Source: Escherichia coli | GTDB taxonomy: Bacteria > Pseudomonadota > Gammaproteobacteria > Enterobacterales > Enterobacteriaceae | Assembly (NCBI RefSeq): GCF_046105845.1 | Contig: NZ_CP151004.1 | Reading direction: 5' to 3' (one strand) | DNA length: 64,000 bases | In this document: piece after piece, positions 1 through 64,000 of the stretch | How the letters are laid out: each line of letters starts with the position of its first letter | How positions within the stretch are numbered: the first letter of the stretch is position 1 | Position numbers and translations under genes: made by a program | Notes under the pieces: model-generated | Seen by the model: only the letters and a program-made list of their open reading frames with translations | What the model was told of the DNA's origin: nothing | Database searches by the model: none

Positions 1-1201
1 ATAACCATAAGCCATAAATGCAGGCACCGACACCTACCGCTTTATGCAGTGGACGGGTTGCGATTTTCAGCAAGAACGCGCCGACCAGGAAATAGGGCAC
101 CAGAATCATTTCTGAGGCGATGGTCAGCAACGTGTTGTAATCGGAACCGGTCAGCCAGATGAGTACCAGACAAATTTGCACGCAGATGTTGGTCAACCAC
201 AGTGAGGCGGATGGCGCAGCTTGTGCGTTCTGGCGCGCAAAAATGCGTGGGAATGCTTTATGAGTGGCAGCCAGGAACGGAACTTCTGCCGCCATGATGG
301 TCCAGCTTAAGTACGCGCCGCAAACGGAAACGATCAAACCGGCAGCGATGATGATTTCGCCCCACGGTCCCATCATTTCCACCATCAGACCGGCCATTGA
401 CGGGTTACGAATTTCAGCCAGTTCAGGACGTGCCACCACGCCCAGCGAAAGCAGCGTTACCAGCAAGTAAACGCCCAGAGCGGAGAGAACCGCCAGCAGT
501 GTCGCTTTGCCAACATCACGTTTATTACGCGCACGCGCAGAAACAACCACGGCACCTTCCACACCAATGAAAACCCACAGGGTGATCAGCATGGTGTTTT
601 TCACCTGTTCCCAAACGGGTACGCCAAGTGCAAGTCCGGTGAAGTCGAGCTTGAAGGTATCCAGTTTGAACATCATCATCGCCAGCACAACAAACAGACC
701 CAGCGGCAACAATTTTGCCAGTGTCGCCACCAGGTTAATGCTGGCAGCGGTTTGCACTCCGCGCAGGATCAAAAAGTGAACAATCCACAATAAAGCCGAT
801 GCACCGAGGATCGATTGCCAGGTATTACCATCGCCAAACAGGCGCAATTCCGGCGTGTCCGTAAAAAAGCTTAACGCGGAAAAAACGATCACCAGATAGG
901 AGACGTTGGCGATGACCGCGCACAGCCAGTATCCCCATGCGGAACAAAAGCCGATTAGCTCGCCAAACCCTTCGCGGGCATAGGTAAAGATACCGCCGTC
1001 AAGTTCGGGACGAATGCGCGTGAGGATCAGCATGGCAAAGGCCAGCAATAAAATGCCAGCACCAGTAATACCCCAGCCGATGAGCAGTGCTGCCGGGCTG
1101 GCAACTGCCGCCATATTTTGCGGCAGACTGAAAACACCCGCGCCCAGCATTGAGCTTAATACCAGCGCGGTGAGTGCGCTCAGTCCCAGTTTCTTTTCCA
1201 T
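1..1201 (-). CDS. ydgI: APC-family amino acid antiporter-like membrane protein (arginine:ornithine antiporter homolog); 5' part only, 3' end runs off the window start
   Basis: Minus-strand ATG at 1199-1201 gives MEKKLGLSALTALVLSSMLGAGVF..., open to position 1; hydrophobic polytopic protein; lies next to ydgH as in E. coli. Not in ORF track because no stop codon falls inside the window. Confidence 0.85.
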   Translation of the reverse strand, partial: MEKKLGLSALTALVLSSMLGAGVFSLPQNMAAVASPAALLIGWGITGAGILLLAFAMLILTRIRPELDGGIFTYAREGFGELIGFCSAWGYWLCAVIANVSYLVIVFSALSFFTDTPELRLFGDGNTWQSILGASALLWIVHFLILRGVQTAASINLVATLAKLLPLGLFVVLAMMMFKLDTFKLDFTGLALGVPVWEQVKNTMLITLWVFIGVEGAVVVSARARNKRDVGKATLLAVLSALGVYLLVTLLSLGVVARPELAEIRNPSMAGLMVEMMGPWGEIIIAAGLIVSVCGAYLSWTIMAAEVPFLAATHKAFPRIFARQNAQAAPSASLWLTNICVQICLVLIWLTGSDYNTLLTIASEMILVPYFLVGAFLLKIATRPLHKAVGVGACIYGLWL

Positions 1202-1336
1202 CGATATCCAGTGATTAAAACGTGATAAGAAGAATAAATATTAGGGCAAAACGCATAAAAATGGAGTTTGCCACTGAAGCGCGGGATTTTACGAAGAGAT
1301 GTGTCTGCATGCAATGGTCGCGGGGAAATTTGTGAC

Positions 1337-1368
1337 TAAAAATGCGAAAGGCGGCATCAAGCCGCCTT
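1337..1368 (-). terminator. Intrinsic terminator downstream of ydgH
   Basis: Minus-strand RNA forms an 8-bp GC-rich stem (AAGGCGGC / GCCGCCTT, loop 5 nt) followed by a U-run (plus-strand AAAAA at 1338-1342), 19 nt past the ydgH stop. Confidence 0.65.
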
Positions 1369-1386
1369 ATAGGAGTAACTGAATAG

Positions 1387-2331
1387 TTATTTATACAGAT
1401 CTGCGCTGACGGTCAGGTTATTACCACGTTCCTGCCACTGGCGGGTGATGTGGTAATACTTAGCACCTTTCTTCGCGGCACGTTTCGCAACCTGATAGGA
1501 GACTTCAGTCATGTTGCCGTAGTTGCCAGAGAATTTGATGCTGTCGAACGGGACCATCATCGCTGCGGTCGCTTTGTTCAGTTCTTCGACTTTAGTGCCG
1601 TCAGGAAGCGTGACAGTGTAACGCCCGCCTTTTGATGACTGGGTTTCAAAGAAGCGACCGACTTCAGAGCTTGGTGATGCGGTAGTCGCAACACCCGGGA
1701 TCTCAACTTTCTTCGCGGCTTCGCCACCGGCAGCCAGAGCTGCACGTCCTGCTTCGGAATCTGCCGGGATCACATCCGGGCTCTGGACGATACGTTTCTT
1801 AGCATCTTTTTTATAGATGAATGCAGTAATACGCTGGTTGCCGCCCTGGTTGGCATCGATTTGACGAACGATGTAGAAAGAGTAGGCACCTTTCGCTTTT
1901 GCCGCTTTGGTGATGGCATCATTGACTTCTGGCTGGCTACGATAGAAGCCCTGGACGGTGACCGTGTCAAACGGTTCAATCAGAACAGCCTGATCTTTCG
2001 GCAGTTCGACAACACCGTTAATTACGCGATTACTTGTTTCTTCTGCTTTTTCAGCATCGGCTTTATAGAGGTCAGCGACCACACGCCAGTTACCGCTGTT
2101 ACCAAAATCAGAAGTGTCGACAACATAAAAAGAGGCGGCACCTTCTTTATCTGCGCGACGAGAAACGGCTTTCACCGCTTCGCCAATAGCATTAAAACGA
2201 CCGGTAACCACTACACGGTCAAAAGGTTTAACCGCTGCCGCTTGCTCCGGTGTCAGTTCTGTTGCTGCGTTAACGGAGAATGCCGTAGCAGAAAGCAGTG
2301 CCGACGCCAGGAGGGTGTTCTTAAGCTTCAT
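1387..2331 (-). CDS. ydgH: Periplasmic DUF1471-repeat protein YdgH
   Basis: 314-aa ORF with signal peptide MKLKNTLLASALLSATAFSVNA and three internally repeated ~60-aa modules; length and sequence match YdgH as recalled. Confidence 0.9.
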   Translation of the reverse strand: MKLKNTLLASALLSATAFSVNAATELTPEQAAAVKPFDRVVVTGRFNAIGEAVKAVSRRADKEGAASFYVVDTSDFGNSGNWRVVADLYKADAEKAEETSNRVINGVVELPKDQAVLIEPFDTVTVQGFYRSQPEVNDAITKAAKAKGAYSFYIVRQIDANQGGNQRITAFIYKKDAKKRIVQSPDVIPADSEAGRAALAAGGEAAKKVEIPGVATTASPSSEVGRFFETQSSKGGRYTVTLPDGTKVEELNKATAAMMVPFDSIKFSGNYGNMTEVSYQVAKRAAKKGAKYYHITRQWQERGNNLTVSADLYK

Positions 2332-2791
2332 AAAAATAATCCTTCGCCTTGCGCAAACCAGGTACTGGTATTGTTATTAACGAGAAACGTGGCTGATTAT
2401 TGCATTTAAACGGTGTAACTGTCTGCGTCATTTTTCATATCACATTCCTTAAGCCAATTTAAATCCTGCTCAAATGACCGTCTATGCTTAAAAAACAGCC
2501 GTATCAGCATCAATACTACTGAAGCAACTGAATTGTATAAGTTAATTTAATGTTAAGTAGTGATTCGTGCCGGGGCGATATCACGTTTTACCCGACCGTC
2601 GAAGACAATTATCAGTCTTTATCCGGCGTTCTAAGGTGTTTATCCCACTATCACGGCTGAATCGTTAATATTTTGCGAGTTCACGCCGAAATACTGATTT
2701 TTGGCGCTAGATCACAGGCATAATTTTCAGTACGTTATAGGGCGTTTGTTACTAATTTATTTTAACGGAGTAACATTTAGCTCGTACATGA

Positions 2792-4387
<1,596 letters not shown>

Positions 4388-4394
4388 GGGGTAA

Positions 4395-5786
<1,392 letters not shown>

Positions 5787-5790
5787 CCCT

Positions 5791-5822
5791 GACGGCCTCT
5801 GCGGAGGCCGTCACTCTTTATT
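5791..5822. terminator. Hairpin terminator between convergent pntB and tqsA
   Basis: Inverted repeat GACGGCCTC-tgcg-GAGGCCGTC (9-bp stem) directly after the pntB stop, followed by ACTCTTTATT; overlaps the tqsA stop codon. Confidence 0.7.
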
Positions 5823-6845
5823 GAGATCGCTTAACAGAACGGCGATGCTTTGACCTCCCGCTGTTTGTTCAAGCGCAATTTTGACAATAATTGTCAACGG
5901 CACGGAAAGCAGCATACCCACCGGTCCTAACAACCATCCCCAAAAAATCAACGACAAAAATACCACCAATGTCGAAAGCCCCAGCCCACGTCCCATGATG
6001 CGCGGCTCCAGAATATTGCCGAAGACCAGATTAATCAGCAGATATCCCGCCAGCACCAACAACGCTTCGTAGAAGCCATTAAACACCAGTACCTGAGCGA
6101 TAGGGGGAATTGCTGCGAGAACTGAACCAATATTCGGGATGTAATTAAGCGCAAAGGCCAGCAATCCCCAGACAAAAGCGAAGCGAACATCGAGTGCGGC
6201 GAGCATCGCCCAGGCGACCAGGCCGGTGATGATGCTGATGGCTGTTTTCAGCACCAGATAATGAGACACACTGTCAATCGCACGCTGAATCGCCGCCATC
6301 CCTTCAACCGGACGCGCCATCATTTGCTGAAATTTTCCGGGCAATTGTGGCACTTCGAGCAGCATAAACAACACCGTCAGCAGCAATAAAAATATTGATG
6401 ACATGGCATTAGATAACTGCGTCAATAAGTTAGTGAGCAACGTCATCGCCGCGTTCGGATCAATATAATGCGCCAGCTGGTCAACTGAGACGTCAATCCC
6501 TACGCGTTGCAACAACGGTTCAAGCGCTTGCAGCGGCGTCATAATAGAGTTGCGATATTGCGGTAACGTCCGCGTCAACTCGTTGAGCGCGGAACCCAGA
6601 TAAGCTAACAGCAACACCATAGCCATCACGATGATGGTCATCAAAATCGACACCGCCAGTACACGCGGCACTCGCCAGCGGACCATGTGTTGCACCAGCG
6701 GGTTAAGAATAACAGCAATAAATAATGCGAGAATAAACGGCACGATGATCTCGGCGGCAAAACGGATACCGCAGAGAATAATGACCAGCATTCCCAACAT
6801 AATGACGATTTTTAGGCCATTGAGCGTGATGATCGGCTTTGCCAT
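5811..6845 (-). CDS. tqsA: Autoinducer-2 exporter (AI-2E family membrane protein)
   Basis: 344-aa polytopic membrane protein; sequence and position next to pntB match TqsA (YdgG). Confidence 0.9.
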
Positions 6846-7256
6846 GCTTGTCCCCGTTTTTTCTTCCTTTGCTAATAATAATGTCTTTTTCGCTCCGTCA
6901 TCATAACGAAAATCAAACCGCTCAGGTAAAGAAGTGAAAATATTTTGAGTTAATTCTTAAGCTATGATACAAATCAGGCGTGTTCAACTACCGAGGACAA
7001 TTATCATCCGCGATGACGAGAAGCAACACTGCGGATAATTGTAATATTATGGACAATTTGTTCAGGACGTTATTTTCTACATTTACCCATCTTCGTACCT
7101 CATCCACTATCTTGCTCGTAGGTGAGCAGCACTGGCGCAACGCGCTTTAGTCCTTTCTTCTGCTTAAGCTTGCGCTATGCGCGGGGCTTGACCACTTTAC
7201 TTTGGTTTCGCTGAATTAAGCGAAAATTAAAATAATTCTCTTGCAGGAGAAGGACA

Positions 7257-7622
7257 ATGTATATTTATTGGATTTTATTAGGTCTGGCTATTGCTACAGA
7301 AATTACCGGTACGCTGTCTATGAAATGGGCGAGCGTCAGTGAGGGAAATGGCGGCTTTATTTTAATGCTGGTGATGATTTCTCTGTCGTATATATTTCTC
7401 TCTTTCGCCGTTAAAAAAATCGCCTTAGGCGTAGCTTATGCGCTGTGGGAAGGTATCGGTATTTTATTTATTACCTTGTTTAGCGTTTTGTTATTCGACG
7501 AAAGTTTATCGCTGATGAAAATTGCCGGGTTAACCACCCTGGTGGCCGGGATTGTGTTGATCAAATCAGGTACCCGTAAAGCGCGTAAACCTGAACTGGA
7601 GGTGAACCATGGCGCAGTTTGA
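7257..7622 (+). CDS. mdtJ: SMR-family spermidine export protein subunit
   Basis: 121-aa four-helix small multidrug resistance protein; overlaps the downstream paralogue by 14 nt. Confidence 0.9.
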
Positions 7623-7938
7623 ATGGGTTCACGCCGCCTGGCTGGCATTGGCAATCGTGCTGGAAATCGTTGCTAACGTCTTTTTGAAATTTTCTGACGG
7701 CTTTCGTCGCAAAATATTTGGCTTGCTCTCTCTGGCGGCGGTGCTGGCTGCCTTTAGTGCGCTTTCTCAGGCCGTTAAAGGGATCGACTTGTCTGTCGCT
7801 TATGCATTGTGGGGCGGATTTGGTATTGCCGCCACGTTAGCCGCAGGTTGGATCTTGTTTGGTCAACGGTTAAATCGTAAAGGCTGGATTGGCCTGGTGC
7901 TGCTGTTGGCTGGAATGATCATGGTGAAACTTGCCTGA
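7609..7938 (+). CDS. mdtI: SMR-family spermidine export protein subunit
   Basis: 109-aa SMR-family protein; start overlaps the end of mdtJ, consistent with translational coupling of the heterodimer pair. Confidence 0.9.
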
Positions 7939-7943
7939 TGAAC

Positions 7944-7985
7944 ACGCTGCCCGCACAGTCGGGCAGCGTTTGAACATTATTTTTG
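7944..7985. terminator. Hairpin terminator between convergent mdtI and ydgD
   Basis: Perfect 10-bp inverted repeat ACGCTGCCCG-cacagt-CGGGCAGCGT starting 6 nt after the mdtI stop, followed by TTGAACATTATTTTT. Confidence 0.7.
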
Positions 7986-8798
7986 CGACAGTTGATCCAG
8001 CCTGTCGCGAAAGCCGGTAACAGAAATGGCCCGGTTATCGGCGCGCCAGCGATCTTTCGCGGCAGGAGCCGAACTTTGCACCCCAATTAATTGCCAGCCG
8101 TCATCGGTATGCAACATCAGAGGCGAACCGCTGTCACCCGGCAAGGTATCGCACTGATGCGACATCACCGACGTTTGCGCCCAGCCAGTCACTTCACAGT
8201 TTTGATGACTGTACAACGTATCGAGATGATCTTCAGGGTATCCCGCCTGAGTCACTTTACGACCTGCCGCTTTTAATGCGGCGGTAAGCGCGGCTTTATC
8301 TCCCTCAAATAACGGCAATGGTGTAATGCCAGAAGGGGGATTACGCAGCACTATCAAGCCGAAGTCCCATGGTGCAGCTGCGGGAGGAACAATCCAACCA
8401 TCCCCATCTGCTTTTAACCGCTTTCCCAGTGTCGGATCAACGCGGCCTTCTATGTCGTGGATCTCATAGCGCCAAAGACCTTTATTTGACACGAAACGCA
8501 GCGCTACCGCTTTATCGGCTTTACCCTTTGGCGGCGTCAATAAACAGTGTCCTGCCGTTAATGCCAGATTGGGTGCAATCAGCGTCGCCGTACATAAATT
8601 GCCGCTGGCCGTTTCAAGTTGGCCAACCGCATCCCACGGTGATTGGGTCGTGTCATTCACTGGCACACGATCATCATGACCAAAAAACAGGGTGCTGACC
8701 TCATCGTTTGCCGATTTGGCAACGTCTGGTTTATCTGCAAACACAAAAGCAGACGTCAAACTAATTGCACCCAACACTACAGCAATGGTTGTACGCAT
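7977..8798 (-). CDS. ydgD: Secreted trypsin-like serine peptidase
   Basis: 273-aa ORF with signal peptide; catalytic-site motifs TAGHC and GDSGSP visible in the translation. Confidence 0.9.
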
Positions 8799-9073
8799 AT
8801 CACACTCTGGTGGGTAATTATGATTATTAAAAGCAAACCCTCATAAATACTATAGACGGGACGGGATGAAAGTGGGAGTAAAATCAGATAACTACGATCA
8901 GGAAAGATAAAAACGGGCGGCAATCAGTGCGCATAAAATAAGGATGATAAGAATGAACTCAAAGCGATAACGGCCCACCATACTACCCTCCGCTAAAGGC
9001 GGTGCTAAACGTTACCCGCTTAGCACCGTAATTTTCAGGCGCGAGGGGGCGCGCCAGCATTACTGTTGAAAAC

Positions 9074-9382
9074 TTACGCTGCGGGTTGTGCAGCAGGTTT
9101 TGCCGGTTGCTGATGGCTGTGTTTCTTGGCGTGTTTCTTCGCTGCCTGCGCTTTTTGTTCAGGAGCTTTCTGTTCAGCTTTGGCATTTTTATGATGCTTT
9201 TTAGCCGCCTGCGCTTTCTGGGCAGGTGCTGCTTTATGCTGTTTTTTATGATGTGTGGTTTTCGCAGGCGCTGCTTTGGTGGTCGTCGCAGTCGGAGCAG
9301 GTGTGGTCGCAGTCTCTGCAGCAAAGGCAGCAGAAGACAGACCCATAGCAGCGGCAACAACCAGAGCTAATACTTTTTTCAT
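9074..9382 (-). CDS. asr: Acid shock protein (periplasmic, Lys/Ala/His-rich)
   Basis: Start trimmed to ATG at 9380-9382 ([21 protein letters not shown] signal peptide), 102 aa; low-complexity K/A/H/Q repeats typical of Asr. ORF track begins at 9409. Confidence 0.85.
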
Positions 9383-9652
9383 TGTCATACCCTCAATTTG
9401 TTTTTTCATTTAACCCCACTGCGGGGCCGTTGAAATAACTATATCCCTGGGAATGGCAGACTTCCGTGAGTGGTTGGTTTCAGCGTGTAACGATATGTAC
9501 AAACGCTGAATAAATTACAGCATTGATAATAACGTATTGTGACTTAAGGAAAATTTAGCTACCAATAATAGTAGTCTTGATCGTGTTAACTATTTTACTA
9601 CTTACAAAGCGGTAGAATAACTGCGCATCAGTAATAAATGACACACAGCAAA

Positions 9653-9757
9653 ATGAATCCGTTTATTTGGGTACTTATAATCCTGATGACGCTAGATGCG
9701 CTGCGGGAATTGGCTGGCGCTTCGTCTATTTTAGGATGGCTATTAACGTTGGTTTGA
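9653..9757 (+). CDS. Candidate small hydrophobic protein (34 aa; in-frame alternative ATG at 9638 gives 39 aa)
   Basis: ORF MNPFIWVLIILMTLDALRELAGASSILGWLLTLV ending TGA 9755-9757, followed 7 nt later by a strong intrinsic terminator. No convincing Shine-Dalgarno. May correspond to a small protein annotated between asr and ynfM in E. coli, but I cannot confirm the name. Confidence 0.35.
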   Translation: MNPFIWVLIILMTLDALRELAGASSILGWLLTLV

Positions 9758-9763
9758 GCAGGC

Positions 9764-9807
9764 AATAAGTCCGGATGGGTATTTACCGCAGTCCGGACTT
9801 ATTTTTT
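9764..9807 (+). terminator. Rho-independent terminator (plus-strand)
   Basis: 12-bp perfect stem AATAAGTCCGGA / TCCGGACTTATT with a 16-nt loop, followed by TTTTTT at 9802-9807; the reverse complement lacks a U-tract, so it is directional. Confidence 0.6.
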
Positions 9808-11060
9808 CAGACGTGCAGACGATGATGCAAACGCGTCCCGACCAGCAGAGCAATGACCAGCATCAGAGCAATAAATGCGCCGACGCCGTTCCAGCCATAG
9901 TTATGCCAGAAAACACCACCCAGCGTCCCGGCAATACTCGACCCCAGATAGTAACTGAACAGATACAGCGAGGAGGCCTGGCCTTTAGCGCGTTTTGCGC
10001 GGGGGCCGATCCAGCTGCTGGCTACTGAGTGGGCTGCGAAGAATCCGGCTGAGAAGAGTAACATTCCGGCAAAGATCAGCCACAGCGAGCTGAATAAGGT
10101 CATCAATAAACCAAACAGCATAACCCCCGTCGAAAACAACATCACCGGACCGCGCCCATAGCGGGTGGTCATGGTTCCGGCTTTTGGTGAGCTCCATGTA
10201 CCGGTCAAATAAGCCAGCGATAATAAGCCAACCACGGCCTGGCTGACATGCCAGGGGGAGAGCATCAACCGATAGCCGATGTAATTAAACAGCGTGACGA
10301 ACGACCCCATCAGCAAAAAGCCTTCTGCGAACAATAACGGTAATCCCCGGTCACGCCAGTGCAGACGAAAGTTGATAAACAACGTCTTAGGTCGCAGCGA
10401 AGTCGGGCGAAAATGGCGTGATTCAGGGAGGATTTTCCAGAACATTAACGCCGAGGCCAGCGCGAAACAACCGATTGCCGCCAGCGCAATTCGCCAGTTG
10501 AAAAAGTCCGTGAAGACACCGCTAATTAAGCGTCCGCTCATGCCGCCAATTGAGTTGCCGCTGATATACAACCCCATCGAAAAGGCCACGAAACTGGGGT
10601 GGATTTCCTCGCTAAGATAAGTCATGCCAACAGCTGCTACGCCACTTAACGAAAGCCCAATCAAGGCGCGCATAATCAAAATGCCGTGCCAGCTGGTCAT
10701 CATTGTCGAAAGTAACGTACAAATGGAGGCCAACAGTAGCGCCGTGACCATCACTGGTTTGCGACCAATGGCATCGGATAACGGGCCAGTAAACAGCAAA
10801 CCGATAGCCAACATCGCCGTGGAAATGGACAGTGAAATACTACTGTTCGCGGGCGTTAAGCCAAACTCCTGTGAAAGCACCGGAAGGATAGGTTGCACAC
10901 AATAGAGAAGTGCGAAGGTTGCCAGTCCGGCAGAGAACAGCGCCAGGGTGACGCGCATAAATTGCGGCGTACCGCGTTTAATAAATTGATTTGGCTGAGA
11001 AATGCTTTGCTTGTCAGTGTCGCTTGCCGGAGCGCCATCAACAGTTGTAGTACGGCTCAC
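9807..11060 (-). CDS. ynfM: MFS transporter
   Basis: 417-aa 12-TM major facilitator; divergent from the LysR-type regulator gene ynfL. Confidence 0.9.
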   Translation of the reverse strand: MSRTTTVDGAPASDTDKQSISQPNQFIKRGTPQFMRVTLALFSAGLATFALLYCVQPILPVLSQEFGLTPANSSISLSISTAMLAIGLLFTGPLSDAIGRKPVMVTALLLASICTLLSTMMTSWHGILIMRALIGLSLSGVAAVGMTYLSEEIHPSFVAFSMGLYISGNSIGGMSGRLISGVFTDFFNWRIALAAIGCFALASALMFWKILPESRHFRPTSLRPKTLFINFRLHWRDRGLPLLFAEGFLLMGSFVTLFNYIGYRLMLSPWHVSQAVVGLLSLAYLTGTWSSPKAGTMTTRYGRGPVMLFSTGVMLFGLLMTLFSSLWLIFAGMLLFSAGFFAAHSVASSWIGPRAKRAKGQASSLYLFSYYLGSSIAGTLGGVFWHNYGWNGVGAFIALMLVIALLVGTRLHHRLHV

Positions 11061-11166
11061 TTGAAATCCTTGCTAAATATGCCTGTGGATCAGGCTTATA
11101 CATAGGGTAGGAAAATCGAATTGTTCTGTCTAATATATTAATAATCTCAAATAAGATGTTTTAAAT

Positions 11167-12060
11167 ATGAATATTGAACTTCGTCATCTGCGTTACTTTG
11201 TTGCTGTTGCGGAGGAGCTGCATTTCGGGCGCGCGGCTGCCCGCCTGAATATTTCGCAACCGCCGCTAAGTCAGCAGATTCAGGCACTGGAGCAACAAAT
11301 CGGTGCCCGACTGCTGGCACGGACCAATCGCAGTGTATTGCTGACGGCAGCAGGAAAACAGTTTCTTGCAGATAGTCGGCAAATCCTGTCTATGGTGGAT
11401 GACGCTGCCGCTCGCGCTGAAAGGCTGCATCAGGGCGAAGCGGGGGAGTTGCGCATTGGTTTTACTTCGTCCGCTCCTTTTATTCGGGCGGTGTCCGATA
11501 CGTTATCGCTGTTTCGCCGTGATTATCCCGATGTCCATTTACAAACCCGCGAAATGAACACTCGCGAGCAAATCGCTCCGCTCATTGAAGGAACGCTGGA
11601 TATGGGATTGCTGCGTAACACAGCGTTACCGGAGACGCTTGAACACGCAGTCATCGTCCATGAACCGCTTATGGCGATGATCCCGCACGATCATCCCCTG
11701 GCAAATAACCCGAATGTAACGCTGGCTGAACTGGCGAAAGAACCCTTTGTCTTTTTTGATCCGCACGTCGGGACAGGGTTGTATGACGATATTCTCGGAC
11801 TGATGCGACGTTACCATTTGACGCCCGTCATCACTCAGGAGGTGGGTGAGGCAATGACCATCATCGGTCTGGTTTCTGCCGGTCTGGGTGTTTCAATTTT
11901 GCCTGCGTCATTTAAACGTGTTCAGCTCAACGAAATGCGCTGGGTGCCGATTGCTGAAGAGGATGCGGTTTCTGAAATGTGGTTGGTCTGGCCGAAACAT
12001 CATGAACAAAGTCCGGCTGCGCGTAACTTTCGTATTCATCTGCTGAATGCTCTCAGGTGA
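11167..12060 (+). CDS. ynfL: LysR-family transcriptional regulator
   Basis: 297-aa protein with N-terminal wHTH (MNIELRHLRYFVAVAEELHFGRAAARLNISQPPLSQQIQALE) and LysR substrate-binding domain. Confidence 0.9.
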   Translation: MNIELRHLRYFVAVAEELHFGRAAARLNISQPPLSQQIQALEQQIGARLLARTNRSVLLTAAGKQFLADSRQILSMVDDAAARAERLHQGEAGELRIGFTSSAPFIRAVSDTLSLFRRDYPDVHLQTREMNTREQIAPLIEGTLDMGLLRNTALPETLEHAVIVHEPLMAMIPHDHPLANNPNVTLAELAKEPFVFFDPHVGTGLYDDILGLMRRYHLTPVITQEVGEAMTIIGLVSAGLGVSILPASFKRVQLNEMRWVPIAEEDAVSEMWLVWPKHHEQSPAARNFRIHLLNALR

Positions 12061-12159
12061 GGGAAATTTCAGCGAAAAAGCCCGAAAAATGTGCTGTTAA
12101 TCACATGCCTAAGTAAAAATTTGACGACACGTATTGAAGTGCTTCACCATAGCCTACAG

Positions 12160-12182
12160 ATTATTTCGGAGCGCGAAAATAT
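12160..12182. promoter_or_regulatory. Candidate Mlc operator (autoregulatory) upstream of mlc
   Basis: Near-palindrome ATTATTTCGgagcGCGAAAATAT ending 12 nt before the mlc GTG start; resembles Mlc/NagC-type operators as I recall them. Confidence 0.35.
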
Positions 12183-12194
12183 AGGGAGTATGCG

Positions 12195-13415
12195 GTGGTT
12201 GCTGAAAACCAGCCTGGGCACATTGATCAAATAAAGCAGACCAACGCGGGCGCGGTTTATCGCCTGATTGATCAGCTTGGTCCAGTCTCGCGTATCGATC
12301 TTTCCCGTCTGGCGCAGCTGGCTCCTGCCAGTATCACTAAAATTGTCCGTGAGATGCTCGAAGCACACCTGGTGCAAGAGCTGGAAATCAAAGAAGCGGG
12401 GAACCGTGGCCGTCCGGCAGTGGGGCTGGTGGTTGAAACTGAAGCCTGGCACTATCTTTCTCTGCGCATTAGTCGCGGGGAGATTTTCCTTGCTTTGCGC
12501 GATCTGAGCAGCAAACTGGTAGTGGAGGAGTCGCAGGAACTGGCGTTAAAAGATGACTCGCCATTGCTGGATCGTATCATTTCCCATATCGATCAGTTTT
12601 TTATCCGCCACCAGAAAAAACTTGAGCGTCTGACTTCGATTGCCATTACCTTGCCGGGAATTATTGATACGGAAAATGGTATTGTACATCGCATGCCGTT
12701 CTACGAGGATGTAAAAGAGATGCCGCTCGGCGAGGCGCTGGAGCAGCATACCGGCGTACCGGTTTATATTCAGCATGATATCAGCGCATGGACGATGGCT
12801 GAGGCCTTGTTTGGTGCCTCACGCGGGGCGCGCGATGTGATTCAGGTGGTTATCGATCACAACGTGGGGGCTGGCGTCATTACCGATGGTCATCTGCTAC
12901 ACGCAGGCAGCAGTAGCCTCGTGGAAATAGGCCACACACAGGTCGACCCGTATGGGAAACGCTGTTATTGCGGGAATCACGGTTGCCTCGAAACCATCGC
13001 CAGTGTGGACAGTATTCTTGAGCTGGCACAGCTGCGTCTCAATCAATCCATGAGCTCGATGTTACATGGACAACCGTTAACCGTGGACTCATTGTGTCAG
13101 GCGGCATTGCGCGGCGATCTACTGGCAAAAGACATCATTACCGGGGTAGGCGCGCATGTCGGTCGCATTCTTGCCATCATGGTGAATTTATTTAACCCAC
13201 AAAAAATACTGATTGGCTCACCGTTAAGTAAAGCGGCAGATATCCTCTTCCCAGTCATCTCGGACAGCATCCGTCAGCAGGCCCTTCCTGCGTATAGTCA
13301 GCACATTAGCGTTGAGAGTACTCAGTTTTCTAACCAGGGCACGATGGCAGGCGCTGCGCTGGTAAAAGACGCGATGTATAACGGTTCTTTGTTGATTCGT
13401 CTGTTGCAGGGTTAA
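12195..13415 (+). CDS. mlc: ROK-family global repressor Mlc (DgsA)
   Basis: 406-aa ORF with GTG start at 12195 (MVAENQPGHIDQIKQTNAGAVYRLIDQ...); ROK sugar-kinase-like fold with zinc motif HxxVDPYGKRCYCGNHGC; matches Mlc. Confidence 0.92.
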   Translation: MVAENQPGHIDQIKQTNAGAVYRLIDQLGPVSRIDLSRLAQLAPASITKIVREMLEAHLVQELEIKEAGNRGRPAVGLVVETEAWHYLSLRISRGEIFLALRDLSSKLVVEESQELALKDDSPLLDRIISHIDQFFIRHQKKLERLTSIAITLPGIIDTENGIVHRMPFYEDVKEMPLGEALEQHTGVPVYIQHDISAWTMAEALFGASRGARDVIQVVIDHNVGAGVITDGHLLHAGSSSLVEIGHTQVDPYGKRCYCGNHGCLETIASVDSILELAQLRLNQSMSSMLHGQPLTVDSLCQAALRGDLLAKDIITGVGAHVGRILAIMVNLFNPQKILIGSPLSKAADILFPVISDSIRQQALPAYSQHISVESTQFSNQGTMAGAALVKDAMYNGSLLIRLLQG

Positions 13416-13539
13416 CATTTTTTAACTGTTCTACCAAAATTTGCGCTATCTCAATTTGGGCCAGGAAAGCATAACTTAGACTTTCAAGGTTAATTATTTT
13501 CCTGGTTTATATTTGTGAAGCATAACGGTGGAGTTAGTG

Positions 13540-14235
13540 ATGCTGAAGCGTTTCTTTATTACCGGTACAGACACTTCTGTAGGGAAAACGGTGGTTTCCC
13601 GCGCATTGCTACAAGCGTTAGCCTCCCAGGGAAAAACGGTTGCGGGATATAAACCCGTAGCGAAGGGGAGCAAAGAGACACCCGAAGGGCTGCGTAATAA
13701 AGATGCCCTGGTGTTGCAGAGTGTTTCAACCATCGAACTGCCTTATGAAGCAGTTAATCCTATCGCATTAAGCGAAGAAGAAAGTAGCGTGGCGCACAGT
13801 TGCCCAATCAATTACACCCTCATTTCAAACGGCCTGGCAAACCTGACCGATAAAGTCGATCATGTCGTGGTAGAGGGGACTGGCGGCTGGCGCAGTCTGA
13901 TGAATGATTTGCGTCCGCTCTCTGAATGGGTGGTGCAGGAACAACTGCCGGTGTTGATGGTTGTCGGTATTCAGGAAGGTTGCATTAACCATGCACTGCT
14001 AACAGCTCAGGCGATTGCCAACGACGGGCTGCCACTCATTGGCTGGGTGGCTAACCGAATCAACCCAGGACTGGCGCATTATGCGGAAATCATTGATGTG
14101 CTGGGTAAAAAACTTCCGGCACCGCTCATTGGTGAACTGCCTTATCTGCCGCGCGCCGAACAGCGTGAACTGGGGCAATACATCCGCTTAGCTATGCTGC
14201 GCAGTGTGCTGGCGGTAGATAGAGTCACGGTGTAA
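13540..14235 (+). CDS. ynfK: Dethiobiotin synthetase paralogue (BioD2)
   Basis: Start trimmed to ATG 13540 ([18 protein letters not shown]-loop), 231 aa. 3' end overlaps the convergent clcB by 48 nt. Confidence 0.88.
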
Positions 14236-15444
14236 CGTCCGCGAAATTACCGACGCAATTACGCAGGCAATCAATAAACCGGGGAGTAGCTGATACTCCC
14301 CGGTCATTTCACATATCATCAACGTCGACATAATCGGCGCGTGCGTGGTCGCCGCCAACAGTGTCGCCATTCCGGTCAATCCGAGTAAAAGCGTAATTTC
14401 TTCGCCATCAGGGAACCATAATCCCAGGCTACGACCATACAACATGCCAATGGCAAGACCGATAAATAGCGTCGGTGTAAAGACACCACCGGGCGCGCCA
14501 GAACCACTACTCGCCAGCACGGCAAACAGTTTACAAAGGAAGATCCCGGCAATGATCATTAACAGTGGCGGGGCGGTTAAAAAGGATTGTACGGTGCTAT
14601 AGCCGTTGCCCCACACTGCAGGTGTGAACAGGGAAAGCAGACCCACGATCAACCCGCCCAGTGCCAGTTGCCAGGGCGGCGCAAGTTTGAGACTTACAAA
14701 TCCACGATGACAGGCGTTCATTAACGTTAACAACAGTGGTCCGCACAGACCTGCCAGCACACCTGTACTGATAATCAGCGCATAGTCACGAGCCTGAACC
14801 GTCACTGAGAGTTGTACGTTGTAGAGTAACGCGTCGCTATGATTAATCAGATTGCTAACCAGCAACGCCACGACGGCGGAAATAATCACCGGGCCGAGAG
14901 AGGCCAACATCATAGTGCCAAACAGCACTTCGGCTATAAATAAACTGCCAGCAAGCGGGGCGCGATAGGCCGCAGCCATTCCCGCCGCGGCCCCACAGGC
15001 GATCCATAATTTCCACTCCTGGCGTGGCGTAAAACGTTGGGCAAAACAGGAGGCGGCAAGGGCAGCTAAAAGAATCATCGCACCTTCGCGACCAATTGCA
15101 CTGCCGCTGGTTACTACCAGCAGAGAGGCAAGCGATTTAACCAGGCTTGCTGCGTAATCAAACTGCCCATCGGTTTGCAACGCTTCCATGTAATCGGTCG
15201 GCGCATGAGGGCGTTGCTGGGTAAATTTCTGCCAGCCCATCAGCAACAAACCCGCCGCCAGTCCGCCGAGCGCCGGAGTTAGCAGCCGTCGCCACGGGGA
15301 AAGATTTGTAGCTGCATTGACCAGACTGCCCGAGTCATTATTGAGGAACAGCCACTCCAATAGCAGCATCGCATGACGAAACCCGGCAACGGCAAAGGCC
15401 GCAAGAATACCGACGACTGTTGCGATAAGCAGACGGCGGAACAT
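14188..15444 (-). CDS. clcB: ClC-family voltage-gated chloride channel
   Basis: Start trimmed to ATG at 15442-15444 ([17 protein letters not shown]...), 418 aa; ClC signature GREG in the translation. ORF track begins at 15504. Confidence 0.88.
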
Positions 15445-15638
15445 AGTGCGCAGATCCGGATAGATGTGTAGATGATGCATGAGCAGAAATGGGCAATGAA
15501 ACACGGGCGACTATTTTGCGGCAAAAGAGGCCAGCCGCAAAAGCAGTGCGTGCTTTAAGAGACAAAAAAACGTGACACTGTAACCTATTATTGCCGAATT
15601 GCGCGTAATCGTCACCATCCGGCAATATTACGGTGATC

Positions 15639-16253
15639 CTATCGAAAGAGTGGTTTAACCGCGACAGGAATTAACAGTTGTGATTGCCATTGCGCCAGCG
15701 TTAAGCGAGCCAGTTCACCCAGTGCACGGTAGAAAGGGTGTTCTGCTTTTTCGATAAAAACGTCAAGAAAACGTGTTGACCACGGAAAAAGGTGCCATGC
15801 CAGCAATTCTTCGCATTCTGTCTGGCGACCATTCTCCGCCAACCACGCAGCCATCAACAGCAGTGAACCAAAATGATCTTCCGGTTCGTTTTGCTTCATT
15901 TCAAACTGAATGCCTTTCTCGCGCATCCACTGACGAAGTGCCAATGTTGAATCGCCAAACAGCACAGATTCGCGATCCAGCCAGACCGACCCCCACGGCG
16001 GTGACGGCAGTGCCCACGGGCCGACAAACAAACGCTGCCAGGCCTGGGCGTGAGTCTCTTCACTCTGTGTCTGAAAAGCAGTCACCAGCGGCGCTAATGA
16101 CGCTTCTGGTAGAGGCCACTGAGTTTCCCAGCCGTCACGGGTGAGTACCGCAACCAGGGGGGCGGCTTCCGCACTCTCTGGAGCGTAATAAAACAGCGCG
16201 CCCAACACGCGCGCCGCGACAGAAAAATTATCTTGCTGTGAAAAATGGGTCAT
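15639..16253 (-). CDS. dmsD: Tat proofreading chaperone DmsD
   Basis: Start trimmed to ATG at 16251-16253 (MTHFSQQDNFSVAARVLGALFYYAPES...), 204 aa; last gene of the ynfEFGH-dmsD cluster. Confidence 0.9.
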   Translation of the reverse strand: MTHFSQQDNFSVAARVLGALFYYAPESAEAAPLVAVLTRDGWETQWPLPEASLAPLVTAFQTQSEETHAQAWQRLFVGPWALPSPPWGSVWLDRESVLFGDSTLALRQWMREKGIQFEMKQNEPEDHFGSLLLMAAWLAENGRQTECEELLAWHLFPWSTRFLDVFIEKAEHPFYRALGELARLTLAQWQSQLLIPVAVKPLFR

Positions 16254-16295
16254 TCCTAACATCCTGAAATGTGCGGGTTGCCCCGCACCAATTTG

Positions 16296-17150
16296 TTAAC
16301 CTGCAATAGCCATTCCTACCGTCATGTGCAGGCCATAAAAGAGCACACGCCCGATCATCTCACCGCCAAGTATGAGGATTAGCCCCAGAACAAGTCCGGC
16401 AACGTGAGGTTCACGGCGACGAATGAGCGGACAAAGCCAGCATCCTAGACCTGCGCATAACAATACCACACGCCAGACCTGTAAGGAGGCGTAATCTGGT
16501 ACCAGTGCGCTGGCTTGTTGTACGGATGAGTGAATAGACGACAGAGACAAACCTTGCAGCACAATCACCCCGGCACAAGCGATCAGCGCCAGAACGCTAA
16601 TAATGGCAAATGGTGTGGTATTAAATGTAACGCGGGCTGCCCGCAGAATTGTGGCAGCAAGTATTGGACCGCTCAACAATACTGTCAGGAAGAAAGCCAG
16701 CGTAGTGTAACCGTTATACCAGGTTGGCACTGTGTCGATTTGATACACGCAGGTCATCATCCAGACGAAAATGACGCCGAGCGCCATGCTGACAAGTAAC
16801 CAGAGTTTCCCCAACGCTTGCGGCATTTTACCGATGACTGCCACCAGCCACCATAATCCGCCAACGGCAAAAAATATTGAACCGGCAGCAATCTCGTTAC
16901 TCAGACCAGAAGCTCCGATTCGATTCAGCGAGTTAAACGCCCGCAGTGGGGATCCCAGGTGCATGACAGAGGCAATAAACCCGATGCCCATCAACAGCCA
17001 GAGGAAAAACATGCCACGAACAATGTGCTGACGGTCTGCGTCATTTTTGGCGGCGAACCAGCCAATTCCGCTAACAATCAGCGCGCCTACCACGCATTGA
17101 CCCAATACGGTAAAGATAACCAGTGGCCATTCATGCCATCCATTTCCCAT
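16296..17150 (-). CDS. ynfH: DmsC-like membrane anchor subunit of a DMSO-reductase-family enzyme
   Basis: Start trimmed to ATG at 17148-17150 (MGNGWHEWPLVIFTVLGQCVVG...), 284 aa, 8 predicted TM helices; start overlaps the ynfG stop. ORF track begins at 17390. Confidence 0.88.
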   Translation of the reverse strand: MGNGWHEWPLVIFTVLGQCVVGALIVSGIGWFAAKNDADRQHIVRGMFFLWLLMGIGFIASVMHLGSPLRAFNSLNRIGASGLSNEIAAGSIFFAVGGLWWLVAVIGKMPQALGKLWLLVSMALGVIFVWMMTCVYQIDTVPTWYNGYTTLAFFLTVLLSGPILAATILRAARVTFNTTPFAIISVLALIACAGVIVLQGLSLSSIHSSVQQASALVPDYASLQVWRVVLLCAGLGCWLCPLIRRREPHVAGLVLGLILILGGEMIGRVLFYGLHMTVGMAIAG

Positions 17151-17151
17151 T

Positions 17152-17769
17152 TTACACTTCCTCCGGATTAGCCAGATAACCAGTGGTATCGCCGGTCGGG
17201 CGGCTGTTGGCGTTAGGTTTGATAACGATATTGGGTTTTGTGAAATGCGCGCGCGGCAGTGGCGCGACGGCAGCCAGAGTGCCGTGCTTCTGGCGCAGCT
17301 CTTCAATTGGACCGAACTCAAGTGCACGCAGCGGGCAGGATTCGACACATATGGGTTGTTTCCCCTCGGCGACGCGCGAATAACAACCATCGCACTTCGT
17401 CATGTGCCCTTTTTCAGCATTGTACTGTGGCGCGCCGTACGGACAAGCCATGTGGCAGTAGCGGCAGCCGATACAAACATCTTCATCAACCACCACAAAG
17501 CCATCTTCACGCTTATGCATTGCGCCGCTGGGGCAGACTTTTGTACATGCGGGGTCATCGCAATGGTTACAGGAGATGGAGAGATAATAAGCGAACACGT
17601 TCTGGTGCCAGACGCCATTATCTTCCTGCCAGTCGCCGCCAGCATATTCATAAATACGGCGGAAACTGACTTCCGGGCCAAGATCTTTAAAATCTTTGCA
17701 CGCCAGTTCGCAGGTTTTACAGCCAGTACAGCGGCTGGAATCGATAAAAAATCCATATTGTGTGGTCAT
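17152..17769 (-). CDS. ynfG: DmsB-like 4Fe-4S ferredoxin subunit
   Basis: 205-aa protein with four Cys clusters (CTGCKTCELAC, CNHCDDPACTKVCP, CIGCRYCHMACP, CDGCYSRV...CVESCP). Confidence 0.92.
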   Translation of the reverse strand: MTTQYGFFIDSSRCTGCKTCELACKDFKDLGPEVSFRRIYEYAGGDWQEDNGVWHQNVFAYYLSISCNHCDDPACTKVCPSGAMHKREDGFVVVDEDVCIGCRYCHMACPYGAPQYNAEKGHMTKCDGCYSRVAEGKQPICVESCPLRALEFGPIEELRQKHGTLAAVAPLPRAHFTKPNIVIKPNANSRPTGDTTGYLANPEEV

Positions 17770-17779
17770 GGGCTACTCC

Positions 17780-20203
17780 TTAAACCTTTTCGATCTGGAC
17801 AAGATTGCTGTGCGACGGGTTTCCCTTTGCCAGCGGTGAAGGGCGGTGAGAGGTCAGAATATTGATACTGCCGCCGTGATCGACCCGGTCACCAAACATA
17901 TCCGCTTTAAGCCACGCACCTTGCCCGATGGCGGTAACGCCAGGCAGAATACGCGGAGTCACTTTTGCGGCAATCAGCATTTCTCCATTATTGTTAAATA
18001 CCCGCACGGTATCGCCATGACGGATACCGCGTGCCTGAGCATCAATAGGGTTGATCCACACCTCTTGTGGGCAGGCCTGCTGTAACACATCAATATTGCC
18101 GTAGCTGGAGTGGGTACGCGCTTTGTAGTGGAAGCCCGTTAACTGCAGTGGATAGGTTTTCCGCAGGGGATCGTCCCAGCCATCAAAACCTGGGGTATAC
18201 GCAGGAAGGGGATGAATAATTTCATCTTTTTTCAATTCCCAGGTATCCGCAATCGTCGCCAGTCGTTCAGAATAAATTTCGATTTTCCCCGAAGGTGTTT
18301 TCAACGGGTTTGCCTGTGGATCTTCACGGAATGCGCGGAAAGCGACGTAGTGTTCTTCAGGGCATTTTTTCTTAAAGATCCCGGTCGTTTTCATCTCCTC
18401 GTAGTCGGGCATCTCAGGGTTACGTTCCTTCGTTTTCGCATGGAGATATTTGATCCATTCATGCTGACTGCGGCCTTCAGTAAAGGTTTGATAAACGTCT
18501 GGTCCTAAGCGTTTGGCGACTTCACTCAGCATCCAGTAGATGGGTTTACGTTCAAATTTTGCTGAGGTTGCGGGTTGGGCGAGGATCACATAGCCCATAT
18601 TCCCGGCAGATTCGTGAGAGATAAGGTCTTCTTGCTCTGTTGGCATCAGGTCGGGCAACAGGATATCGCAATACTTAGCCGAGGCAGTCATGAAGTGGTC
18701 AATGCCAACAATCATCTCGCACTTGCTGTCATCCTGAAGCACCTCATGGGTGTGATTGATGTCGCCATGTTGATTGATCAATGTGTTACTGGCGTAGCAC
18801 CATAAAAACTTGATGGGGACATCCAGTTTTTCTTTTCCACGAACACCATCACGGGTCGCGGTCATTTCCGTGCCATGGTCGATGGCATCTGTCCATGTAA
18901 AGACGGAAATCTGCGTTTTAACAGGATTCTCGAGCATCGGGAACCATTCTACCCCCAGATCCCAGCTACCTTCGCGTACACCTGAGTTGCCGCCGTTTAT
19001 GCCGACGTTACCGGTGAGAACGGAAAGCATGGCAATAGCGCGGGACGTTTGCTCGCCGTTGGAGTGTCGTTGTGGCCCCCAACCCTGACAAATATAGGCA
19101 GGTTTTGCTGAACCGATCTCTCGTGCCAACTGGATAATTTTTTCTGCCGGGATGCTGGTGATTTTTGCTGCCCATTCTGGCGTTTTAGCTATGCCGTCAG
19201 GCCCTTCGCCCAGAATATAGGCTTTATAATGCGCGTTACGTGGAGCGTTGGCGGGCAGCGTTTTTTCATCGTAACCAACACAATATTTGTCGAGAAATGG
19301 CTGATCGACCATGTTTTCAGTAATCAGTACCCAGGCAATCGCACAGGCCAGTGCGCCATCGGTGCCAGGGCGAATGGGCAGCCATTCATCTTCACGTCCG
19401 GCAGCTGTGTCGTTATAACGTGGATCGATGACGATCATGCGTGCATTTGAACGTTCGCGGGCTTGCTCGACGTAGTAAGTGACACCACCGCCGCTCATCC
19501 GCGTTTCTGCCGGGTTATTTCCGAACATAACGACCAGCTTCGTATTGGCGATATCATCCGGGCTGTTGCCATCATTGGCACCGAACATATAACTCATTGC
19601 GGCACTGATCTGTGCGGTACTGTAGCTGCCATAGCGACTGAGAAAACCACCGCAAGAGTTCATCAGACGGTACGGGACGTTTGAGTTGGTGATGTTTCCG
19701 CCATCCACGCCTGTTCCATAGAGAACATGTACAGCCTCATTGCCGTAATCTTTTAGGATCCGCCGAAGATTATCACTGATGGTATCCAGGGCTTCGTCCC
19801 AACTTATCCGTTCAAATTTACCTTCACCGCGCTTGCCGACGCGCTTCATGGGATATTTCAACCTATCAGGATGATTCATCCGTCGACGGATAGAGCGCCC
19901 GCGTAAACACGCTCGAACCTGATGATTACCGTAGACGTCGTCTCCTGTCGTATCAGACTCAACCCAGTACACGGTGTCATCTTTCACATGCAAACGTAAC
20001 AGACAGCGGCTCCCGCAGTTAACGGTGCAGGAACTCCAGACCGCTTTCTCTTCTACCGGTGTCTCTGCCGCTCGGACCATTTGGGAAAATGGCAGAGTGA
20101 AAGCACTGCTTGCCAGCGCGAGACTGCCAAGTGCGGAGGTTTTCATCAGACTTCTACGGCTGATTTCAGCCTTCATGAGCGCCTCTGTGGTATGGATTTT
20201 CAT
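17780..20203 (-). CDS. ynfF: Tat-exported molybdopterin oxidoreductase catalytic subunit (DmsA paralogue)
   Basis: 807 aa from the second Met; twin-arginine motif SRRSLMKT, N-terminal Cys cluster CTVNCGSRC, molybdopterin-binding domains; highly similar to the adjacent ynfE product. Confidence 0.92.
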   Translation of the reverse strand: MKIHTTEALMKAEISRRSLMKTSALGSLALASSAFTLPFSQMVRAAETPVEEKAVWSSCTVNCGSRCLLRLHVKDDTVYWVESDTTGDDVYGNHQVRACLRGRSIRRRMNHPDRLKYPMKRVGKRGEGKFERISWDEALDTISDNLRRILKDYGNEAVHVLYGTGVDGGNITNSNVPYRLMNSCGGFLSRYGSYSTAQISAAMSYMFGANDGNSPDDIANTKLVVMFGNNPAETRMSGGGVTYYVEQARERSNARMIVIDPRYNDTAAGREDEWLPIRPGTDGALACAIAWVLITENMVDQPFLDKYCVGYDEKTLPANAPRNAHYKAYILGEGPDGIAKTPEWAAKITSIPAEKIIQLAREIGSAKPAYICQGWGPQRHSNGEQTSRAIAMLSVLTGNVGINGGNSGVREGSWDLGVEWFPMLENPVKTQISVFTWTDAIDHGTEMTATRDGVRGKEKLDVPIKFLWCYASNTLINQHGDINHTHEVLQDDSKCEMIVGIDHFMTASAKYCDILLPDLMPTEQEDLISHESAGNMGYVILAQPATSAKFERKPIYWMLSEVAKRLGPDVYQTFTEGRSQHEWIKYLHAKTKERNPEMPDYEEMKTTGIFKKKCPEEHYVAFRAFREDPQANPLKTPSGKIEIYSERLATIADTWELKKDEIIHPLPAYTPGFDGWDDPLRKTYPLQLTGFHYKARTHSSYGNIDVLQQACPQEVWINPIDAQARGIRHGDTVRVFNNNGEMLIAAKVTPRILPGVTAIGQGAWLKADMFGDRVDHGGSINILTSHRPSPLAKGNPSHSNLVQIEKV

Positions 20204-20263
20204 CATTACTCACTTATTGCTTTTCAAACAAAATGTCATGCCAGAATTTATGGTTGTAGTGGG

Positions 20264-22690
20264 TTATATTTTTTCGATCTCGACCAGATTAGTGTGCTGC
20301 GGGTTTCCCTTCGCCAGTGGTGAAGGGCGCAGAGTGGTTAGCGTATTCACACAGCCGCCATGGTCGATTTTATCGCCAGACATATTGGCCTCGTGCCAGG
20401 CTCCCTGGCCCATAGCGCTAACCCCAGGGAGAATGCGTGGTGTCACTTTGGCTGGTAGCCGAACTTCGCCACGATGGTTATACACCCGCACCATATCGCC
20501 GTTGGCAATCCCACGTTTCTGTGCGTCTATAGGGTTGATCCACACCTCCTGACGGCAGGCATCCTTCAGGACATCAATGTTGCCGTAGGTCGAGTGAGTA
20601 CGGGATTTGTAATGGAAACCAAACAGTTGCAGTGGAAAGGTACTACGTTCAGGGGAGTCCCAGCCTTCAAAGGTTGAGGCATAAACCGGCAGTGGGCTTA
20701 TCACTTCATCTTTTTCCAGTTCCCAGGTACGGGCAATTTCCGCCAGCTTGCTGGAATAAATTTCAATCTTACCGGAAGGCGTTTTAAGTGGATTTGCCTC
20801 GGGGTCGTCACGAAATGCTTTGTAGGCGACAAAATGACCATTAGGATCTTTACGCTTATAGATACCCATTTTTTTCAGTTCGTCGTAAGACGGTAACGCC
20901 GGATCTTTGGCAAGCATTTTGGCGTACAGATGTTGTAACCATTGTTCCTGCGTGCGACCTTCTGTGAACTTTTGATAGACGTCAGGTCCAAGACGTTTCG
21001 CGACCTCACTCAGGATCCAGTAAATCGGTTTGCGTTCGAATTTTTCGCTGGTGACTGGCTGAAGGAAAATGAGATATCCCATGTTACCGGCGTAGTCGTT
21101 AGGAATAATATCTTCCTGCTCAACGGTCATCAGGTCTGGCAGCAGAATGTCGGCATATTTTGCCGATGAGGTCATAAAGTTTTCGATGACCACAATCATT
21201 TCGCATTTCGATTCGTCCTGCAGAATTTCATGCGTTTTGTTGATGTCAGAATGCTGATTAACCAGGGTATTTCCCGCGTAGTTCCAGATGAACTTAATGG
21301 GCACATCCAGTTTATCTTTGCCGCGGACGCCGTCGCGGATTGCCGTCATTTGCGGGCCATGATCGATAGCATCCGTCCAGCTGAAGCAGGAGATTGACGT
21401 TTTAACCGGATTATCCAGCACCGGCAGGCGTTCTATGGTAATGGTATAGGTCGATTCACGCGCGCCACTATTTCCGCCGCTGATGCCGACATTGCCCGTC
21501 AAAATAGGCAACATCGCAATAGCGCGTGCAGTCAGTTCGCCGTTTGCCTGGCGTTGCGGCCCCCAGCCCTGGCAGATATAAGCGGGTTTTGCTGTGCCAA
21601 TTTCACGCGCCAGTTTGATGATACGGTCCACCGGGATACCGGTAATTTGCGAAGCCCACTGCGGCGTTTTCGCTGTTTTATCGTCACCTTCACCAAGAAT
21701 ATAGGCTTTATAGTGACCATTTTTTGGTGCATCTGCGGGTAAGGTTTTTTCGTCATAGCCGACGCAGTATTTATCGAGAAAAGGTTGATCAACGAGATTT
21801 TCGTTAATCAATACCCAGGCAATACCCGCAACCAGCGCGGCATCGGTGCCCGGGCGAATAGGAAGCCATTCATCTTCACGACCAGCAGCCGTATCGGTAT
21901 ATCGCGGATCGATAACAATCATTTTGGCGTTCGATTTCTCGCGCGCTTTTTCAAGAAGATAAGTGATGCCACCGCCGCTCATGCGGGTTTCTGCCGGGTT
22001 GTTACCAAACATCACGACCAGCTTGCTGTTTTCAATATCCGTGGTGCTGTTGCCATCATTACTGCCGTAGGTGTAGGGCATGGCACAGGAAATTTGCGCG
22101 GTGCTGTAGGAGCCATACTGATTGAGTGAACCGCCGTAGCAGTTCATCAGGCGTTTGACCGCCGAGGCTGATGGCGAAGAGCGGGTCATATTGCCGCCAA
22201 CAATCCCCGAAGAGTACTGAATATATACAGCCTCATTGCCATATTGTTCGACGGTTTTTTTCAGGCTACTGGCGATAGTATCCAGGGCTTCATCCCAGCT
22301 AATCCGTTCGAATTTGCCTTCGCCGCGTTTGCCCACGCGTTTCATTGGGTAATTCAAGCGATCGGGATGATTAATACGCCGACGGATGGAGCGACCGCGC
22401 AAACAGGCACGTACTTGATGATTGCCATACTCGTCGTTGCCGGTGTTGTCAGTTTCCACCCAGGTCACTTCATTATCTTTAACATGCAGACGAAGTGCAC
22501 AGCGGCTACCACAGTTGACGGAACAGGCACCCCAGACCACTTTTTCGCTGGCCTGTTGTACCGCTGCCGCTGCACTGCGCAGGGTGAACGGTAAAGAAAA
22601 ACCGCCTGCAGCCAGCGCCAGAGAACCTATCGCGGTAGATTTAACGAGTGTTCTGCGGCTGATGCCCACCATTTGTTCATTTTTGGACAT
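20264..22690 (-). CDS. ynfE: Tat-exported molybdopterin oxidoreductase catalytic subunit (selenate reductase-associated DmsA paralogue)
   Basis: 808 aa; twin-arginine motif SRRTLVKS, Cys cluster CSVNCGSRC; tandem paralogue of ynfF. Confidence 0.92.
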   Translation of the reverse strand: MSKNEQMVGISRRTLVKSTAIGSLALAAGGFSLPFTLRSAAAAVQQASEKVVWGACSVNCGSRCALRLHVKDNEVTWVETDNTGNDEYGNHQVRACLRGRSIRRRINHPDRLNYPMKRVGKRGEGKFERISWDEALDTIASSLKKTVEQYGNEAVYIQYSSGIVGGNMTRSSPSASAVKRLMNCYGGSLNQYGSYSTAQISCAMPYTYGSNDGNSTTDIENSKLVVMFGNNPAETRMSGGGITYLLEKAREKSNAKMIVIDPRYTDTAAGREDEWLPIRPGTDAALVAGIAWVLINENLVDQPFLDKYCVGYDEKTLPADAPKNGHYKAYILGEGDDKTAKTPQWASQITGIPVDRIIKLAREIGTAKPAYICQGWGPQRQANGELTARAIAMLPILTGNVGISGGNSGARESTYTITIERLPVLDNPVKTSISCFSWTDAIDHGPQMTAIRDGVRGKDKLDVPIKFIWNYAGNTLVNQHSDINKTHEILQDESKCEMIVVIENFMTSSAKYADILLPDLMTVEQEDIIPNDYAGNMGYLIFLQPVTSEKFERKPIYWILSEVAKRLGPDVYQKFTEGRTQEQWLQHLYAKMLAKDPALPSYDELKKMGIYKRKDPNGHFVAYKAFRDDPEANPLKTPSGKIEIYSSKLAEIARTWELEKDEVISPLPVYASTFEGWDSPERSTFPLQLFGFHYKSRTHSTYGNIDVLKDACRQEVWINPIDAQKRGIANGDMVRVYNHRGEVRLPAKVTPRILPGVSAMGQGAWHEANMSGDKIDHGGCVNTLTTLRPSPLAKGNPQHTNLVEIEKI

Positions 22691-22789
22691 AACTCACTCC
22701 CTGTTCTTTATCGTTATATAAAAGTTTATATATTGAATATTTAGCGCGCTAACAATAGAGGGAGTCTACCTATTTTGGGTTAAGAATTA

Positions 22790-22803
22790 TTAATCCATAT
22801 CAA
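22790..22803. promoter_or_regulatory. FNR-like site upstream of ynfE
   Basis: TTAATccatATCAA (one mismatch to TTGAT-N4-ATCAA) about 100 bp upstream of the ynfE start; ynfEFGH is anaerobically induced per literature recall. Confidence 0.3.
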
Positions 22804-22888
22804 TAGAAGGGTATGAGTAATAAGGTGGGATTATGTTGTATGTTCAAATCGCCGGATGTGTCGTATCCAGCGTGCAGTCGATAATGTA

Positions 22889-23194
22889 TTACTGCGGTTC
22901 GGCAGGCGCGCCATCCTGGGTAGACTGCGCGGGAGCAGAGACGTTACCGCTGGTGGTGCGGGTGTAGAGAATTTTATGCGTATCATTAGCGCAATGCCCG
23001 ACGACCTGGGAATCAGGCTGATCAACCTGGTCATTGGGTACAATACTTAACGTGAAGCTGCTTTCGGGTACGCCATTATTGATAATGCGCTGTGATATAT
23101 CGCTCTGTATGCGCTCACAGGATCCCGGCGCGGCGAGTACCGCGGGTGAGGCGAGGGCGAGCAGAAGCGCGGCACAGCAGGTTGAGAGTTTCAT
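22889..23194 (-). CDS. ynfD: Small secreted DUF1161-family protein
   Basis: Start trimmed to ATG at 23192-23194 (MKLSTCCAALLLALASPAVLA signal peptide) with TAAGGAG RBS 6 nt upstream; 101 aa. ORF track begins at 23236. Confidence 0.8.
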   Translation of the reverse strand: MKLSTCCAALLLALASPAVLAAPGSCERIQSDISQRIINNGVPESSFTLSIVPNDQVDQPDSQVVGHCANDTHKILYTRTTSGNVSAPAQSTQDGAPAEPQ

Positions 23195-23301
23195 CATAAG
23201 CTCCTTACGCGAAGATAACTTCTTTAAGCATAGCATTTAACGTGTAAAGTACTGTATTTGCTACTATGATTGAGAATCATCTCTACTCTCTGGTGACTGT
23301 T

Positions 23302-24012
23302 GTGAAATACAAATTACTGCCATGCTTACTCGCGATATTCCTCACAGGATGTGACCGCACAGAGGTAACACTTTCATTTACCCCTGAGATGGCCAGTTTC
23401 TCTAATGAATTCGATTTTGATCCGCTGCGTGGTCCGGTAAAAGATTTCACTCAGACATTAATGGATGAGCAAGGTGAAGTGACGAAACGTGTTTCGGGGA
23501 CTTTGTCGGAAGAAGGCTGTTTTGATTCACTCGAATTACTGGATCTGGAAAATAATACCGTGGTTGCCCTGGTACTGGACGCCAATTATTACCGTGATGC
23601 CCAGACACTGGAGAAAAGAGTTCGTTTGCAGGGAAAATGCCAGCTAGCAGAATTACCTTCTGCAGGGGTGAGTTGGGAAACCGATGATAATGGCTTTGTG
23701 ATTAAAGCCAGCAGCAAACAGATGCAGATGGAATATCGCTATGATGATCAGGGTTATCCGCTGGGTAAAACCACGAAAAGTAACGACAAAACATTATCTG
23801 TTAGCGCTACGCCATCAACGGATCCGATCAAAAAATTAGATTACACAGCGGTTACTTTACTGAATAATCAAAGGGTTGGTAATGTAAAACAGAGCTGTGA
23901 ATATGACAGTCACGCCAATCCGGTGGACTGTCAGCTAATCATTGTTGATGAAGGAGTAAAACCCGCCGTCGAACGGGTTTACACCATCAAAAATACTATC
24001 GATTATTATTAA
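23302..24012 (+). CDS. ynfC: UPF0257-family lipoprotein
   Basis: GTG start at 23302 gives MKYKLLPCLLAIFLTGC with lipobox LTGC, 236 aa. ORF track begins at ATG 23266, which would add 12 residues. Confidence 0.8.
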   Translation: MKYKLLPCLLAIFLTGCDRTEVTLSFTPEMASFSNEFDFDPLRGPVKDFTQTLMDEQGEVTKRVSGTLSEEGCFDSLELLDLENNTVVALVLDANYYRDAQTLEKRVRLQGKCQLAELPSAGVSWETDDNGFVIKASSKQMQMEYRYDDQGYPLGKTTKSNDKTLSVSATPSTDPIKKLDYTAVTLLNNQRVGNVKQSCEYDSHANPVDCQLIIVDEGVKPAVERVYTIKNTIDYY

Positions 24013-24014
24013 TG

Positions 24015-24575
24015 CTATTGTGCGGTCGGCTTCAGGAGAGTCTGACCCGGTGTTTTGTGCTCTGCCAGATACTGATGCTGGAATATGCACATGCGAATGG
24101 CATTCCGATATTGACCATTAATAAAGAACTCATGCATCAATTCACCTTCAACCGTAAAGCCAAGCTTGCGGTAAATGTGAATCGCTTTTTCATTCTCTTT
24201 ATCGACGATCAGATACAGCTTATAGAGATTAAGAACGGTGAAGCCATAGTCCATTGCTAATTTTGCGGCACGCGTTGCCAGACCTTTCCCCTGATATTCC
24301 GGGGAGATAATTATCTGAAATTCTGCGCGGCGATGAACATGGTTAATTTCCACCAGCTCCACCAGACCGGCTTTTTCGCCGTCACATTCCACCACAAAGC
24401 GCCGTTCGCTCTGATCGTGAATATGCTTATCGTACAGATCAGAGAGTTCAACAAAGGCTTCGTAGGGTTCCTCAAACCAGTAACGCATCACACTGGCGTT
24501 ATTGTCGAGTTGATGTACATAGCGTAAATCTTCACGCTCCAGCGGGCGTAGCTTAACACTGTGGGCGCTTGGCAT
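24015..24575 (-). CDS. speG: Spermidine N1-acetyltransferase
   Basis: 186-aa GNAT acetyltransferase ([39 protein letters not shown]...); matches SpeG; downstream of ynfB in the same orientation. Confidence 0.92.
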
Positions 24576-24609
24576 AACGTGTCCTTACATTCCTTAAATC
24601 AATAACAGG

Positions 24610-24951
24610 TTAGGGGGTAATAACGCGGCCAGTTCGACGGTCCAGGCAGCGCAAAGTATTTGGCTCCCAGTAGGCATTGATGTTGGCGCTTTGCTCACAT
24701 TTATCGCGGTTATCAAAAGCGGCGTCGGCTTTATCCCACTCTTTTTCAGTGCGTTTATTCACTTTCTGGCGCAGATTGCGCGTGTCATTCCATTGCTCTT
24801 TTTCCATAGCGGCGTGCTGGCGGCTTTGCGCACTGTCGCCAGACTCAATCACCAGTTTGTTAGTTTCGGCATGAACAGTTGTGCTCAATGCCATTGCGCA
24901 AGGCAGCAGAAAAGCGAGCAGGCCAATTCGTTTGCTGAGAGTAATTTTCAT
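24610..24951 (-). CDS. ynfB: UPF0482-family secreted protein
   Basis: 113-aa ORF with signal peptide [28 protein letters not shown]; upstream of and co-oriented with speG. Confidence 0.85.
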
Positions 24952-25085
24952 AATTCATTCCCTGTATGAATGATTAAAGGTGATTCTACACCATCCACAG
25001 CGAACGCAAAACGTACCAGGAGGGTGTTTATATTGATGATATTATGTCGCCCTATAACTATACATGATGTCAATAAGTGACAAAG

Positions 25086-25412
25086 ATGATTAAAACAACG
25101 TTACTATTTTTTGCTACTGCGCTGTGTGAAATTATTGGATGCTTTCTGCCCTGGTTGTGGTTAAAACGAAACGCCAGTATCTGGCTGTTGCTTCCGGCGG
25201 GGATTTCACTGGCGCTGTTTGTCTGGTTGTTAACGTTGCATCCTGCGGCGAGTGGGCGTGTTTACGCGGCTTATGGTGGCGTTTATGTCTGCACGGCGTT
25301 GATGTGGCTGCGCGTTGTGGATGGCGTGAAACTGACTCTTTATGACTGGACGGGGGCGTTGATTGCGCTTTGCGGCATGTTGATCATTGTTGCGGGATGG
25401 GGGCGCACGTAG
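25086..25412 (+). CDS. ynfA: UPF0060-family small membrane protein
   Basis: Start trimmed to ATG 25086 ([26 protein letters not shown]...), 108 aa, four TM helices. Confidence 0.85.
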
Positions 25413-25617
25413 GAACATAAATCCATTTTATCAATAAGATACGAGGAAGTGTCAGCTGACAAAAGGTATTCTATTTCATCTTTTGTCAACCATTCACAGC
25501 GCAAATATACGCCTTTTTTTGTGATCACTCCGGCTTTTTTTGATCTTCATACTTGTATGGTAGTAGCTCAGTTGCGTAGATTTCATGCATCACGACAAGC
25601 GATGCAAGGAATCGAAC

Positions 25618-26832
25618 ATGAATATCGTAAAGGCTGAAGTTTTTGTTACCTGTCCGGGGCGTAATTTCGTCACATTAAAAATCACCACTGAGGACGGTAT
25701 TACGGGCCTTGGGGATGCCACCCTCAATGGACGTGAGCTTTCCGTGGCCTCTTATTTGCAGGATCACCTTTGTCCGCAGCTTATTGGTCGCGATGCACAC
25801 CGTATCGAAGATATCTGGCAGTTTTTCTATAAAGGAGCTTACTGGCGTCGCGGCCCGGTGACGATGTCGGCCATTTCAGCGGTTGATATGGCGCTGTGGG
25901 ATATTAAAGCCAAAGCTGCCAACATGCCGCTTTACCAGTTACTCGGCGGCGCGTCTCGTGAAGGGGTGATGGTTTATTGCCATACCACCGGTCACAGTAT
26001 TGATGAAGCTCTGGATGATTATGCCCGTCATCAGGAGCTGGGATTCAAAGCCATCCGCGTGCAGTGCGGAATCCCTGGTATGAAAACCACCTACGGCATG
26101 TCGAAAGGTAAAGGTCTGGCTTATGAACCCGCAACCAAAGGACAGTGGCCGGAAGAGCAGCTGTGGTCGACGGAGAAATACCTCGATTTCATGCCGAAAT
26201 TGTTTGACGCGGTACGTAACAAGTTTGGTTTTAATGAACATTTGCTGCATGACATGCACCATCGCTTAACGCCTATTGAAGCGGCGCGCTTTGGTAAAAG
26301 CATTGAAGATTATCGCATGTTCTGGATGGAAGACCCGACGCCTGCGGAAAACCAGGAATGCTTCCGTCTCATTCGCCAACATACCGTCACACCCATCGCG
26401 GTGGGTGAAGTCTTCAACAGCATCTGGGACTGCAAGCAACTGATTGAAGAGCAACTTATCGATTATATCCGCACTACGCTGACCCACGCGGGTGGCATTA
26501 CCGGTATGCGCCGGATTGCCGATTTTGCTTCGCTGTATCAGGTACGTACTGGCTCACACGGTCCTTCCGATTTGTCACCAGTCTGCATGGCTGCGGCGCT
26601 GCACTTTGATCTGTGGGTCCCCAATTTCGGTGTCCAGGAATACATGGGTTATTCCGAACAAATGCTCGAAGTCTTCCCGCACAACTGGACTTTCGATAAC
26701 GGCTATATGCATCCGGGAGACAAACCGGGTCTTGGCATCGAATTCGATGAAAAGCTGGCGGCGAAATATCCCTATGAACCTGCTTATCTGCCAGTCGCAC
26801 GTCTGGAAGATGGCACGCTGTGGAACTGGTAA
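25618..26832 (+). CDS. rspA: Starvation-sensing protein RspA (enolase-superfamily mannonate/altronate dehydratase-like)
   Basis: Start trimmed to ATG 25618 ([40 protein letters not shown]...), AAGGA RBS, 404 aa. ORF track begins at 25585. Confidence 0.92.
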
Positions 26833-26843
26833 GGAGTAAGATA

Positions 26844-27863
26844 ATGAAAAGCATTTTAATTGAAAAACCGAATCAACTGGCAATTATCGAACGTGAAATA
26901 CCCACCCCGTCAGCGGGTGAAGTACGAGTAAAAGTGAAACTTGCCGGGATTTGTGGTTCAGATAGCCATATTTATCGTGGGCATAATCCTTTTGCGAAAT
27001 ATCCGCGCGTCATTGGACATGAATTCTTTGGCGTCATTGATGCAGTGGGTGAAGGCGTGGAAAGCGCCAGAGTCGGTGAACGCGTTGCTGTCGATCCGGT
27101 GGTCAGCTGTGGGCATTGCTATCCGTGCTCTATAGGTAAGCCGAACGTTTGTACGACACTGGCTGTATTAGGTGTGCACGCTGACGGTGGTTTCAGTGAA
27201 TATGCCGTGGTTCCGGCAAAAAATGCGTGGAAAATTCCTGAAGCAGTGGCCGATCAATATGCGGTGATGATCGAACCTTTTACCATTGCGGCTAACGTAA
27301 CCGGTCATGGTCAACCGACTGAAAATGATACCGTTCTGGTTTACGGTGCCGGTCCAATCGGCCTGACGATCGTTCAGGTATTAAAAGGCGTCTATAACGT
27401 TAAAAATGTGATTGTTGCCGATCGCATTGATGAACGACTGGAAAAAGCGAAAGAGAGCGGGGCTGACTGGGCGATTAATAACAGCCAGACACCGCTTGGC
27501 GAGATTTTCGCTGAAAAAGGCATAAAGCCGACATTAATTATCGATGCGGCTTGTCATCCTTCTATCCTGAAAGAGGCCGTAACGCTGGCTTCTCCAGCGG
27601 CACGTATTGTATTGATGGGCTTCTCCAGTGAACCGTCTGAAGTGATTCAGCAAGGAATTACCGGAAAAGAACTCTCTATTTTCTCTTCACGCTTAAATGC
27701 AAATAAATTCCCGGTCGTTATCGACTGGTTAAGTAAAGGGTTAATTAAACCAGAAAAATTAATTACCCATACGTTTGATTTCCAGCATGTTGCTGATGCC
27801 ATTAGTTTATTTGAACAGGATCAAAAACATTGCTGCAAAGTCTTACTCACTTTTTCTGAATAA
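26844..27863 (+). CDS. rspB: Starvation-sensing protein RspB (zinc-dependent medium-chain dehydrogenase)
   Basis: Start trimmed to ATG 26844 (MKSILIEKPNQLAIIER...), AAGGAG RBS, 339 aa; zinc-ligand motifs GHEF and CGHCYPC. ORF track begins at 26820. Confidence 0.92.
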   Translation: MKSILIEKPNQLAIIEREIPTPSAGEVRVKVKLAGICGSDSHIYRGHNPFAKYPRVIGHEFFGVIDAVGEGVESARVGERVAVDPVVSCGHCYPCSIGKPNVCTTLAVLGVHADGGFSEYAVVPAKNAWKIPEAVADQYAVMIEPFTIAANVTGHGQPTENDTVLVYGAGPIGLTIVQVLKGVYNVKNVIVADRIDERLEKAKESGADWAINNSQTPLGEIFAEKGIKPTLIIDAACHPSILKEAVTLASPAARIVLMGFSSEPSEVIQQGITGKELSIFSSRLNANKFPVVIDWLSKGLIKPEKLITHTFDFQHVADAISLFEQDQKHCCKVLLTFSE

Positions 27864-27920
27864 TACCAATAACGGCGAGTAAGTAGTACGCATCTTACCT
27901 CTTTTTTAGAGATAACCATT

Positions 27921-29288
27921 ATGACAATAGAAAAACACGAAAGAAGCACTAAGGATTTGGTGAAAGCAGCAGTATCGGGATGGCTGGGCACTGCGCTTGA
28001 ATTTATGGATTTCCAGTTATATTCGCTCGGCGCAGCGTTAGTGTTTCATGAAATATTTTTTCCTGAATCATCAACGGCAATGGCGTTAATTCTGGCAATG
28101 GGAACCTACGGTGCAGGTTATGTGGCGCGTATTGTCGGAGCATTTATTTTCGGCAAAATGGGCGACAGAATCGGGCGTAAAAAAGTGCTCTTTATTACCA
28201 TCACTATGATGGGGATCTGTACCACCTTAATTGGTGTGCTGCCGACCTATGCACAAATTGGTGTGTTTGCGCCAATTTTGCTGGTGACGCTGCGTATTAT
28301 TCAGGGGCTGGGGGCAGGCGCGGAAATTTCCGGTGCCGGCACGATGCTGGCGGAATATGCACCAAAAGGTAAGCGCGGAATTATCTCCTCATTTGTGGCT
28401 ATGGGAACTAACTGCGGAACCTTAAGCGCAACGGCAATCTGGGCCTTTATGTTCTTCATTCTCAGTAAAGAAGAACTGCTGGCGTGGGGATGGCGTATAC
28501 CGTTCCTGGCGAGCGTTGTCGTGATGGTCTTTGCTATCTGGTTGCGTATGAATCTGAAAGAAAGCCCGGTCTTTGAGAAGGTTAACGACAGCAACCAACC
28601 GACAGCAAAACCTGCACCTGCTGGTAGCATGTTCCAGAGCAAATCCTTCTGGCTGGCAACAGGGCTGCGTTTTGGTCAGGCTGGTAACTCCGGTTTAATT
28701 CAGACTTTCCTTGCAGGCTATTTAGTACAGACGTTATTGTTTAACAAAGCAATTCCAACAGATGCATTGATGATCAGTTCGATTCTCGGCTTTATGACCA
28801 TTCCGTTCCTTGGTTGGTTATCCGATAAAATTGGTCGCCGGATCCCGTATATTATTATGAATACCTCCGCGATTGTGCTGGCATGGCCAATGCTTTCTAT
28901 CATCGTAGATAAAAGCTATGCCCCGAGCACCATTATGGTTGCACTGATTGTGATTCATAACTGTGCGGTGCTGGGATTATTTGCTCTGGAAAACATTACC
29001 ATGGCAGAAATGTTCGGCTGTAAAAACCGCTTTACCCGGATGGCTATTTCTAAAGAAATTGGTGGTCTTATCGCTTCCGGTTTTGGTCCTATTCTGGCGG
29101 GTATTTTCTGCACCATGACGGAATCCTGGTATCCGATCGCCATTATGATCATGGCATATTCAGTGATTGGTTTAATCTCTGCGCTGAAAATGCCAGAAGT
29201 GAAAGACCGTGATTTAAGTGCGCTGGAAGACGCTGCGGAAGATCAACCGCGTGTTGTCAGAGCTGCGCAACCTTCCAGAAGTCTTTAA
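27921..29288 (+). CDS. ydfJ: MFS metabolite:H+ symporter-family transporter (full length)
   Basis: Uninterrupted 455-aa 12-TM ORF directly downstream of rspB; in K-12 (from memory) this gene is split by the Qin prophage. Confidence 0.88.
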   Translation: MTIEKHERSTKDLVKAAVSGWLGTALEFMDFQLYSLGAALVFHEIFFPESSTAMALILAMGTYGAGYVARIVGAFIFGKMGDRIGRKKVLFITITMMGICTTLIGVLPTYAQIGVFAPILLVTLRIIQGLGAGAEISGAGTMLAEYAPKGKRGIISSFVAMGTNCGTLSATAIWAFMFFILSKEELLAWGWRIPFLASVVVMVFAIWLRMNLKESPVFEKVNDSNQPTAKPAPAGSMFQSKSFWLATGLRFGQAGNSGLIQTFLAGYLVQTLLFNKAIPTDALMISSILGFMTIPFLGWLSDKIGRRIPYIIMNTSAIVLAWPMLSIIVDKSYAPSTIMVALIVIHNCAVLGLFALENITMAEMFGCKNRFTRMAISKEIGGLIASGFGPILAGIFCTMTESWYPIAIMIMAYSVIGLISALKMPEVKDRDLSALEDAAEDQPRVVRAAQPSRSL

Positions 29289-29296
29289 ATCCTCAA

Positions 29297-29325
29297 TCCC
29301 TTCTCTTACCGGAGAGGGGATTTTT
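29297..29325 (+). terminator. Intrinsic terminator after ydfJ
   Basis: 9-bp stem TCCCTTCTC / GGAGAGGGA (one G-U pair, loop TTACCG) followed by TTTTT at 29321-29325, 9 nt after the ydfJ stop. Confidence 0.65.
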
Positions 29326-29376
29326 ATTCATATAACAAAACATGTAGCTTGCCATATTTATATTTAAGGAATTGTT

Positions 29377-30837
29377 ATGGGAAATAATTTGTTATCAGCA
29401 AAAGCGACACTCCCTGTTTATGATCGTAATAACCTGGCCCCAAGAATTGTTCATTTAGGCTTTGGTGCATTTCACCGTGCGCATCAGGGCGTGTATGCCG
29501 ATATTCTTGCTACGGAACATTTCAGTGAATGGGGATATTATGAGGTCAACTTAATCGGCGGCGAACAGCAAATTGCCGATTTACAACAGCAAGATAATCT
29601 TTATACCGTTGCGGAAATGTCGGCCGATGCGTGGACGGCTCGCGTCGTTGGCGTCGTTAAAAAAGCCTTGCACGTACAGATTGATGGCTTAGAAACCGTG
29701 TTGGCTGCGATGTGTGAACCGCAAATCGCGATTGTCTCTCTGACAATCACCGAAAAAGGGTATTTCCACTCTCCGGCGACCGGACAGTTAATGCTCGATC
29801 ACCCGATGGTCGTTGCCGACGTACAAAATCCCCACCAGCCGAAAACTGCAACAGGGGTGATTGTCGAGGCGCTGGCTCGCCGTAAAGCGGCAGGACTTCC
29901 CGCATTTACCGTCATGTCATGTGACAACATGCCAGAAAACGGTCATGTTATGCGTGACGTTGTCACTTCCTACGCGCAAGCCGTTGATGTAAAACTGGCA
30001 CAATGGATCGAAGATAACGTGACTTTCCCATCAACAATGGTAGACCGTATTGTGCCCGCAGTGACAGAGGATACGCTGGCGAAAATCGAACAACTTACCG
30101 GTGTGCGCGATCCTGCTGGCGTTGCCTGTGAACCTTTCCGCCAGTGGGTAATAGAAGATAATTTTGTTGCCGGACGTCCGGAATGGGAAAAAGCGGGAGC
30201 CGAACTGGTTAGTGATGTGCTGCCTTATGAAGAGATGAAGTTGCGCATGCTCAACGGCAGTCATTCATTCCTGGCGTATCTGGGTTATCTTGCTGGATAT
30301 CAGCACATTAATGACTGTATGGAAGATGAACATTATCGTCATGCGGCATATGCCTTGATGTTGCAGGAACAAGCGCCGACGCTGAAAGTGCAGGGTGTTG
30401 ATTTGCAAGATTACGCTAACCGATTAATTGAACGCTATAGCAACCCGGCGCTACGTCATCGAACCTGGCAGATTGCGATGGATGGCAGCCAGAAATTGCC
30501 ACAGCGGATGTTGGATTCTGTTCGCTGGCATCTGGCGCATGACAGCAAGTTCGATCTGCTGGCGCTGGGCGTCGCAGGTTGGATGCGTTATGTCGGTGGT
30601 GTTGATGAACAGGGAAATCCGATAGAAATCAGTGACCCACTGTTACCTGTTATTCAGAAGGCTGTACAAAGTAGTGCCGAAGGGAAAGCGCGCGTCCAGT
30701 CATTGCTGGCGATTAAGGCGATCTTTGGTGATGATTTGCCAGACAATAGCTTGTTTACTGCAAAAGTGACGGAAGCGTACTTGTCTTTATTAGCGCATGG
30801 TGCGAAAGCGACCGTGGCGAAATATTCCGTGAAGTAA
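29377..30837 (+). CDS. ydfI: Mannitol dehydrogenase-family oxidoreductase
   Basis: 486-aa ORF with N-terminal NAD-binding region ([15 protein letters not shown]); long-chain mannitol dehydrogenase family. Confidence 0.9.
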
Positions 30838-30865
30838 AAAAAGCAATGCCGCCATCGGCGGCATT
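30835..30865 (-). terminator. Intrinsic terminator downstream of ydfZ
   Basis: Stem AATGCCGCC-atc-GGCGGCATT located 8 nt past the ydfZ stop; on the minus strand it is followed by a U-run (plus-strand AAAAAAA at 30836-30842). Confidence 0.65.
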
Positions 30866-30872
30866 CACACGC

Positions 30873-31076
30873 TTAGTTCATGCCGAGACGAATCAGGTCC
30901 AGAGGTGCCAGTTTCTCTTCACAACCTTCAACAACTACGGTTTTTCCGCGGCGGATTTGCTCAGCGGTCAGACCTTCAGTATCAATCGACAGGATCTTGC
31001 CAGTGTGACCGGTGCCGCTAACCATAACACGGCTGCCAGTGGTGATTGCGTTACGGTTACGATCGTAGGTCGTCAT
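30873..31076 (-). CDS. ydfZ: Small DUF1471-related protein YdfZ
   Basis: 67-aa [70 protein letters not shown]; matches YdfZ as recalled. Confidence 0.85.
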
Positions 31077-31157
31077 AGGTGTTTTCTCCTTTCTGATTTA
31101 CAGTCGAAGCCCACGTAACGGGCGCAATATAAATACTCCTGTCGAGTGAAATATTTT

Positions 31158-31171
31158 TTGTTTTTGATCAA
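31158..31171. promoter_or_regulatory. FNR-like site upstream of ydfZ
   Basis: TTGTTtttgATCAA (one mismatch to the FNR consensus), centred about 88 bp upstream of the ydfZ start; ydfZ is strongly FNR-activated per literature recall. Confidence 0.4.
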
Positions 31172-31252
31172 GCTCACATCTTTTTTGATGCATGCATGAG
31201 CCATAAGGCGGGGGGAAAGACTCTCACCCCGGATGGGATGAGAGGAAATGAA

Positions 31253-31939
31253 TTACTCTTCGCTAAACCAGTCGCTGTTTTCCTGACGGATCTGGCGCAC
31301 GGATTCGCTGATTTCCTGCAAATGTTGCGTCATTGCACGTTCTACCGCATCGCCATCACGTTTTTGCAGGGCAGAGAAAATCTCAAGATGCTGGCGTAAC
31401 AGCATTTCTGGTGGAGAAACGTGGTCGAAACTCATATAGCGCACGCGATCAACGGTCGCTTTCAGGTTCTCAATGGTATCCCACGCCAGTTGACAGTCGG
31501 CAATCTGGGTCAGGAGTTGATGGAAGTTGTCATCAAGTTCAAAAAAATCATCCAGTTGTTTGCGCTCAATGGCAATGCGTTGCTGGTGAAGATTTTGTTC
31601 CAGTTGGTAGCACTGGCTTTCGGTAATCATGCTCGCCGCCCGACGCGCCACCGCGCACTCAATGGCCTGACGGATAAAACTGCCGTTGCGCACCTGGGCC
31701 ATGGAAATTTTGTTGACGTAGCTGCCACGCTGTGGACGAATTTGAATCAGGCCGTTTTCCGCCAGTTTAATAAAGGCTTCACGAACCGGCTGGCGTGACA
31801 CATTGAAACGAACAGAAACTTCTTTTTCCGACAACGGTGTGCCTGGAGCAATCAGGCAATGGACAATGTCGCGACGAAGGATACGATAAATTTGCTGATT
31901 GACAGGCTGTGTGGGATTAAGTTGCGTTTCGACGGTCAT
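31253..31939 (-). CDS. ydfH: GntR/FadR-family transcriptional regulator (RspR)
   Basis: 228-aa protein with N-terminal GntR wHTH and FCD-type C-terminal domain. Confidence 0.9.
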
Positions 31940-32027
31940 TCGTTCTTGCTTGTGAGTGAGTTAACTGCATGAGTCTACCACTTTTTTGTGACAAGCAATA
32001 ACCCGGCAGTTACGCCGGGTATAAAAA

Positions 32028-32774
32028 TTACTGACGGTGGACATTCAGTCCGGCATAGCTTTGGGTAACCGGCATCATTTCCAGGGTATTGATATTGACG
32101 TGAGCAGGCAGCGTTGACACCCACCAGACGGCTTCGCTGACATCTTCTGGCGTCAATGCAACGGTATTTTGATAGGTTTTTTCCGCTTTACCGTCATCGC
32201 CTTTAAAGCGGACATTGGAAAACTCGGTGCCACCCACCAGACCCGGTTCGATGTCGGTGACGCGCACCGCCGTACCATGCAGGTCCGTACGCAGATTCAG
32301 GCTAAACTGACGAACAAACGCTTTCGTCGCACCGTAAACGTTACCACCGGCATACGGCCAGCTACCTGCCGTTGAGCCAATGTTAATAATATGACCATGA
32401 TTACGTTCAACCATACCCGGTAAGACGGCGCGCGTCATATATACCAGGCCTTTGTTGTTGGTATCAATCATCGTTTCCCAGTCTTCAACGCTGGCTTTAT
32501 GCGCAGGCTCCATGCCCAACGCCAGGCCGGCATTATTTACCAGGATATCAATATTGCACCACTCGGCAGGAAGCGATGCCAGCATCTCTTCAATAGCGGC
32601 GCGGTTGCGAACGTCCAGTTGGGCGATATACAGATTATCTCCCAGTTCGTCTTTTAACTCCTGCAACCGTTCCTGGCGACGGCCAGTGGCGATAACTTTA
32701 TGCCCTTGTTGAATAAAACGACGAGTAATGCATTCACCAAAACCTGCCGTTGCTCCAGTTACTAAAACGATCAT
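32028..32774 (-). CDS. ydfG: NADP-dependent 3-hydroxy acid dehydrogenase (SDR family)
   Basis: Start trimmed to ATG at 32772-32774 (MIVLVTGATAGFGE...), 248 aa; SDR motifs TGATAGFG and YGATK. ORF track begins at 32789. Confidence 0.92.
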   Translation of the reverse strand: MIVLVTGATAGFGECITRRFIQQGHKVIATGRRQERLQELKDELGDNLYIAQLDVRNRAAIEEMLASLPAEWCNIDILVNNAGLALGMEPAHKASVEDWETMIDTNNKGLVYMTRAVLPGMVERNHGHIINIGSTAGSWPYAGGNVYGATKAFVRQFSLNLRTDLHGTAVRVTDIEPGLVGGTEFSNVRFKGDDGKAEKTYQNTVALTPEDVSEAVWWVSTLPAHVNINTLEMMPVTQSYAGLNVHRQ

Positions 32775-32910
32775 CTCACTGTTCCTCAACGCTTTTGTGT
32801 GTCAATAACATAGCACGTGATGCTTAAGAGCGGGTAATACTGGTTTGCAAGATTGCACTCCGTTATCAGTAAGCCTACGCTATGGAACACCTCGCGTTCA
32901 GGAGAAGAAA

Positions 32911-34956
32911 ATGACAACAATGAATCCTTTCCTTGTGCAAAGCACACTGCCGTATTTGGCTCCCCATTTTGATCAAATTGCCAATCATCACTATCGCCCG
33001 GCATTCGATGAGGGAATGCTGCAAAAGCGGGCAGAAATTACTGCCATCGCGCTTAACCCGCAAACGCCTGATTTCAACAATACTATTCTGGCACTGGAAC
33101 AAAGCGGAGAATTACTTACCCGCGTTACCAGCGTCTTTTTTGCGATGACTGCGGCGCATACTAATGATGAATTACAGCGTCTTGATGAACAGTTTTCCGC
33201 TGAACTGGCGGAACTGGCTAATGATATCTATCTGAACGGTGAATTATTCGCGCGGGTAGATGCTGTCTGGCAACGCCGTGAATCCCTGGGACTTGATAGT
33301 GAATCCATCCGCCTGGTGGAGGTCATTCATCAACGTTTTGTCCTTGCCGGAGCCAAACTTGCACAAGCTGATAAAGCAAAATTAAAAGTACTGAATACAG
33401 AAGCTGCGACTCTGACCAGCCAGTTTAACCAGCGGTTACTGGCAGCAAATAAATCCGGCGGTCTGGTTGTGAACGATTTCGCGCAGCTGGCAGGAATGAG
33501 TGAGCAAGAGATTGCTCTGGCGGCAGAGGCGGCTCGCGAGAAAGGTCTGGATAACAAATGGCTGATTCCGTTGCTGAATACCACCCAGCAACCAGCGCTT
33601 GCTGAACTGCGCGATCGCGCGACGCGTGAAAAACTGTTCACTGCGGGCTGGACGCGAGCGGAAAAAAATGATGCCAATGATACCCGCGCTATCATTCAAC
33701 GTCTGGTGGAGATCCGCGCGCAGCAGGCGAAACTGCTTGGTTTCCCTCATTATGCCGCATGGAAAATCGCCGATCAGATGGCAAAAACGCCAGAAGCAGC
33801 ACTCAACTTTATGCGGGAAATTGTTCCAGCGGCGCGTCAACGTGCGAGCGATGAATTAGCCTCTATACAGGCGGTTATCGATAAGCAGCAGGGCGGGTTT
33901 AGCGCGCAGCCGTGGGACTGGGCATTTTATGCCGAGCAGGTAAGACGTGAGAAATTCGATCTCGATGAATCGCAGCTCAAGCCATATTTTGAATTAAACA
34001 CGGTGTTGAATGAAGGTGTATTCTGGACCGCGAATCAGCTCTTCGGTATTAAGTTTGTCGAACGTTTTGATATTCCTGTCTACCATCCTGACGTTCGTGT
34101 GTGGGAAATTTTTGATCATAATGGCGTGGGGCTGGCGTTATTTTACGGTGATTTCTTCGCCCGTGATTCAAAAAGCGGCGGTGCATGGATGGGCAATTTT
34201 GTTGAGCAATCAACGCTTAATGAAACGCACCCGGTAATTTATAACGTCTGCAATTATCAGAAACCCGCCGCTGGGGAGCCTGCGTTGTTACTCTGGGATG
34301 ATGTAATAACCTTATTCCATGAATTTGGTCATACGCTGCACGGCCTCTTTGCCCGCCAGCGTTATGCCACGCTTTCCGGCACCAACACGCCGCGTGATTT
34401 TGTCGAATTTCCGTCGCAAATCAACGAACACTGGGCAACGCATCCGCAGGTATTCGCTCGCTACGCCCGGCATTATCAGAGCGGGGCAGCAATGCCTGAC
34501 GAACTGCAACAGAAAATGCGTAATGCCAGCCTGTTCAATAAAGGGTATGAGATGAGCGAACTGCTTAGCGCCGCACTTCTCGATATGCGCTGGCATTGCC
34601 TGGAAGAAAACGAAGCAATGCAGGATGTCGATGATTTCGAATTGCGGGCGCTGGTGGCGGAAAATATGGATCTTCCCGCTATACCGCCACGCTATCGCAG
34701 CAGTTATTTCGCCCATATTTTTGGTGGCGGATATGCCGCAGGTTATTACGCTTATCTGTGGACACAAATGTTGGCCGATGATGGTTACCAGTGGTTTGTT
34801 GAGCAGGGCGGATTAACGCGTGAAAATGGGCTGCGTTTTCGCGAGGCGATCCTATCCAGAGGTAACAGCGAAGATCTGGAACGCCTGTATCGACAATGGC
34901 GCGGTAAGGCACCTCAGATTATGCCGATGCTGCAACATCGTGGCTTGAACATATAA
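32911..34956 (+). CDS. dcp: Peptidyl-dipeptidase Dcp (M3 metallopeptidase)
   Basis: Start trimmed to ATG 32911 (MTTMNPFLVQSTLPYLAPHF...), GGAGAAG RBS, 681 aa; zinc motif HEFGHTLH. ORF track begins at 32845. Confidence 0.95.
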   Translation: MTTMNPFLVQSTLPYLAPHFDQIANHHYRPAFDEGMLQKRAEITAIALNPQTPDFNNTILALEQSGELLTRVTSVFFAMTAAHTNDELQRLDEQFSAELAELANDIYLNGELFARVDAVWQRRESLGLDSESIRLVEVIHQRFVLAGAKLAQADKAKLKVLNTEAATLTSQFNQRLLAANKSGGLVVNDFAQLAGMSEQEIALAAEAAREKGLDNKWLIPLLNTTQQPALAELRDRATREKLFTAGWTRAEKNDANDTRAIIQRLVEIRAQQAKLLGFPHYAAWKIADQMAKTPEAALNFMREIVPAARQRASDELASIQAVIDKQQGGFSAQPWDWAFYAEQVRREKFDLDESQLKPYFELNTVLNEGVFWTANQLFGIKFVERFDIPVYHPDVRVWEIFDHNGVGLALFYGDFFARDSKSGGAWMGNFVEQSTLNETHPVIYNVCNYQKPAAGEPALLLWDDVITLFHEFGHTLHGLFARQRYATLSGTNTPRDFVEFPSQINEHWATHPQVFARYARHYQSGAAMPDELQQKMRNASLFNKGYEMSELLSAALLDMRWHCLEENEAMQDVDDFELRALVAENMDLPAIPPRYRSSYFAHIFGGGYAAGYYAYLWTQMLADDGYQWFVEQGGLTRENGLRFREAILSRGNSEDLERLYRQWRGKAPQIMPMLQHRGLNI

Positions 34957-34967
34957 ACACCACCAAT

Positions 34968-34997
34968 GGCTGGCCTGGAGAAATCGCCAGGCCAGCC
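34968..34997. terminator. Strong hairpin after dcp (terminator-like, no clear U-tract)
   Basis: Perfect 11-bp inverted repeat GGCTGGCCTGG-agaaatcg-CCAGGCCAGCC, 11 nt after the dcp stop and directly before the ydeJ-like remnant. Confidence 0.45.
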
Positions 34998-35000
34998 TGG

Positions 35001-35078
35001 TTAGAGCAGTAATTGCAGCAGCTGGGCGAGGGCAAACCTCACCGCTAATGCGAATGCCGTTTCGCAGTCGCCAGCAAA
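35001..35078 (-). pseudogene. ydeJ: 3'-terminal remnant of a CinA-C/PncC-like gene (ydeJ-like); remainder absent
   Basis: Minus-strand frame ends ...SNFAGDCETAFALAVRFALAQLLQLLL-stop, resembling the C-terminus of CinA-C/PncC-family proteins; upstream sequence is AT-rich with no CinA-like coding. The dcp-ydeI gap is only 364 bp, too short for a 172-aa gene. Confidence 0.4.
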
Positions 35079-35320
35079 ATTACTTTTTTTGTATACCCTT
35101 CCGTTATAATAATTTTCAAATTTATAAATCTGATTGTTCTGAAATATGTTTAAGACTCTTTAATCTTCTTCTTACTTTAGTGAGTAAAATTCTCTGAATA
35201 TTTGACAGCTAGTTGCCTGATTTTAAATGCCTTATAACAATTGGCAGTATTCTTATTTGTCAATTATAAAAATAGCAACCAGACTTAATAAGTCAAACCA
35301 AACGCAATTAAGGAGTCAGT

Positions 35321-35713
35321 ATGAAATTTCAGGCCATTGTATTAGCAAGTTTTCTTGTCATGCCTTATGCGTTGGCAGATGACCAGGGCGGATTAAAACA
35401 GGATGCAGCGCCACCGCCGCCTCATGCAATAGAAGATGGCTATCGCGGAACCGATGATGCAAAAAAAATGACCGTTGATTTCGCAAAAAAAATGCACGAT
35501 GGCGCTTCGGTTTCACTACGCGGTAATTTGATTTCTCACAAAGGAGAGGACCGTTACGTTTTTCGCGATAAGAGCGGTGAAATTAATGTTGTTATTCCTG
35601 CGGCAGTCTTTGATGGACGAGAAGTTCAGCCGGACCAGCTGATCAACATTAGCGGTAGTCTGGATAAGAAAAGCGCTCCGGCCGTCGTTCGGGTCACTCA
35701 TTTGCAGAAATAA
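35321..35713 (+). CDS. ydeI: BOF (YgiW/YdeI) family periplasmic OB-fold stress protein
   Basis: 130-aa ORF with signal peptide [19 protein letters not shown] and OB-fold domain; matches YdeI. Confidence 0.88.
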
Positions 35714-35967
35714 AAATAAATTAGCCTGATGGCCTGAACTACTGGGCCATTAGGTTATTGGGTTATGCTATTTATCATCCTTTTAATTGCGATAATGCAG
35801 GGTTAATTTACAGAATTAAACACTTTTTTATCTGCTGATTTTGTTTCAAATCACAATGTTATCTCAGAGATGACTCATAACTTAGGATTTCTATGAAAAT
35901 ATTGACGTAATTTTGCTTTTCTCTCGTTAGAATAGCGCGCACAAGGAACTGTGAAAAAGGAGTGGCA

Positions 35968-36858
35968 ATGATCAAGAAGACAACGGAAATTGATGCCATC
36001 TTGTTAAATCTCAATAAGGCTATCGATGCCCACTACCAGTGGCTGGTAAGTATGTTTCACAGCGTAGTCGCGAGAGATGCCAGTAAGCCAGAAATAACGG
36101 ATAACCATTCTTATGGACTGTGCCAGTTTGGTCGGTGGATTGATCATCTGGGGCCACTCGATAACGATGAATTACCTTACGTTCGGCTAATGGATTCTGC
36201 CCATCAACATATGCATAACTGTGGTCGGGAATTAATGCTGGCTATTGTTGAAAATCACTGGCAGGACGCGCATTTCGACGCCTTTCAGGAAGGGTTGCTT
36301 TCTTTTACTGCGGCATTAACCGATTACAAAATTTATTTGCTGACGATCCGTAGCAATATGGATGTTTTGACGGGATTGCCGGGTCGTCGGGTTCTTGATG
36401 AATCCTTTGATCATCAGTTACGCAACGCTGAGCCTCTGAATCTTTATTTAATGTTGTTGGATATTGACCGATTTAAATTGGTTAATGATACCTACGGGCA
36501 TTTAATCGGCGATGTAGTACTACGCACCCTGGCAACTTACTTAGCCAGTTGGACGCGTGATTACGAAACGGTTTATCGCTACGGGGGGGAAGAATTTATC
36601 ATTATTGTTAAAGCGGCTAATGATGAAGAAGCATGTCGTGCAGGTATCAGAATTTGCCAGTTAGTCGATAACCATGCCATCACACATTCTGAAGGGCATA
36701 TCAACATTACCGTGACTGCAGGTGTGAGTCGCGCATTTCCTGAAGAGCCTCTGGATGTGGTCATTGGAAGAGCGGACCGGGCAATGTATGAGGGTAAGCA
36801 AACCGGAAGAAATCGCTGTATGTTTATTGACGAACAAAATGTGATTAACCGAGTTTAA
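35968..36858 (+). CDS. dgcZ: Zinc-sensing diguanylate cyclase DgcZ
   Basis: Start trimmed to ATG 35968 (MIKKTTEIDAILLNLNKAIDAHYQW...), AAAGGAG RBS, 296 aa; N-terminal CZB zinc-binding domain, C-terminal GGDEF domain with RYGGEEF. Confidence 0.9.
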   Translation: MIKKTTEIDAILLNLNKAIDAHYQWLVSMFHSVVARDASKPEITDNHSYGLCQFGRWIDHLGPLDNDELPYVRLMDSAHQHMHNCGRELMLAIVENHWQDAHFDAFQEGLLSFTAALTDYKIYLLTIRSNMDVLTGLPGRRVLDESFDHQLRNAEPLNLYLMLLDIDRFKLVNDTYGHLIGDVVLRTLATYLASWTRDYETVYRYGGEEFIIIVKAANDEEACRAGIRICQLVDNHAITHSEGHINITVTAGVSRAFPEEPLDVVIGRADRAMYEGKQTGRNRCMFIDEQNVINRV

Positions 36859-36974
36859 GCTCCGTTTAACATTCATTGAGAAAACTGATGCTACTGTGTC
36901 AACGATCCGTTATCAGTGCAGGAAAATGCCTGTTAGCGTAAAAGCAAAACACAAATCTATCCATGCAAGCATTC

Positions 36975-37001
36975 ACCGCCGGTTTACTGGCGGTTTTTTT
37001 T
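36975..37001 (+). terminator. Intrinsic terminator downstream of dgcZ
   Basis: Stem ACCGCCGG / CTGGCGGT (loop TTTA) followed by TTTTTTT at 36995-37001. Confidence 0.7.
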
Positions 37002-37007
37002 CGCCGT

Positions 37008-37049
37008 CATAAAAATCAGGCCCCTTGTACACAACTGTAACAAGGGGCC
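37008..37049 (-). terminator. Intrinsic terminator downstream of mgtS
   Basis: Perfect 10-bp inverted repeat GGCCCCTTGT-(11 nt)-ACAAGGGGCC; on the minus strand it is followed by UGAUUUUUAUG. Confidence 0.65.
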
Positions 37050-37076
37050 GGTTAGGTGAGGGATTATCTCCGTTCA

Positions 37077-37172
37077 TTAGTCATCCCATTTGTGGCTGAA
37101 ATACGCGGCCAGAAAACCAGAAAATAAAATTATTCCCAGTACGGCCATAAAAACATTCATATTACCCAGCAT
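37077..37172 (-). CDS. mgtS: 31-aa small inner-membrane protein MgtS (YneM)
   Basis: Minus-strand ORF MLGNMNVFMAVLGIILFSGFLAAYFSHKWDD with GGAGG RBS 7 nt upstream; exact match to the MgtS sequence as I recall it. Below the ORF-track length cut-off. Confidence 0.85.
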   Translation of the reverse strand: MLGNMNVFMAVLGIILFSGFLAAYFSHKWDD

Positions 37173-37298
37173 TATTTGCCTCCGTTTATGGTGTGGTGTG
37201 TTTCCTCGCTTACCTTAATTTTCATCTCAATGAGAAAGATATTAGCAGAGGTAACCTAAACGAAGGCTGAATTAAATCTTTATTGTGTTCGACTTAAA

Positions 37299-38486
37299 TC
37301 AACAAAGCGCGGGCTGCCCCCACGGTCTTGCACGAATTCCTTTTAACATCAGCACCCACGCAGCAATAATCACCAACGCTAAGATGATAAACAGCGAGGA
37401 AGGCGGCAGGTTGGTTAGCACTACGCCACTCACTAATGGGTTAATCGCGGCACCAAGCCAGCCTAAAGACTGGGCGGAAAAATAGCTGGCTTTCATTCCT
37501 GGCGGCGCAATATGGTCAATCAACATATACTCGCCCGGCGCATAAATGATTTCACCGACAGTAAATACCGCAGCTGACATACCCCACAATAGCAGGCTGT
37601 TGCCGGAAAAAATAAAACCGACCAGACCGATGACGAAACAGAGGGTGCCTGCTGTCATCAGCGTGCGGATGTTAGCCGGGTTAAGTCGCCGGCCCACGGA
37701 ATATTGCAACGTAACTACCATGGCAGCATTCACTGGAAGAACAACCGCGACCACCTTTTCGGCAAAATCCCCATCAGCAATCACCATCACATATTGTGAA
37801 ATGCATGAAGCAAATGCGCCGCTAACAAAAGAAGCCAGAAAGCCAGAGCAGGTAAACCACAACAGTGCTTTATCTTGTAATAAAACTTTCGGCGACCAGG
37901 CACTGGCTGTTTCCGTGGCGATGATTTTCTCGCTGCGCTTTACCCAAATTTGAATGAAAAGCATGGGAAACGCGGAACAGATAGCTGCCAGCCAAAAGGG
38001 CAGATTGATGCTCTGCATCACCAACAGCGTGCCGAGCGGCGGACCGATGGTCCAGCCAATGTTGAGCATGGTGTAGTTGATTGAGAAGATTTTCGTTTTG
38101 CTGGTGGACGAAAGATTGTCGGCAAACCAGGCTTTCAACACAGTAGCAAAAACGGAATAGGCGCAGTTAATGAGGGCAAAAAAGAGCACCACCAGCGTCA
38201 CGTTATTCACTAAAGGAATGGCAATAAAACCGCAGGCGAAGGCGGTAATTGCCAGTAACATATAGCGTTTCTTGTCGAACTTATCCGCCAGGATACCAAA
38301 ACCGAGGCTAAAAACGACGCCAATAGTGAGCGCAATTGTCATCGCATAACCGATTAGATCGACACTCAGGCTGTACTGGCGACTCAAGTAAATGGTCATA
38401 AACGGCAGCGTAGCGCCGCGTCCGATGGTTAATAACAACGACGAGGCAAGAAGGGCGCTGGTAGAGCGTCGTAGGGATAAGTTCAT
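37299..38486 (-). CDS. ydeE: MFS-family exporter
   Basis: 395-aa 12-TM MFS protein; position between mgtS and eamA matches ydeE. Confidence 0.9.
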   Translation of the reverse strand: MNLSLRRSTSALLASSLLLTIGRGATLPFMTIYLSRQYSLSVDLIGYAMTIALTIGVVFSLGFGILADKFDKKRYMLLAITAFACGFIAIPLVNNVTLVVLFFALINCAYSVFATVLKAWFADNLSSTSKTKIFSINYTMLNIGWTIGPPLGTLLVMQSINLPFWLAAICSAFPMLFIQIWVKRSEKIIATETASAWSPKVLLQDKALLWFTCSGFLASFVSGAFASCISQYVMVIADGDFAEKVVAVVLPVNAAMVVTLQYSVGRRLNPANIRTLMTAGTLCFVIGLVGFIFSGNSLLLWGMSAAVFTVGEIIYAPGEYMLIDHIAPPGMKASYFSAQSLGWLGAAINPLVSGVVLTNLPPSSLFIILALVIIAAWVLMLKGIRARPWGQPALC

Positions 38487-38680
38487 TTGTCTGTCCGGCA
38501 GTGCGTTTCGTTATGTTTTGTTTTAGAGATGTAAAGAAATAGCATGGCAAAAATCCGAAGTATAGCGACTTATTTGCGCATTAATGCCGTCGTAAAGGGT
38601 GACTAACGAATCAACTGTTAAAGAAAAGTAAATTCAGCTAAGTTGATTGCTTACAAAAGATGAAATTCAGAGGCGGTAGA

Positions 38681-39580
38681 ATGTCGCGAAAAGATGGGGT
38701 GTTGGCGCTACTGGTAGTGGTCGTATGGGGGCTAAATTTTGTGGTCATCAAAGTGGGGCTTCATAACATGCCACCGCTGATGCTGGCCGGTTTGCGCTTT
38801 ATGCTGGTTGCTTTTCCGGCTATCTTTTTTGTCGCACGACCGAAAGTACCACTGAATTTGCTGCTGGGGTATGGATTAACCATCAGTTTTGCGCAGTTTG
38901 CTTTTCTTTTTTGTGCCATTAACTTCGGTATGCCTGCTGGTCTGGCTTCGTTGGTGTTACAGGCACAGGCGTTTTTTACTATCGTGCTTGGCGCGTTTAC
39001 TTTCGGTGAGCGACTGCATGGCAAACAATTGGCGGGGATCGCCTTAGCGATTTTTGGCGTACTGGTGTTAATCGAAGATAGTCTGAACGGTCAGCATGTG
39101 GCGATGCTCGGCTTTATGTTGACCCTGGCGGCAGCATTTAGTTGGGCGTGTGGCAACATCTTCAATAAAAAGATCATGTCGCACTCAACGCGTCCGGCGG
39201 TGATGTCGCTGGTAATCTGGAGCGCATTAATCCCAATCATTCCCTTCTTTGTTGCCTCGCTGATTCTCGATGGTTCCGCAACCATGATTCACAGTCTGGT
39301 TACTATCGATATGACCACCATCTTGTCTCTGATGTATCTGGCGTTTGTGGCGACAATTGTTGGTTATGGGATCTGGGGGACGTTACTGGGACGCTATGAA
39401 ACCTGGCGGGTTGCACCGTTATCGTTACTGGTGCCCGTAGTAGGACTGGCAAGTGCGGCACTATTGTTGGATGAACGCTTAACGGGTCTACAATTTTTCG
39501 GGGCGGTGCTCATTATGACCGGGCTGTATATCAATGTATTTGGCTTGCGGTGGCGTAAAGCGGTAAAGGTTAGAGGCTAA
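38681..39580 (+). CDS. eamA: DMT-family cysteine/O-acetylserine exporter
   Basis: Start trimmed to ATG 38681 (MSRKDGVLALLVVVVWGLNFVVIKVGL...), 299 aa, two EamA repeats. ORF track begins at 38660. Confidence 0.9.
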   Translation: MSRKDGVLALLVVVVWGLNFVVIKVGLHNMPPLMLAGLRFMLVAFPAIFFVARPKVPLNLLLGYGLTISFAQFAFLFCAINFGMPAGLASLVLQAQAFFTIVLGAFTFGERLHGKQLAGIALAIFGVLVLIEDSLNGQHVAMLGFMLTLAAAFSWACGNIFNKKIMSHSTRPAVMSLVIWSALIPIIPFFVASLILDGSATMIHSLVTIDMTTILSLMYLAFVATIVGYGIWGTLLGRYETWRVAPLSLLVPVVGLASAALLLDERLTGLQFFGAVLIMTGLYINVFGLRWRKAVKVRG

Positions 39581-39585
39581 ACCAT

Positions 39586-39629
39586 ACGCACAGAATGTGA
39601 TGTCAGCACTCTGTGCGTCTGCTTTTATC
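39586..39629 (+). terminator. Intrinsic terminator after eamA
   Basis: 9-bp stem ACGCACAGA / TCTGTGCGT (15-nt loop) followed by CTGCTTTTATC; the stop codon of the downstream minus-strand regulator lies inside the U-tract. Confidence 0.6.
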
Positions 39630-40323
39630 GCGGGAAAAAGTACTTTACCTGGAACTCGAAAATATTGCTGTAAAGTAACGAATAATCCAGCGGAATAGAG
39701 TTACTATCCACAGCCTGGGTCTGAATTTTAAGTATGGGATCCCGTGGGCTGATCCGTAAAATACTGGCGATTTCTGGGGTAGGAAAAGTAGGGGAGAAAG
39801 TTTCAAAGGTGCCAATGATTTTGATCCCGCATTCGTTCTCAATATACGAAAATTTGGATTTTTGCATATGTGCTACGGTTAAATCAGGAAAACGTGCCAC
39901 TGACATCCACGTTTCTTCTAATTGTGCTGCATTATCCTCAATGAATCGCAGTCTCTTTATGTAATAAACCTGCTCACCAGTCACTAAATTCAGCTCAGTC
40001 GCAATAGGGGGAGAAGCATCCTGCACTTCAAATTTCATAATCTGACTTCCTGCCTCCTTGCCGCTTTTATGCGCAATTTCACTGAAGCTGTTCATGTGAT
40101 CAATGTGTGCAACAAAATTCTTTTTTTGAATGTATGTTCCTGAACCATGCTTTCTATGAATAACTCCTTCGCCTTCCAGCAAGGATAATGCCTTACGCAG
40201 GGTATTACGCGAAACATTATAACGAACAGCGAGTTCAGCTTCTGACGGCAACAAATCACCAACATGCCATGAATAGCCATTGATCTCGGATTTAAGTAAG
40301 CGGGCAATCTTTTGAAAAATCAC
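39625..40323 (-). CDS. bgcR: GntR/HutC-family transcriptional regulator (wHTH + UTRA effector domain), divergent from the PTS operon
   Basis: 232-aa ORF with GTG start; N-terminal GntR HTH (LPSEAELAVRYNVSRNTLRKALSLLEGEGVIHRKHGSGTYI) and HutC-type C-terminal domain. Symbol assigned by architecture match to the bgc locus, not sequence-verified. Confidence 0.8.
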   Translation of the reverse strand: MIFQKIARLLKSEINGYSWHVGDLLPSEAELAVRYNVSRNTLRKALSLLEGEGVIHRKHGSGTYIQKKNFVAHIDHMNSFSEIAHKSGKEAGSQIMKFEVQDASPPIATELNLVTGEQVYYIKRLRFIEDNAAQLEETWMSVARFPDLTVAHMQKSKFSYIENECGIKIIGTFETFSPTFPTPEIASILRISPRDPILKIQTQAVDSNSIPLDYSLLYSNIFEFQVKYFFPR

Positions 40324-40482
40324 TTTTGCACCTTTTAAGAGCCATTGAAAACAAGGGGTTGAGTCCTGATTGGTTTATCGTATGGCCGAGTCGTTTAATT
40401 ATTACCCTGATGTTGAACAACTTTATTGCTGTATTACTGTGATCAATGTACCAGGACGTATAGCTACTGCGGGATATGATAT

Positions 40483-40495
40483 TTACACAATGTAA
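40483..40495. promoter_or_regulatory. Candidate operator palindrome in the regulator/PTS divergent promoter region
   Basis: Perfect palindrome TTACA-caa-TGTAA 27 bp upstream of the EIIB start codon; a CRP-like half-site (TGTGA at 40438-40442) lies about 45 bp further upstream. Confidence 0.3.
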
Positions 40496-40521
40496 TCTGT
40501 TATATACCAGTAAGGGAAAAT

Positions 40522-40833
40522 ATGAAAAAGATATTGTTAGTTTGCGCTGCGGGCATGTCAACCAGTATGCTGGTTAAACGTATGATTGATCATGCTAACG
40601 CTATTTCACTTGAAGTTAATATTTCCGCATTGGCGATTGCAGAGGCTAAAGGGAAAATTAAAAATAACGAAGTTGACGTTGTTTTACTTGGCCCGCAAGT
40701 TCGCTTTCAGAAACCAGAGATTGAAGCTGTTGCACAGGGGAAAATGCCTGTAGCTGTTATCGAGATGAAAGACTATGGCACCATGAACGGACAGGCAGTT
40801 CTTGAATTTGCGATGAAACTACTGCAAGAGTAA
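40522..40833 (+). CDS. bgcE: PTS EIIB component, lactose/cellobiose family
   Basis: 103-aa ORF MKKILLVCAAGMSTSMLVKRM... with phosphorylatable Cys in LVCAAGMSTS; AAGGGA RBS. Symbol by architecture match to bgcEFIHA. Confidence 0.85.
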   Translation: MKKILLVCAAGMSTSMLVKRMIDHANAISLEVNISALAIAEAKGKIKNNEVDVVLLGPQVRFQKPEIEAVAQGKMPVAVIEMKDYGTMNGQAVLEFAMKLLQE

Positions 40834-40947
40834 GAATCTAATATTATTAAACTATTACCTGAACTAACTTTTCACACATCATAAAATGGATATGGCATAC
40901 ATGCTTTATTGGGATGTATAAATATCCAGAACAGCAGGTATAAAAAA

Positions 40948-41819
40948 ATGGGATTAATGGCCTCATTCGAACGTGGAATGGAACGTTTTCTTGTTCCAGT
41001 TGCTATCAAGTTAAACTCACAAAAACATGTTGCAGCGGTGAGAGATGGATTCGTTTTTACGTTTCCAATTATTATGGCAAGTTCATTAATTATATTAATT
41101 AATTTTGCCATATTATCGCCAGACGGTTTTATTGCCGGATTACTGCATCTGAATAGCATTTTCCCCAACCTTGAAAAAGCACAAGCTATTTTTACTCCGG
41201 TAATGAATGGTTCTGTAAATATCATGTCAATTATGATTGCTTTCCTGGTCGCCAGGAATATGGCGATTAGCTATGAGCAAGATGATCTTTTATGCGGATT
41301 AACGGCAATAGGAGCATTTTTTATTGTTGGGCCGCTCAACACGGCACTACCTGGGGCGCGCCATATCCGATTACCTGGACTTCTATTAATGATGCATTCG
41401 CCAACTGCGGCGGTTCAGGTATGACGTTGGGGTTATTGTTGGCTATTTTTATCGCTTCTAAGCGTGCGGAATACCGTGATCTGGCAAAAATGTCATTTAT
41501 CCCCGGTATTTTCAATATCAATGAACCGATAATGTTCGGCCTTCCTATTGTACTTAACCCCATCATGATGGTGCCGTTTATTCTGGTTCCCATTGTTAAC
41601 TGTGCCATTGGTTACTTCTTTGTTTCGATGGAAATTATTCCACCGGTTGCTTATGCCGTGCCCTGGACTACGCCCGGACCTTTAATTGCTTTCCTCGGAA
41701 CCGGGGGAAACTGGCTGGCGTTACTGGTGGGTTTTTTATGTTTAGGTGTGGCGACAATGATCTATTTACCTTTTGTTATTGCCGCCAACAAGGTCAATAA
41801 CATGACAACTAACGGATAA
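40948..41819 (+). pseudogene. bgcF: PTS EIIC component (lactose/cellobiose family) disrupted by an out-of-frame internal deletion
   Basis: ORF-track pieces 40909-41424 and 41292-41819 align to the N-terminal ~130 and C-terminal ~160 residues of ChbC-type EIIC in different frames. Total span ~290 codons versus ~440-450 for intact EIIC; frame switch near 41333-41337. Confidence 0.75.
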
Positions 41820-41846
41820 TCCCATTTACACAGGAAGGAGATGTTG

Positions 41847-42158
41847 ATGTTTGCAGATGAAGAACTTGTTATGGAGTTACTGGTCAACGCAGGACAGGCT
41901 CGTTCTGATGCGATGGAAGCCATACGTTGTGCCGGGCAAAAAGACTGGCAGGGCGCAACTCAGCTAATGGCCAGTTCTGAATGCGCCTGTCTTCAGGCGC
42001 ATAAGATTCAGACCGCGTTAATTAGTCAGGATGAAGGCTGTGGCAAAATAGAAGTTAATTTAATTCTGGTTCATGCACAGGATCATTTGATGAATGCAAT
42101 ATTATGCCAGGATTTAGCCAGGGAAATTATTTCATTAAGAAAAGAGCTCCATGCCTGA
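41847..42158 (+). CDS. bgcI: PTS EIIA component, lactose/cellobiose family
   Basis: ChbA-like sequence (...EELVMELLVNAGQARSDAMEAIR...LILVHAQDHLMNA...); start placed at ATG 41847 because GGAAGGAG abuts the track start at 41841. Confidence 0.85.
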   Translation: MFADEELVMELLVNAGQARSDAMEAIRCAGQKDWQGATQLMASSECACLQAHKIQTALISQDEGCGKIEVNLILVHAQDHLMNAILCQDLAREIISLRKELHA

Positions 42159-42161
42159 TTT

Positions 42162-42189
42162 TTTCCTCCAGTGCGATAGCTGGAGGAAA
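42162..42189 (+). other. Intergenic hairpin between the EIIA and porin genes
   Basis: 10-bp inverted repeat TTTCCTCCAG-tgcgatag-CTGGAGGAAA immediately after the EIIA stop and 25 nt before the porin start; no U-tract follows. Confidence 0.4.
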
Positions 42190-42210
42190 TTATTACACTC
42201 TTAAGGATAA

Positions 42211-45349
<3,139 letters not shown>

Positions 45350-45375
45350 GACTTCAGGAAGATATTACGGAGATA

Positions 45376-45399
45376 TCAGGCTCTGTGATCAGAGCCTGA
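45376..45399. terminator. Strong hairpin between the GH1 gene and marB (terminator-like)
   Basis: Perfect 10-bp inverted repeat TCAGGCTCTG-tgat-CAGAGCCTGA; 6 nt from the marB stop; no clear U-tract on either strand. Confidence 0.4.
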
Positions 45400-45405
45400 C
45401 AATAA

Positions 45406-45624
45406 CTACATAGCGTGTTGATTATAATAGGGCACGCCGAGCGCATCCGACTTATCACTGCCAGTACCCATGTGATTTAAATCAAACGGTGGTTGTTCCT
45501 GCGATGGGGGAACAACCACGACATTGGCACAGGAAGTAACAACCTGCTGCGTGGTTTGTTCCGCAATGCCCTGCGTGGAAAAGAGAATAAACGCAGCTGC
45601 TATTGCGGATAAAAGTGGTTTCAT
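45406..45624 (-). CDS. marB: Multiple antibiotic resistance protein MarB (periplasmic)
   Basis: 72-aa ORF with signal peptide MKPLLSAIAAAFILFSTQGIA; last gene of marRAB. Confidence 0.9.
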   Translation of the reverse strand: MKPLLSAIAAAFILFSTQGIAEQTTQQVVTSCANVVVVPPSQEQPPFDLNHMGTGSDKSDALGVPYYNQHAM

Positions 45625-45655
45625 GATTGCCTCAGTGACGTTGTCACGTTATCAA

Positions 45656-46039
45656 CTAGCTGTTGTAATGATTTAATGGATGTAAAAAGCGCGATTCGCC
45701 CTGCATATTGGTCATCCGGTATTTATGTGGCGGAACATCAAAGTAATTTTTGAAGGTTCGGGTCAGAGTTTGTTGCGACTCGAAGCCATATCGTTCTGCC
45801 AGATAGAGTATCGGCTCGTTACTTTCCTTCAGCTTTTGCGCGATTTCCGTCATCTTACGGCTGCGGATGTATTGGCCTAATGAATGACCGGTTTCTTTTT
45901 TAAACATCCGTTGCAGGTGCCATTTAGAGTAACCCGAACGCTCTGACACTTTCTCCAGTGACAGTGGCGATTCCAGGTTGTCCTCGATCCAGTCCAAAAT
46001 GCTATGAATGGTAATAGCGTCAGTATTGCGTCTGGACAT
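45656..46039 (-). CDS. marA: AraC/XylS-family activator MarA
   Basis: [48 protein letters not shown]... matches MarA (127 aa); start at ATG 46037-46039 has better SD spacing than the track start at 46045. Confidence 0.95.
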
Positions 46040-46059
46040 CGTCATACCTCTTTTTTTGT

Positions 46060-46494
46060 TTACGGCAGGACTTTCTTAAGCAAATGCTCAAGTGTTGCCA
46101 CTTCGTCCGCCGTCAGGTTTTTTGTTAATTCTTGATGCAGGTCCTGGCCAACTAATTGATGGCATTGTTCACATATTGCCGCGCCGCTGGTGGTAAGTTT
46201 TACCAGTACGCCGCGCTTGTCATTCGGGTTCGGCAACCTTTCCACCCAGCCTTTACAGACCAGGCGATCCAGCATACGGGTCAGCGCTCCCAGGTCGACC
46301 GACAACACTTTTTTCAGTTCAACCGGAGTAATACACGCCGCGCAGCGGATAGAGCAGAGCACCTTAAACTGTGCCGCGGTAATATCCAGCGGAGACAGAT
46401 ACTCATTAAGCAGGCGATCTTTCTTCTGATTAACCATATGGATTAAGCGACCCAATGGAATAATTTCATTGAACAGATCGCTGGTACTTTTCAC
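46060..46494 (-). CDS. marR: MarR repressor of the mar operon (variant with Ser103 and His137)
   Basis: 144-aa ORF with GTG start ([46 protein letters not shown]...); codon 103 is AGC (46186-46188) and codon 137 is CAT (46084-46086). Confidence 0.95.
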
Positions 46495-46499
46495 ATTAG

Positions 46500-46511
46500 T
46501 TGCCCTGGCAA
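46500..46511. promoter_or_regulatory. MarR operator site II (marO)
   Basis: Palindrome TTGCCctGGCAA immediately upstream of the marR GTG. Confidence 0.7.
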
Positions 46512-46534
46512 GTAATTAGTTGCAGGGGATAATA

Positions 46535-46546
46535 TTGCCCAGGCAA
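46535..46546. promoter_or_regulatory. MarR operator site I (marO)
   Basis: Palindrome TTGCCcaGGCAA, 24 bp upstream of site II, in the position expected between the -35 and -10 elements of the marRAB promoter. Confidence 0.7.
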
Positions 46547-46570
46547 GTATAAGTCAAATGAATGAATTGA

Positions 46571-46593
46571 CCGATGCCACGTTTTGCTAAATC
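46571..46593 (-). promoter_or_regulatory. Marbox (MarA/SoxS/Rob activator site) of the marRAB promoter
   Basis: Reverse complement reads GATTTAGCAAAACGTGGCATCGG, matching the mar marbox as I recall it, upstream of MarR site I. Confidence 0.7.
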
Positions 46594-46705
46594 GGTTCAA
46601 GTTTTGGTCAGTGCGATGCAAGGTTAGCTAAAGAGTGACACTTTATCGTTGTTTACCCCTTATACTTTTCGCTGATAACCCAGATACACAGGATAACAAC
46701 CACCA

Positions 46706-47371
46706 ATGTTAGATTTATTTAAAGCAATTGGCTTGGGGTTGGTGGTGTTACTACCGTTAGCTAACCCATTAACAACTGTCGCGTTATTTCTTGGCCTGGC
46801 AGGCAACATGAACAGTGCCGAACGTAATCGTCAGTCGTTGATGGCCTCGGTGTACGTCTTTGCCATCATGATGGTGGCGTATTACGCCGGGCAACTGGTG
46901 ATGGATACATTTGGCATTTCGATTCCCGGTCTGCGAATTGCAGGCGGCTTAATCGTCGCGTTTATCGGTTTTCGGATGCTCTTTCCGCAACAGAAAGCAA
47001 TTGATTCACCGGAAGCGAAAAGCAAGTCGGAAGAGCTGGAAGATGAACCCAGTGCCAATATTGCCTTTGTACCACTGGCAATGCCAAGTACCGCCGGTCC
47101 GGGAACCATTGCAATGATTATTAGCTCGGCGTCCACAGTGCGTCAGAGTTCAACCTTCGCTGATTGGGTGCTGATGGTTGCGCCGCCGCTGATCTTTTTC
47201 CTGGTGGCGGTTATTTTGTGGGGAAGCCTACGCAGCTCTGGCGCAATTATGCGGCTGGTGGGCAAGGGAGGCATTGAAGCGATCTCCCGCCTGATGGGAT
47301 TCCTGCTGGTATGTATGGGTGTGCAGTTTATTATTAACGGCATTCTGGAAATCATTAAAACGTACCATTAA
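46706..47371 (+). CDS. marC: MarC-family inner membrane protein
   Basis: 221-aa polytopic membrane protein divergent from marRAB. Confidence 0.92.
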
Positions 47372-47395
47372 AAAAGGCCCGAATGGGCCTTTCAA
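47371..47395. terminator. Bidirectional intrinsic terminator between convergent marC and sotB
   Basis: Stem AAAGGCCC-gaat-GGGCCTTT flanked by A-run upstream and T-run downstream, giving a U-tract on either strand. Confidence 0.7.
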
Positions 47396-48586
47396 CTATT
47401 GCGTCTGTTCTTCGAGTGTCACTGGCCAGCGGCGAAAAATGATGATTGACCATATTAACGCGGCAAAAGCAGGCACCGCGCCCACATAACCAATCATCGA
47501 CATTGACCAGTGCAGACTGACCTGATTACCTACCAACGCGCCAGCGCCGATTCCAATATTAAATATCCCCGAGAATAGCGCCATCGCGACGTCGGTGGCA
47601 TCTGGTGCCAGCGCCAGCACTTTAACCTGCATACCAAGCCCGATGATCATCATCGCGATCCCCCAGAAAATACTTAGCACCCCGAGGTGTATTTCACTGT
47701 TCGCCGCAGGTAGCAGCAGTGCGAGGCACACCAGCAACAACGCAATCGCCGTACTCACCAACGCAGACGCATACTGATTACCCAGTTTCCCGAAAATCAC
47801 GCTGCCAATAATGCCCGCACCACCGAGTAATAACAGTAATGCCGTGGCAAAGTTGGCGCTGAATCCCGCAATGTTTTGCACAAAAGGCTCGATATAGCTG
47901 TATGCCGTGTAATGGGCGGTGACAACCACCACAGTTAACAAATAAATGCTCATTAATGCCGGGCGGCGGAACAATAGCGGGAGGCTTTTCAATGAACCGG
48001 AATGCTCACTGGGCAGCAAGGGAAGTAACTTAATCAGGCACAAAAGGGTAATAAACGCCCCGATACCAATCGCGAAGAAGGTCATTCGCCAGCCAAAATA
48101 CTGCCCCACAATGCGCCCGAGAGGTAAACCTAATACCATTGCCAGTGCTGTACCGGTGGCAATTAAACTCAACGCCTGCGCTCGCTTCCCGGCCGGAGCC
48201 ATACGGATCGCCAGAGACGCCGTAATCGACCAGAAAATCGCATGTGCAAAAGCCACACCAATGCGACTGATCACCAGAACGGTAAAACTCCACGACAAAA
48301 ACGACAGTACGTGACTGGCAATAAATACCACAAACAGGCAGATCAGTAATTTGCGCCGTTCAACCTGGCTGGTCATTAACATAAAAGGCAATGACATTAG
48401 CGCCACTACCCATGCATAAATCGTCAACATGATGCCGACCTGAGCGGTTTGCATGTGAAAACTTTGCGCAATGTCAGAGAGCAGGCCAACAGGGACAAAT
48501 TCGGTGGTGTTGAAGATGAAGGCGGCGACTGCCAGCGTAACGACCCGTAGCCACGCCACTTTGCGGGAAACAGTGTTTGTTGTCAT
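47396..48586 (-). CDS. sotB: MFS sugar efflux transporter
   Basis: 396-aa 12-TM MFS protein ([23 protein letters not shown]...); matches SotB/YdeA. Confidence 0.9.
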
Positions 48587-48735
48587 AACAGATTATCGGG
48601 TGAGTTGCGAAAAAGTGATGAAATGATCTTAAAACGGTTAATGATGTGAATACAATGCATTTGTGATCTGGATCGCGTTTTCCGTTTCTCTGACGCTGAT
48701 TCTGTTCCGCGTCAGAGAGTCGGTAACATCACGGT

Positions 48736-49851
48736 TTAATGACGTTCAGGGAGGTCTGGCGTTTTGGCGGTTGCGGGTATAGGTGATCTGACAGGGGAGC
48801 GAGGCCTGTTTTTCACCAGGTCTTCGTGAGTAACTTTTGGCGGCGTTTCATTTTTTACAAAAAGTTTGAGGGTCCTGCGCGCCATATGTTTGATAATTTT
48901 ATCATCACTTAATGATGCTGGCATCAACACGTCAATCAAATCACTTTCATTGGGATTCATAAATTGGTGATAGTGCAATAACATATTGGCGAAAAATAAA
49001 AACAAGTCCTGAAAATGTGGAAAATCTTGTTCTGTTAAAAGGGATAAAAAGCAGATGCAGACTTCGGGTAGTACATGTTTGTTAGAACCTAGTGAATCCA
49101 TCAGACTTTGCAATAAATCCTCTTTTAATTCGCTGTCCGTTATGTCGAGAATAGCGGTGAGCAAGTTAGGTTCTTTATTCCCGAACCATCTGTGAACCTC
49201 AGAGTTATTCCATAATCGGGGGAGTATGACAAAATTACCGCGAGAGATAAAATTCAGGACAAGCAAATCAAACTGGCGTAAGTAATCTGCAGCGGTATGG
49301 TGATCCGGATGCAGGGGTTCAATATGTGGCGTATGCGCTCTTTTGATAGGAACGCCAGGGTTGATCATTGGAAATTGTTCTATAAAGTCATTCAGAAACA
49401 GAAAGAGCACACGCTCGACGCCAGTCTGAAATACGCGCCCCATAGTGACAGGCTTTGGGTTGGGAGCGCAAAAAATATTAATTTCCCCATCATGGCGGAA
49501 ATTATCTAAATAAATAGGGCTTAAATTTATCACTACCTGAAATTCAATATTTTCTTTGTGTCTTCCATTCCTGGCAGGATAAGTGAGTTTAAATTGAACT
49601 TTTTCATTGTATAGCGTGTCGTTACCCCGGAAAGAGGTTCTCTGAATATATGATAAGTTATCAAGGTTATTAAATATCTTTTTTGTGGCTGAGCTGATGT
49701 TTAAAGACGTACGCCACTCTTCATCACATATTATTGTACTTAGCGCATCAATAAAATCCTTTAAAACTTCTTTTACCTGAGGTGCAATATTACGAACGGG
49801 AAAATCATCAGGAAGAGATATGTAATTGCTGATGCTTACTGGCGTAACCAT
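48736..49851 (-). CDS. yneK: Uncharacterized protein YneK
   Basis: 371-aa ORF, no recognizable domain from inspection; length and position match yneK. Confidence 0.75.
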   Translation of the reverse strand: MVTPVSISNYISLPDDFPVRNIAPQVKEVLKDFIDALSTIICDEEWRTSLNISSATKKIFNNLDNLSYIQRTSFRGNDTLYNEKVQFKLTYPARNGRHKENIEFQVVINLSPIYLDNFRHDGEINIFCAPNPKPVTMGRVFQTGVERVLFLFLNDFIEQFPMINPGVPIKRAHTPHIEPLHPDHHTAADYLRQFDLLVLNFISRGNFVILPRLWNNSEVHRWFGNKEPNLLTAILDITDSELKEDLLQSLMDSLGSNKHVLPEVCICFLSLLTEQDFPHFQDLFLFFANMLLHYHQFMNPNESDLIDVLMPASLSDDKIIKHMARRTLKLFVKNETPPKVTHEDLVKNRPRSPVRSPIPATAKTPDLPERH

Positions 49852-49934
49852 ATTTGCCCCATATAGTCATAAGTCATCGGAGCATCACTATATAGACCAT
49901 ATTAGCCGCAAGAACTATCAAAAATAGCTCATTG

Positions 49935-50810
49935 CTAACTCTGTTTTGCCGAGTCAGACACATCCAGTAGTTGAATAAATGCCTCAAGCGGACGCGTTTT
50001 TGCACCGCGACGCCAGACCAGCCAGGTTGTTAACCAACGCCATTGCTCAGCTAACGGCCACGCTTCAACCTGGTGATGCCCCGGCATACTTTCCAGCATA
50101 GAGCGTGGAATAAGCGCAATGCCTGCTCCTGCGACCACACAGGCCAACATCCCGTGATACGACTCCATCTCGTGAATAGTTCCCGGAGCGGCACCGTCAG
50201 CATGAAACCAGCTCTCGAAGTGGCGACGATATGAACAATTGGCGCGGAAGGCATAAATGTTACTGCCATTAACCTGACTGGCGCGGGTTACTGGCGCATG
50301 CCCTTGTGGCGTGACGATCATCAGCTCCTCGCGGTACACCGGTATCCCGTCAATGGCAGTATGGTTAATGGGCCCATCAATAAACGCCGCATTCAGTTTT
50401 CCCTCCAGCACACCTTCCAGCATAGTGCCGGAAGGGCCGGTGGAAAGTGAAAACTGAATTTTGGGATAACGACGGTTGAATTCCGCCAGCGTGGCCGGAA
50501 TGCGAACTGCAGCGGTGCTTTCCAGCGAACCAAGAGAAAATAAACCTTGCGGCTCATCGCCAGCGACAACGCTCCGCGCTTCATCCACTAACGCGAGAAT
50601 TTGTTGGCTATAGCGTAAAAAGTTATGCCCGGCAGGCGAGAGACGTAAACGCTGATTCTCGCGAATAAACAGATCAACCCCCAGTTCTGTTTCCAGCTGG
50701 CGTAGACGGGTAGTGAGATTCGACGGCACGCGATGCACTTTTGCTGCAGCCTGGGTAATGCTGCCAGCTTCGGCAACCGCGTTGAACATCTCCAGTTGGG
50801 TCAGATCCAT
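49935..50810 (-). CDS. yneJ: LysR-family transcriptional regulator, divergent from sad
   Basis: 291-aa LTTR with N-terminal wHTH ([40 protein letters not shown]). Confidence 0.88.
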
Positions 50811-50910
50811 GGCATTCTCAATTCGTGAATAAGTGGCTTAATATTATTCATTTTCAAGCAAGAGTAAATCTGCGTATCTTTTTACCATAACCCATAAAGG
50901 AGATACCCCG

Positions 50911-52299
50911 ATGACCATTACTCCGGCAACCCATGCAATTTCGATAAATCCTGCCACTGGTGAACAACTTTCTGTGCTGCCGTGGGCTGGCGCTGATGAT
51001 ATCGAAAACGCACTTCAGCTGGCGGCAGCAGGCTTTCGCGATTGGCGCGAGACAAATATAGATTATCGTGCTGAAAAACTGCGTGATATCGGTAAGGCTC
51101 TGCGTGTCCGTAGCGAAGAAATGGCGCAAATGATCACCCGTGAAATGGGCAAACCAATCAACCAGGCGCGCGCTGAAGTGGCGAAATCGGCGAATTTGTG
51201 TGACTGGTATGCAGAACATGGTCCGGCAATGCTGAAGGCGGAACCTACGCTGGTGGAAAATCAGCAGGCAGTTATTGAGTATCGCCCGTTGGGGACAATT
51301 CTGGCGATTATGCCGTGGAATTTTCCGTTATGGCAGGTGATGCGTGGTGCGGTTCCCATCATTCTTGCAGGTAACGGCTACTTACTTAAACATGCGCCGA
51401 ATGTGATGGGCTGTGCACAGCTCATTGCCCAGGTGTTTAAAGATGCGGGTATCCCACAAGGCGTATATGGCTGGCTGAATGCCGACAACGACGGCGTCAG
51501 TCAGATGATTAAAGACTCGCGCATTGCTGCTGTCACAGTGACCGGAAGTGTTCGTGCGGGAGCAGCTATTGGCGCACAGGCTGGAGCGGCACTGAAAAAA
51601 TGCGTACTGGAACTGGGCGGTTCGGATCCATTTATTGTGCTTAACGATGCCGATCTGGAACTGGCGGTTAAAGCGGCGGTAGCCGGACGTTATCAGAATA
51701 CCGGACAGGTTTGTGCAGCTGCAAAACGCTTTATTATCGAAGAGGGAATTGCTTCGGCATTTACCGAACGTTTTGTGGCAGCTGCGGCAGCCTTGAAAAT
51801 GGGCGATCCCCGTGACGAAGAGAACACTCTCGGACCAATGGCTCGTTTTGATTTACGTGATGAGCTGCATCATCAGGTGGAGAAAACCCTGGCGCAGGGT
51901 GCGCGTTTGTTACTGGGCGGGGAAAAGATGGCTGGGGCAGGTAACTACTATCCGCCAACGGTTCTGGCGAATGTTACCCCAGAAATGACCGCGTTTCGGG
52001 AAGAAATGTTTGGCCCCGTTGCGGCAATCACCATTGCGAAAGATGCAGAACATGCGCTGGAACTGGCTAATGATAGTGAGTTCGGCCTTTCAGCGACCAT
52101 TTTCACCACCGACGAAACACAGGCCAGACAGATGGCGGCACGTCTGGAATGCGGTGGGGTGTTTATCAATGGTTATTGTGCCAGCGACGCGCGAGTCGCC
52201 TTTGGTGGCGTGAAGAAGAGTGGCTTTGGTCGTGAGCTTTCCCATTTCGGCTTACACGAATTCTGTAATATCCAGACGGTGTGGAAAGACCGGATCTGA
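50911..52299 (+). CDS. sad: NAD(P)-dependent succinate-semialdehyde dehydrogenase
   Basis: 462-aa aldehyde dehydrogenase with catalytic Cys in [10 protein letters not shown] and Glu in LELGGSDP. Confidence 0.92.
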
Positions 52300-52362
52300 C
52301 GCTACATATTCAGCTCTGATATACTCGCAGGTCTTTTCAGACCTGCGGTCCAGGAGTAGAAA

Positions 52363-53289
52363 GTGGCAGTCGCCATGGATAATGCAATTTTAGAAAACAT
52401 CTTGCGGCAAGTGCGGCCGCTCATTGGTCAGGGTAAAGTCGCGGATTATATTCCGGCGCTGGCTACGGTAGACGGTTCCCGGCTGGGCATTGCTATCTGT
52501 ACAGTTGACGGACAGCTTTTTCAGGCCGGAGATGCACAAGAACGTTTTTCCATTCAGTCTATTTCCAAAGTGCTGAGTCTCGTTGTCGCCATGCGTCATT
52601 ACTCCGAAGAGGAAATCTGGCAACGCGTCGGCAAAGATCCGTCTGGATCACCGTTCAATTCTTTAGTGCAACTGGAAATGGAGCAGGGTATTCCGCGTAA
52701 TCCGTTTATTAATGCCGGTGCGCTGGTGGTCTGCGATATGTTGCAAGGGCGATTAAGCGCTCCTCGGCAACGTATGCTGGAAGTCGTGCGCGGCTTAAGC
52801 GGTGTGTCTGATATTTCATACGATACGGTGGTAGCGCGTTCCGAATTTGAACATTCCGCGCGAAATGCGGCTATCGCCTGGCTGATGAAGTCGTTTGGCA
52901 ATTTCCATCATGATGTGACAACCGTTCTGCAAAACTACTTTCATTACTGCGCTCTGAAAATGAGCTGTGTAGAGCTGGCCCGGACGTTTGTCTTTCTGGC
53001 TAATCAGGGGAAAGCTATTCATATTGATGAACCTGTGGTGACGCCAATGCAGGCGCGGCAAATTAATGCGCTGATGGCGACCAGTGGTATGTACCAGAAC
53101 GCGGGGGAGTTTGCCTGGCGGGTGGGACTACCAGCGAAATCTGGCGTTGGTGGCGGTATTGTGGCGATTGTTCCGCATGAAATGGCCATCGCAGTCTGGA
53201 GTCCGGAACTGGATGATGCAGGTAACTCGCTCGCGGGTATCGCCGTCCTTGAACAATTGACGAAACAGTTAGGGCGTTCGGTTTATTAA
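52363..53289 (+). CDS. glsB: Glutaminase 2
   Basis: 308-aa serine-dependent glutaminase with GTG start ([34 protein letters not shown]...). Confidence 0.92.
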
Positions 53290-53648
53290 TGCAGTCTCTC
53301 GATCCACTCTTCGCGCGTTTATCCCGTTCAAAATTTCGCTCTCGCTTTCGTTTGGGTGTGAAAGAGCGTCAGTATTGTCTGGAGAAAGGCGCGCCAGTCA
53401 TCGAACAACATGCGGCGGATTTTGTCGCTAAACGTCTTGCTCCGGCATTACCGGCTAACGACGGTAAGCAAACCCCCATGCGCGGGCATCCGGTGTTTAT
53501 CGCTCAGCACGCCACTGCAACCTGTTGTCGTGGTTGTCTGGCTAAGTGGCATAACATTCCGCAGGGTGTTTCGTTAAGCGAGCAACAACAACGTTATATC
53601 GTGGCGGTAATCTATCACTGGTTGGTTATACAGATGAATCAGCCATGA
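53289..53648 (+). CDS. yneG: DUF4186-family protein YneG
   Basis: 119-aa ORF whose ATG overlaps the glsB stop (TAATG), implying translational coupling. Confidence 0.85.
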   Translation: MQSLDPLFARLSRSKFRSRFRLGVKERQYCLEKGAPVIEQHAADFVAKRLAPALPANDGKQTPMRGHPVFIAQHATATCCRGCLAKWHNIPQGVSLSEQQQRYIVAVIYHWLVIQMNQP

Positions 53649-53786
53649 TAATTGCGGAAAACGATAAAATAGCATTCCCAGGATATCTTTATTTGCCGCC
53701 GCTGTCAGCGAACATGCTATCCTTTATGAGAATTTACTTATTACGTTGAGATAATTGCTATCCGCAATTGTATGGACAGATAATTA

Positions 53787-55205
53787 ATGCATGTACAGCC
53801 CATTTCAACTTTCCGTTTGTTCCAGGAAGGTCATCTGCTACGTAATAGCATCGCTATTTTTGCGCTAACCACGCTGTTCTATTTTATTGGTGCAGAGTTA
53901 CGGCTGGTTCACGAACTTTCTCTTTTCTGGCCGCTGAATGGCGTAATGGCGGGGGTGTTTGCCCGCTATGTCTGGCTTAATCGACTGCATTACTATGCGA
54001 TCAGTTATGTGGCAATGCTGGTTTATGATGCCATAACCACCGAATGGGGGCTGGTTTCACTGGCTATCAATTTCTCCAATATGATGTTTATTGTTACCGT
54101 CGCCTTACTGGTCGCGCGGGATAAGCGTCTGGGGAAAAATAAGTACGAGCCAGTAAGTGCCTTACGGCTATTTAATTACTGTCTGATTGCCGCATTATTA
54201 TGCGCTATTGTCGGGGCGATTGGTTCGGTCAGTATTGATAGTCTGGATTTCTGGCCTTTGCTTGCCGACTGGTTCAGTGAGCAATTCTCAACGGGCGTGT
54301 TGATCGTGCCTTGTATGCTGACGTTGGCAATTCCTGGAGTGCTGCCGCGCTTTAAAGCAGAACAGATGATGCCCGCTATCGCGCTTATTGTGTCGGTTAT
54401 TGCCTCGGTAGTCATTGGCGGAGCGGGGAGTCTGGCGTTCCCGCTGCCTGCATTAATCTGGTGTGCAGTGCGCTATACGCCGCAGGTAACATGTCTGTTG
54501 ACCTTTGTCACCGGTGCGGTTGAAATCGTACTGGTGGCAAATTCGGTGATTGATATCTCGGTCGGTTCGCCGTTCTCCATTCCGCAAATGTTCTCCGCAC
54601 GTCTCGGTATTGCCACGATGGCGATATGCCCAATTATGGTTTCTTTTAGCGTGGCAGCGATCAATTCGCTAATGAAGCAAGTTGCGCTGCGAGCCGACTT
54701 TGATTTTCTGACTCAGGTTTACTCACGGTCCGGTCTTTATGAGGCGCTGAAAAGTCCATCGCTGAAACAGACACAACATCTGACTGTCATGCTGCTTGAT
54801 ATCGACTATTTCAAAAGCATTAACGATAACTATGGACATGAATGTGGCGATAAAGTGTTAAGCGTGTTTGCCCAGCATATTCAGAAGATTGTCGGTGATA
54901 AGGGGCTGGTGGCGCGAATGGGCGGCGAAGAATTTGCTGTTGCAGTGCCATCGGTGAATCCTGTCGATGGTCTGCTAATGGCGGAAAAAATCCGTAAAGG
55001 CGTTGAACTGCAACCGTTCACCTGGCAACAAAAAACGCTTTATCTCACGGTAAGTATTGGCGTCGGTAGTGGTTGCGCATCGTACCGAACGCTGACCGAT
55101 GACTTTAATAAATTGATGGTCGAAGCCGATACATGTCTGTATCGCTCGAAGAAAGATGGGCGCAACCGTACCAGCACTATGCGTTACGGTGAGGAAGTTG
55201 TCTGA
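53787..55205 (+). CDS. dgcF: Membrane-anchored diguanylate cyclase (GGDEF domain)
   Basis: 472-aa ORF with N-terminal multi-TM sensor region and C-terminal GGDEF domain (RMGGEEF). Start is uncertain; the protein I recall as YneF may be annotated shorter. Confidence 0.8.
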   Translation: MHVQPISTFRLFQEGHLLRNSIAIFALTTLFYFIGAELRLVHELSLFWPLNGVMAGVFARYVWLNRLHYYAISYVAMLVYDAITTEWGLVSLAINFSNMMFIVTVALLVARDKRLGKNKYEPVSALRLFNYCLIAALLCAIVGAIGSVSIDSLDFWPLLADWFSEQFSTGVLIVPCMLTLAIPGVLPRFKAEQMMPAIALIVSVIASVVIGGAGSLAFPLPALIWCAVRYTPQVTCLLTFVTGAVEIVLVANSVIDISVGSPFSIPQMFSARLGIATMAICPIMVSFSVAAINSLMKQVALRADFDFLTQVYSRSGLYEALKSPSLKQTQHLTVMLLDIDYFKSINDNYGHECGDKVLSVFAQHIQKIVGDKGLVARMGGEEFAVAVPSVNPVDGLLMAEKIRKGVELQPFTWQQKTLYLTVSIGVGSGCASYRTLTDDFNKLMVEADTCLYRSKKDGRNRTSTMRYGEEVV

Positions 55206-55432
55206 CATCTTTATTCATTCACAGCGATTTTAATGGAATGTGTTCTACCACTTTATTGAGCGAATAAAAGGCGTAGTTCCTCGATTAAACCATGATCCGC
55301 GCCACACTTTTCTCATAAAACTGCTCATTAATCATCAGGAGTTGATCAAAACAGGGGTTCGGCGTATTAAAGTTTGCTAACCTGTCGTACCAATTCAAAC
55401 AGGTTGTATGACTAATCAGAAGGGAACCCATT

Positions 55433-56884
55433 GTGAAAACACTAAATCGTCGCGATTTTCCCGGTGCACAGTATCCAGAACGTATCATTCAGTTTGGTGA
55501 AGGTAACTTCCTGCGCGCCTTTGTTGACTGGCAAATCGATCTCCTGAATGAGCACACCGATCTGAATTCTGGCGTGGTCGTTGTTCGTCCGATTGAAACT
55601 TCATTCCCACCGTCACTGAGCACACAGGATGGTCTGTACACCACCATTATCCGTGGCCTGAATGAGAAGGGTGAAGCGGTCAGCGATGCGCGTCTGATTC
55701 GCTCGGTTAATCGTGAAATCAGCGTCTACAGTGAATACGATGAATTCCTGAAACTGGCGCACAATCCGGAAATGCGCTTTGTTTTCTCTAACACCACCGA
55801 AGCGGGTATCAGCTACCATGCGGGCGATAAATTCGATGACGCGCCGGCGGTAAGTTATCCGGCAAAACTGACCCGTCTGCTGTTCGAACGTTTTAGCCAT
55901 TTCAACGGTGCGCTGGATAAAGGTTGGATCATCATCCCGTGTGAGTTGATCGACTACAATGGCGACGCGTTGCGTGAACTGGTTCTGCGCTATGCGCAAG
56001 AGTGGGCACTGCCAGAAGCATTTATTCAATGGCTGGATCAGGCTAACAGCTTCTGTTCTACGCTGGTGGACCGTATCGTTACCGGTTATCCGCGCGATGA
56101 AGTGGCTAAACTGGAAGAAGAACTGGGTTATCACGATGGTTTCCTCGACACCGCTGAACACTTTTACCTGTTTGTGATTCAGGGTCCGAAATCCTTAGCG
56201 ACTGAACTGCGTCTGGACAAATATCCGCTCAACGTGCTGATTGTTGACGATATTAAACCGTACAAAGAACGCAAAGTGGCAATCCTCAACGGTGCGCACA
56301 CCGCGCTGGTGCCAGTGGCGTTCCAGGCTGGGCTGGATACTGTAGGTGAAGCGATGAACGATGCTGAAATTTGTGCATTCGTTGAAAAAGCCATCTACGA
56401 AGAGATTATTCCGGTACTGGATTTGCCTCGTGATGAACTGGAATCTTTCGCCAGTGCAGTCACCGGACGTTTCCGTAACCCGTACATCAAGCATCAGCTG
56501 CTGTCTATCGCGCTCAACGGTATGACCAAGTTCCGCACACGCATCCTGCCGCAGCTGCTGGCAGGGCAGAAGGCAAACGGCACACTTCCGGCGCGCCTTA
56601 CTTTCGCATTAGCGGCATTGATTGCGTTTTATCGCGGTGAGCGTAACGGAGAAACATATCCGGTACAGGACGATGCACACTGGCTGGAACGTTATCAGCA
56701 ACTCTGGAGCCAGCATCGTGACCGTGTTATCGGCACCCAGGAACTGGTAGCGATTGTTTTGGCAGAAAAAGACCACTGGGAGCAGGACCTGACGCAAGTG
56801 CCTGGTCTGGTCGAGCAGGTTGCTAAGGACCTGGATGCGATTCTCGAAAAAGGAATGCGCGAAGCTGTACGTCCGTTGTGCTAA
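55433..56884 (+). CDS. uxaB: Altronate oxidoreductase (tagaturonate reductase)
   Basis: 483-aa ORF with GTG start ([36 protein letters not shown]...); matches UxaB. Confidence 0.92.
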
Positions 56885-56891
56885 TACTCTG

Positions 56892-56920
56892 AACCCGGTT
56901 TCGACCGGGTTTCTTATTTT
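56892..56920 (+). terminator. Intrinsic terminator after uxaB
   Basis: Stem AACCCGGT-ttcg-ACCGGGTT followed by TCTTATTTT, 8 nt after the uxaB stop. Confidence 0.75.
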
Positions 56921-57080
56921 ACTATATTAGTTACAACATCCTATGTGCCTTTATCATTAACGGGTGCCATATGCCACACCTGTAAATGTTGTAAGCTTGT
57001 AGGTAATTTGTAAGTAGTGTCTTGAGAATGTGATCGTAATCACGTTTAATAGGACGACTTTTCCACGCCTGAAGATAACC

Positions 57081-57995
57081 ATGATTGTTCGTCCACAACA
57101 ACACTGGCTGCGCCGTATTTTTGTCTGGCACGGTTCAGTATTATCCAAGATATCCTCGCGCTTACTACTCAATTTTCTCTTTTCTATCGCTGTTATTTTC
57201 ATGCTGCCCTGGTACACGCATTTGGGCATTAAATTCACCCTCGCACCGTTCAGCATTCTCGGTGTCGCCATCGCCATTTTTCTTGGTTTTCGTAATAATG
57301 CCGGGTACGCCCGTTACGTTGAAGCGCGAAAACTTTGGGGGCAGTTGATGATTGCCTCACGGTCGTTACTGCGCGAGGTAAAAACGACATTGCCAGATTC
57401 GGCAAGTGTAAGGGAGTTTGCCCGGCTGCAAATCGCCTTCGCTCACTGTTTACGCATGACATTACGCAAACAACCACAGGCGGAAGTGCTGGCTCAATAT
57501 CTCAAGACGGAAGATCTTCAGCGAGTACTGGCTTCGAACTCTCCAGCTAACCGTATCTTGTTAATAATGGGGGAGTGGTTGGCGGTTCAGCGCCGCAATG
57601 GGCAGCTTTCAGATATCCTGTTTATTAGTCTCAACGATCGGCTTAACGATATTTCAGCGGTTCTGGCAGGCTGCGAGCGCATTGCCTATACGCCAATTCC
57701 CTTTGCCTACACCCTGATTTTGCATCGTACCGTTTATCTGTTTTGTATCATGCTGCCGTTCGCGCTGGTCGTGGACCTGCATTACATGACGCCTTTTATC
57801 TCTGTGCTGATTTCCTACACTTTTATTTCGCTGGATTGTCTGGCGGAAGAACTGGAAGATCCCTTCGGTACTGAAAACAATGATTTACCGCTGGATGCCA
57901 TCTGCAACGCTATTGAAATTGACCTGTTACAGATGAACGATGAAACAGAAATTCCAGCAAAAATTCTTCCCGATCGTCATTACCAGCTGACGTAA
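57081..57995 (+). CDS. yneE: Bestrophin-family membrane protein
   Basis: Start trimmed to ATG 57081 (MIVRPQQHWLRRIFVWHGSVLSKI...), 304 aa. ORF track begins at 57030. Confidence 0.85.
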   Translation: MIVRPQQHWLRRIFVWHGSVLSKISSRLLLNFLFSIAVIFMLPWYTHLGIKFTLAPFSILGVAIAIFLGFRNNAGYARYVEARKLWGQLMIASRSLLREVKTTLPDSASVREFARLQIAFAHCLRMTLRKQPQAEVLAQYLKTEDLQRVLASNSPANRILLIMGEWLAVQRRNGQLSDILFISLNDRLNDISAVLAGCERIAYTPIPFAYTLILHRTVYLFCIMLPFALVVDLHYMTPFISVLISYTFISLDCLAEELEDPFGTENNDLPLDAICNAIEIDLLQMNDETEIPAKILPDRHYQLT

Positions 57996-57998
57996 TAT

Positions 57999-58757
57999 TT
58001 ACTCCGTACGCCGGGCAACAATAAACAGACGCGGAAATGCCAGCAGTATCTCTCCGTTCTCTTGCAGTGGATACTGCTCTTCCAGCATCTGATGGTAGCG
58101 CGTAAGAAAATGCTGCTGTTCGCTCTCGGTCAGATCCTGTAACCACGGACGTAATCCAGTGGCGGTCACCCAATCGATAATCGCCTGGTGCGACGGCATC
58201 TGGTGATAGTAGGTGGTTCGCCAGATATCGACCTCACATCCGGCTTCGCTCAAAATATCGTAGTAAGCATGAACGCCAGCCAGCGGCTCACGCCCGCGAT
58301 CCGGGTAGTTTTGTTCCCAGGCAACTTCGCGCATAAGCACATGGGTCGGCTCCAGCCAGTTATCTGGCATCTGTACTGCCAGCACGCCCTGCGGATTAAG
58401 TAAAGAAACCAGATGAGGAAACAATTCGTAGTGGTCGGGCAGCCATTGCAGTGAGGCATTAGCGAAAATCAGATCCAGTGTCTGTTCCGGTTGCCAGTTG
58501 CGGATATCTGCTTCCACAAACTGGCAGTCTGGCAAAGCACTGCGCGCTTCGGCAATCATCGCCGGAGACGAGTCGATGCCTGTTATCCTGGCCGCAGGCC
58601 AACGTTGATGCAGCAGGGCGGTGCTGTTACCTGGGCCACAGCCAAGATCGGCAACGTATTTGATATTCTCCAGCGGCACTCTGGCAAGCAGCTCCACCGC
58701 CGGACGCGATCGTTCAGCGGCAAAGTGCAGATATAAAGAGGGGTTCCAGTCAGACAT
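57999..58757 (-). CDS. tam: Trans-aconitate 2-methyltransferase
   Basis: 252-aa SAM-dependent methyltransferase with SAM-binding motif [11 protein letters not shown]. Confidence 0.9.
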
Positions 58758-58813
58758 TTATTTACTCCCGTCAGCGCGTTACCCCTAGTGTAGATAAAAC
58801 TGATAAATTCGCC

Positions 58814-59104
58814 TCACGGCATCAACCCATTGAACAGACGTTTTTTACGCGGCCCGGTCATTAAAGATTCCAGTTTCGCGACACAGGTTTTGTAGTGGGG
58901 CGTGGTTTTATGGAATGCCACTGCGTCTTCATCTTTATAGGCTTCGTAGATATAAAAGCGCGAATTTACTTCAGGGTCCTGTAAGACATCGAAGCGCAAA
59001 TTGCCTTCTTCCTGTACCGAGCCCAGGTGGTTCTGGCGAAAAACTTCGATAAACTCGTCAACCTTGTCTTCATGAACGTTAATTTCAACCAGTGTGACGT
59101 GCAT
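58814..59104 (-). CDS. lsrG: Phospho-AI-2 isomerase LsrG
   Basis: 96-aa ABM-monooxygenase-fold protein ([26 protein letters not shown]...). Confidence 0.9.
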
Positions 59105-59127
59105 AATTCTTCTCCTTAAATCCGCAG

Positions 59128-60003
59128 TTACTGTTTTTCACTCAGATAGAGTTCATATGCCCGATCAGCCGTTTCGTTATGGTGTACCACCGCCTGTACG
59201 GCTTTCATCATCGCCACCGGATGGTCAGACTGGAAAATATTACGCCCCATATCCACACCAGAAGCGCCCTGATCGATAGCCTGCCAGCACATTTCCAGCG
59301 CCTCGCGCTCCGGTAACTTTTTACCGCCAGCAATAACAATGGGTACCGGACATCCGGCAACAATCCGTTCAAAACCTTTTTCGACATAATAGGTTTTGAT
59401 AATTTGCGCCCCCATTTCAGCGGCGATTCGGGTAGCCAGCGAGAAATAACGCTGATCGCGCACCATATCTTTGCCCACGCCAGTCACGGCCATGGTCGGC
59501 ATTCCCACTTTCATTCCGGCATCGACCAGCTGAATAATATTTTTGATCGATTGATGTTCATATTCGCTGCCGATATAAACCTGCGCCGCCACCGCGCAAC
59601 TGTTCAGGCGCACGGCGTCATCCATCGATAACGCCACGGCTTCATTACTTAATTCCGCCAGAATAGAGTTCGCACCTGACGCCCGCAGTACCACCGGCTT
59701 ATTGGTCGCAGGGGGGACTACGCTGCGCAAAATGCCGCGCGTACACATTAATACATCGGCATGTTCAAACAGCGGGGCGATATTTATATCAATGCGTTCA
59801 AGTCCGGTAGTCGGCCCCTGAAAATAACCATGGTCAAAGGCCAGCATCACGGTGTTACCCGTTTTCGGATTAAATATCCGTGATAAGCGTGACTGCATTC
59901 CCCAATCCAGCGCACCGCAACCTTTCAGGGTAAAAGGGATATTTTGTTGCGGTTGATCGGTACGAAAATCTTTACCATCTTTAATATCGTCTAAATCTGC
60001 CAT
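59128..60003 (-). CDS. lsrF: Phospho-AI-2 processing enzyme LsrF (class I aldolase fold)
   Basis: 291-aa ORF with DeoC/FbaB-like aldolase fold; position between lsrB and lsrG. Confidence 0.9.
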
Positions 60004-60029
60004 AACGTACTCCGGTTAAGTAATGCACA

Positions 60030-61052
60030 TCAGAAATCGTATTTGCCGATATTCTCTTTGTTGAATATCACGCGCTCCGGTAACAGTACGATGCCATTAC
60101 CATCCGCTTCGTAGTCATAGCCCTGAACGCTGTTTGGCGAGACTTCCACCTGACCTACGCCCTGGATATCCAGCTTGTCGCCCGTTTTCATTGATCCTTT
60201 TTTCAATAATGCATCCGCGACATACACTGAAATTTTGCCTTGCTGAACCACATCCCACAGGCCAAATTCTTTCACCGTGCCGCGTTCCACATATGGACGC
60301 ATCACGTTTGGCGTACTGAATCCGACAATCGCAACTTTGTCATTTTTCAGGTTTTCTGCGGCTTGTGCGGCAGCGGGCAGGGCATTGGCATCGGGGGCGA
60401 TAATGGCGTCGAGATCGCTATACGCTTTTAATATTCCTTCTGCGGTTTGTAACGATTTAGTGGCATCGTTATAGCCAAACTGCGTAGTGACAATTTCCCA
60501 GCCTGGATGCTCTTTGGCGATTTTCGCTTTCGCTTCTTTCACCCACTGGTTTTGGTCCGTAACGGTGGGGCTTGAGTAGAAAAAAGCGACTTTGGCTTTG
60601 TCTTTATTCACCTGACGCGCCGCCATATCCACCAACATACCTCCCAACTGGGCGGGCGTTCCCTGATTAATGTAGTAAGAGCGGCACTCCGGTTTAGTAT
60701 CAGAGTCCCAGGTCAGCACTCTCACACCACGTTGCATGGCGCGTTTCAGTGCCGGACACAAGCCATCAGGCGAAACCGCAGAAACGATAATGGCGTTATA
60801 ACCTTGATTGACGAAGTTATTAATCAACTGTACCTGACCAGAAACACTGGGTTCTGTCGGCCCGTCGTAGGTCACATCAACGCCCAGCTCTTTACCCGCT
60901 TGTTGTGCGCCGTTGCCGCCGCTGGTAAAAAATCCCACGCCAACCAGTTTGGGAATAAATGCAATACGCTCTGCGGCCTGCACATTCATAGAGATTGCGG
61001 CAATGCCAAGAGCGCTAAGTAAGGCGATTTTCTTAAAGCGATGAAGTGTCAT
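60030..61052 (-). CDS. lsrB: AI-2 periplasmic binding protein LsrB
   Basis: 340-aa ORF with signal peptide [26 protein letters not shown] and sugar-binding periplasmic protein fold. Confidence 0.92.
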
Positions 61053-61063
61053 GAAGATATCCT

Positions 61064-62056
61064 TTATGGCAATGGGTTATTGGCCCGACGCGCCAGCCAC
61101 TCTTTAATTTGCTGGCGATGCAGGCTAACGGAACGACCTACGACAACGACGATAAGTAGCGCACCGGAAAGGGCGCTGGACACCTGATTTGGCACTCCTG
61201 CCATTTGCAAACCTTGTTGCAAATATCCCACTAATAAAACCGCAATGGCGGTGCCGATAATGGAACCGGAACCACCATAAATATTGGCACCGCCAAGCAC
61301 CACGGCGGTGATGGCGGGCATCAGAAACGACGCACCGAGATCGGAACGTGCTGAACCAAAATACGATACCAGCAGCACAGCGGCGACTGCAGACGCCAGC
61401 CCCGTCATGGCATAGAGCGCACATAAGGTACGGTTAACTGGAATCGCGCTATAAAGCGCCACGCGCGGGCTTTGCCCAATCAAAAACACGTTACGTCCGG
61501 CATGGGTTTTATGCAGCCAGAGCCAGAAAACGAGGAGACATATCAGAAAGATAATCAGCGGAACAGGGAGTCCCAGCACATCCAGGTTAGCGAAATCTGT
61601 AAACGCCATCGGGAATCCACCAATACCTTCGTACCCCGTCGCTCCGGCCATCCCGGAAAGCAGCAGGGCGCTTCCGGCAAACAGATACAGCGTGCCAAGC
61701 GTAATCACCAGCGGGTTAACTTTGGTATAGATAATTAATCCGGCGTTGATCAGCCCGCACAATGCGCCGAGCAGTAAGGTCAGGAGAATCGCCAGCGGCA
61801 TCGGCACACCACTTTGAAACAGTACGCCCAATGCAATGGCGCAGAGGCCGATGGTCGAACCAAACGAAATATCGATCCCGCCACTGACAATCACCATCGT
61901 CAGCGGTAGGGCGACAATGCCAATGCAGATAAAGTCACTGGTGCTGAACAGCAACATATTGAGATCTAACATCCGCGGGTTAATTGCACCAAATGCGACA
62001 ATCTCAATAACGAGCAGTGCGGCAAGAGCCAGTTCCCAACCGTAGCGAATACGCAT
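61064..62056 (-). CDS. lsrD: AI-2 ABC transporter permease LsrD
   Basis: 330-aa ABC-2-type permease; start overlaps the lsrC stop. Confidence 0.9.
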
Positions 62057-63084
62057 TATGCGGCCTCCCGTTTTTTACCTGACGAAGCGGGTTTAACGGA
62101 TGGCGGTGGCATCATAAAGCGGGCATATTTTTGCCGCCGCAGATTACGTTCCAGCGCACAACGCAGGCGTCCATCAAACACCAGCACCGCCAGCAGAACC
62201 AGGCCCGCGATAAAATCGTTCCACCATGCCGGAATGCGCAACAGCACCAGTACGCTATCGATCTGCGTCAGGAACCATGCGCCTAATACCGCACCGATGA
62301 TCGCGCCGGAACCGCCGAGCAAACTAATGCCGCCCAGCACGCAGGCTGCAATTGCTTTCATCTCCAGCCCGGTACCGGTCTGGTTGGGGATAAAACCAAT
62401 CTGCGAAGCAAACACAATTCCCGCCAGTGCCGCCATGCAGCCGTTCAACGAAAATGCCACAATGCGAATGGCTTCCGTACGAACGCCCAGTTGACGAGCG
62501 CCCTGTAAATTATCGCCCGTGACATAAAAACTGCGTCCAAACGCCGTCTTTGCCAGCAGCCAGGCCATAAATGCCACCAGAATTATCGTCAACCAACCAA
62601 TCGCGGAAACGCCAAACAGCAGCGGTGCGGAGAGCTGTTTCAGTTCGGCGGGTAACCCTTCAATCCATTTGCCGCCAGTCCACAGCAACATGATGCCTCT
62701 GTACAACCCTAACGTGCCAAGGGTGGCAACAATGGCAGGGATCTTTAGCCACGCGACCAGGACACCGTTGAAAAATCCCGCGAGCAAACCAAGCAGTAAA
62801 GTCGCGACACAGGCAACAGGTAGTGAATATCCTGCGTTCAGTAACATCCCCAACAGCACCGCGCACATTCCGGTAATCGAACCCACTGAAACATCAATAT
62901 TGCGCGTAAGCATTACCAGCGTCGCGCCCATTGCCAGCAGGATCAGGATTTGCGCGCTGCTATAAACCATGGTCAGCGTTTGCACACTTAAATACTGGCG
63001 GTCGAGAAAACCGGGTAATACAAACAGCAGCACCACCGCCAGCAGTGCCGTGATTTCACGGTTGTTCTGAATAAATTTCAGCAT
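62056..63084 (-). CDS. lsrC: AI-2 ABC transporter permease LsrC
   Basis: 342-aa ABC permease; start overlaps the lsrA 3' end by 7 nt. Confidence 0.9.
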
Positions 63085-64000
63085 GACGCCTCCTGACGCT
63101 GACTATCGCCGAAGGCAACGCGCATAATGGTCTCGACATTAATATCGCGTCCGGTCAGTGCAGAGTGGGCAATTTCGCCCTGATGCATCACATATACGCG
63201 ATCTGCCATCAGTTCGATCTCTTCCAGATCAGAGGAGATAAGCAGCACTGCCACATTCTGTGCGGCGATGCTGCGCAACAGCTGGTAGATATCATTACGG
63301 ACTGAGACATCCACGCCGCGCGTCGGCTCATCGACAATCAATACTTGCGGCGAGGCTTCCAGACATTTGGCAATCAGGATTTTTTGCTGGTTGCCGCCGG
63401 ATAAGGTCCGCGCAGCTTGTTCCGGTTGGTTAAATTTAATATTCAGCGCCCGACGATAACGTTCCAGTGTGGCGTTATCTTTCGCGGTTTTCGCCCAGAA
63501 TCCACGAAGGTTATGAGTAAGGGCGCAGACATTCCAGGCCAGCGAAGCATCGAGATTCAGTCCGGATGACTGGCGATCTTCCGGCAGATAAACCAGACCG
63601 CGCAGTAAACGTTCTCCAGTGGATAATTTATTGATCTCTTTACCATTCAGCATAATGCGTCCGCCACGCAAAGTACGCAGACCATAGAGCGTCTCGGCCA
63701 GTTCTGTGCGTCCGGCCCCCACCAGCCCAGCCAGCCCCAGAATTTCTCCGGCATTAAGCGTCAGGCTGACATTCATAAAACCTTCGCCGGTCAGGTTTTC
63801 CAGTGTCAGCACCGGCGTTCCGGCGGCATGTTGTGGGCGGTTGCCAGGTAACTCCAGCCATAATTTTTGGCTGGCAGAGAGCGATTTTTCCCGTAGCGCT
63901 GGCGTGATGGCCTGAATAATGTCGTCGGTAGACAGTTCGATGGTTTTGCCGCTTAAGGCGATAGTTCCGTCGCGCATCACGCTAATCCGATCGGCAATCT
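63078..64000 (-). CDS. lsrA: AI-2 ABC transporter ATP-binding protein LsrA (3' portion; 5' end beyond the window)
   Basis: C-terminal nucleotide-binding domain with ABC signature LSGGNQQK and Walker B LIVDEPT; frame remains open to the window edge. Confidence 0.9.

Follow-up and report, generated by a model that had tools for sequence, protein, structure and literature searches.

The window, as we call the whole 64-kb stretch of Escherichia coli DNA analysed here, contains a gap of 364 bp (34957-35320) between two intact genes, dcp and ydeI. The first of them, dcp, encodes peptidyl-dipeptidase Dcp and occupies 32911-34956 on the plus strand in the ORF listing, with its stop codon at 34954-34956; its CDS is 2046 bp long in annotated homologous RefSeq loci, and identity to E. 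coli dcp is 97-98%. On the other side of the gap, ydeI (35321-35713, plus strand) encodes an OB-fold stress protein of the YdeI family (NCBIfam NF007471, E 3e-77). The surrounding genes are ydfG (32028-32789, minus strand) to the left, and to the right dgcZ (35962-36858, plus strand), the small minus-strand ORFs mgtT (36973-37077) and mgtS (37077-37172), and ydeE (37299-38486, minus strand). Many E. coli chromosomes in RefSeq match positions 24000-34950 of the window with 99.4% identity.

Between the same two genes, K-12 has ydeJ, a 519-bp minus-strand gene (b1537; 1901-2419 of the K-12 locus L002) that is convergent with dcp. An earlier note on this DNA had considered 364 bp too short for the ~172-aa YdeJ and proposed that the gene is reduced here to a short 3′ remnant. 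The gap length is confirmed, and the reduction is borne out by tblastn, alignments and RefSeq annotation. Starting from dcp, the gap contains an inverted repeat that can form a hairpin on both strands between the stop codons of dcp and ydeJ (34968-34997), an 81-bp ydeJ pseudogene remnant on the minus strand (35001-35081, the last 26 codons and the stop codon at 35001-35003), a deletion junction at 35079/35080, and the kept part of the divergent ydeJ-ydeI intergenic region (35080-35320). The last of these includes the ydeI upstream region and aligns with 2455-2694 of the K-12 locus.

Among the neighbouring genes, a strong Rfam match to the Hfq-binding sRNA STnc560 (281.9 bits) was found at 36870-37083 on the plus strand, directly downstream of dgcZ and antisense to mgtT and mgtS. 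In strain 2014C-3050 (L006 1-557), dcp is annotated as frameshifted, and ydeJ is intact there. For Shigella flexneri 301, two candidate sRNAs supported by RT-PCR, Ssr13 and Ssr37, have been placed in the ydeJ/SF1559 intergenic region (PMC4782007).

The ydeJ remnant and the deletion junction

Translation of the minus strand of 35001-35120 gives FENYYNGRVYKKSNFAGDCETAFALAVRFALAQLLQLLL followed by a stop codon, with NFAGDCETAFALAVRFALAQLLQLLL as its end. In tblastn, residues 147-172 of K-12 YdeJ (172 aa) align in this predicted frame to window 35081-35004 with 88.5% identity over 26 aa, at E 2.5e-9 when the whole 64-kb window is searched and 3.9e-13 when the search is limited to the gap, and the rest of YdeJ has no other match anywhere in the 64-kb window. 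At the DNA level, 75 of the 79 bases of 35001-35079 are the same as in K-12, and 77 of 79 are the same as in L010, a progenitor-type allele described below. Homology to YdeJ begins at FAGDCE, at the junction. The C-terminal tail that the earlier note had read from the minus strand is confirmed, except that its leading S, strictly also its N, are not homologous to YdeJ. The same note had described an AT-rich sequence after the remnant, and GC content indeed changes from 0.54 to 0.27 past 35079; this AT-rich DNA is what is left of the ydeJ-ydeI intergenic region.

About 15% of ydeJ is left, which no longer includes the catalytic-fold core, a start codon or a ribosome-binding site. The remnant offers a GTG giving 13 aa as its sole in-frame start, and the ORF listing of the window has no ORF of ≥20 aa in this frame. 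Judged from its sequence, the remnant is predicted to be untranslatable, and the strain is expected to have no YdeJ protein because the ydeJ fragment cannot be translated. With respect to the YdeJ family (PF02464; NF002972), homology to YdeJ and the position between ydeI and dcp are present, and a full-length ~150-aa domain with intact frame and start is absent. Since only residues 147-172 remain, without an ORF, the remnant counts as a pseudogene, not as a functional PF02464 or NF002972 protein. A 49-aa ORF on the plus strand that spans the junction (35048-35197) was rejected as spurious; it lacks a Shine-Dalgarno sequence and varies among alleles in its C-terminus.

Global alignment with the K-12 interval, a check that had been proposed together with the tblastn search, sets the endpoints: a single clean gap of 475 bp with colinear flanks. 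Relative to L010, the nearest haplotype with a full-length ydeJ, 466 bp are missing (~470 bp overall). The lost segment comprises ydeJ codons 1 to ~143-146 (codons 1-143 when L010 is the reference) and 35 bp upstream of the start. At the junction, …GCCAGCAAAA is joined to TTACTTTTTTT…, and the T at 35080 can be assigned to either side, which leaves 1 nt of microhomology between the breakpoints. The alignments show no IS remnant, no inverted repeats and no target-site duplication at this position, but a direct join of chromosomal DNA. The junction is identical in every deletion allele that was read, namely the window, AR_0067, 19KM1776, CUVET17-1418, MEI003 and JJ1887; besides the window, the aligned deletion alleles are the loci L001, L003 (JJ1887), L004, L008 and L009. 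An assembly or sequencing artefact confined to the window is practically inconceivable as the origin of the junction, and it is refuted by the presence of the same junction in 1630 independently finished genomes. From the identity of the junction, rather than from a genome phylogeny, we infer a single origin of the deletion, and its mechanism may have been slippage or end-joining at minimal homology. No evidence contradicting the deletion itself was found.

Ancestral state, progenitor haplotype and population spread

A bare length difference between K-12 and the window, and nothing more, would agree with an insertion of ydeJ in the K-12 lineage, in which case the short form would be ancestral. 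However, the short form holds an in-frame 3′ piece of ydeJ with its stop codon. Moreover, ydeJ lies between dcp and ydeI not only in K-12, as the earlier note had expected for reference genomes, but also in outgroups. Gene order is EamA-MFS-GGDEF-BOF-CinA-M3-SDR in E. fergusonii and MgtS-BOF-CinA-KGG-M3-SDR in Salmonella enterica, and a divergent Escherichia with ~88% identity to the window again has ydeJ between ydeI and dcp. This synteny in three outgroups means that presence of the gene is ancestral and that the window represents a loss. An insertion in K-12 is thereby refuted, and we give it hardly any credence.

Outgroup synteny was taken from protein look-ups, and a search of species-representative genomes with a degenerate pattern for the dcp C-terminus returned one locus, in Escherichia sp. 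MOD1-EC7003 (L005 10246-10685). This genome has an independent, larger deletion, in which dcp, followed by the hairpin and the 3′-most 44 bp of ydeJ, runs directly into dgcZ, of which the final ~57 bp remain; mgtS-ydeE are also absent, and dcp therefore adjoins eamA and marRAB. Evidently the dcp-ydeI neighbourhood is dispensable, having lost DNA more than once, and each loss ends short of the dcp-proximal hairpin.

Compared with K-12-type alleles, deletion alleles carry fixed differences clustered on both sides of the junction, 3 in the remnant and ~10 in the first 45 bp to its right. Full-length ydeJ with these deletion-type differences was found in none of 3617 RefSeq complete E. coli genomes. 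A protein search, however, returned a 169-aa YdeJ with the deletion-type end …ETAFALAV… from an E. coli contig (L010 2966-3510, Logan SRR33953888), the sole progenitor-type full-length allele, in one assembly. Its gene order is normal (ydeE-mgtS-dgcZ-ydeI-ydeJ-dcp-ydfG), its dcp is 98.3% identical to that of the window, and its ydeJ has ≤95.5% identity to any ydeJ among 3618 RefSeq complete genomes. Because the deletion-type SNPs are present in L010 on either flank, the breakpoints are resolved to 1 nt, and the clustered differences predate the deletion. These differences mark a distinct old haplotype rather than decay after the deletion. In the assembled L010 ydeJ, 9 bp are missing in frame from the conserved GGPEGG, part of the motif GYGGPEGGEDG that is invariant elsewhere. 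This is a hint that ydeJ may have been impaired on this type of haplotype already before the large deletion.

The spread of the alleles was surveyed in 5426 complete E. coli genomes with a 60-mer probe of the junction. The probe matched 1630 genomes (30%), 735 of them at ≥99% identity over the 60-mer, and the deleted segment was present in 3618 genomes, at full length in 3607. Strains with intact ydeJ include K-12, O157:H7 TW14359 and O26 RM8426. A second junction was found in 1039 of the 1630 genomes with the ydeJ deletion, corresponding to 19% of the 5426. It reflects the loss of window 35123-35626, a segment of 504 bp with TT microhomology just to the right of the ydeJ junction, and has cost ydeI its promoter and about 101 codons, leaving the last ~29 codons of the gene. 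Among the genomes with the second deletion are JJ1887, an O25b:H4 strain and a Nissle derivative, all of which we take to belong to phylogroup B2. The window-type allele, with ydeJ remnant and intact ydeI, accounts for about 590-680 genomes. In the doubly deleted JJ1887 (L003 2902-3110), a 53-aa plus-strand ORF begins antisense to the ydeJ remnant and runs in frame through both junctions into the ydeI tail; such an ORF in doubly deleted genomes is probably due to chance.

We are highly confident that ydeJ survives in the dcp-ydeI gap only as a dead 3′ fragment, left by one deletion of ~470 bp, which is now a common polymorphism of E. coli. In the sequence of events that we propose, a single illegitimate recombination with 1 nt of microhomology would have occurred on a distinct E. 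coli haplotype. It would have deleted ydeJ from its start codon up to codon ~143-146, together with the ribosome-binding site and the 35 bp nearest to the gene on the promoter side, so that the final 26 codons with their stop and the hairpin common with dcp stayed behind; dcp and ydeI are unharmed. Later, in the ST131/Nissle-type lineage, the second deletion of 504 bp would have removed the ydeI promoter and about 101 codons.

The hairpin, a residual transcript and the loss of YdeJ

The palindrome at 34968-34997 has a perfect 11-bp stem and an 8-nt loop. It starts 11 nt past the dcp stop codon and lies 3 nt past that of ydeJ, in agreement with the earlier description of a palindrome abutting the remnant. 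Folding energies are -28.8 kcal/mol on the plus strand (z -4.7) and -30.5 kcal/mol on the minus strand (z -4.1), and none of 200 shuffled sequences matched this stability. All alleles that were examined keep the hairpin, and so does Escherichia sp. MOD1-EC7003. Its probable role is to stop transcription of both convergent genes, dcp and ydeJ. A consensus terminator scan of the window did not call it, because no run of ≥5 T follows the stem. A need of dcp for this hairpin may have set the left-hand limit of the deletion.

In another reading, the remnant and the surviving ydeJ promoter region would produce a selected short non-coding RNA, for example a supercoiling-responsive sRNA, starting in 35213-35262 and ending at the 34968-34997 hairpin. 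Promoter-like sites that formerly were upstream of ydeJ are retained on the minus strand at 35296-35269 and 35247-35220, and are also present in K-12; the numbers of such consensus matches, however, are not enriched (2 versus 1.4 ± 1.4 in shuffled sequence). The strong hairpin would supply a 3′ end, and in Salmonella the promoter of ydeJ is active and responds to supercoiling (PMC7387798). In the 364-bp gap of the window, an Rfam scan with E up to 10 gave only noise matches far under gathering scores. The remnant persists without further erosion in 1630 genomes, and the independent deletion in MOD1-EC7003 likewise spares the hairpin together with the 3′-most 44 bp of ydeJ, but a 79-bp fragment is expected to persist under neutral evolution as well. 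Nor does the remnant seem more conserved than its neighbours in a small sample: its nucleotide diversity is 0.023, compared with 0.016-0.018 at all sites of dcp and ydeI, for 79 bp, 5 sequences and 3 segregating sites. Third-codon-position diversity in dcp and ydeI is 0.038-0.046, and the value of the remnant lies below this only within noise. Taken together, a selected RNA seems very improbable to us, and we regard the remnant as a dead gene fragment.

The earlier description of YdeJ as CinA-C/PncC-like was right at the family level, since YdeJ belongs to the CinA C-terminal/PncC family (PF02464, TIGR00199). E. coli YdeJ has been reported to lack NMN deamidase activity and to have Y58F and N60D substitutions (PMC3855486), and the region of these positions is wholly absent from the remnant. 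The NCBI name for YdeJ is '2-oxo-tetronate isomerase' (equivalog NF002972). The experimentally validated E. coli 2-oxo-tetronate isomerase (EC 5.3.1.35) is b2739, at an unrelated locus (PMC12506659), and we looked for a basis of the NF002972 name and found none; as a product name for YdeJ it looks questionable.

In Salmonella, YdeJ has been renamed RdsA; its promoter is repressed by negative supercoiling, and deletion of rdsA makes DNA more supercoiled (PMC7387798). Given that RdsA reduces negative supercoiling in Salmonella and is expressed from a supercoiling-sensing promoter, E. coli strains with the deletion (~30%) might have a shifted supercoiling set-point. By this analogy, loss of ydeJ/rdsA, and then of ydeI in the ST131/Nissle-type lineage, could be adaptive rather than neutral decay, and the retained promoter and remnant might perhaps still make a non-coding transcript that reports supercoiling. 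We consider this unlikely as a whole. A window-type strain also amounts to a natural knockout of a gene with feedback on DNA supercoiling in Salmonella, and an isogenic comparison could reveal whether YdeJ has a supercoiling role in E. coli.

Comparison with annotated alleles and known systems

The ydeJ remnant alone has little significance, and automatic annotation flags the pseudogene in hundreds of RefSeq genomes. RefSeq PGAP annotates the same 81 bp in many genomes as a pseudogene, 'incomplete; missing N-terminus', and for this reason loss of ydeJ is routine and known: it is a real, common and already annotated gene-loss polymorphism. The present analysis adds the exact endpoints, the allele frequencies, the second, nested loss that reaches into ydeI, a rare full-length allele of the deletion haplotype and a parallel loss in another Escherichia species. 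The three states of the locus (ydeJ intact, ydeJ deleted, ydeJ and ydeI deleted) can be used as a clean and phylogenetically informative marker.

The RefSeq pseudogenes AM446_RS29110 (AR_0067), AX202_RS30880 (JJ1887) and NF099_RS10950 have the same 81 bp, the same junction and the same dcp-relative coordinates as the window. Within this group, the window allele has ydeI intact as in AR_0067, unlike the doubly deleted form of JJ1887. Compared with E. coli K-12 ydeJ and Salmonella rdsA, the window remnant has the same strand, position, stop codon and downstream hairpin, but keeps residues 147-172 only. Like bidirectional intrinsic terminators between convergent genes, the hairpin of the window is a stable GC-rich stem with 11 perfect base pairs. 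Unlike them, it is without a canonical U-tract on either side, and its tails, AUUGGUGGUGUUUAUAU on the minus strand and UGGUUAGAGC on the plus strand, are weakly U-rich.

Follow-up and report, generated by a model that had tools for sequence, protein, structure and literature searches.

The low-magnesium mgrR–mgtS locus of an Escherichia coli genome and the position of its small RNA MgrR

The region at positions 36960-37298 of the window, i.e., of the whole 64,000-nt stretch of E. coli DNA that was analysed (contig NZ_CP151004.1, assembly GCF_046105845.1), is almost certainly part of the canonical E. coli dgcZ/mgrR/mgtT-mgtS/ydeE low-magnesium locus, with an intact MgrR small RNA (sRNA) and nothing anomalous about it. 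The locus is already known and is essentially K-12 base for base, and nothing new is claimed for it. The original prediction had held that MgrR could not be delineated next to mgtS; however, the full-length mgrR gene is found at 36904-37001 on the plus strand, with 97 of its 98 nt identical to K-12 and an Rfam E-value of 1.8e-64. The apparent MgrR puzzle is an error of gene order combined with a mislabelled terminator, and the significance of the analysis is that of a correction only, MgrR being intact and canonical in this genome. Sequence identity, gene order, the structures of both terminators, and the conservation of promoter elements across genera are directly supported, and those defining features of MgrR, MgtS, and both intrinsic terminators that can be tested in sequence are all present.

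Gene order and the MgrR small RNA

The segment 36800-37400 of the window is 100% identical to E. coli strain VCSW7, whose RefSeq annotation, mapped to the window and combined with the list of open reading frames (ORFs), places the coding sequence of the diguanylate cyclase DgcZ at 35968-36858 (+). At the other end of the locus, ydeE, encoding an MFS exporter, occupies 37299-38486 (−), as given by the ORF list and the RefSeq annotation. Comparison of the window from about 36840 to 37310 with reverse-complemented MG1655 reveals one substitution in 470 aligned bases, and this sole difference from K-12 is a T>C change at 36907, that is, at mgrR position 4, where other genera mostly have C in an alignment of 63 sequences. 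The curated MG1655 record has, in this order, ydeE (+), mgtS (+), mgtT (+), mgrR (−), and dgcZ (−), and mgrR, at 1622817-1622914, overlaps the end of mgtT and lies on the dgcZ strand between mgtT and dgcZ. Gene order, strands, spacing, and sequence in the window are the same as those of K-12 mgrR (b4698), mgtS (b4599), and mgtT (b4775), and nothing of substance is different; the comparison of spacing with K-12 that had been recommended earlier thus returned an identical gap and an identical order. Moreover, mgrR and mgtS have been described as "transcribed convergently" and as PhoPQ-dependent (bioRxiv 10.1101/2021.06.30.450655).

The identification of mgrR, the gene of a 98-nt PhoP-regulated and Hfq-dependent sRNA, relies on K-12 identity, on Rfam, and on folding. 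K-12 mgrR maps full length to the window, with its 5' end 45 nt past the dgcZ stop codon and only the 3' 42 nt of the gene inside the interval first inspected. The original prediction had conceded that a full-length mgrR match in a comparison with 37000-37400 would mean that the gene had simply been overlooked, and such a match does exist, at 36904-37001. In addition, an Rfam scan of the whole window gave a single match, STnc560 (RF01407), at 36870-37083 (+), which reaches 281.9 bits against a gathering threshold of 55 bits, spans model positions 1-214, and falls in the gap between dgcZ and mgtS and not in that between mgtS and ydeE. The model, with its 214 nt, is about twice as long as the sRNA, and its match takes in 34 nt of promoter together with sequence antisense to the mgtS terminator and to mgtT.

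The Rfam name leads to Salmonella, where STnc560 is an Hfq-enriched sRNA that converges with the yneM transcript STnc570, as mgrR and mgtS do in E. coli. Within one intergenic region of Salmonella, Sittka et al. (2008) reported an STnc560 of ~90 nt with 29-fold Hfq enrichment and, oppositely oriented, an STnc570 ("yneM ORF") of ~190 nt (PMC2515195). Judged by position, orientation, size, and sequence, STnc560 is MgrR, an equivalence that no paper found in the literature words outright.

Folded as a single sequence (MFE -25.9 kcal/mol, z=-2.89), MgrR forms a 5' stem-loop (36908-36938) and the terminator, with an unstructured stretch between the two; the 5' stem-loop is seen only in this single-sequence fold, the MAFFT/RNAalifold consensus being devoid of it owing to indels. 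The A-rich (ARN)n stretch at ~36940-36955 and the pairing region U55-A68, which corresponds to 36958-36971, are both identical to K-12, the motif and the pairing positions having been taken from the literature (PMC6239178), and the invariance of the seed across species is partly circular, since the MgrR seed also served as the search pattern. At the 3' end, the Rho-independent terminator at 36975-37001 (+) consists of an 8-bp stem, a TTTA loop, and a T8 run, and is recovered both by the terminator scan (stem at 36975-36994 plus T-run) and in the MFE fold. It is kept in 27 out of 27 diverse sequences, where most pairs are invariant and the innermost pair shows G-C/A-U covariation. This hairpin had been attributed to dgcZ but is the terminator of MgrR itself. 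Read-through from dgcZ may well also end there, since it is the first intrinsic terminator downstream of the dgcZ stop codon (36858).

Promoters and terminators of the two convergent units

The promoter elements described here were compared among 69 loci from species-representative genomes, almost all of them of Enterobacteriaceae, which were found by a 20-nt MgrR seed pattern and provided 63 distinct mgrR and 33 distinct mgtS upstream regions for alignment. Upstream of mgrR, a candidate PhoP-box region at 36852-36879 (+) holds the hexamers AGTTTA (36852-36857), CGTTTA (36863-36868), and CATTGA (36874-36879) in 11-bp phase, followed by a putative extended −10 element, TG-n-TACTGT, at 36889-36897, whose TG and TA vary little or not at all among the 63 sequences and which precedes the annotated 5' end, G36904, by 6 nt. 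The module conserved across genera comprises CGTTTA at 36863-36868, (C/T)(A/G)TTGA at 36874-36879, a 12-nt spacer, and TG-n-TAnnnT, with GTTTA and TTGA conserved in at least 70-90% of the 63 sequences. The most upstream hexamer, AGTTTA, is a third in-phase element that E. coli has in addition and that overlaps the dgcZ stop codon (TAA, 36856-36858). The pair AGTTTA-N5-CGTTTA (36852-36868) was also considered as the mgrR box and was rejected, because in the alignment it is the downstream pair, CGTTTA-N5-CATTGA, that is conserved and that ends at the canonical distance of 12 nt from the −10 element. Direct hexamers in 11-bp phase that end 12 nt before the −10 element are the layout of E. coli phoP P1 and of PhoP-activated promoters.

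On the minus strand, the mgtS promoter at 37239-37273, delimited from the alignment of 33 sequences, would consist of a candidate PhoP box, AATTCA-GCCTT-CGTTTA (37273-37257), a 12-nt spacer, and the −10 element TAATAT (37244-37239), with a transcription start predicted from the sequence at ~37231-37233. The motifs (A/G)TT(C/A)A-N5-(T/C)GTTTA and TAnnAT keep their position and phase in the 33 distinct upstream regions, which represent about 8 genera, and the candidate box has 4 mismatches to the consensus. A yneM-lacZ fusion has been reported to be PhoP-dependent (PMC3536696). Directly upstream of this promoter, within the final codons of ydeE, there is also a terminator-like hairpin, CGTGGGGGCAGCCCGCG followed by CTTTGTTGAT, at 37324-37308 (−).

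Like canonical PhoP-activated promoters, in which (T/G)GTTTA-N5-(T/G)GTTTA replaces the −35 element, mgrR and mgtS share direct hexamers in 11-bp phase, but with respect to the canonical box both are degenerate, namely CGTTTA-N5-CATTGA for mgrR and AATTCA-N5-CGTTTA for mgtS. A scan for KGTTTA-N5-KGTTTA with up to 2 mismatches returned 16 matches in the window against 18 expected, i.e., no enrichment; it matches 36852-36868, spuriously matches the MgrR terminator (36981-36997), and misses the mgtS box. Since the pattern is unenriched, hits a terminator, and overlooks the mgtS box, a match to the consensus does not by itself constitute evidence, and conservation across genera was used instead. 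Thus, the PhoP boxes of mgrR and mgtS are assigned here by position and conservation and their exact limits, as well as the mgtS start site, should be regarded as putative.

The product of mgtS (yneM; 37077-37172, −) is a 31-aa membrane protein, MLGNMNVFMAVLGIILFSGFLAAYFSHKWDD, which is present in the ORF list and in RefSeq and matches the NCBIfam model small_MgtS (NF033842) with 80.6 bits against a cutoff of 35, covering positions 1-31 of 31. The gene is nucleotide-identical to K-12 and is preceded by the Shine-Dalgarno sequence GGAGG at 37179-37183 (−), 6 nt before the ATG and conserved as GGAG across genera, so that both the reading frame and the ribosome-binding site named in the original prediction are borne out. 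Downstream, the intrinsic mgtS terminator at 37009-37049 (−), GGCCCCUUGU…ACAAGGGGCC + UGAUUUUUAU, is recognized by folding and by covariation, with a stem at 37049-37019 and the UGAUUUUUAU run extending to ~37009. It forms within a 131-nt fold of MFE -42.6 kcal/mol (z=-3.53) and shows compensatory changes in 5 out of 9 pairs across genera (21 sequences); a simple terminator scan missed it because of a bulge and a long apical region. The earlier description of two back-to-back terminators therefore holds, one being the plus-strand hairpin with its T8 run at 36975-37001 and the other the minus-strand hairpin 37049-37019 with its U-run. The U-runs of both terminators face each other ~7 nt apart (37002-37008), and the ~190-nt yneM transcript of Salmonella (STnc570) fits termination at the mgtS hairpin (PMC2515195).

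Two PhoP-activated transcription units converge at this locus, MgrR on the plus strand and a chain of small ORFs on the minus strand, namely CDS58 (17 aa), mgtS (31 aa), and mgtT (34 aa), which are linked by a TAATG stop/start overlap at each junction. Under low Mg2+, phospho-PhoP would bind the phased hexamers that stand in for the −35 element of each promoter. MgrR would then base-pair through 36958-36971 with targets such as eptB, ygdQ, and pitA, while the small-ORF transcript would start just downstream of ydeE and mostly end at the hairpin 37049-37009, and MgtS would stabilise the MgtA importer. For the PhoP dependence, Hfq binding, targets of MgrR, and function of MgtS, this scheme draws on the literature on K-12 and Salmonella, in which the induction of MgrR by PhoP and low Mg2+, its dependence on Hfq, and its repression of eptB, ygdQ, and pitA are known.

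The sRNA had initially been sought between mgtS and ydeE, and it could be argued that this gap is where MgrR belongs and that the sRNA is absent, truncated, or no longer recognisable in this strain, the locus differing from K-12. The gap (37173-37298) does measure 126 bp, as previously stated, and Rfam and terminator scans found no sRNA, terminator, or Rfam match in it. However, the MG1655 gap (1622520-1622645) is equally 126 bp long and identical in sequence, the annotation has mgrR on the opposite flank of mgtS, between mgtS/mgtT and dgcZ, where the literature also has mgrR and mgtS converging, and the window contains an mgrR gene that is 97/98 identical, all of which leaves the idea of a missing sRNA with practically no likelihood. 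What the gap does contain is the mgtS promoter, the leader, and CDS58. Somewhat less remote, but still very improbable, is that the hairpin at 36975-37001 is primarily a dgcZ terminator and that MgrR is a fragment derived from the 3'-UTR of the dgcZ mRNA instead of an independent transcript. No other intrinsic terminator occurs from the dgcZ stop to this hairpin, so that dgcZ read-through probably ends there, but the conserved candidate PhoP box and extended −10 element stand directly before the annotated 5' end even in genera with a gene other than dgcZ upstream; in Salmonella, unlike in E. coli, this gene is ydeI. Moreover, an mgrR-lacZ fusion whose mgrR part is just the promoter up to +10 depends on PhoP (PMC3536696), which also argues for an MgrR transcribed from its own promoter.

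The third alternative concerns the sequence at 37184-37205, which had been put forward as a PhoP-box-like element. The repeat itself is present, as GTTTA…GTTTC with a GGTGT GGTGT repeat, and reads GGAAACACACCACACCATAAACG on the mgtS strand; its interpretation as a PhoP box, be it for mgtS or for a divergent mgrR, is extremely improbable. One half-site is a perfect GTTTA and the other a GTTTC, but they are spaced 16 nt apart and not 11, and no KGTTTA-N5-KGTTTA match with up to 2 mismatches occurs there. Furthermore, the element is neither upstream of nor overlapping a −35 position, since it is situated past the conserved −10 element of mgtS, between the latter and the mgtS ribosome-binding site, and inside the translated CDS58. 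It belongs to a CA-rich leader stretch that is restricted to Escherichia, whereas the AATTCA-N5-CGTTTA/−10 module upstream of it is conserved, and no divergent sRNA exists at this place. The element at 37184-37205 is not a PhoP box.

Small open reading frames and antisense overlap on the mgtS strand

The leader of mgtS includes a 17-aa ORF, MKIKVSEETHHTINGGK, at 37172-37225 (−), whose translation is identical to CDS58 in supplementary file 5 of PMC12350097 and whose TAA overlaps the mgtS ATG. Translation of CDS58 was detected in 2025 by a transposon-reporter (PIRT-seq) study, in which the tagged protein was faint, with a weak western signal (PMC12350097). Its ATG, which E. albertii and E. whittamii lack, would be no more than about 6-8 nt away from the transcription start predicted for mgtS. 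Within the same 5' leader, the block AAGGTAAGnGAGGAAAC, at ~37200-37216 (−), is strongly conserved in about 8 genera, and the CDS58 frame is not. Coding by CDS58 was considered as the cause of this conserved 5'-UTR block and was rejected, since CDS58 lacks its ATG outside E. coli. As a speculation, the GGA motifs in the block and in the Shine-Dalgarno sequence could form a binding site for a protein or an RNA, of the CsrA type.

The third ORF of the chain, mgtT (34 aa; 36973-37077, −), is an annotated ORF that the original prediction overlooked and that lies in the interval assigned there to the mgtS terminator; it appears in the ORF list, in RefSeq as mgtT/b4775, and, with identical sequence, in supplementary file 5 of PMC12350097 as CDS59 (MgtT). 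Its ATG overlaps the mgtS stop codon (TAATG), its frame crosses the mgtS terminator hairpin and U-run, and its end overlaps the final 29 nt of mgrR in antisense. The mgtT stop codon, at 36975-36973, is located ~36 nt past the mgtS U-run, in sequence antisense to the MgrR terminator, and, since it is beyond the U-run, an mgtS transcript that ends at its own terminator carries a stop-less mgtT frame. MgtT has been detected by Ribo-seq and by SPA tagging (bioRxiv 10.1101/511675), and it has been described as PhoQP-dependent and with no phenotype so far (PMC11429745).

MgtT has no match among the NCBIfam models. Across genera, the start overlap of mgtT is kept, the ORF length ranges from <15 to 83 codons, the C-termini are unrelated, and the conserved residues coincide with the terminator stem. 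Even between two E. coli-level sequences, 7 out of 34 MgtT residues differ, whereas MgtS is identical. The notion of mgtT as a conserved protein beyond Escherichia was consequently discarded as unsupported, in view of its variable length, its unrelated C-termini, and the location of its conserved residues in the terminator stem.

An RNase III-sensitive position at MG1655 1622816, attributed by the authors to antisense transcripts (PMC5371410), corresponds to window position 37002, exactly between the 3' ends of MgrR and mgtS. Full-length MgtT would need terminator read-through, possibly aided by ribosomes, because the mgtT stop codon lies beyond the mgtS U-run. It is conceivable, albeit rather unlikely, that this requirement is part of a wider arrangement in which the antisense RNA could couple both PhoP outputs reciprocally and mgtT would be mainly a regulatory frame. 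In such a case, the mgtT read-through RNA would be fully complementary to the terminator and 3' end of MgrR and might act, for example, through cleavage of the duplex by RNase III or through convergent transcriptional interference.

Distribution, annotation, and related systems

The 98-nt mgrR sequence is present in 5414 out of 5426 complete E. coli genomes and is covered to at least 80% in 5413 of them, while the 601-bp region 36800-37400 is matched in 5416 of the 5426, with a coverage of at least 80% in 5023 only. Hence, ~390 E. coli genomes carry mgrR but differ in its flanks, which fits the published remark that the CDS58-mgtST neighbourhood differs in about 11.7% of isolates (PMC12350097). 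The convergent mgrR/mgtS arrangement also occurs in Citrobacter, Salmonella, Kosakonia, Phytobacter, Pluralibacter, and Yokenella. In Enterobacter, Lelliottia, Leclercia, Silvania, and Huaxiibacter, mgrR was observed with an intact promoter and terminator and with no mgtS within several kb (L005, L008, L009, L018, L021, L025, L034, L036-L038, L040, and others among the 69 loci); therefore, the linkage of mgrR and mgtS is not universal in Enterobacteriaceae.

A base-pairing RNA and a small protein that respond to one stress signal from one short locus are likewise found in SgrS/SgrT. However, unlike in SgrS/SgrT, MgrR and mgtS are two separate convergent transcripts and not one RNA; a fused MgtS-MgrR RNA is known only as a synthetic construct (bioRxiv 10.1101/2021.06.30.450655).

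RefSeq PGAP annotation of VCSW7 (NZ_CP082357.1) and of other E. coli includes mgtT, as well as mgtS in VCSW7, and contains no mgrR feature; among the records examined, an mgrR ncRNA feature is found only in the curated MG1655 record. Thus, an automated or memory-based reading can easily miss or misplace MgrR, because PGAP omits mgrR and Rfam lists it as STnc560, a name from Salmonella, with a model about twice as long as the sRNA.

Some individual loci deserve mention. Enterobacteriaceae bacterium RIT691 (L015) harbours two copies of the MgrR seed plus terminator, at 1439-1458 and 3033-3052 of that locus, 1.6 kb apart, and the copy adjoining mgtS is devoid of the conserved PhoP-box/−10 promoter and of the 5' part of the sRNA, which looks like a partial duplication. 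Additionally, a metagenome-assembled genome labelled as Caldithrix sp. (L007) carries an mgrR–mgtS region identical to that of E. coli, and that of Chryseobacterium sp. 18061 (L058) is identical to that of Citrobacter sp. 18056 (L032); both cases probably reflect contamination or mis-binning in public assemblies.

Follow-up and report, generated by a model that had tools for sequence, protein, structure and literature searches.

The 198-nt interval at positions 40324-40521 of the window (the whole 64,000-nt stretch of E. coli DNA that was analyzed) lies between a GntR/UTRA regulator gene on the minus strand and a divergent PTS IIB gene on the plus strand, and is very probably the already-studied control region between bgcR and the bgc operon. 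We propose that, in this region, bgcR is read from the minus strand and an IIB-IIC-IIA-porin-phospho-beta-glucosidase operon from the plus strand, the latter from an activator-dependent promoter that would lack a -35 element and would use the -10 hexamer TATGAT (40475-40480, plus strand), with transcription most likely starting at about 40487. CRP-cAMP bound to TGTGATCAATGTACCA (40438-40453, plus strand), centered at -41.5, would drive the operon in a class II arrangement, and the locus regulator would most likely bind a 34-bp inverted repeat at 40389-40422, centered at about -81.5, from which it would serve as a co-activator that helps CRP and RNA polymerase when beta-glucosides are present. 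Taken as a whole (bgc identity, class II CRP promoter, and regulator at the repeat), we consider this model likely. The transcription start and the assignment of proteins to elements are predictions, built on elements, conservation and fixed spacings that we observed directly.

The regulator gene, probably bgcR, occupies 39625-40323 on the minus strand in the list of open reading frames (ORFs) and encodes 232 amino acids from a GTG start that is preceded by AAGGTG. Pfam assignments precomputed on near-identical proteins give PF00392 (N-terminal GntR wHTH) and PF07702 (C-terminal UTRA), and the protein therefore has the wHTH-plus-UTRA architecture of the HutC subfamily. Its NCBIfam matches are to HutC-type models only (PhnF, TreR, and HutC), every one of them below the equivalog cut-off, and RefSeq labels it a GntR family transcriptional regulator. 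On the plus strand, the first gene of the operon encodes a IIB protein of the PTS lactose/cellobiose family (40522-40833; 103 amino acids; probably bgcE), and is preceded by the RBS AAGGG at 40512-40516. It is followed, on the same strand, by a two-ORF remnant of a PTS IIC gene (40909-41819), and by genes for IIA (41841-42158), a LamB-like carbohydrate porin (42214-43806), and a 6-phospho-beta-glucosidase (43904-45349). The IIB, IIA, porin, and glucosidase genes were assigned from ORFs, family matches, and RefSeq, and the IIC remnant from its ORFs, comparison with the intact copy of strain 2012C-4221, and a search with the deletion junction. The order of the operon is thus IIB-IIC-IIA-porin-glucosidase, and RefSeq strains have the same arrangement with IIC intact.

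Several copies of the operon carry lesions. Relative to intact E. coli copies, IIC in the window has an internal deletion of ~450 nt (junction at ~41328) that leaves ORFs of 171 and 175 amino acids, and, given this deletion, we take the permease to be dead in this strain. Among the complete E. coli genomes listed, none was seen to contain the deletion junction, and the matches came as two pieces 572 nt apart. The porin gene differs from that of strain 2012C-4221 by a 2-nt deletion near 43751 (GTA--TTAGG versus GCATTTTAGG), which shifts the C-terminal reading frame and yields a protein of 530 rather than 557 amino acids. The porin gene of strain NY1601 is likewise frameshifted, and strain 2012C-4221 is itself missing ~90 nt near the 3' end of its glucosidase gene. 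The operon therefore seems decay-prone. It resides in an island between eamA and marB(-marA-marR), with flanks at 38660-39580 and 45406-46494 of the window, and 2551 of 5426 complete E. coli genomes (47%) contain the segment from the regulator to IIB. In strains without the island, eamA and the mar genes are presumably adjacent, which would make this a simple presence/absence insertion point.

The bgc locus of E. coli is marked by a GntR-type regulator that diverges from an IIB/IIC/IIA/phospho-beta-glucosidase/porin operon, and this arrangement is what the window contains. Neelakanta, Sankar and Schnetz reportedly described, in 2009, a porin gene, bgcH, within the bgc operon, along with bgc expression that depends on CRP under the positive control of BgcR, and single-base promoter mutations that activate bgc; the published locus is said to be that of strain i484/CFT073. 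Specific names in the style of bgcR were sought on the proteins, which carry generic names only. In PMC3585215, BgcR is described as the GntR-type positive regulator of the E. coli bgc operon, which encodes PTS IIB, IIC, and IIA together with a phospho-beta-glucosidase, and the cryptic beta-glucoside operons of E. coli are given elsewhere as bgc, chb, asc, and bgl (PMC4488073). Our identification of the interval rests on gene order, on this secondary description, and on what the primary work reportedly found.

To compare the interval across species, a regulator profile search with one genome per species gave 44 loci, 21 of which have the divergent regulator/IIB arrangement with an intergenic distance of 186-200 nt; the remaining loci include some in which the divergent gene encodes IIC or the glucosidase. 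We aligned 22, and then 31, intergenic regions from Escherichia, Citrobacter, Salmonella, Superficieibacter, Raoultella, Klebsiella sp., Kluyvera, Pseudocitrobacter, Cedecea, Buttiauxella, Ewingella, Erwinia, and Yersinia. Mean column identity is 56%, and the invariant columns fall into five tight groups: the RBS and start of the regulator gene, a TGTTT block, the GT and T..AC of the inverted repeat, GTGA.C, and the A and T of a TAnnnT hexamer.

The fourth of these groups belongs to a CRP-like TGTGA-N6-TACCA, which the preliminary description had placed at 40438-40453 and which is located exactly there. TGTGA at 40438-40442 matches all five bases of the left half-site and TACCA at 40449-40453 three of the five bases of the right, with six bases in between and the center of the site at 40445.5. 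The element resembles the TGTGA-N6-TCACA 16-mer, its TGTGATC coincides with seven consecutive positions of the CRP consensus, and the 22-mer at 40435-40456 matches that consensus at 12 of 22 positions. Judged by pattern alone, however, the site is marginal. In 2000 dinucleotide-preserving shuffles of the 198-nt interval, which we used for all chance tests, a bare TGTGA or TCACA turned up in 40% of shuffles, and TGTGA-N6 followed by at least three of the five TCACA bases in 4.8%. Support for a CRP-like site comes instead from conservation, with GTGA (G119, T120, G121, and A122) and C124 invariant, and the preceding T near-invariant, in the 31 orthologous regions (~12 genera). The right half varies with lineage, and matches at three of five positions in E. 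coli, four of five (TAACA) in Citrobacter, Salmonella, and E. phyllosphaerae, and one of five in Kluyvera and Raoultella. Because this half is weak, CRP may need help to bind.

The predicted -10 hexamer of the operon promoter follows at a fixed distance. A156 and T160 are invariant, T155 nearly so, and the two invariant bases correspond to the -11 and -7 positions of a -10 element. In 28 of the 30 tabulated rows, the distance from the 16-mer to a TAnnnT hexamer is exactly 21 nt, one of the two failures being a slip in parsing the table, and the hexamer reads TATGAT in E. coli, TAAAGT in Kluyvera, TACAGT in Raoultella, TAAGTT in Cedecea and its relatives, TAATAT in Citrobacter, and TAACAT in Salmonella. 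No -35 element accompanies it, as the hexamer found 17 nt ahead of it, CAGGAC in E. coli, is unlike a -35. A scan of the interval with the sigma-70 consensus likewise found no plus-strand promoter with a -35, as would be expected of an activator-dependent promoter that lacks this element, and its three minus-strand matches do not exceed the number seen in shuffled sequence. If transcription starts 7 nt after the -10, the CRP-like site is centered at -41.5, which would be the geometry of a class II CRP promoter, with the start predicted from the -10 alone. In E. coli 20KM2222 (locus L052), an IS1 element sits directly after ...CCAGGACGTA, which corresponds to about position 40460 of the window, between the CRP-like site and the -10. 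The insertion separates the operon from the activator sites of that strain, or could supply a new promoter.

Upstream of the CRP-like site lies an inverted repeat that is absent from the preliminary description and is located ~80 bp upstream of the palindrome that was singled out there. Its left arm, AGTCGTTTA (40389-40397, plus strand), contains the core GTTTA at 40393-40397, which is GTTCA in most genera; the right arm, TGAACAACT, is at 40414-40422 on the same strand; and between them is an A+T-rich spacer (40398-40413) with a fixed length of 16 nt and a free sequence. The whole repeat, A-N3-GTTCA-N16-TGAAC-N3-T, is centered at 40405.5, and the E. coli core reads GTTTA...TGAAC (40393-40418). 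From 84 arms we derived the box A-N3-G-T-(T/G)-C-A, in which GT is found in 84 of 84 and the outer A, four bases outside the core, in 80 of 84. The conserved arms thus start with an invariant GT and end with AC, and mean pairwise identity is 77% in the arms versus 47% in the spacer.

We scanned all of the DNA that had been fetched (394 kb) for the repeat, at first allowing one mismatch; a two-mismatch scan added one region. Together, the scans recovered the repeat in 30 primary regions, of which 29 have no more than one mismatch among the 10 core bases and one has two, and a weaker copy, which keeps the N16 spacing, was seen by eye in the E. psidii region. Scattered matches elsewhere in the 394 kb (~19) compare with ~12 that, by our own estimate, are expected by chance. 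The repeat is present whether the divergent gene encodes IIB, IIC, or the glucosidase, and the distance from the repeat to TGTGA is 18-19 nt in all 30 tabulated regions (one row having been mis-parsed). The lineages with a 19-nt gap are five (E. coli, E. albertii, Superficieibacter, UBA5654, and Yersinia), and all others have 18 nt. The left arm is, in addition, degenerate (GTTTA) in E. coli and E. albertii. The 19-nt gap, the GTTTA arm, and the weak right CRP half (TACCA) could contribute to the crypticity that has been reported for the operon in E. coli.

In 12 loci, from Cedecea, Buttiauxella, Klebsiella sp. and relatives, a second copy of the repeat is found downstream of the regulator gene, where it precedes a separate unit encoding a ROK-family kinase and/or a 6-phospho-beta-glucosidase (L013, L014, L017, L019, L022, L023, L025-L028, and L030 at ~4228-4400, and L040 at ~3745). 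All 12 second sites, like the 30 primary sites that the scans recovered, preserve the N16 spacing. In addition to the repeat, the second control regions carry a TAAC...TGT element and, ~54 nt beyond the repeat, a tandem ACAGGTTCAAAAGTTGTTCA whose period is 11 bp. The L023 version of the tandem, AGAGGTTCAAAAGTGGTTTAA, almost matches the regulator gene's own RBS and start, a hint that the control region was duplicated long ago; the copies at the second promoter could, in part, reflect such a duplication rather than independent selection. In Kluyvera cryocrescens (L007, ~560-660), the regulator gene and the repeat are kept, but after the right arm (...GAACAACTTGGCCGCCGTTAAGGAAGG...) there is neither a TGTGA site nor a PTS gene; the control region was apparently severed by a rearrangement, immediately ahead of the CRP-like site. 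More distant paralogous regulators at 42-47% identity (L031-L033 and L039) lack the repeat, and could not be used as an independent test.

Based on its conserved arms, free spacer, fixed distance to the CRP-like site, and recurrence at the second promoter, the repeat is the likelier site of the regulator, and the best candidate that we have for it. A center at about -81.5 is a position for an activator, and fits a positively acting BgcR rather than the operator of a repressor. A spacing of 21 bp between the centers of the half-sites is unusual for a HutC-type dimer. We put forward only tentatively, and with somewhat less than an even expectation that it is right, the more specific proposal that the regulator reads 9-nt A-N3-GT(T/G)CA boxes, which lie either two helical turns apart in a wide inverted repeat or in tandem with 11-bp phasing, rather than a compact palindrome, and that from about -81 it would act as a co-activator and recruit CRP to a one-sided class II site, in a configuration shared by at least 12 enterobacterial genera and employed again at a second promoter.

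The roles of the two upstream elements could be distributed differently. The TAAC just 5' of TGTGA is nearly invariant in the 31 regions, so that conservation reaches 4 nt beyond the CRP-like site, which is more than CRP is known to need, and part of the TAAC-TGTGA block could belong to another protein. Carried further, this would make the invariant block TAACTGTGATC the site of the locus regulator, or a part of it, rather than that of CRP, and leave the repeat to a nucleoid protein, an UP-like element, or the divergent promoter of the regulator gene. The poor right CRP half in several genera would suit such an assignment, as would the occurrence of TAAC-N3/4-TGT in the second control regions and near the promoter of the regulator itself. 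We nevertheless think it unlikely, since a class II CRP site would account for both the fixed 21 nt to the -10 and the missing -35, TGTGATC follows the CRP consensus through seven consecutive positions, and the operon is reportedly CRP-dependent. Moreover, conserved arms around a free spacer, in a repeat that follows the regulator gene to a second promoter, are typical of the site of a specific factor.

The regulator-gene side of the interval has conserved elements of its own. Invariant alignment columns coincide with the start codon and with the RBS region, AAAGGTGCA on the minus strand (40327-40335). In most genera, the RBS and start read GGAGGTTCAAAAGTGGTTTAC, which is like the tandem GTTCA boxes of the second promoter and is found at an equivalent distance; the region may serve autoregulation, or its sequence may be due to nothing more than RBS and coding constraint. 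Further upstream of the gene, a TGTTT-N3-A block at 40345-40353 on the minus strand (TTGAAAACA on the plus strand) has A30 and A33 invariant, and T25, A29, A31, and C32 nearly invariant, in the 31 regions. It probably belongs to the regulator gene's core promoter, and is without the canonical A at -11.

Such features raise the question of whether the regulator binds the repeat mainly for the autoregulation of bgcR, while the operon is under the control of CRP and some site that we did not recognize. The repeat is, after all, upstream of both divergent genes, and the second regions share the regulator-side layout of a repeat, ~54 nt, and GGTTCA boxes. We regard this as quite unlikely, given that a constant 18-19 nt separate the repeat from the CRP-like site in all 30 tabulated regions, which argues for joint action on the operon promoter, and that the regulator is reported to activate the operon (PMC3585215).

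The preliminary description had suggested, as a plausible operator, a perfect palindrome, TTACAcaaTGTAA (TTACA-caa-TGTAA), at 40483-40495, on the ground that HutC-family repressors bind short palindromes. Most HutC-family regulators are indeed repressors. The palindrome exists as described, on the plus strand with 26 nt between its end and the ATG of the IIB gene at 40522, and would straddle the predicted transcription start (-5 to +9). Perfect 5+5 palindromes with a loop of 0-8 nt, however, occur on average 2.08 times per shuffle of the interval, and at least once in 82% of shuffles; with a loop of exactly 3 nt, they are found in 22%. The palindrome is also polymorphic within E. coli, with the variant TTAAAcaaTGTAA in O104:H4 and O121, and TTACAcaaTGTAG in Nissle, 2022CK-00450, and Z1323CEC. 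It is broken in five of the seven intact alleles that were sampled, in which the flanking elements are identical (the eighth sampled allele is interrupted by IS1, and is without the palindrome region); 40411-40456 and the -10 are unchanged across the same strains in which the palindrome varies. Over 40385-40521, only 15 of ~2500 genomes reach 99% identity to the window, which makes the perfect palindrome a minority allele. At the same position, E. albertii has TTATGaaaTTTAA, in which the palindrome is lost, and it is also absent from 29 other orthologous loci and from all of the other genera aligned.

A second element in the preliminary description, GTATAGCTAC, is present on the plus strand, although at 40458-40467 rather than at 40457-40466, i.e., one base away from where it had been put. 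It falls among the 21 variable nucleotides that separate the CRP-like site from the -10, and lacks conservation, its counterparts being GTGTAGCTAC in Nissle, GCGTGTTTAG in E. albertii, and unrelated sequence in other genera. The 31-region alignment contains no conserved columns in either the palindrome or GTATAGCTAC.

Nor does the palindrome resemble the compact HutC-type operators of GmuR and BguR. The operator of GmuR, a HutC-type relative, is tAAATGTaTAGACAttTa, and that of BguR is likewise compact (PMC3585215). An exact GT-N-TA-N-AC core is absent from the interval, and the best match in the interval to a GmuR/BguR-type box (ATGTNTANACAT) has two mismatches (40479-40490); over the whole window, the same scan gave 26 matches versus 29.9 expected, which is chance level. 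It is therefore very unlikely that a HutC-type repressor sits on the palindrome over the start and keeps RNA polymerase out until it is released by an inducer, despite the perfection of the palindrome in this window and its predicted location in a classical position for a repressor: its equal is common in shuffled sequence, it is not conserved among E. coli alleles or orthologous loci, there is no above-chance box of the GmuR/BguR type in the interval, and the premise of a repressor is doubtful, since BgcR is described as a positive regulator in PMC3585215 and the candidate site that we favor is ~80 bp upstream of the predicted start. From conservation and chance frequency, we judge the palindrome and GTATAGCTAC to be incidental sequence, and would not annotate the palindrome as an operator.

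Other candidate elements in the interval were rejected as well. The ATGTACCAG/ATATACCAG repeat, the near-palindrome CTGTTATATACCAG (40497-40510), and a pair of 17-nt arms at 40363 and 40441 are either confined to E. coli and E. albertii or unconserved, and TTGAAC (40413-40418) does not qualify as a -35, as no -10 is found at a distance of 16-18 nt. A permissive Rfam scan of 39500-41200 matched no family.

The system is already known in outline, and as a described cryptic beta-glucoside system of about half of E. coli strains it offers little beyond annotation. What our analysis adds is a testable promoter map, with a predicted CRP site at -41.5, a -10, and a candidate 34-bp regulator site. The wide spacing of the repeat may be of interest for DNA recognition and activation by the HutC family and, if the wide-box co-activator reading were true, it would amount to both an unusual binding mode and an unusual role, that of an activator, for a HutC-family protein.

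Among known systems, the closest is bgc of E. coli itself, with which the locus shares the divergent GntR-type positive regulator, the PTS IIB/IIC/IIA and phospho-beta-glucosidase genes, and a variable presence (47% of genomes). The copy in the window differs in its deleted IIC gene, and nothing that we found in comparing gene order and description contradicts the identity; the 34-bp repeat and the -41.5 geometry were derived here. With the compact operators of HutC-type regulators (dre of DasR, and those of NagR, GmuR, and BguR, with GT-N-TA-N-AC cores), the locus has in common the wHTH and UTRA domains of its regulator and the GT...AC rule of the arms. It differs in that the half-sites are 21 bp apart, center to center, rather than within a ~16-bp palindrome, and in that the bgc regulator is reported as an activator and not a repressor (PMC3585215).

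The operon promoter is like class II CRP promoters of the galP1 and melR type, in that a TGTGA-N6-TnnCA element 41.5 bp upstream of the predicted start appears to replace the -35, with the -10 at a fixed distance. It departs from them in its weak right half and in the conserved upstream site at about -81.5, which suggests co-dependence on a second activator and would make it more similar to promoters served by CRP plus a specific activator than to simple class II promoters. The chb (chitobiose/cellobiose) operon of E. coli is such a case: it also encodes a PTS of the lactose/cellobiose family, with beta-linked disaccharides as substrates, depends on CRP and a specific activator, and is cryptic for cellobiose, and its regulators are the AraC-type activator ChbR and the repressor NagC. 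The bgc-type locus described here differs from chb in having a GntR/HutC regulator and other DNA motifs.

What the first reader, a model, noticed from the sequence alone, without database searches (positions are those of the whole stretch)
41300..41425. EIIC permease gene carries an out-of-frame internal deletion (about 145 codons missing)
The two ORF-track pieces 40909-41424 and 41292-41819 overlap in different frames. The first matches EIIC N-terminal helices up to ...LTAIGAFFIVGP (about residue 130). The second resumes at ...AAQHGTTWGAPYPITWTSINDAFANCGGSGMTLGLLLAIFIASKRAEY..., the conserved C-terminal third. The whole span is ~290 codons versus ~440-450 for an intact ChbC/CelB-type EIIC, and the frames switch near 41333-41337. 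The transporter core is therefore lost while EIIB, EIIA and the hydrolase remain intact.
Basis: seen in the sequence. Interest (0 to 1): 0.65.

Follow-up and report, generated by a model that had tools for sequence, protein, structure and literature searches.

The report
Deletion-broken sugar transporter gene in E. coli
One E. coli lineage has lost 451 bases from the middle of the membrane-transporter gene of an accessory beta-glucoside sugar-uptake operon, which leaves an ordinary, recently formed dead gene.

Summary
The window is E. coli chromosome. It carries the accessory bgc beta-glucoside operon between eamA and marB: a GntR regulator, then PTS EIIB, EIIC, EIIA, a sugar porin and a 6-phospho-beta-glucosidase.

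The EIIC gene lacks exactly 451 bp, which is codons 128-277 plus 1 nt. The junction is at window 41328|41329. This leaves 127 native codons, 31 out-of-frame codons and a stop at 41422-41424. Codons 279-440 remain as an untranslated remnant in another frame.

A contig whose flanks are 100% identical (Logan ERR13115083) carries the intact 440-codon gene. About 2,400-2,500 complete E. coli genomes also have the intact configuration, and none of 5,426 has this junction. An independent assembly of run SRR28309099 has the same junction.

The lost segment holds three hydrophobic segments and the conserved sugar-coordinating histidine (H255, equivalent to ChbC H250). The permease is therefore dead. 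The breakpoints share only 1 nt of microhomology and no repeats flank them.

The porin gene has a 2-nt frameshift (TTTT to TT) that removes its last 44 residues. That frameshift is older than the EIIC deletion.

Other E. coli assemblies carry different, independent EIIC lesions. This is ordinary, lineage-private gene decay, and interest is low.

The parts
39625..40323 (-). GntR/HutC-type regulator of the operon (bgcR), intact at 232 aa
   Evidence: One search gives the ORF and the GntR family hits. One search shows the orthologue annotated in IAI39. One search finds 3 nt and 2 aa differences from IAI39 and no stops.
40522..40833 (+). PTS EIIB (lactose/cellobiose family), intact at 103 aa
40948..41424 (+). 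5' fragment of the EIIC gene: 127 native codons (40948-41328), then 31 out-of-frame codons and a TGA stop at 41422-41424
   Evidence: One search gives the translation. One search matches it to EIIC profile positions 1-110 only. One search shows nt 1-381 identical to the intact allele in L013.
41328..41329 (+). Deletion junction. 451 bp are missing between these two bases. The T at 41328 could come from either side (1-nt microhomology).
   Evidence: Searches give the junction sequences. Searches give the BLAST endpoints. One search finds no in-register repeat.
41331..41819 (+). 3' remnant of the EIIC gene: native codons 279-440 plus the stop, now in a different frame from the start codon
   Evidence: One search shows the frame starting at 41331 gives AAQHGTTWG...NMTTNG*. 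One search matches it to profile positions 278-420. One search shows nt 832-1323 identical to the intact allele.
41847..42158 (+). PTS EIIA (lactose/cellobiose family), intact at 103 aa
42214..43806 (+). Sugar porin (LamB family, bgcH) with a frameshift. A TTTT run is shortened to TT at about 43750. The product is 530 aa instead of 557, native to residue 513.
   Evidence: One search finds the 2-nt gap. One search gives the context and the C-termini. One search gives the LamB family match.
43751..43885 (+). Displaced native 3' end of the porin gene (ends ...AGIQAEVWW*), no longer in frame with its start
   Evidence: One search lists ORF 43742-43885. One search shows the IAI39 C-terminus is identical.
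43910..45349 (+). 6-phospho-beta-glucosidase (GH1, bgcA), intact at 479 aa
   Evidence: One search gives NF007154 at 1032 bits against a cut-off of 624. Searches support it.

Best explanation
The finding is a genuine, evolutionarily very recent 451-bp deletion inside the EIIC permease gene of the E. coli bgc beta-glucoside PTS operon. That gene is bgcF by gene order. The deletion removes codons 128-277 and one further base. Translation from the native start therefore runs 127 native residues, 31 nonsense residues and a stop. The last 162 codons are left untranslated in another frame.

The lost part holds three hydrophobic membrane segments and the conserved GIHG histidine that coordinates the sugar in the ChbC structure. 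No functional permease can be made. By inference, PTS uptake and phosphorylation through this system is abolished, although EIIB, EIIA, the regulator and the phospho-beta-glucosidase are still intact.

The breakpoints share only 1 nt and are not flanked by repeats. I infer that the event was microhomology-independent illegitimate recombination or a replication error, not slippage between repeats.

The deletion arose in a lineage whose porin gene in the same operon was already frameshifted. Different lesions of the same EIIC gene occur in other E. coli assemblies. The simplest reading is stepwise decay of a dispensable accessory operon.
For: The locus is the bgc operon. Gene order and family matches are, and the position between eamA and marB matches annotated IAI39.

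The deletion maps as follows. Against IAI39, the left block ends at window 41328 and the right block starts at 41328, 451 bp apart in the reference. Against L013 (Logan ERR13115083), the flanks are 2664 and 6479 nt at 100% identity and the EIIC gene is an intact 1323 nt.

In the population, the intact left-junction 50-mer is found in 2392 of 5426 complete genomes. The deletion-junction 50-mer is found in none. All listed top hits to a 300-nt junction query are split into 2 pieces spanning 751 bp.

The same junction is present in a second assembly, Logan SRR28309099, which is 100% identical to the window over 12,477 nt.

On function, the intact allele scores 336.5 bits against TIGR00410 (cut-off 236), while the fragments score 68 and 169 bits. 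The alignment to bcChbC (3QNQ, E 3.9e-57) places BgcF H255 on H250 and E343 on E334. PMC11393339 states that H250 and E334 are the conserved sugar-coordinating residues of IIC-Chb. Three hydrophobic segments, at about residues 138-169, 180-216 and 231-257, lie in the deleted part.

The order of events follows from the porin frameshift. It is shared by L013 and L014, which have intact EIIC, and by the window and L002.

Independent lesions of the gene elsewhere are listed.
Against: No reads could be inspected. SRR28309099 may be the read set of the same isolate, so the two assemblies may not be biologically independent. Loss of transport is inferred from sequence, not measured. Other beta-glucoside systems outside the window (bgl, asc, chb) could mask any phenotype. 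The statement that the operon is dispensable rests only on its absence from about half of complete E. coli genomes and on recurrent lesions. Some of those lesions come from raw-read assemblies and could be sequencing errors.
Confidence: 0.93

Rival explanations
1. The deletion is an assembly or consensus artefact. The isolate really has an intact EIIC gene and 451 bp were dropped during assembly.
For: Reads could not be checked. The exact junction product is on record on only two contigs.
Against: Two different assemblies, the 4.74-Mb NCBI chromosome and the Logan assembly of SRR28309099, carry the identical junction. No repeats flank or sit in register with the breakpoints that could collapse an assembly. 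The deleted segment is unique coding sequence with ordinary composition (44% GC).
Confidence: 0.04
2. This is a naturally short or split EIIC: the two pieces are a functional two-gene arrangement, or they are rejoined by programmed frameshifting.
For: Both pieces are still open reading frames, and gene callers call both of them.
Against: Homologues are single 440-codon genes, including the locally isogenic L013. The arrangement is confined to one lineage. 150 residues are absent altogether, including three membrane segments and the sugar-coordinating His, so rejoining the frames would not restore them. Neither fragment reaches the family cut-off.
Confidence: 0.01
3. The polarity is reversed: the 451 bp are an insertion, such as a mobile element, in the other genomes, and the window shows the ancestral state.
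For: None beyond the formal symmetry of any insertion or deletion.
Against: The 451 bp encode residues that align column by column with the solved ChbC transporter and with the family profile. Without them the reading frame is broken. They are present in about 2,400 genomes across E. coli.
Confidence: 0.005

Closest known systems
The bgc beta-glucoside operon of E. coli (Neelakanta, Sankar and Schnetz 2009, Appl Environ Microbiol 75:2284; cited in PMC3585215 and PMC4488073)
   Same: The gene content and order are the same: a divergent GntR-type regulator, then EIIB, EIIC, EIIA, porin and phospho-beta-glucosidase. The chromosomal site between eamA and marB is the same. Identity to intact copies in complete E. 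coli genomes is 98-99%.
   Different: Here the EIIC gene has a 451-bp frameshifting deletion and the porin gene a 2-nt frameshift. As a transport system the operon is therefore non-functional. I could not read the primary paper. The one secondary source I could read assigns the letters F and I to EIIA and EIIC the other way round, so I use 'bgcF = EIIC' by gene order only.
bcChbC, the N,N'-diacetylchitobiose EIIC of Bacillus cereus (PDB 3QNQ)
   Same: The intact allele aligns over residues 9-428 with E 3.9e-57. The conserved His (GIHG) and Glu (NINE) align with H250 and E334.
   Different: The window copy lacks the equivalent of ChbC residues of about 113-269, including H250. This is homology to the family only. 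The substrates differ: the bgc system is reported to take beta-glucosides.
Cryptic and eroding beta-glucoside systems of E. coli (bgl, asc, chb)
   Same: These are also accessory sugar-utilisation operons that are silent, variably present or mutationally inactivated among strains. PMC4488073 lists bgc with them as cryptic systems.
   Different: Crypticity of bgl, asc and chb is mainly regulatory and reversible. The lesion here is a structural deletion that cannot revert.

Membership tests
PTS lactose/cellobiose-family EIIC (NCBIfam TIGR00410; Pfam PF02378) | A full-length match at or above the curated cut-off of 236 bits | tested here: not met
   The window fragments score 68.2 bits (profile 1-110) and 168.6 bits (profile 278-420). 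The intact allele in L013 scores 336.5 bits over profile 1-420. The window holds remnants of a family member, not a functional member.
PTS lactose/cellobiose-family EIIC (NCBIfam TIGR00410; Pfam PF02378) | The conserved sugar-coordinating His (ChbC H250) and Glu (ChbC E334) sit in one polypeptide | tested here: not met
   H255 (GIHG) lies in the deleted codons 128-277. E343 (NINE) is retained but in the out-of-frame 3' remnant. The role of these residues is taken from PMC11393339.
E. coli bgc beta-glucoside operon | Gene set and order: GntR regulator, then EIIB, EIIC, EIIA, porin and 6-phospho-beta-glucosidase | tested here: met
   All six genes are present in that order, and two of them (EIIC and porin) are disrupted.
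E. coli bgc beta-glucoside operon | Chromosomal position between eamA (ydeD) and marB, with high nucleotide identity to annotated copies | tested here: met
   One search gives the IAI39 annotation. Searches give 97.9-98.4% identity. One search finds 2514 genomes with a match.
E. coli bgc beta-glucoside operon | Confers growth on cellobiose, arbutin and salicin, as reported at low temperature | not testable with these tools
   This phenotype is known only from the literature as summarised in PMC3585215. From sequence I predict it is lost here.
Pseudogene by internal deletion | Orthologues in close relatives are intact and full-length | tested here: met
   L013 and L014 have flanks at 100% and 99.98% identity and an intact gene. 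The intact junction is in 2392 complete genomes.
Pseudogene by internal deletion | The reading frame is disrupted and a premature stop follows | tested here: met
   451 bp is 150 codons plus 1 nt. A stop follows 31 codons after the junction.
Pseudogene by internal deletion | The lesion is present in the organism and not only in one assembly | tested here: inconclusive
   The same junction is in a second assembly, Logan SRR28309099. That run may be from the same isolate, and no reads were inspected.

The most novel reading that the evidence does not exclude
The EIIC gene of the bgc operon may be a recurrent target of selected loss of function, rather than of neutral decay. Beyond this deletion, a biased sample of about ten contigs showed six other lesion types: three different 1-nt indels, one +T in a T-run, and two different nonsense codons. 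Loss could be favoured, for instance, because uptake of plant beta-glucosides yields toxic phospho-aglycones. Alternatively, the retained 127-residue scaffold fragment might interfere with other EIIC dimers. My evidence does not exclude either idea and does not support either one.
Probability: 0.08. Interest if true: 0.35.

Novelty: already known. Interest (0 to 1): 0.1.

Why it matters
It matters little beyond correct annotation. The locus should be annotated as a pseudogene (EIIC) plus a second pseudogene (porin). Metabolic reconstructions for this strain should not credit it with bgc-dependent beta-glucoside uptake.

One modest point of wider use remains. Near-isogenic contigs exist with and without the deletion, both carrying the older porin frameshift. 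This gives a dated, stepwise example of how an accessory sugar operon erodes in E. coli, and a natural strain pair for testing what the bgc system contributes.

Tried and rejected
I looked for microhomology or repeats that could explain the deletion. The nearest direct repeat, CGCCATATCAGAT / CGCCATATCCGAT, is spaced 477 bp apart and is not at the breakpoints. It would give a different, in-frame deletion, so I rejected it. Only a single shared T sits at the junction.

I searched for the junction in 5,426 complete E. coli genomes and found none. I checked that this was not an effect of low-complexity masking by using the matching intact 50-mer, which hit 2392 genomes.

I tried to read the primary bgc paper (PMC2675225), the ChbC structure paper (PMC3201810) and the MalT paper (PMC4899283). 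None is held. I relied on secondary sources instead.

Searches for the gene names bgcE, bgcF, bgcH and bgcR returned almost only unrelated uses of 'BGC'.

I considered the +A at window 40942, just upstream of the EIIC start, as a further lesion. I rejected it because it is shared by the intact-gene contig L013.

I did not scan the metagenome or GTDB collections for the junction. The exact-protein look-up across NCBI, Logan and ENA had already shown the allele to be confined to two contigs.

Full report
**What is in the sequence**

Between 40909 and 41819 on the + strand, two ORFs overlap in different frames: 40909-41424 and 41292-41819. Both are pieces of a lactose/cellobiose-family PTS EIIC.
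- The first matches NCBIfam TIGR00410 profile positions 1-110 of 424 (68 bits).
- The second matches positions 278-420 (169 bits).
- Nothing matches positions 111-277, and neither piece reaches the curated cut-off of 236 bits.

The neighbours are as follows:
- a divergent GntR/HutC regulator (39625-40323, minus strand)
- EIIB (40522-40833)
- EIIA (41847-42158)
- a LamB-family porin (42214-43806)
- a GH1 6-phospho-beta-glucosidase (43910-45349)

**Identity of the locus**

The window is E. coli chromosome. It is collinear with complete genomes at 98.7-99.1% identity throughout.

The six genes sit between eamA and marB, exactly as in the annotated genome of IAI39. There the EIIC gene is a single 1323-nt CDS of 440 codons.

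This is the accessory bgc beta-glucoside operon of Neelakanta et al. 2009. I could not read that paper. [quoted passage not shown] PMC4488073 lists it among E. coli's four beta-glucoside systems. The region is present in 2514 of 5426 complete E. coli genomes.

**Mapping the lesion**

Against IAI39, the alignment breaks into two blocks that meet at window 41328 and lie 451 bp apart in the reference.

A better comparator came from an exact-protein look-up. Contig L013 (Logan assembly of ERR13115083) is 100% identical to the window over 2664 nt to the left and 6479 nt to the right of the junction, yet it carries the intact 440-codon gene. L014 (SRR12605517) is the same, with one mismatch.

The deleted segment is L013 2665-3115, that is codons 128-277 plus the first base of W278. 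From ATG 40948 the window encodes 127 native residues (ending ...GAFFIV). It then reads 31 out-of-frame residues (GPLNTALPGARHIRLPGLLLMMHSPTAAVQV) and a stop at 41422-41424. Native codons 279-440 follow from 41331 in another frame.

The breakpoints share one base (T). No direct or inverted repeat lies in register with them. The event therefore looks like microhomology-independent illegitimate recombination. That mechanism is an inference.

**Is the deletion real, and how widespread is it?**

A 50-mer centred on the deletion junction finds no match in 5,426 complete E. coli genomes. The corresponding intact 50-mer shares the same T-rich half, so it controls for low-complexity masking. It finds 2392 genomes.

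The exact 158-residue junction product is on record on two contigs only. One is a 4.74-Mb NCBI chromosome, presumably the source of the window. The other is an 80.6-kb contig assembled by Logan from run SRR28309099, which is 100% identical to the window over 12,477 nt.

Two assemblers therefore agree, and there is nothing repetitive at the site to collapse. I cannot tell whether the two data sets come from one isolate, and I could not inspect reads.

**Consequence for the protein**

The intact allele aligns to the solved ChbC transporter (3QNQ) over residues 9-428 with E 3.9e-57.

BgcF H255, in the motif GIHG, falls on ChbC H250. E343, in NINE, falls on E334. PMC11393339 states that these two residues are the conserved sugar-coordinating positions of IIC-Chb. 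It also states that in this superfamily TM1-5 form the scaffold and the C-terminal part forms the transport domain.

The deletion removes the His and three strongly hydrophobic segments at about residues 138-169, 180-216 and 231-257. What remains cannot be a permease. Rejoining the frames would not help, because 150 residues are simply absent.

Loss of uptake is inferred, not measured. Polarity on the downstream genes is possible but untested.

**The rest of the operon**

The regulator, EIIB, EIIA and the phospho-beta-glucosidase have no stops. They differ from IAI39 by only 1-9 residues.

A TTTT run is TT at about window 43750. This shifts the frame at residue 514 of 557 and replaces the last 44 residues, including the terminal ...AEVWW, with 17 unrelated ones. 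The displaced native end is still visible as ORF 43742-43885.

This frameshift is shared by L013 and L014, which have an intact EIIC gene. By parsimony it therefore predates the EIIC deletion.

**Context in other strains**

Contigs were retrieved because they carry the same 132-residue C-terminal gene call. They show other, independent lesions in the same gene:
- a 1-nt deletion at nt 809 (L003, an NCBI assembly)
- a 1-nt insertion at nt 917 (L004, L009, L010)
- a 1-nt deletion at nt 875 (L005)
- a nonsense codon at 294 (L006)
- an extra T in a T-run at nt 799 (L007)
- a nonsense codon at 278 (L011)

The sample is biased by how it was retrieved, and some lesions may be read errors. Even so, the picture is of an accessory gene that breaks repeatedly.

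**Verdict**

The finding is correct and well observed, but it is ordinary. It is a lineage-private, very recent pseudogene in a known, variably present sugar operon that already carried another inactivating mutation.

Alternative readings are an assembly artefact, a natural split gene and an insertion in the other genomes. I give them 0.04, 0.01 and below 0.01 respectively. The only mildly novel possibility left open is that the repeated losses are selected rather than neutral.

Noticed in passing
window 43745-43806 (frameshift at about 43750) and 43742-43885: The LamB-family porin gene of the same operon has a 2-nt deletion (TTTT to TT). This shifts the frame at residue 514 of 557 and removes the C-terminal strands and the terminal ...EVWW. 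The allele is on record on only 5 contigs and predates the EIIC deletion.
   Followed up: yes
L003-L011 (EIIC gene of other E. coli assemblies): There are six other independent lesion types in the same EIIC gene: 1-nt indels at nt 799, 809, 875 and 917, and nonsense codons at 278 and 294. L004 and L009 also have fragmented EIIA and porin gene calls. This suggests recurrent decay of the whole operon. Some cases may be read errors in raw-read assemblies.
   Followed up: partly
window 40942: There is an extra A in the A-run 6 nt upstream of the EIIC start codon, relative to IAI39. It lies between the likely ribosome-binding site and the ATG. It is shared by the intact-gene contig L013, so it is not specific to the deletion lineage. 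Its effect on translation is unknown.
   Followed up: partly
window 36870-37083 (+): A full-length match to Rfam STnc560, an Hfq-binding sRNA (282 bits), lies between the GGDEF gene and ydeE, beside the small mgtS-like ORF. It is the only Rfam hit in the window and looks like ordinary core-genome content.
   Followed up: no
window about 35000-37312, compared with L001 1-913: Homology to IAI39 stops at window 37312, the 3' end of ydeE. The window continues with mgtS, the sRNA and a GGDEF gene, whereas IAI39 has a rhodanese-domain gene and ftrA there. This is a strain-variable segment next to the bgc locus.
   Followed up: no
whole window: No complete RefSeq E. coli genome among 5,426 is more than about 99.1% identical to any large part of the window. 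The lineage-marker porin allele is on only 5 contigs in a collection of about 15 billion proteins. The source therefore appears to belong to a sparsely sampled E. coli lineage with a 4.74-Mb chromosome.
   Followed up: partly
literature (PMC3585215, discussion): This secondary source gives BgcF as EIIA and BgcI as EIIC. The primary paper could not be read to settle it.
   Followed up: partly

Follow-up and report, generated by a model that had tools for sequence, protein, structure and literature searches.

An apparently intact marRAB locus in a non-K-12 Escherichia coli encodes the common Ser103/His137 form of MarR

The DNA analyzed here, referred to as the window, is a 64,000-nucleotide stretch of E. 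coli contig NZ_CP151004.1. The open reading frame listing and its translation place marR on the minus strand at 46060..46494, with a GTG start, a length of 144 amino acids, and a TAA stop codon at 46060-46062. The gene heads a marRAB operon that continues on the same strand with marA (45656..46039, 127 amino acids, protein identical to K-12 MarA) and marB (45406..45624, 72 amino acids), and it is divergent from marC (46706..47371, plus strand). Gene order is that of MG1655, and marC, marR, marA, and marB each match their own equivalog model. For MarR, the match to the NCBIfam equivalog NF008565 is full-length (residues 1-144 of 144) and scores 320.1 bits for a cut-off of 240. Differences from K-12 in the neighboring genes are modest: marC has 18 nucleotide changes, all synonymous, and MarB carries the substitutions S5L, L12F, A17T, V20I, P27Q, and H44Q. 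All of these except P27Q, which is absent from that set, are among the frequent clinical MarB variants (PMC8597741). In the spacer between marR and marA, an A-run at 46049-46055, just upstream of the marA Shine-Dalgarno sequence, has seven A where K-12 has six; the additional base is T in strain 2012C-4221.

Within marR, seven nucleotides differ from K-12. Five of these changes are synonymous, and the two missense changes fall at 46188, in codon 103 (46186..46188, minus strand; AGC for Ser, GGC for Gly in K-12), and at 46086, in codon 137 (46084..46086, minus strand; CAT for His, TAT for Tyr in K-12). When the translated gene was aligned to MarR from the MG1655 record NC_000913.3, G103S and Y137H were the only amino-acid changes. 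The window protein and K-12 MarR (b1530, NP_416047.4; PDB 1JGS, 3VOD, 3VOE, 3VB2, 4JBA, 5H3R) therefore agree in 142 of 144 residues, and they share the GTG start, the length, and Cys80. The first-pass annotation had read Ser103 and His137 from this minus-strand reading frame and had given Gly103 and Tyr137 for K-12; the codons bear out the former and the alignment the latter, K-12 MarR not being itself a Ser/His protein. Over its whole length the window protein is identical to WP_000843419.1 of strain 2012C-4221, a RefSeq MULTISPECIES MarR found in most non-K-12 E. coli and Shigella and on at least 1,000 contigs, and the marR genes of the window and of strain 2012C-4221 are separated by three synonymous nucleotide differences.

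Upstream of the GTG, a run of 112 bases (46495-46606) matches MG1655 at 100% identity and covers the complete set of marO elements, all read on the minus strand. Directly upstream of the start codon lies the core of MarR operator site II, TACTTGCCAGGGCAACTA (46497..46514). The marRAB promoter has its -35 hexamer at 46552-46557 and its -10 hexamer at 46529-46534; the core of site I, TACTTGCCTGGGCAATA (46533..46549), lies between them and overlaps the -10 hexamer. Further upstream is the marbox, GATTTAGCAAAACGTGGCAT (46574..46593), the binding site for MarA, SoxS, and Rob. Both operator sites are palindromes of the TTGCC...GGCAA type, and the window marO thus presents the two palindromic sites and the marbox that go with an NF008565 MarR. 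The assignment of sites I and II, the promoter, and the marbox follows established knowledge going back to Martin and Rosner in 1995. A general description of the marO elements is available (PMC3832178).

It had also been claimed that both operator palindromes and the marbox are intact. This holds, but four nucleotides further upstream do differ from K-12. When the entire region between marC and marR was aligned with K-12 and two close genomes, these marC-proximal SNPs were located at 46607, 46611, 46624, and 46648 (-85, -89, -102, and -126). All four lie upstream of the marbox. Every one of them recurs in strain 2012C-4221 or in AR_0067, so the window has no private SNP here. A published account puts a Fis site on the upstream side of the marbox (PMC7355843). 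Within the intergenic region the Fis consensus GNNYRNNWNNYRNNC fits at one place only, 46595..46609 on the minus strand (-73 to -87), where the window reads GACCAAAACTTGAAC and K-12 GAACAAAACTTGAAC. SNP 46607, common to strains 2012C-4221 and AR_0067, falls at a degenerate position of this consensus (GAAC... to GACC...), and the consensus still fits. A hidden change in the operator or promoter was considered and rejected, given that the four SNPs are shared, lie upstream of the marbox, and preserve the Fis consensus.

The substitutions can be placed on the predicted fold of the protein. An AlphaFold2 (AF2) model of MarR (mean pLDDT 83.6) has the expected winged helix-turn-helix with a beta-hairpin wing, formed by helices 57-64 and 68-80 and by wing strands 84-88 and 96-100. 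In this model residue 103 sits in the first turn of helix 102-115, right after wing strand 96-100, and residue 137 lies within the C-terminal helix 129-142. The predicted position of residue 103 directly after the DNA-contacting wing would lend some plausibility to the view that G103S/Y137H is a partial loss-of-function lesion, leaving marRAB de-repressed and AcrAB-TolC efflux raised. The genuine Mar lesions on record affect the same gene and operator and comprise marR frameshifts and deletions, M74T, A70T, and a 20-bp duplication of site II. The window has none of them: the 144-amino-acid frame is intact, the helix-turn-helix and wing residues of the DNA-binding region are unchanged, and sites I and II are free of mutation, deletion, and duplication.

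The two positions are also among the most variable in the family. A scan taking one genome per species yielded 80 enterobacterial MarR orthologues. Five residues (D, H, E, S, and G) occur at position 103 of these proteins and four (H, Y, L, and S) at position 137. Of the 144 MarR positions, 87 are invariant in an aligned subset of 46 sequences, and neither 103 nor 137 is among them. Such free variation among orthologues argues against a lesion. Ser103 and His137 were found in all four of the other Escherichia species sampled (E. albertii, E. whittamii, Escherichia sp. E1V33, and Escherichia sp. MOD1-EC7003), and the divergent representative labeled E. coli in the same scan carries them too.

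How common the pair is within E. coli was estimated in 5,426 complete genomes of the species with 31-mers centered on each SNP, such that every 28-base seed word spans the SNP. The 31-mer for S103 occurs in 4,173 of these genomes and its K-12 counterpart, G103, in 1,189; the corresponding numbers at position 137 are 4,216 for H137 and 1,190 for Y137. Ser103/His137 is thus the majority state, at about 78% of complete genomes, O157:H7 among the carriers. Because the collection is skewed toward clinical clones and laboratory strains, the 78% is not a population frequency, although its direction is clear. In an evenly spaced sample, carriers of the K-12 alleles included the laboratory derivatives DH10B, C600, J53, MG1655, and RR1, and the others were natural isolates whose chromosomes are small, at about 4.5-5.0 Mb.

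Because all four other Escherichia species sampled carry Ser103/His137, the pair is ancestral for Escherichia, and the Gly103/Tyr137 of K-12 is the derived minority state. This outgroup comparison reverses the polarity assumed when the pair was first annotated as a phylogenetic marker rather than a resistance lesion. The rejection of a lesion stands; the value as a marker is small, since the pair says of its carrier only that it does not belong to the K-12-like group. Ser103 and His137 are very probably ancestral residues at two poorly constrained positions, one in the first turn of the helix that follows the wing and the other in the C-terminal helix, with Gly103/Tyr137 originating later in one sub-lineage. 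If so, the pair has no resistance meaning. No conserved regulator can have a lesion as the form that is both ancestral and most common.

A few records in these searches call for separate mention. Gly103 was found among the 80 orthologues on only one contig, which has the K-12 sequence and is labeled as a Caldithrix metagenome-assembled genome. This contig (SMXE01000224.1, 'MAG: Caldithrix sp.') has a mar locus of the K-12 type, with about 98% identity to E. coli, and presumably entered the bin as E. coli contamination. Five mar-locus matches were on plasmid-labeled records, and a few genomes had as many as three copies; mis-assignment of replicons or duplication is the probable cause.

Effects of the pair on repressor activity are reportedly the subject of a primary paper by Oethinger in 1998. 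By secondary citation, G103S/Y137H is reported to have no effect on repressor activity (PMC11753663). The pair has been described as the commonest MarR substitution pair (PMC7082582), and it is common in clinical isolates and has been grouped with changes that are not known to increase efflux by themselves (PMC8597741). In one study it occurred in isolates with levofloxacin MICs from 0.016 to 16 μg/mL, its association with resistance was not significant, and no association with fluoroquinolone MIC was found (PMC4317672). The literature therefore agrees with the earlier description of the pair as a polymorphism of both susceptible and resistant isolates, and the window, in which both residues are present, falls under it. 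A loss of function is nevertheless implied by some genome-survey papers and by catalogues of resistance variants, and two reports point that way. An 8-fold up-regulation of acrA 'may be related' to G103S/Y137H according to PMC8976530, a speculation made without allelic-exchange evidence, and the pair is said to elevate marRAB expression in PMC11504656, again without allelic-exchange evidence. Against these stand the fully susceptible carriers with no statistical association with MIC, the reportedly unaffected repressor activity, and the occurrence of the pair in most complete E. coli genomes and throughout the other Escherichia species sampled. Allele frequency, the state in outgroups, the variability of the two positions, and published phenotypes led us to reject the resistance-lesion reading, which we regard as extremely improbable.

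The marRAB operon of the window is very probably an intact and functionally wild-type locus of a non-K-12 E. coli, in which Ser103/His137 is the ordinary ancestral allele. Conservation, prevalence, and the literature cited above suggest that this MarR represses normally. As a dimeric repressor of the winged-helix type, it would bind the TTGCC/GGCAA palindromes of sites I and II and silence marRAB until released by an inducer such as salicylate or by copper-mediated oxidation of Cys80. MarA would then activate its own promoter through the marbox, in addition to acrAB, tolC, and micF. By analogy with the nearly identical K-12 MarR, and with Cys80 kept and the literature on the allele in agreement, both repression and its release by salicylate or Cu(II) are to be expected in this strain.

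A different view would be that the Ser/His protein is functional but quantitatively unlike K-12 MarR, for instance in dimer stability or in sensitivity to inducer or copper, and that Gly103/Tyr137 arose as an adaptive retuning and not by drift. The near-perfect linkage of G103 and Y137 (1,189 versus 1,190 genomes) could be read in this way, but common descent by itself leads one to expect tight linkage over 102 bp. An exact-sequence look-up found Ser/His and Gly/Tyr on at least 1,000 contigs each, and the single-substitution alleles on hundreds, with 758 for Ser/Tyr and 515 for Gly/His. Because both single-substitution alleles, be they intermediates or recombinants, occur naturally, the two changes are not obligately coupled, and obligate coupling was rejected as an explanation. 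Gly103 is found in no other species among the 80 orthologues, and Tyr137 recurs in Salmonella and other genera, so that the position may matter for helix packing; both points favor retuning. However, the cited literature on the allele contains no phenotype of this kind, and we consider adaptive retuning highly unlikely.

There is a slim chance, somewhat apart from how Gly/Tyr arose, that the ancestral Ser/His protein differs measurably from K-12 MarR in operator affinity, dimer stability, or sensitivity to salicylate or copper. MarR biochemistry and the six structures all use the derived Gly/Tyr protein of K-12, a form carried by about one fifth of sequenced E. coli. Gly103 and Tyr137 are present in six of six distinct PDB MarR sequences, the window protein is 98.6% identical to the solved chains, and the Ser/His protein has no solved structure of its own. 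Were it to differ, K-12 would be a slightly atypical model for mar regulation, since most pathogenic lineages carry Ser/His.

Biologically, the window marRAB adds little: the Ser/His pair is a natural polymorphism, already known, and constitutes the normal MarR of most E. coli. The consequence is rather one for annotation, in that 'marR G103S, Y137H' is still listed as a resistance mutation in genome surveys. Being the ancestral majority allele, it carries no resistance information and excludes only a K-12-like lineage.

Across the mar locus the window is 97.0% identical to MG1655, and other Escherichia species representatives reach 84-95%; these identities place the window in E. coli in the strict sense. 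Over 3000-57999, the part compared with the 5,426 complete E. coli genomes, the best identity does not exceed 98.7% in one half (33000-57999) and 99.1% in the other (3000-27999), with different best-matching strains in each half. By this measure the window belongs to a lineage that complete RefSeq E. coli genomes do not represent. For the mar part, the closest complete genomes include ST405/phylogroup D strains, such as AR_0067. These combine G103S and Y137H with K62R (WP_000843422.1), a change that the window lacks, and the window is about 1.3% divergent from them at the DNA level. Divergence from AR_0067 is evenly spread and amounts to roughly 0.5-3% in each kb. The phylogroup markers of Clermont typing (arpA, chuA, yjaA, and TspE4.C2) occupy other chromosomal positions in K-12.

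Between eamA and marB, at 39625..45349, the window holds a bgc-type beta-glucoside island that encodes a GntR regulator, PTS IIB, IIC, and IIA components, a porin, and a 6-phospho-beta-glucosidase, in the gene order annotated in strains 2012C-4221 and AR_0067. The same island adjoins marB in the ST405/phylogroup D genomes. It is absent from K-12, where eamA directly follows marB. The bgc operon itself (bgcR, bgcE, bgcF, bgcI, bgcH, bgcA) has been described previously (PMC3585215). Ser/His MarR and the bgc-like locus had been taken together as signs of a non-K-12 lineage. The 97.0% identity and the presence of the island support that conclusion, but the island is broken and the Ser/His pair alone adds little.

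Not all genes of the island are intact, the IIC and porin genes being frame-disrupted. The PTS EIIC gene (40948-41819) has a 451-bp out-of-frame internal deletion relative to AR_0067 and 2012C-4221, with its junction at 41328/41329, which removes approximately codons 128-277 of 440. A 47-mer spanning this junction matched none of the 5,426 complete E. coli genomes. In the porin gene (42214-43885), a 2-nt deletion near 43750 (GCATTTTAGG to GTA--TTAGG) shifts the frame, and the reading frame ends at 43806 after 530 amino acids instead of 557; this is a candidate deletion that could also be a sequencing error. The two deletions suggest that the bgc locus may be decaying in this strain. An Rfam scan gave no match in the mar region; its sole gathering-threshold match in the window was STnc560, an Hfq-binding sRNA, at 36870-37083 on the plus strand (281.9 bits), in the mgtS/mgrR-dgcZ region.

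Follow-up and report, generated by a model that had tools for sequence, protein, structure and literature searches.

Two candidate ExuR-type boxes, rather than the N13 inverted repeat, delimit the operator at the uxaB promoter of Escherichia coli

Introduction

Immediately upstream of uxaB, the Escherichia coli gene for tagaturonate reductase, lies an eye-catching inverted repeat, AACCTGT-N13-ACAGGTT, and the locus raises the question of what this repeat is: an operator for the hexuronate repressors ExuR or UxuR, as a sequence-only reading had proposed, a structured element of the mRNA, or a coincidence of neighboring signals. The uxaB promoter was mapped decades ago, and we take classical genetics to place the gene under ExuR specifically. 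The hexuronate pathway, including the uxaB operon, answers to three regulators of local scope, namely UxuR, ExuR and UidR (PMC5934670), and glucuronate induces uxaB (PMC10016265). The published gSELEX and ChIP-exo papers that we examined report nothing on ExuR at uxaB.

We analyzed the repeat in its genomic context, a 64,000-nucleotide stretch of E. coli DNA (hereafter, the window), in which the gene order around the spacer of interest is sad-glsB-yneG-dgcF-uxaB-yneE. On the plus strand, uxaB (55433..56884; 483 aa) starts with a GTG codon, the G of which is position 55433, preceded by the Shine-Dalgarno sequence AAGGGAA (55420-55426). Upstream, on the same strand, lies dgcF (53787..55205; +), coding for a sensor diguanylate cyclase; it is full length here (472 aa), as against the 315-aa DgcF (948 nt) annotated in K-12. 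The dgcF-uxaB spacer thus delimited is 227 bp long (55206-55432). The locus is that of E. coli at large: among 5426 complete E. coli genomes, 5411 match the 501 bases surrounding the repeat. The start of the spacer (about 85 bp, 55206-55290) is hypervariable among strains, with the exception of two distal boxes considered below. A 248-base query across the spacer fell at 90-95% identity in 1440 of the 5411 matching E. coli records, and a 501-base query including the coding flanks placed just one record in that identity band.

The N13 Inverted Repeat

The repeat is present precisely as the sequence-only reading described it, with arms at 55379-55385 and 55399-55405 that are complementary at 7/7 positions and 13 nt apart, and with its last base 28 nt before the G of the uxaB GTG (55433). 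The TACCAATT core, on which that reading based the likeness to ExuR/UxuR boxes, is likewise found, at 55388-55395. The repeat is present, but as a repeat it is at chance level. When the spacer was shuffled 5000 times with dinucleotides preserved, 21.8% of the copies contained one or more perfect 7-bp inverted repeats with a loop of 3-20 nt (14.7% when loops are limited to at most 13 nt), and in the window as a whole such perfect repeats with 3-20 nt loops occur at 0.53 per 227 bp.

For comparison we assembled the uxaB loci of 80 Enterobacteriaceae species (84-99% protein identity) and aligned their upstream regions, from which a genus-level alignment of 46 uxaB promoters was derived. Six or more of the seven Watson-Crick pairs of the repeat are retained in just 7 of the 46 genera, and all seven pairs are present in E. 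coli, E. whittamii and C. amalonaticus. The left arm reads AAGTTAT in 28 genera, AACCTGT in 9, AACCTAT in 5 and AACTTAT in 3, and across the 46 genera we saw no change in the right arm that compensates for this variation; columns 38-39 of the alignment (A1), which belong to the right arm, also vary without compensation. The commonest form across genera, AAGTTAT...ATCAGGC, is complementary at 2-3 positions. In the 46 genus-level promoters taken together, 65.5% of the cells of the helix are paired against 65.3% in shuffled alignments (215 of 500 shuffles reach as high a value), with a single compensatory cell.

The Core Promoter of uxaB

The position of the repeat relative to the promoter is central to any account of its function. 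In K-12 the uxaB GTG lies at 1610680 in NC_000913.3, and we take the coordinate shift between U00096.2 and NC_000913.3 to be 1976 bp. With this shift, the validated uxaB transcription start (1608744 in U00096.2; PMC4447067 Table 1) falls 40 nt before the GTG, which is position 55393 of the window, the K-12 and window sequences being identical across the promoter stretch. For the -10 element, CTAACCT has been published, together with a poor -35, GGTTCGGCGT (PMC4447067 supplementary tables). In the window this -10 forms part of an extended -10 element, TGcTAACCT (55375..55383; +), the TG.TAA of which (55375-80) is identical in 46/46 genera, a conservation that fits an extended -10 promoter. The uxaB string in Table S3 of the same paper ends in GTGCGTA, where the genome has GTCGTAC (window 55370-55393). 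Since that string, when aligned on the -10, implies a start at about 55390, 7 nt past the -10 hexamer (55378-83), whereas the listed coordinate gives 55393, the start is uncertain by 3-4 nt, and we place it at 55390..55393 on the plus strand. A start at 55393 would lie 10 nt beyond the hexamer, a longer distance than usual.

A rival promoter, formed by TTGATC (55342) and TATTAA (55365) at a spacing of 17, would set the repeat at +1. We rejected it in the face of the published -10 CTAACCT and the start at 55390-93; moreover, the TATTAA region is not conserved, whereas TG.TAA is invariant. A scan for consensus promoters and terminators returned no match at the uxaB promoter, as is to be expected given that its rule demands a T at position 6 of the TATAAT-like hexamer together with a -35 match, and this promoter is without a -35. 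Further upstream, a putative CRP site, CATGATCCGCGCCACA (55291..55306), agrees with the CRP core at 7/10 positions and is centered at -91.5 to -94.5; its counterpart in other Escherichia, TTTGATCAGCACCACA, is nearer the consensus.

With the start at either 55390 or 55393, transcription begins within the repeat's loop (55386-98), and the left arm overlaps the -10; hence, the mRNA does not include the left arm. This bears directly on the notion of a hairpin in the 5' untranslated region of uxaB that controls mRNA stability or translation. The isolated 27-mer does fold, at -5.7 kcal/mol (z = -2.6), and two Escherichia variants carry an A to G change in the right arm that keeps a G-U pair. However, the z-score shrinks to -0.54 in a 63-nt context and is +1.04 for the true leader, the 46-sequence alignment offers no covariation, and Rfam gave no match. 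As the -10 element overlaps the left arm and the start lies within the loop, we regard an RNA hairpin as excluded for practical purposes, and a structured 5' untranslated RNA or riboswitch was discarded together with it, given the folding, covariation and Rfam results.

Two 17-bp Dyads over the Promoter

The promoter is instead covered by two 17-bp dyads of the GntR/FadR type, both following the pattern AAnTTGT-N3-ACAAnTT. Box 1, AACCTGT-CGT-ACCAATT (55379..55395), extends from -14 to +3 and thereby covers the -10 element and the start; box 2, AGGTTGT-ATG-ACTAATC (55401..55417), extends from +9 to +25. Such a placement is the one to be expected of repressor sites. Each box displays a GT-N3-AC core (cTGT-CGT-ACCa in box 1 and TTGT-ATG-ACTA in box 2), a feature that the N13 repeat lacks, its GT and AC being 13 bp apart. 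The centers of the two boxes are separated by 22 bp, that is, two helical turns, so both boxes face the same side of the DNA.

The anatomy of the repeat follows from that of the boxes. Its left arm, AACCTGT (55379..55385), is the left half-site of box 1, overlapping the -10 hexamer TAACCT, and the true dyad partner of this arm is the ACCAATT 3 nt off. Its right arm, ACAGGTT (55399..55405), is composed of the two inter-box bases AC (55399-400) and AGGTT, the five bases that open box 2. The TACCAATT core between the arms is the invariant right half-site of box 1. The complementarity of AACCT and AGGTT exists only where the half-site of box 1 has CC at its variable positions 3-4, namely in Escherichia and Citrobacter, and the additional G-C and T-A pairs occur solely in Escherichia and C. 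amalonaticus. Hence the repeat is a by-product: the AACCT of box 1 happens to be complementary to the opening AGGTT of box 2. In Intestinirhabdus alba (L019, about 2440-2470) a 1-base deletion, which sets boxes 1 and 2 21 bp apart, has produced a perfect 10-bp inverted repeat, AACCTGTTGG-ACCAAT-CCAACAGGTT.

These observations speak to two further readings of the repeat. That it is itself a single ExuR/UxuR operator, with one dimer gripping both 7-bp arms, might be argued from the perfection of the arms, from the left arm being a plausible half-site and from the presence of TACCAATT between them. However, sites of the ExuR regulon at other promoters are GT-N3-AC and those of the UxuR type GT-N2-AC, never N13, and the chance-level occurrence, the arms without covariation and the 2-3 complementary positions in most genera make this reading very improbable. 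That, specifically in Escherichia, it forms a cruciform or is bound by an unknown dimeric factor might appeal to the 7/7 pairs kept in the three species named above and to the 10-bp extended version in Intestinirhabdus alba; against this, the repeat is at chance level, its arms are already accounted for by the -10 element, box 1 and box 2, and no independent signal was seen, leaving it a slimmer chance still.

Conservation, in contrast to the repeat, follows the candidate boxes. The alignment contains four near-invariant blocks: TTGATCAAAACAGGGTTTCA (55342-61), TG.TAA, ACCAAT (55389-94) and AGGTTGTATGACTAAT (55401-16), the second and third belonging to the extended -10 and to box 1. The ACCAAT of box 1 is identical in 46/46 genera. 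All four half-sites conform to the pattern A.TnGT with an invariant final T, and the N3 centers vary among the 46 genera; G occupies position 6 in three of the four half-sites, the left half of box 1 having A there in 36/46. Box 1 scores at least 9 bits in 75/80 species, its position being fixed at -54/-55 relative to the start codon, and box 2 does so at its own position in 50/80, and 125 of the 205 matches of at least 9 bits in the 513 kb from the 80 species sit exactly at these two positions. Box 2 is the most conserved block among 81 promoters, a degree of conservation that could be due in part to a function in the 5' untranslated region.

The Franconibacter/Siccibacter group (L065, L073, L076 and L078) has no box 1 (ACCAAT) upstream of uxaB. 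The extended -10 is kept there (L078 has TGATACGGT, the other three TGCTACGGT), and a variant of box 2, AGGTTGTCTGATAATAA, is retained; it scores 9.1 bits in L073 and is seen by eye, below 8 bits, in L065, L076 and L078. As these genera keep box 2 without box 1, box 2 may be the primary or ancestral operator. In a separate observation, the record titled Chryseobacterium sp. 18061 (L068) contains a uxaB of enterobacterial type (86% identity) along with the usual promoter boxes, and is probably mislabelled or contaminated.

Relationship to the ExuR Regulon and to Other FadR-Subfamily Sites

The closest relatives of the uxaB boxes are the sites at the exu locus. In K-12, the exuT (AAGTTGTATGACAAGTT), uxaC (AAGTTATCACACCAATT) and exuR (AAGTGGTATAACAAATA) promoter sites are 17-bp GT-N3-AC dyads like those at uxaB; the GTTGTATGAC of box 2 is identical to the exuT promoter site, and over 16 nt the uxaC site and box 1 of Enterobacter sp. 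kpr-6 (L027) are the same. In E. coli the left half of box 1 has diverged, with AACCTGT as against the AAGTTAT of most genera. A symmetrised ExuR-type matrix, built from these three exuT, uxaC and exuR sites, which were chosen by consensus similarity, ranks box 1 fifth (12.1 bits) and box 2 fourteenth (a modest 9.4 bits) among 63,984 window positions. Conversely, a matrix built only from the uxaB boxes recovers the exuT, exuR and uxaC sites, in this order, as its three best matches in the exu locus (5.5 kb). With at most two mismatches, the ExuR-type consensus has 8 matches in the window against 4.6 expected, three of them in the dgcF-uxaB spacer. What sets uxaB apart from the exuT, uxaC and exuR operators is the presence of two proximal boxes 22 bp apart, joined in Escherichia by two distal ones.

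In Kosakonia and relatives (L030, L033, L041, L057 and L059) there is a strong site of the ExuR type, TAGTTGTATAACAGGTT or TAGTTGTATAACAAGTT, about 90-150 nt past the uxaB stop codon (+1542 to +1602 relative to the uxaB start), which probably serves the next gene as its operator.

The boxes might nevertheless be bound mainly by another regulator of the FadR subfamily, such as UxuR, PdhR, DgoR or LgoR, rather than by ExuR. The TTGT/TGGT-N3-ACAA/ACCA core is common to DgoR and PdhR; deletion of uxuR activated uxaB (PMC10016265); and UxuR and ExuR reportedly bind each other's sites interchangeably (PMC11806353). Given such cross-binding, the sequence need not single out one bound protein, and UxuR may contribute at the uxaB boxes. 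The operators of UxuR, a paralogous repressor, at gntP-uxuA and uxuR have related half-sites (TTGGT/ACCAA), but they are even-spaced GT-N2-AC sites (TGGTCAACCA, TGGTTAACCA and TGGTTGACCA), as opposed to the GT-N3-AC of the uxaB boxes. An even-spaced UxuR-type matrix places box 1 147th in the window, with 2.7 bits, and box 2 is outside the six top-scoring positions upstream of uxaB; the UxuR half of the operator label in the sequence-only reading is consequently not borne out. We also tried the published even-spaced UxuR consensus AAATTGGTATACCAATTT (PMC8092373) and set it aside for these boxes, as it scored poorly and picked the ExuR-regulon sites in inconsistent registers.

The PdhR box, ATTGGT-N3-ACCAAT, has the same spacing as box 1 and an identical right half (ACCAAT), but its left half does not match. 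Box 1 differs from the PdhR consensus at 3 positions, which is chance level, with 35 such sites in the window against 34.65 expected, and we dropped this candidate; as a positive control, the consensus was found with 0 mismatches in the pdhR promoter itself (ATTGGTAAGACCAAT). With the reciprocal best matches of the uxaB boxes being the exuT, exuR and uxaC sites, we consider it unlikely that a regulator other than ExuR is the main occupant.

Thus, given the matches of the boxes to the exuT, uxaC and exuR sites and the invariant half of box 1, the sequence-only reading appears to have been right in substance about an ExuR operator region at uxaB, where a 17-bp box lies on the published -10 and start, and to have misdrawn the dyad: as delimited by these comparisons, the candidate operator is a pair of 17-bp N3 dyads and not an N13 palindrome.

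The KdgR-Type Block and the Distal Boxes

The first of the near-invariant blocks lies outside the candidate ExuR operator. It covers the -35 region (TTGATCAAAACAGGGGTTCG; 55342..55361), and its consensus across loci L003-L082, TTGATCAAAACAGGG(T/G)TTC, lies at roughly -95 to -80 relative to the uxaB start. A KdgR-type matrix made from the K-12 kdgK, kdgT and kduI boxes places 58 of its 64 strong matches in the 513 kb on this block. In most Enterobacteriaceae the block takes the form ATCAAAACAGGGTTTCAT (e.g., ATCAAAACAGGGTTTCATG), which resembles the KdgR box of kdgT, AATAAAACAGCGTTTCAAT. In E. coli its right half (GGTTCG) is degraded in comparison with KdgR boxes, with a score of 4.2 bits and rank 41, and the box is degenerate in Escherichia generally. 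This pattern suggests that KdgR co-controls uxaB in most Enterobacteriaceae and that this control has weakened in Escherichia. An FNR ChIP peak is reported at uxaB, with an identified FNR site that overlaps the CRP site (PMC3688515). As explanations of the 55342-61 block itself, the FNR and CRP consensus sequences were rejected: each agrees at just 6/10 positions, and a KdgR-type box fits better in other genera.

Escherichia has, in addition, two distal ExuR-type boxes. D1, AAGTTGTCTGACATCTT (55195..55211), overlaps the dgcF stop codon and is the top-ranking match in the window (18.5 bits); D2, AATGTGTTCTACCACTT (55237..55253), lies 42 bp from D1 and ranks third (12.5 bits), and it is the only one of the uxaB boxes to score under both the ExuR- and the UxuR-type models. 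D1 is conserved in four Escherichia lineages, and both boxes stand out as islands of conservation inside the otherwise diverged Escherichia spacer; in one locus (L074) the distal boxes, AAGTTATCTGACAAGTT and AATTTGTTCTACCAATT, are nearer the consensus. D1 and D2 were not found in most other genera, a D2-related site being present in the C. amalonaticus group. D1 and D2 may be auxiliary operators. We put forward, as a tentative scenario that we are inclined to doubt as it stands, a four-box ExuR architecture for Escherichia uxaB, in which the distal pair acts as an auxiliary module (e.g., in a repression loop) gained in the lineage whose ancestral KdgR-type box decayed.

Conclusions

Taken together, the comparisons make it probable that 55375-55417 is the core promoter of uxaB combined with its operator, the latter consisting of two candidate ExuR-type boxes through which ExuR would repress the gene. 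Briefly, we advance the following mechanism as the most likely one. RNA polymerase would use the extended -10 TGcTAACCT and start at about 55390-55393. Dimers of ExuR would occupy exactly these two boxes, in a putatively cooperative fashion, and the repressor on boxes 1 and 2 would block both the binding of polymerase and its escape from the promoter. Galacturonate or glucuronate would then release ExuR. This arrangement has a parallel in the E. coli dgo operator of DgoR, another GntR/FadR regulator: two close inverted repeats of the TTGT-N3-ACAA kind lie over the promoter, as do the uxaB boxes, with IR1 being AATTGTAGTACAACAAT and the published model having a sugar acid release two dimers (PMC11705089). 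The dgo system differs in its regulator and in its effector, D-galactonate.

The control of uxaB by ExuR is already known and is an ordinary case of textbook regulation. Accordingly, the significance of the present delimitation is small beyond correct annotation, in which the eye-catching repeat is explained by neighboring half-sites and the -10 element. The mildly new leads are confined to the distal ExuR-type boxes and the KdgR-type box that is degenerate in E. coli, which together offer a modest evolutionary lead on the rewiring of the sugar-acid regulon in enterobacteria. If the four-box scenario is true, uxaB would represent a lineage-specific rewiring in which dual control by KdgR and ExuR gave way to control by ExuR only.

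Follow-up and report, generated by a model that had tools for sequence, protein, structure and literature searches.

CRP is known both from promoters that it activates and from promoters that it represses. Among the activated promoters, lac represents class I, with its CRP site at -61.5, and galP1 represents class II, with its site at -41.5. Among the repressed promoters, cyaA P2, galP2 and proP P1 carry the site over the core promoter. A rule set out by Shimada et al. (2011) relates position to outcome: activating CRP sites are found upstream of the promoter, from about -40 and with a 10-bp periodicity, whereas those that repress are located over the promoter or beyond it on the downstream side. 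The same study gives the bend that CRP imposes on DNA as about 87 degrees.

The site described here precedes yneE in a 64,000-nucleotide stretch of Escherichia coli DNA, referred to below as the window, and a CRP site at yneE is not new to the literature, which has two independent studies of binding and one of expression. In the Genomic SELEX work of Shimada et al. (2011), yneE is given among the new CRP targets, and the entry for the 'yneE< <uxaB' spacer in the paper's supplementary table is a SELEX-chip peak whose sequence, CGTGATTACGATCACA, is the reverse complement of the yneE site. The Footprint-seq data of Wang, Stringer and Wade (bioRxiv 2026) assign aaTGTGAtcgtaaTCACGttt to yneE and put its Kd at an estimated ~0.7 nM, within a range of 0.4-510 nM for 1,217 bound regions, and yneE is third from the top in their table of sites outside earlier curated lists. 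Few CRP sites in the E. coli genome bind the protein more tightly than the yneE site.

The expression evidence comes from Sastry et al. (2019), whose 'crp-KO' iModulon contains 14 genes, including yneE, and has an activity that shifts strongly in crp knock-out strains. Its other members are gcd, proP, tsgA, ydeA, bhsA, mscS, tsx, pck, crp, psiE, ybiJ, yedR and yjcB, of which ydeA, ybiJ, yedR and mscS also have high-affinity sites in the Footprint-seq table. Membership in this set means that the level of yneE mRNA responds to deletion of crp, and it fits either direction of control. The set mixes genes reported to be activated by CRP (pck and tsx) with genes reported to be repressed by it (gcd, proP and psiE). 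As for chromatin immunoprecipitation, the accessible part of the ChIP-exo supplement of Latif (2018) holds no entry near the yneE locus, and the accessible text and supplements of Haycocks (2015), on CRP ChIP-seq in ETEC, do not mention it. From the SELEX-chip peak, the Footprint-seq affinity and the crp-KO membership, it is close to certain that CRP binds the yneE site and that yneE is CRP-responsive, and the central proposal of the first-pass annotation, that yneE is under catabolite control by CRP, is thereby borne out.

A 601-bp query around the site matches 5,415 of the 5,426 complete E. coli genomes, the best match being PCN033 (99.5%). Along the locus, dgcF is followed by uxaB (55433-56884, plus strand), an intergenic region of 196 bp, yneE on the same strand, and a convergent tam. 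The diguanylate cyclase ORF before uxaB (53787-55205) encodes 472 amino acids and its PCN033 counterpart has an annotated length of 1,419 nt, against 948 nt in the annotation of K-12 dgcF (b1522), a gap that could be due to a different start call or to a truncation in K-12. Two larger differences from K-12 are also found in the window. The Qin cryptic prophage (K-12 1632277-1652745) is absent, such that positions 27998-28016 join K-12 1652743 and 1632291 directly, and some 5.8 kb between eamA and marB (39571-45403) has no counterpart in K-12, where the two genes are adjacent (1620209/1620248). A CRP-like match with one mismatch (45471-45486) is located just beyond this insert, at a position corresponding to within marB. 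At the other end of the locus, yneE and tam have stop codons 3 bp apart (57995-57999), and ExcludonFinder (2025) gives tam-yneE as an 'excludon' pair with overlapping transcripts. Given this convergence and listing, transcription from tam or lsr may exert antisense interference on yneE.

The YneE product matches the Pfam family Bestrophin_2 (PF25539, E = 8.6e-99) and resembles the Klebsiella KpBest structure 4WD7 over its full length (E = 1e-105), and both alignments begin at residue 1. The repression by CRP that is predicted below offers a cheap and testable hint on the physiology of this channel in bacteria. The 'yneE' of an eLife 2014 paper, and of several others, is the unrelated YneE/SirA of Bacillus.

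The first-pass annotation had recognized that a misplaced yneE start codon would make the CRP site intragenic, and the mechanical ORF opens at GTG 57030, within the site. The ATG at 57081 is upheld on several grounds. It is the RefSeq start in both PCN033 and K-12, and an in-frame stop codon occurs within 60 nt 5' of the ATG in 62 of 80 orthologous loci, which were taken one per species at a YneE identity of 68-98%. The longer reading frame from GTG 57030 was ruled out by the mapped 5' end of the mRNA, which lies downstream of this codon; the in-frame stops and the Pfam and 4WD7 alignments also count against it.

The site itself, TGTGATCGTAATCACG, is a 16-mer read from the plus strand of the window sequence, and is flanked to give an extended 22-mer at 57026-57047. 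The first-pass annotation had placed it at 57029-57044, with 9 of 10 consensus positions and about 44 bp before the ATG. The sequence confirms all of this, the agreement with TGTGA-N6-TCACA being 9 of the 10 half-site positions and the centre, at 57036.5, being 44.5 bp 5' of the A of the ATG. A bare 16-mer consensus match has no significance when taken alone: scanning the window for this consensus with at most one mismatch gives 4 matches when 1.95 are expected, and 15 of 100 shuffles equal that number. Adding the flanks makes the yneE site stand out from chance. With a 20-bp weight matrix derived from 39 of the Footprint-seq CRP sites (their Table 1), the yneE site having been left out, the score is 19.2 bits, a value reached by 1 of 100 simulated 64-kb windows. 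Conservation, described below, and the published binding data together take the site well beyond chance.

Other CRP-type sequences are found in the window. A second very strong site, TTTGTGATCTGGATCGCGTT (48660-48679), is located upstream of ydeA and scores 19.9 bits, although it forms part of the matrix training set and its score is not independent. It corresponds to a Footprint-seq site with a Kd of 0.5 nM, and ydeA is a further member of the crp-KO iModulon. The matches at 31161-31180 and 12088-12107 are TTTTTGATCAAGCTCACATC and AATGTGCTGTTAATCACATG, respectively. The first is the ydfZ site, with a Footprint-seq Kd of 5.2 nM, and the second contains the core TGTGCTGTTAATCACA, which Shimada et al. 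(2011) list for dgsA/mlc.

The intrinsic terminator of uxaB (Table 1), with a predicted RNA fold of -13.5 kcal/mol and a z-score of -4.2, parts the uxaB transcript from the yneE promoter, and with so good a terminator upstream yneE is expected to own a promoter. Directly after the uxaB stop codon, K-12 has 10 extra bases, ACACCGTTAC, that are missing from the window (56886/56887) and from PCN033. A transcription start for yneE has been mapped in K-12 by Kim et al. (2012), whose Table S1 gives it as 1607071 on the minus strand (NC_000913.2), 25 nt before the coding sequence, with the upstream 51-mer ATTTGTAAGTAGCGTCTTGAGAATGTGATCGTAATCACGTTTAATAGGGCG, the 3' end of which reads ...TTTAATAGGGCG. 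The cells had been grown to mid-log phase in glucose M9 medium; the start represents a single dataset under that one condition. Between 57019 and the ATG the window is the same as K-12 except for one base, 57054, and with the promoter so nearly identical the K-12 start and binding results carry over directly. The 5' UTR is 25 nt long, and a GAAG or GAAA motif comes back at the position of the putative ribosome-binding site in orthologous loci.

Table 1. Features of the uxaB-yneE intergenic region and yneE, in window coordinates.
Feature	Position	Strand	Basis or remark
uxaB intrinsic terminator	56891-56920	+	Stem-loop at 56891-56912, then T-rich tail; terminator scan
-35 hexamer TTGAGA	57022-57027	+	-34 to -29 from start; 5 of 6 against TTGACA
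CRP binding site TGTGATCGTAATCACG	57029-57044	.	Sequence, weight matrix, SELEX-chip, Footprint-seq, conservation
-10-like hexamer TTTAAT	57045-57050	+	-11 to -6 from start; 5 of 6 against TATAAT
yneE transcription start (G)	57056	+	Start of Kim et al. 2012, carried over by alignment
Probable weak ribosome-binding site GAAGA	57071-57075	+	Purine-rich, 5 nt before the ATG; from sequence
yneE coding sequence	57081-57995	+	ORF list, RefSeq; 304 aa bestrophin-family membrane channel homologue

The hexamers TTGAGA and TTTAAT, with a spacer of 17 bp between them and the start 6 nt past the second, fit a sigma-70 promoter and are conserved, though the -10 hexamer has T at position 2, where A is nearly invariant. 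Measured from the mapped start, the CRP 16-mer extends from -27 to -12, with its centre at -19.5, and takes up essentially all of the spacer. In an alternative register the -10 would be TAATAG at 57047-57052, with a spacer of 19 bp and a start just 4 nt past the hexamer. The choice between TTTAAT and TAATAG is uncertain, and with either the CRP site is found inside the core promoter. The promoter does not appear in the output of our promoter scan, as the scan demands A at position 2 of the -10. Two other plus-strand promoters that the scan proposed, at 56901-56928 and 56930-56957, were dropped as their sequence is not conserved between genera.

Across the Enterobacteriaceae, 72 of the 80 orthologous loci have, with its centre 40-56 bp before the ATG, a match to the CRP matrix that scores 9 bits or more, as compared with 0.5% of control blocks of equal size taken between -300 and -110 in these loci; the loci are related to each other, and such counts are not independent events. 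Information per column was calculated from 71 distinct sequences aligned on the CRP site. It is 0.1-0.3 bits upstream of 57017, 1.7-2.0 bits for the C-T-T-G..A of the -35, about 2.0 bits for the T-G-A of the left half-site, 0.2-0.5 bits for the central six bases, 1.3-2.0 bits for G-A-T-C-A-C-G and 1.5-2.0 bits for T-T-T-A-A-T, and is low downstream of the -10. The TTG and the final A of the -35 are invariant over about 70 species, as is the promoter-proximal half of the palindrome, and the left half varies among TGTGA, CGTGA, GGTGA, ATTGA, CATGA, AGTGA and TTTGA. In these species, conservation in the intergenic region is confined to the block formed by the -35, the palindrome and the -10. Sigma-70 needs no particular sequence in the spacer. 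That two symmetric half-sites are nevertheless kept there points to a dimeric regulator bound inside the promoter.

Within E. coli the same block stands out, in that the 35-bp promoter/operator segment is found in 5,413 of 5,426 genomes, whereas only 494 have a recognisable copy of a control 35-mer taken from 60 bp upstream. The gene upstream is also largely constant, uxaB being directly adjacent and in the same orientation at 67 of the 80 loci, and the register of the palindrome with the -35 and -10 is unchanged even where uxaB is not adjacent (L017, L071, L074, Buttiauxella). In Buttiauxella the CRP site is 50-53 bp from the ATG, and its left half, TTGATC, could double as the -35 of a promoter with a TTAAAT box that lies 7 bp further downstream. 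In Superficieibacter, two loci (L041 and L050, upstream of position 2501) are without both the palindrome and the -35/-10 frame, with uxaB still upstream in L050, and the regulatory module appears to have been lost naturally there.

One lineage has replaced the operator. In three genomes of the Citrobacter freundii complex (L006, L007 and L016: C. braakii, C. portucalensis and a MAG labelled Raoultella), the score of the ancestral spacer site has fallen to 2-6 bits, and a new CRP site, AATGTGA(T/C)GGATTTCACATT, with a score of 17-18 bits, is found 20 bp downstream of the old one. The new site (about 2466-2485 in each locus) is centred 25.5 bp from the ATG and lies over the predicted transcription start, a position that is workable for a repressor and not for an activator. 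Related Citrobacter genomes already have the TCACA half of the new site.

Taken together, these observations make it rather probable that cAMP-CRP represses yneE by promoter occlusion, which predicts that glucose favours yneE expression. The operator overlaps the -35 to +1 region occupied by RNA polymerase, and its centre is at neither of the activating positions, which are near -41.5, or at -61.5 and further upstream in steps of about 10 bp. A site that is centred at -19.5 and fills the spacer leaves no room for class I or class II contacts, and competition with RNA polymerase is to be expected; the CRP-induced bend makes such competition all the likelier. The promoter itself does not depend on CRP in order to fire, given that its start was mapped in glucose-grown cells, in which cAMP is low, and that it has a good -35 of its own. 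The distance of about 44 bp from the start codon given in the first-pass annotation therefore stands, but measured from the mapped start the site is at -19.5, so that repression is expected rather than classical activation. Under the proposed mechanism, when glucose is lacking and cAMP is high, CRP would occupy and bend the spacer and would thereby keep RNA polymerase off the yneE promoter, and yneE would be made mainly at low cAMP, for example during growth on glucose.

Activation of yneE by CRP, either from a second start used when cAMP is high or through some unconventional mechanism that operates within the spacer, has in its favour that most CRP sites activate, that yneE shares its iModulon with the CRP-activated genes pck and tsx, and that a -10 without the key A at position 2 might need help. 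We nonetheless consider it unlikely. The site is at -19.5 from the only mapped start, and the promoter fires in glucose-grown cells. Class II geometry would put the start 41.5 bp past the centre of the site, 3 nt before the ATG, and it was rejected as the corresponding -10 position (about 57066-57071, CGCCTG) is neither -10-like nor conserved, with 0.2-0.9 bits. The replacement site in Citrobacter, moreover, overlaps the start itself. A particular form of activation, in which CRP at -19.5, rather than shutting out RNA polymerase, would realign the A-less promoter by distorting its spacer in the manner of MerR-type activators, falls outside classes I to III and is highly improbable. It is also quite unlikely that the site serves mainly as a barrier or insulator against read-through from a CRP-induced uxaB, or as an inert high-affinity 'parking' site. 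The very high affinity would suit either role, and for a barrier it is relevant that uxaB usually lies directly upstream in the same orientation (the 67 loci noted above) and that RegulonDB, which Shimada et al. (2011) cite, counts it among CRP targets. Against this, uxaB is itself closed by a strong terminator, and the fixed register of the palindrome with the -35 and -10, even in the absence of an adjacent uxaB, argues for a role coupled to the promoter; an inert site, for its part, would not be expected to be conserved or to be replaced after decay. In a milder variant, the cAMP signal that induces uxaB may both shut the yneE promoter and block read-through, and this joint action would explain the conserved linkage of the two genes.

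Two further explanations concern other partners of the palindrome. It could be mainly the operator of FNR or of another protein of the CRP/FNR family, with binding by CRP secondary in E. coli, as many Citrobacter and Buttiauxella sequences have an FNR-like left half, TTGAT, and only TGA-N6-TCA is invariant. The right half, however, is always the CRP-type TCAC(G), where FNR sites have TCAA, and with purified CRP binding the E. coli site at a sub-nanomolar Kd and yneE responding to deletion of crp we regard this as very improbable. The first-pass annotation had offered, as its own alternative, that CRP drives an unannotated divergent transcript, which would be on the minus strand and antisense to the 3' end of uxaB. 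A palindromic site could in principle face either way, but the promoter scan finds no promoter-like site on the minus strand between 56700 and 57300, the positions at which a class I or class II -10 would fall (about 57002-57007 and 56982-56987) are not -10-like, and conservation is absent upstream of 57017. A search of the intergenic region against Rfam matched no family, which also counts against such a transcript, and this alternative is barely credible. Repression of yneE by occlusion thus continues to be the reading that we prefer.

If repression is true, then a bacterial homologue of the bestrophins is made mainly when glucose is available. What is added here to the published record is modest, namely an operator within the promoter spacer that is conserved in the Enterobacteriaceae and has been replaced after decay in one Citrobacter lineage. 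Together, the geometry, the conservation and the turnover settle which sign of regulation is the likely one. The locus would also serve as a clear-cut case of a repressing CRP site for models in which site position is used to predict the sign.

In comparison with the site published for yneE by Shimada et al. (2011) and by Footprint-seq, the one in the window agrees in both sequence and locus, and comes from another E. coli lineage; what those two sources report at yneE is binding in vitro only, to which the present analysis adds the geometry of the promoter. With the class I and class II activated promoters, yneE shares the same protein and the same 16-bp palindrome, but it differs in having its site at -19.5 and in having a promoter with a good -35 of its own that fires in glucose-grown cells. 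There is also a likeness to the CRP-repressed promoters with a site over the core promoter, in which, as at yneE, the site is downstream of -40 and inside the footprint of RNA polymerase. The yneE operator differs from these in that it exactly fills the spacer between the -35 and the -10, and in that repression at yneE is a prediction.
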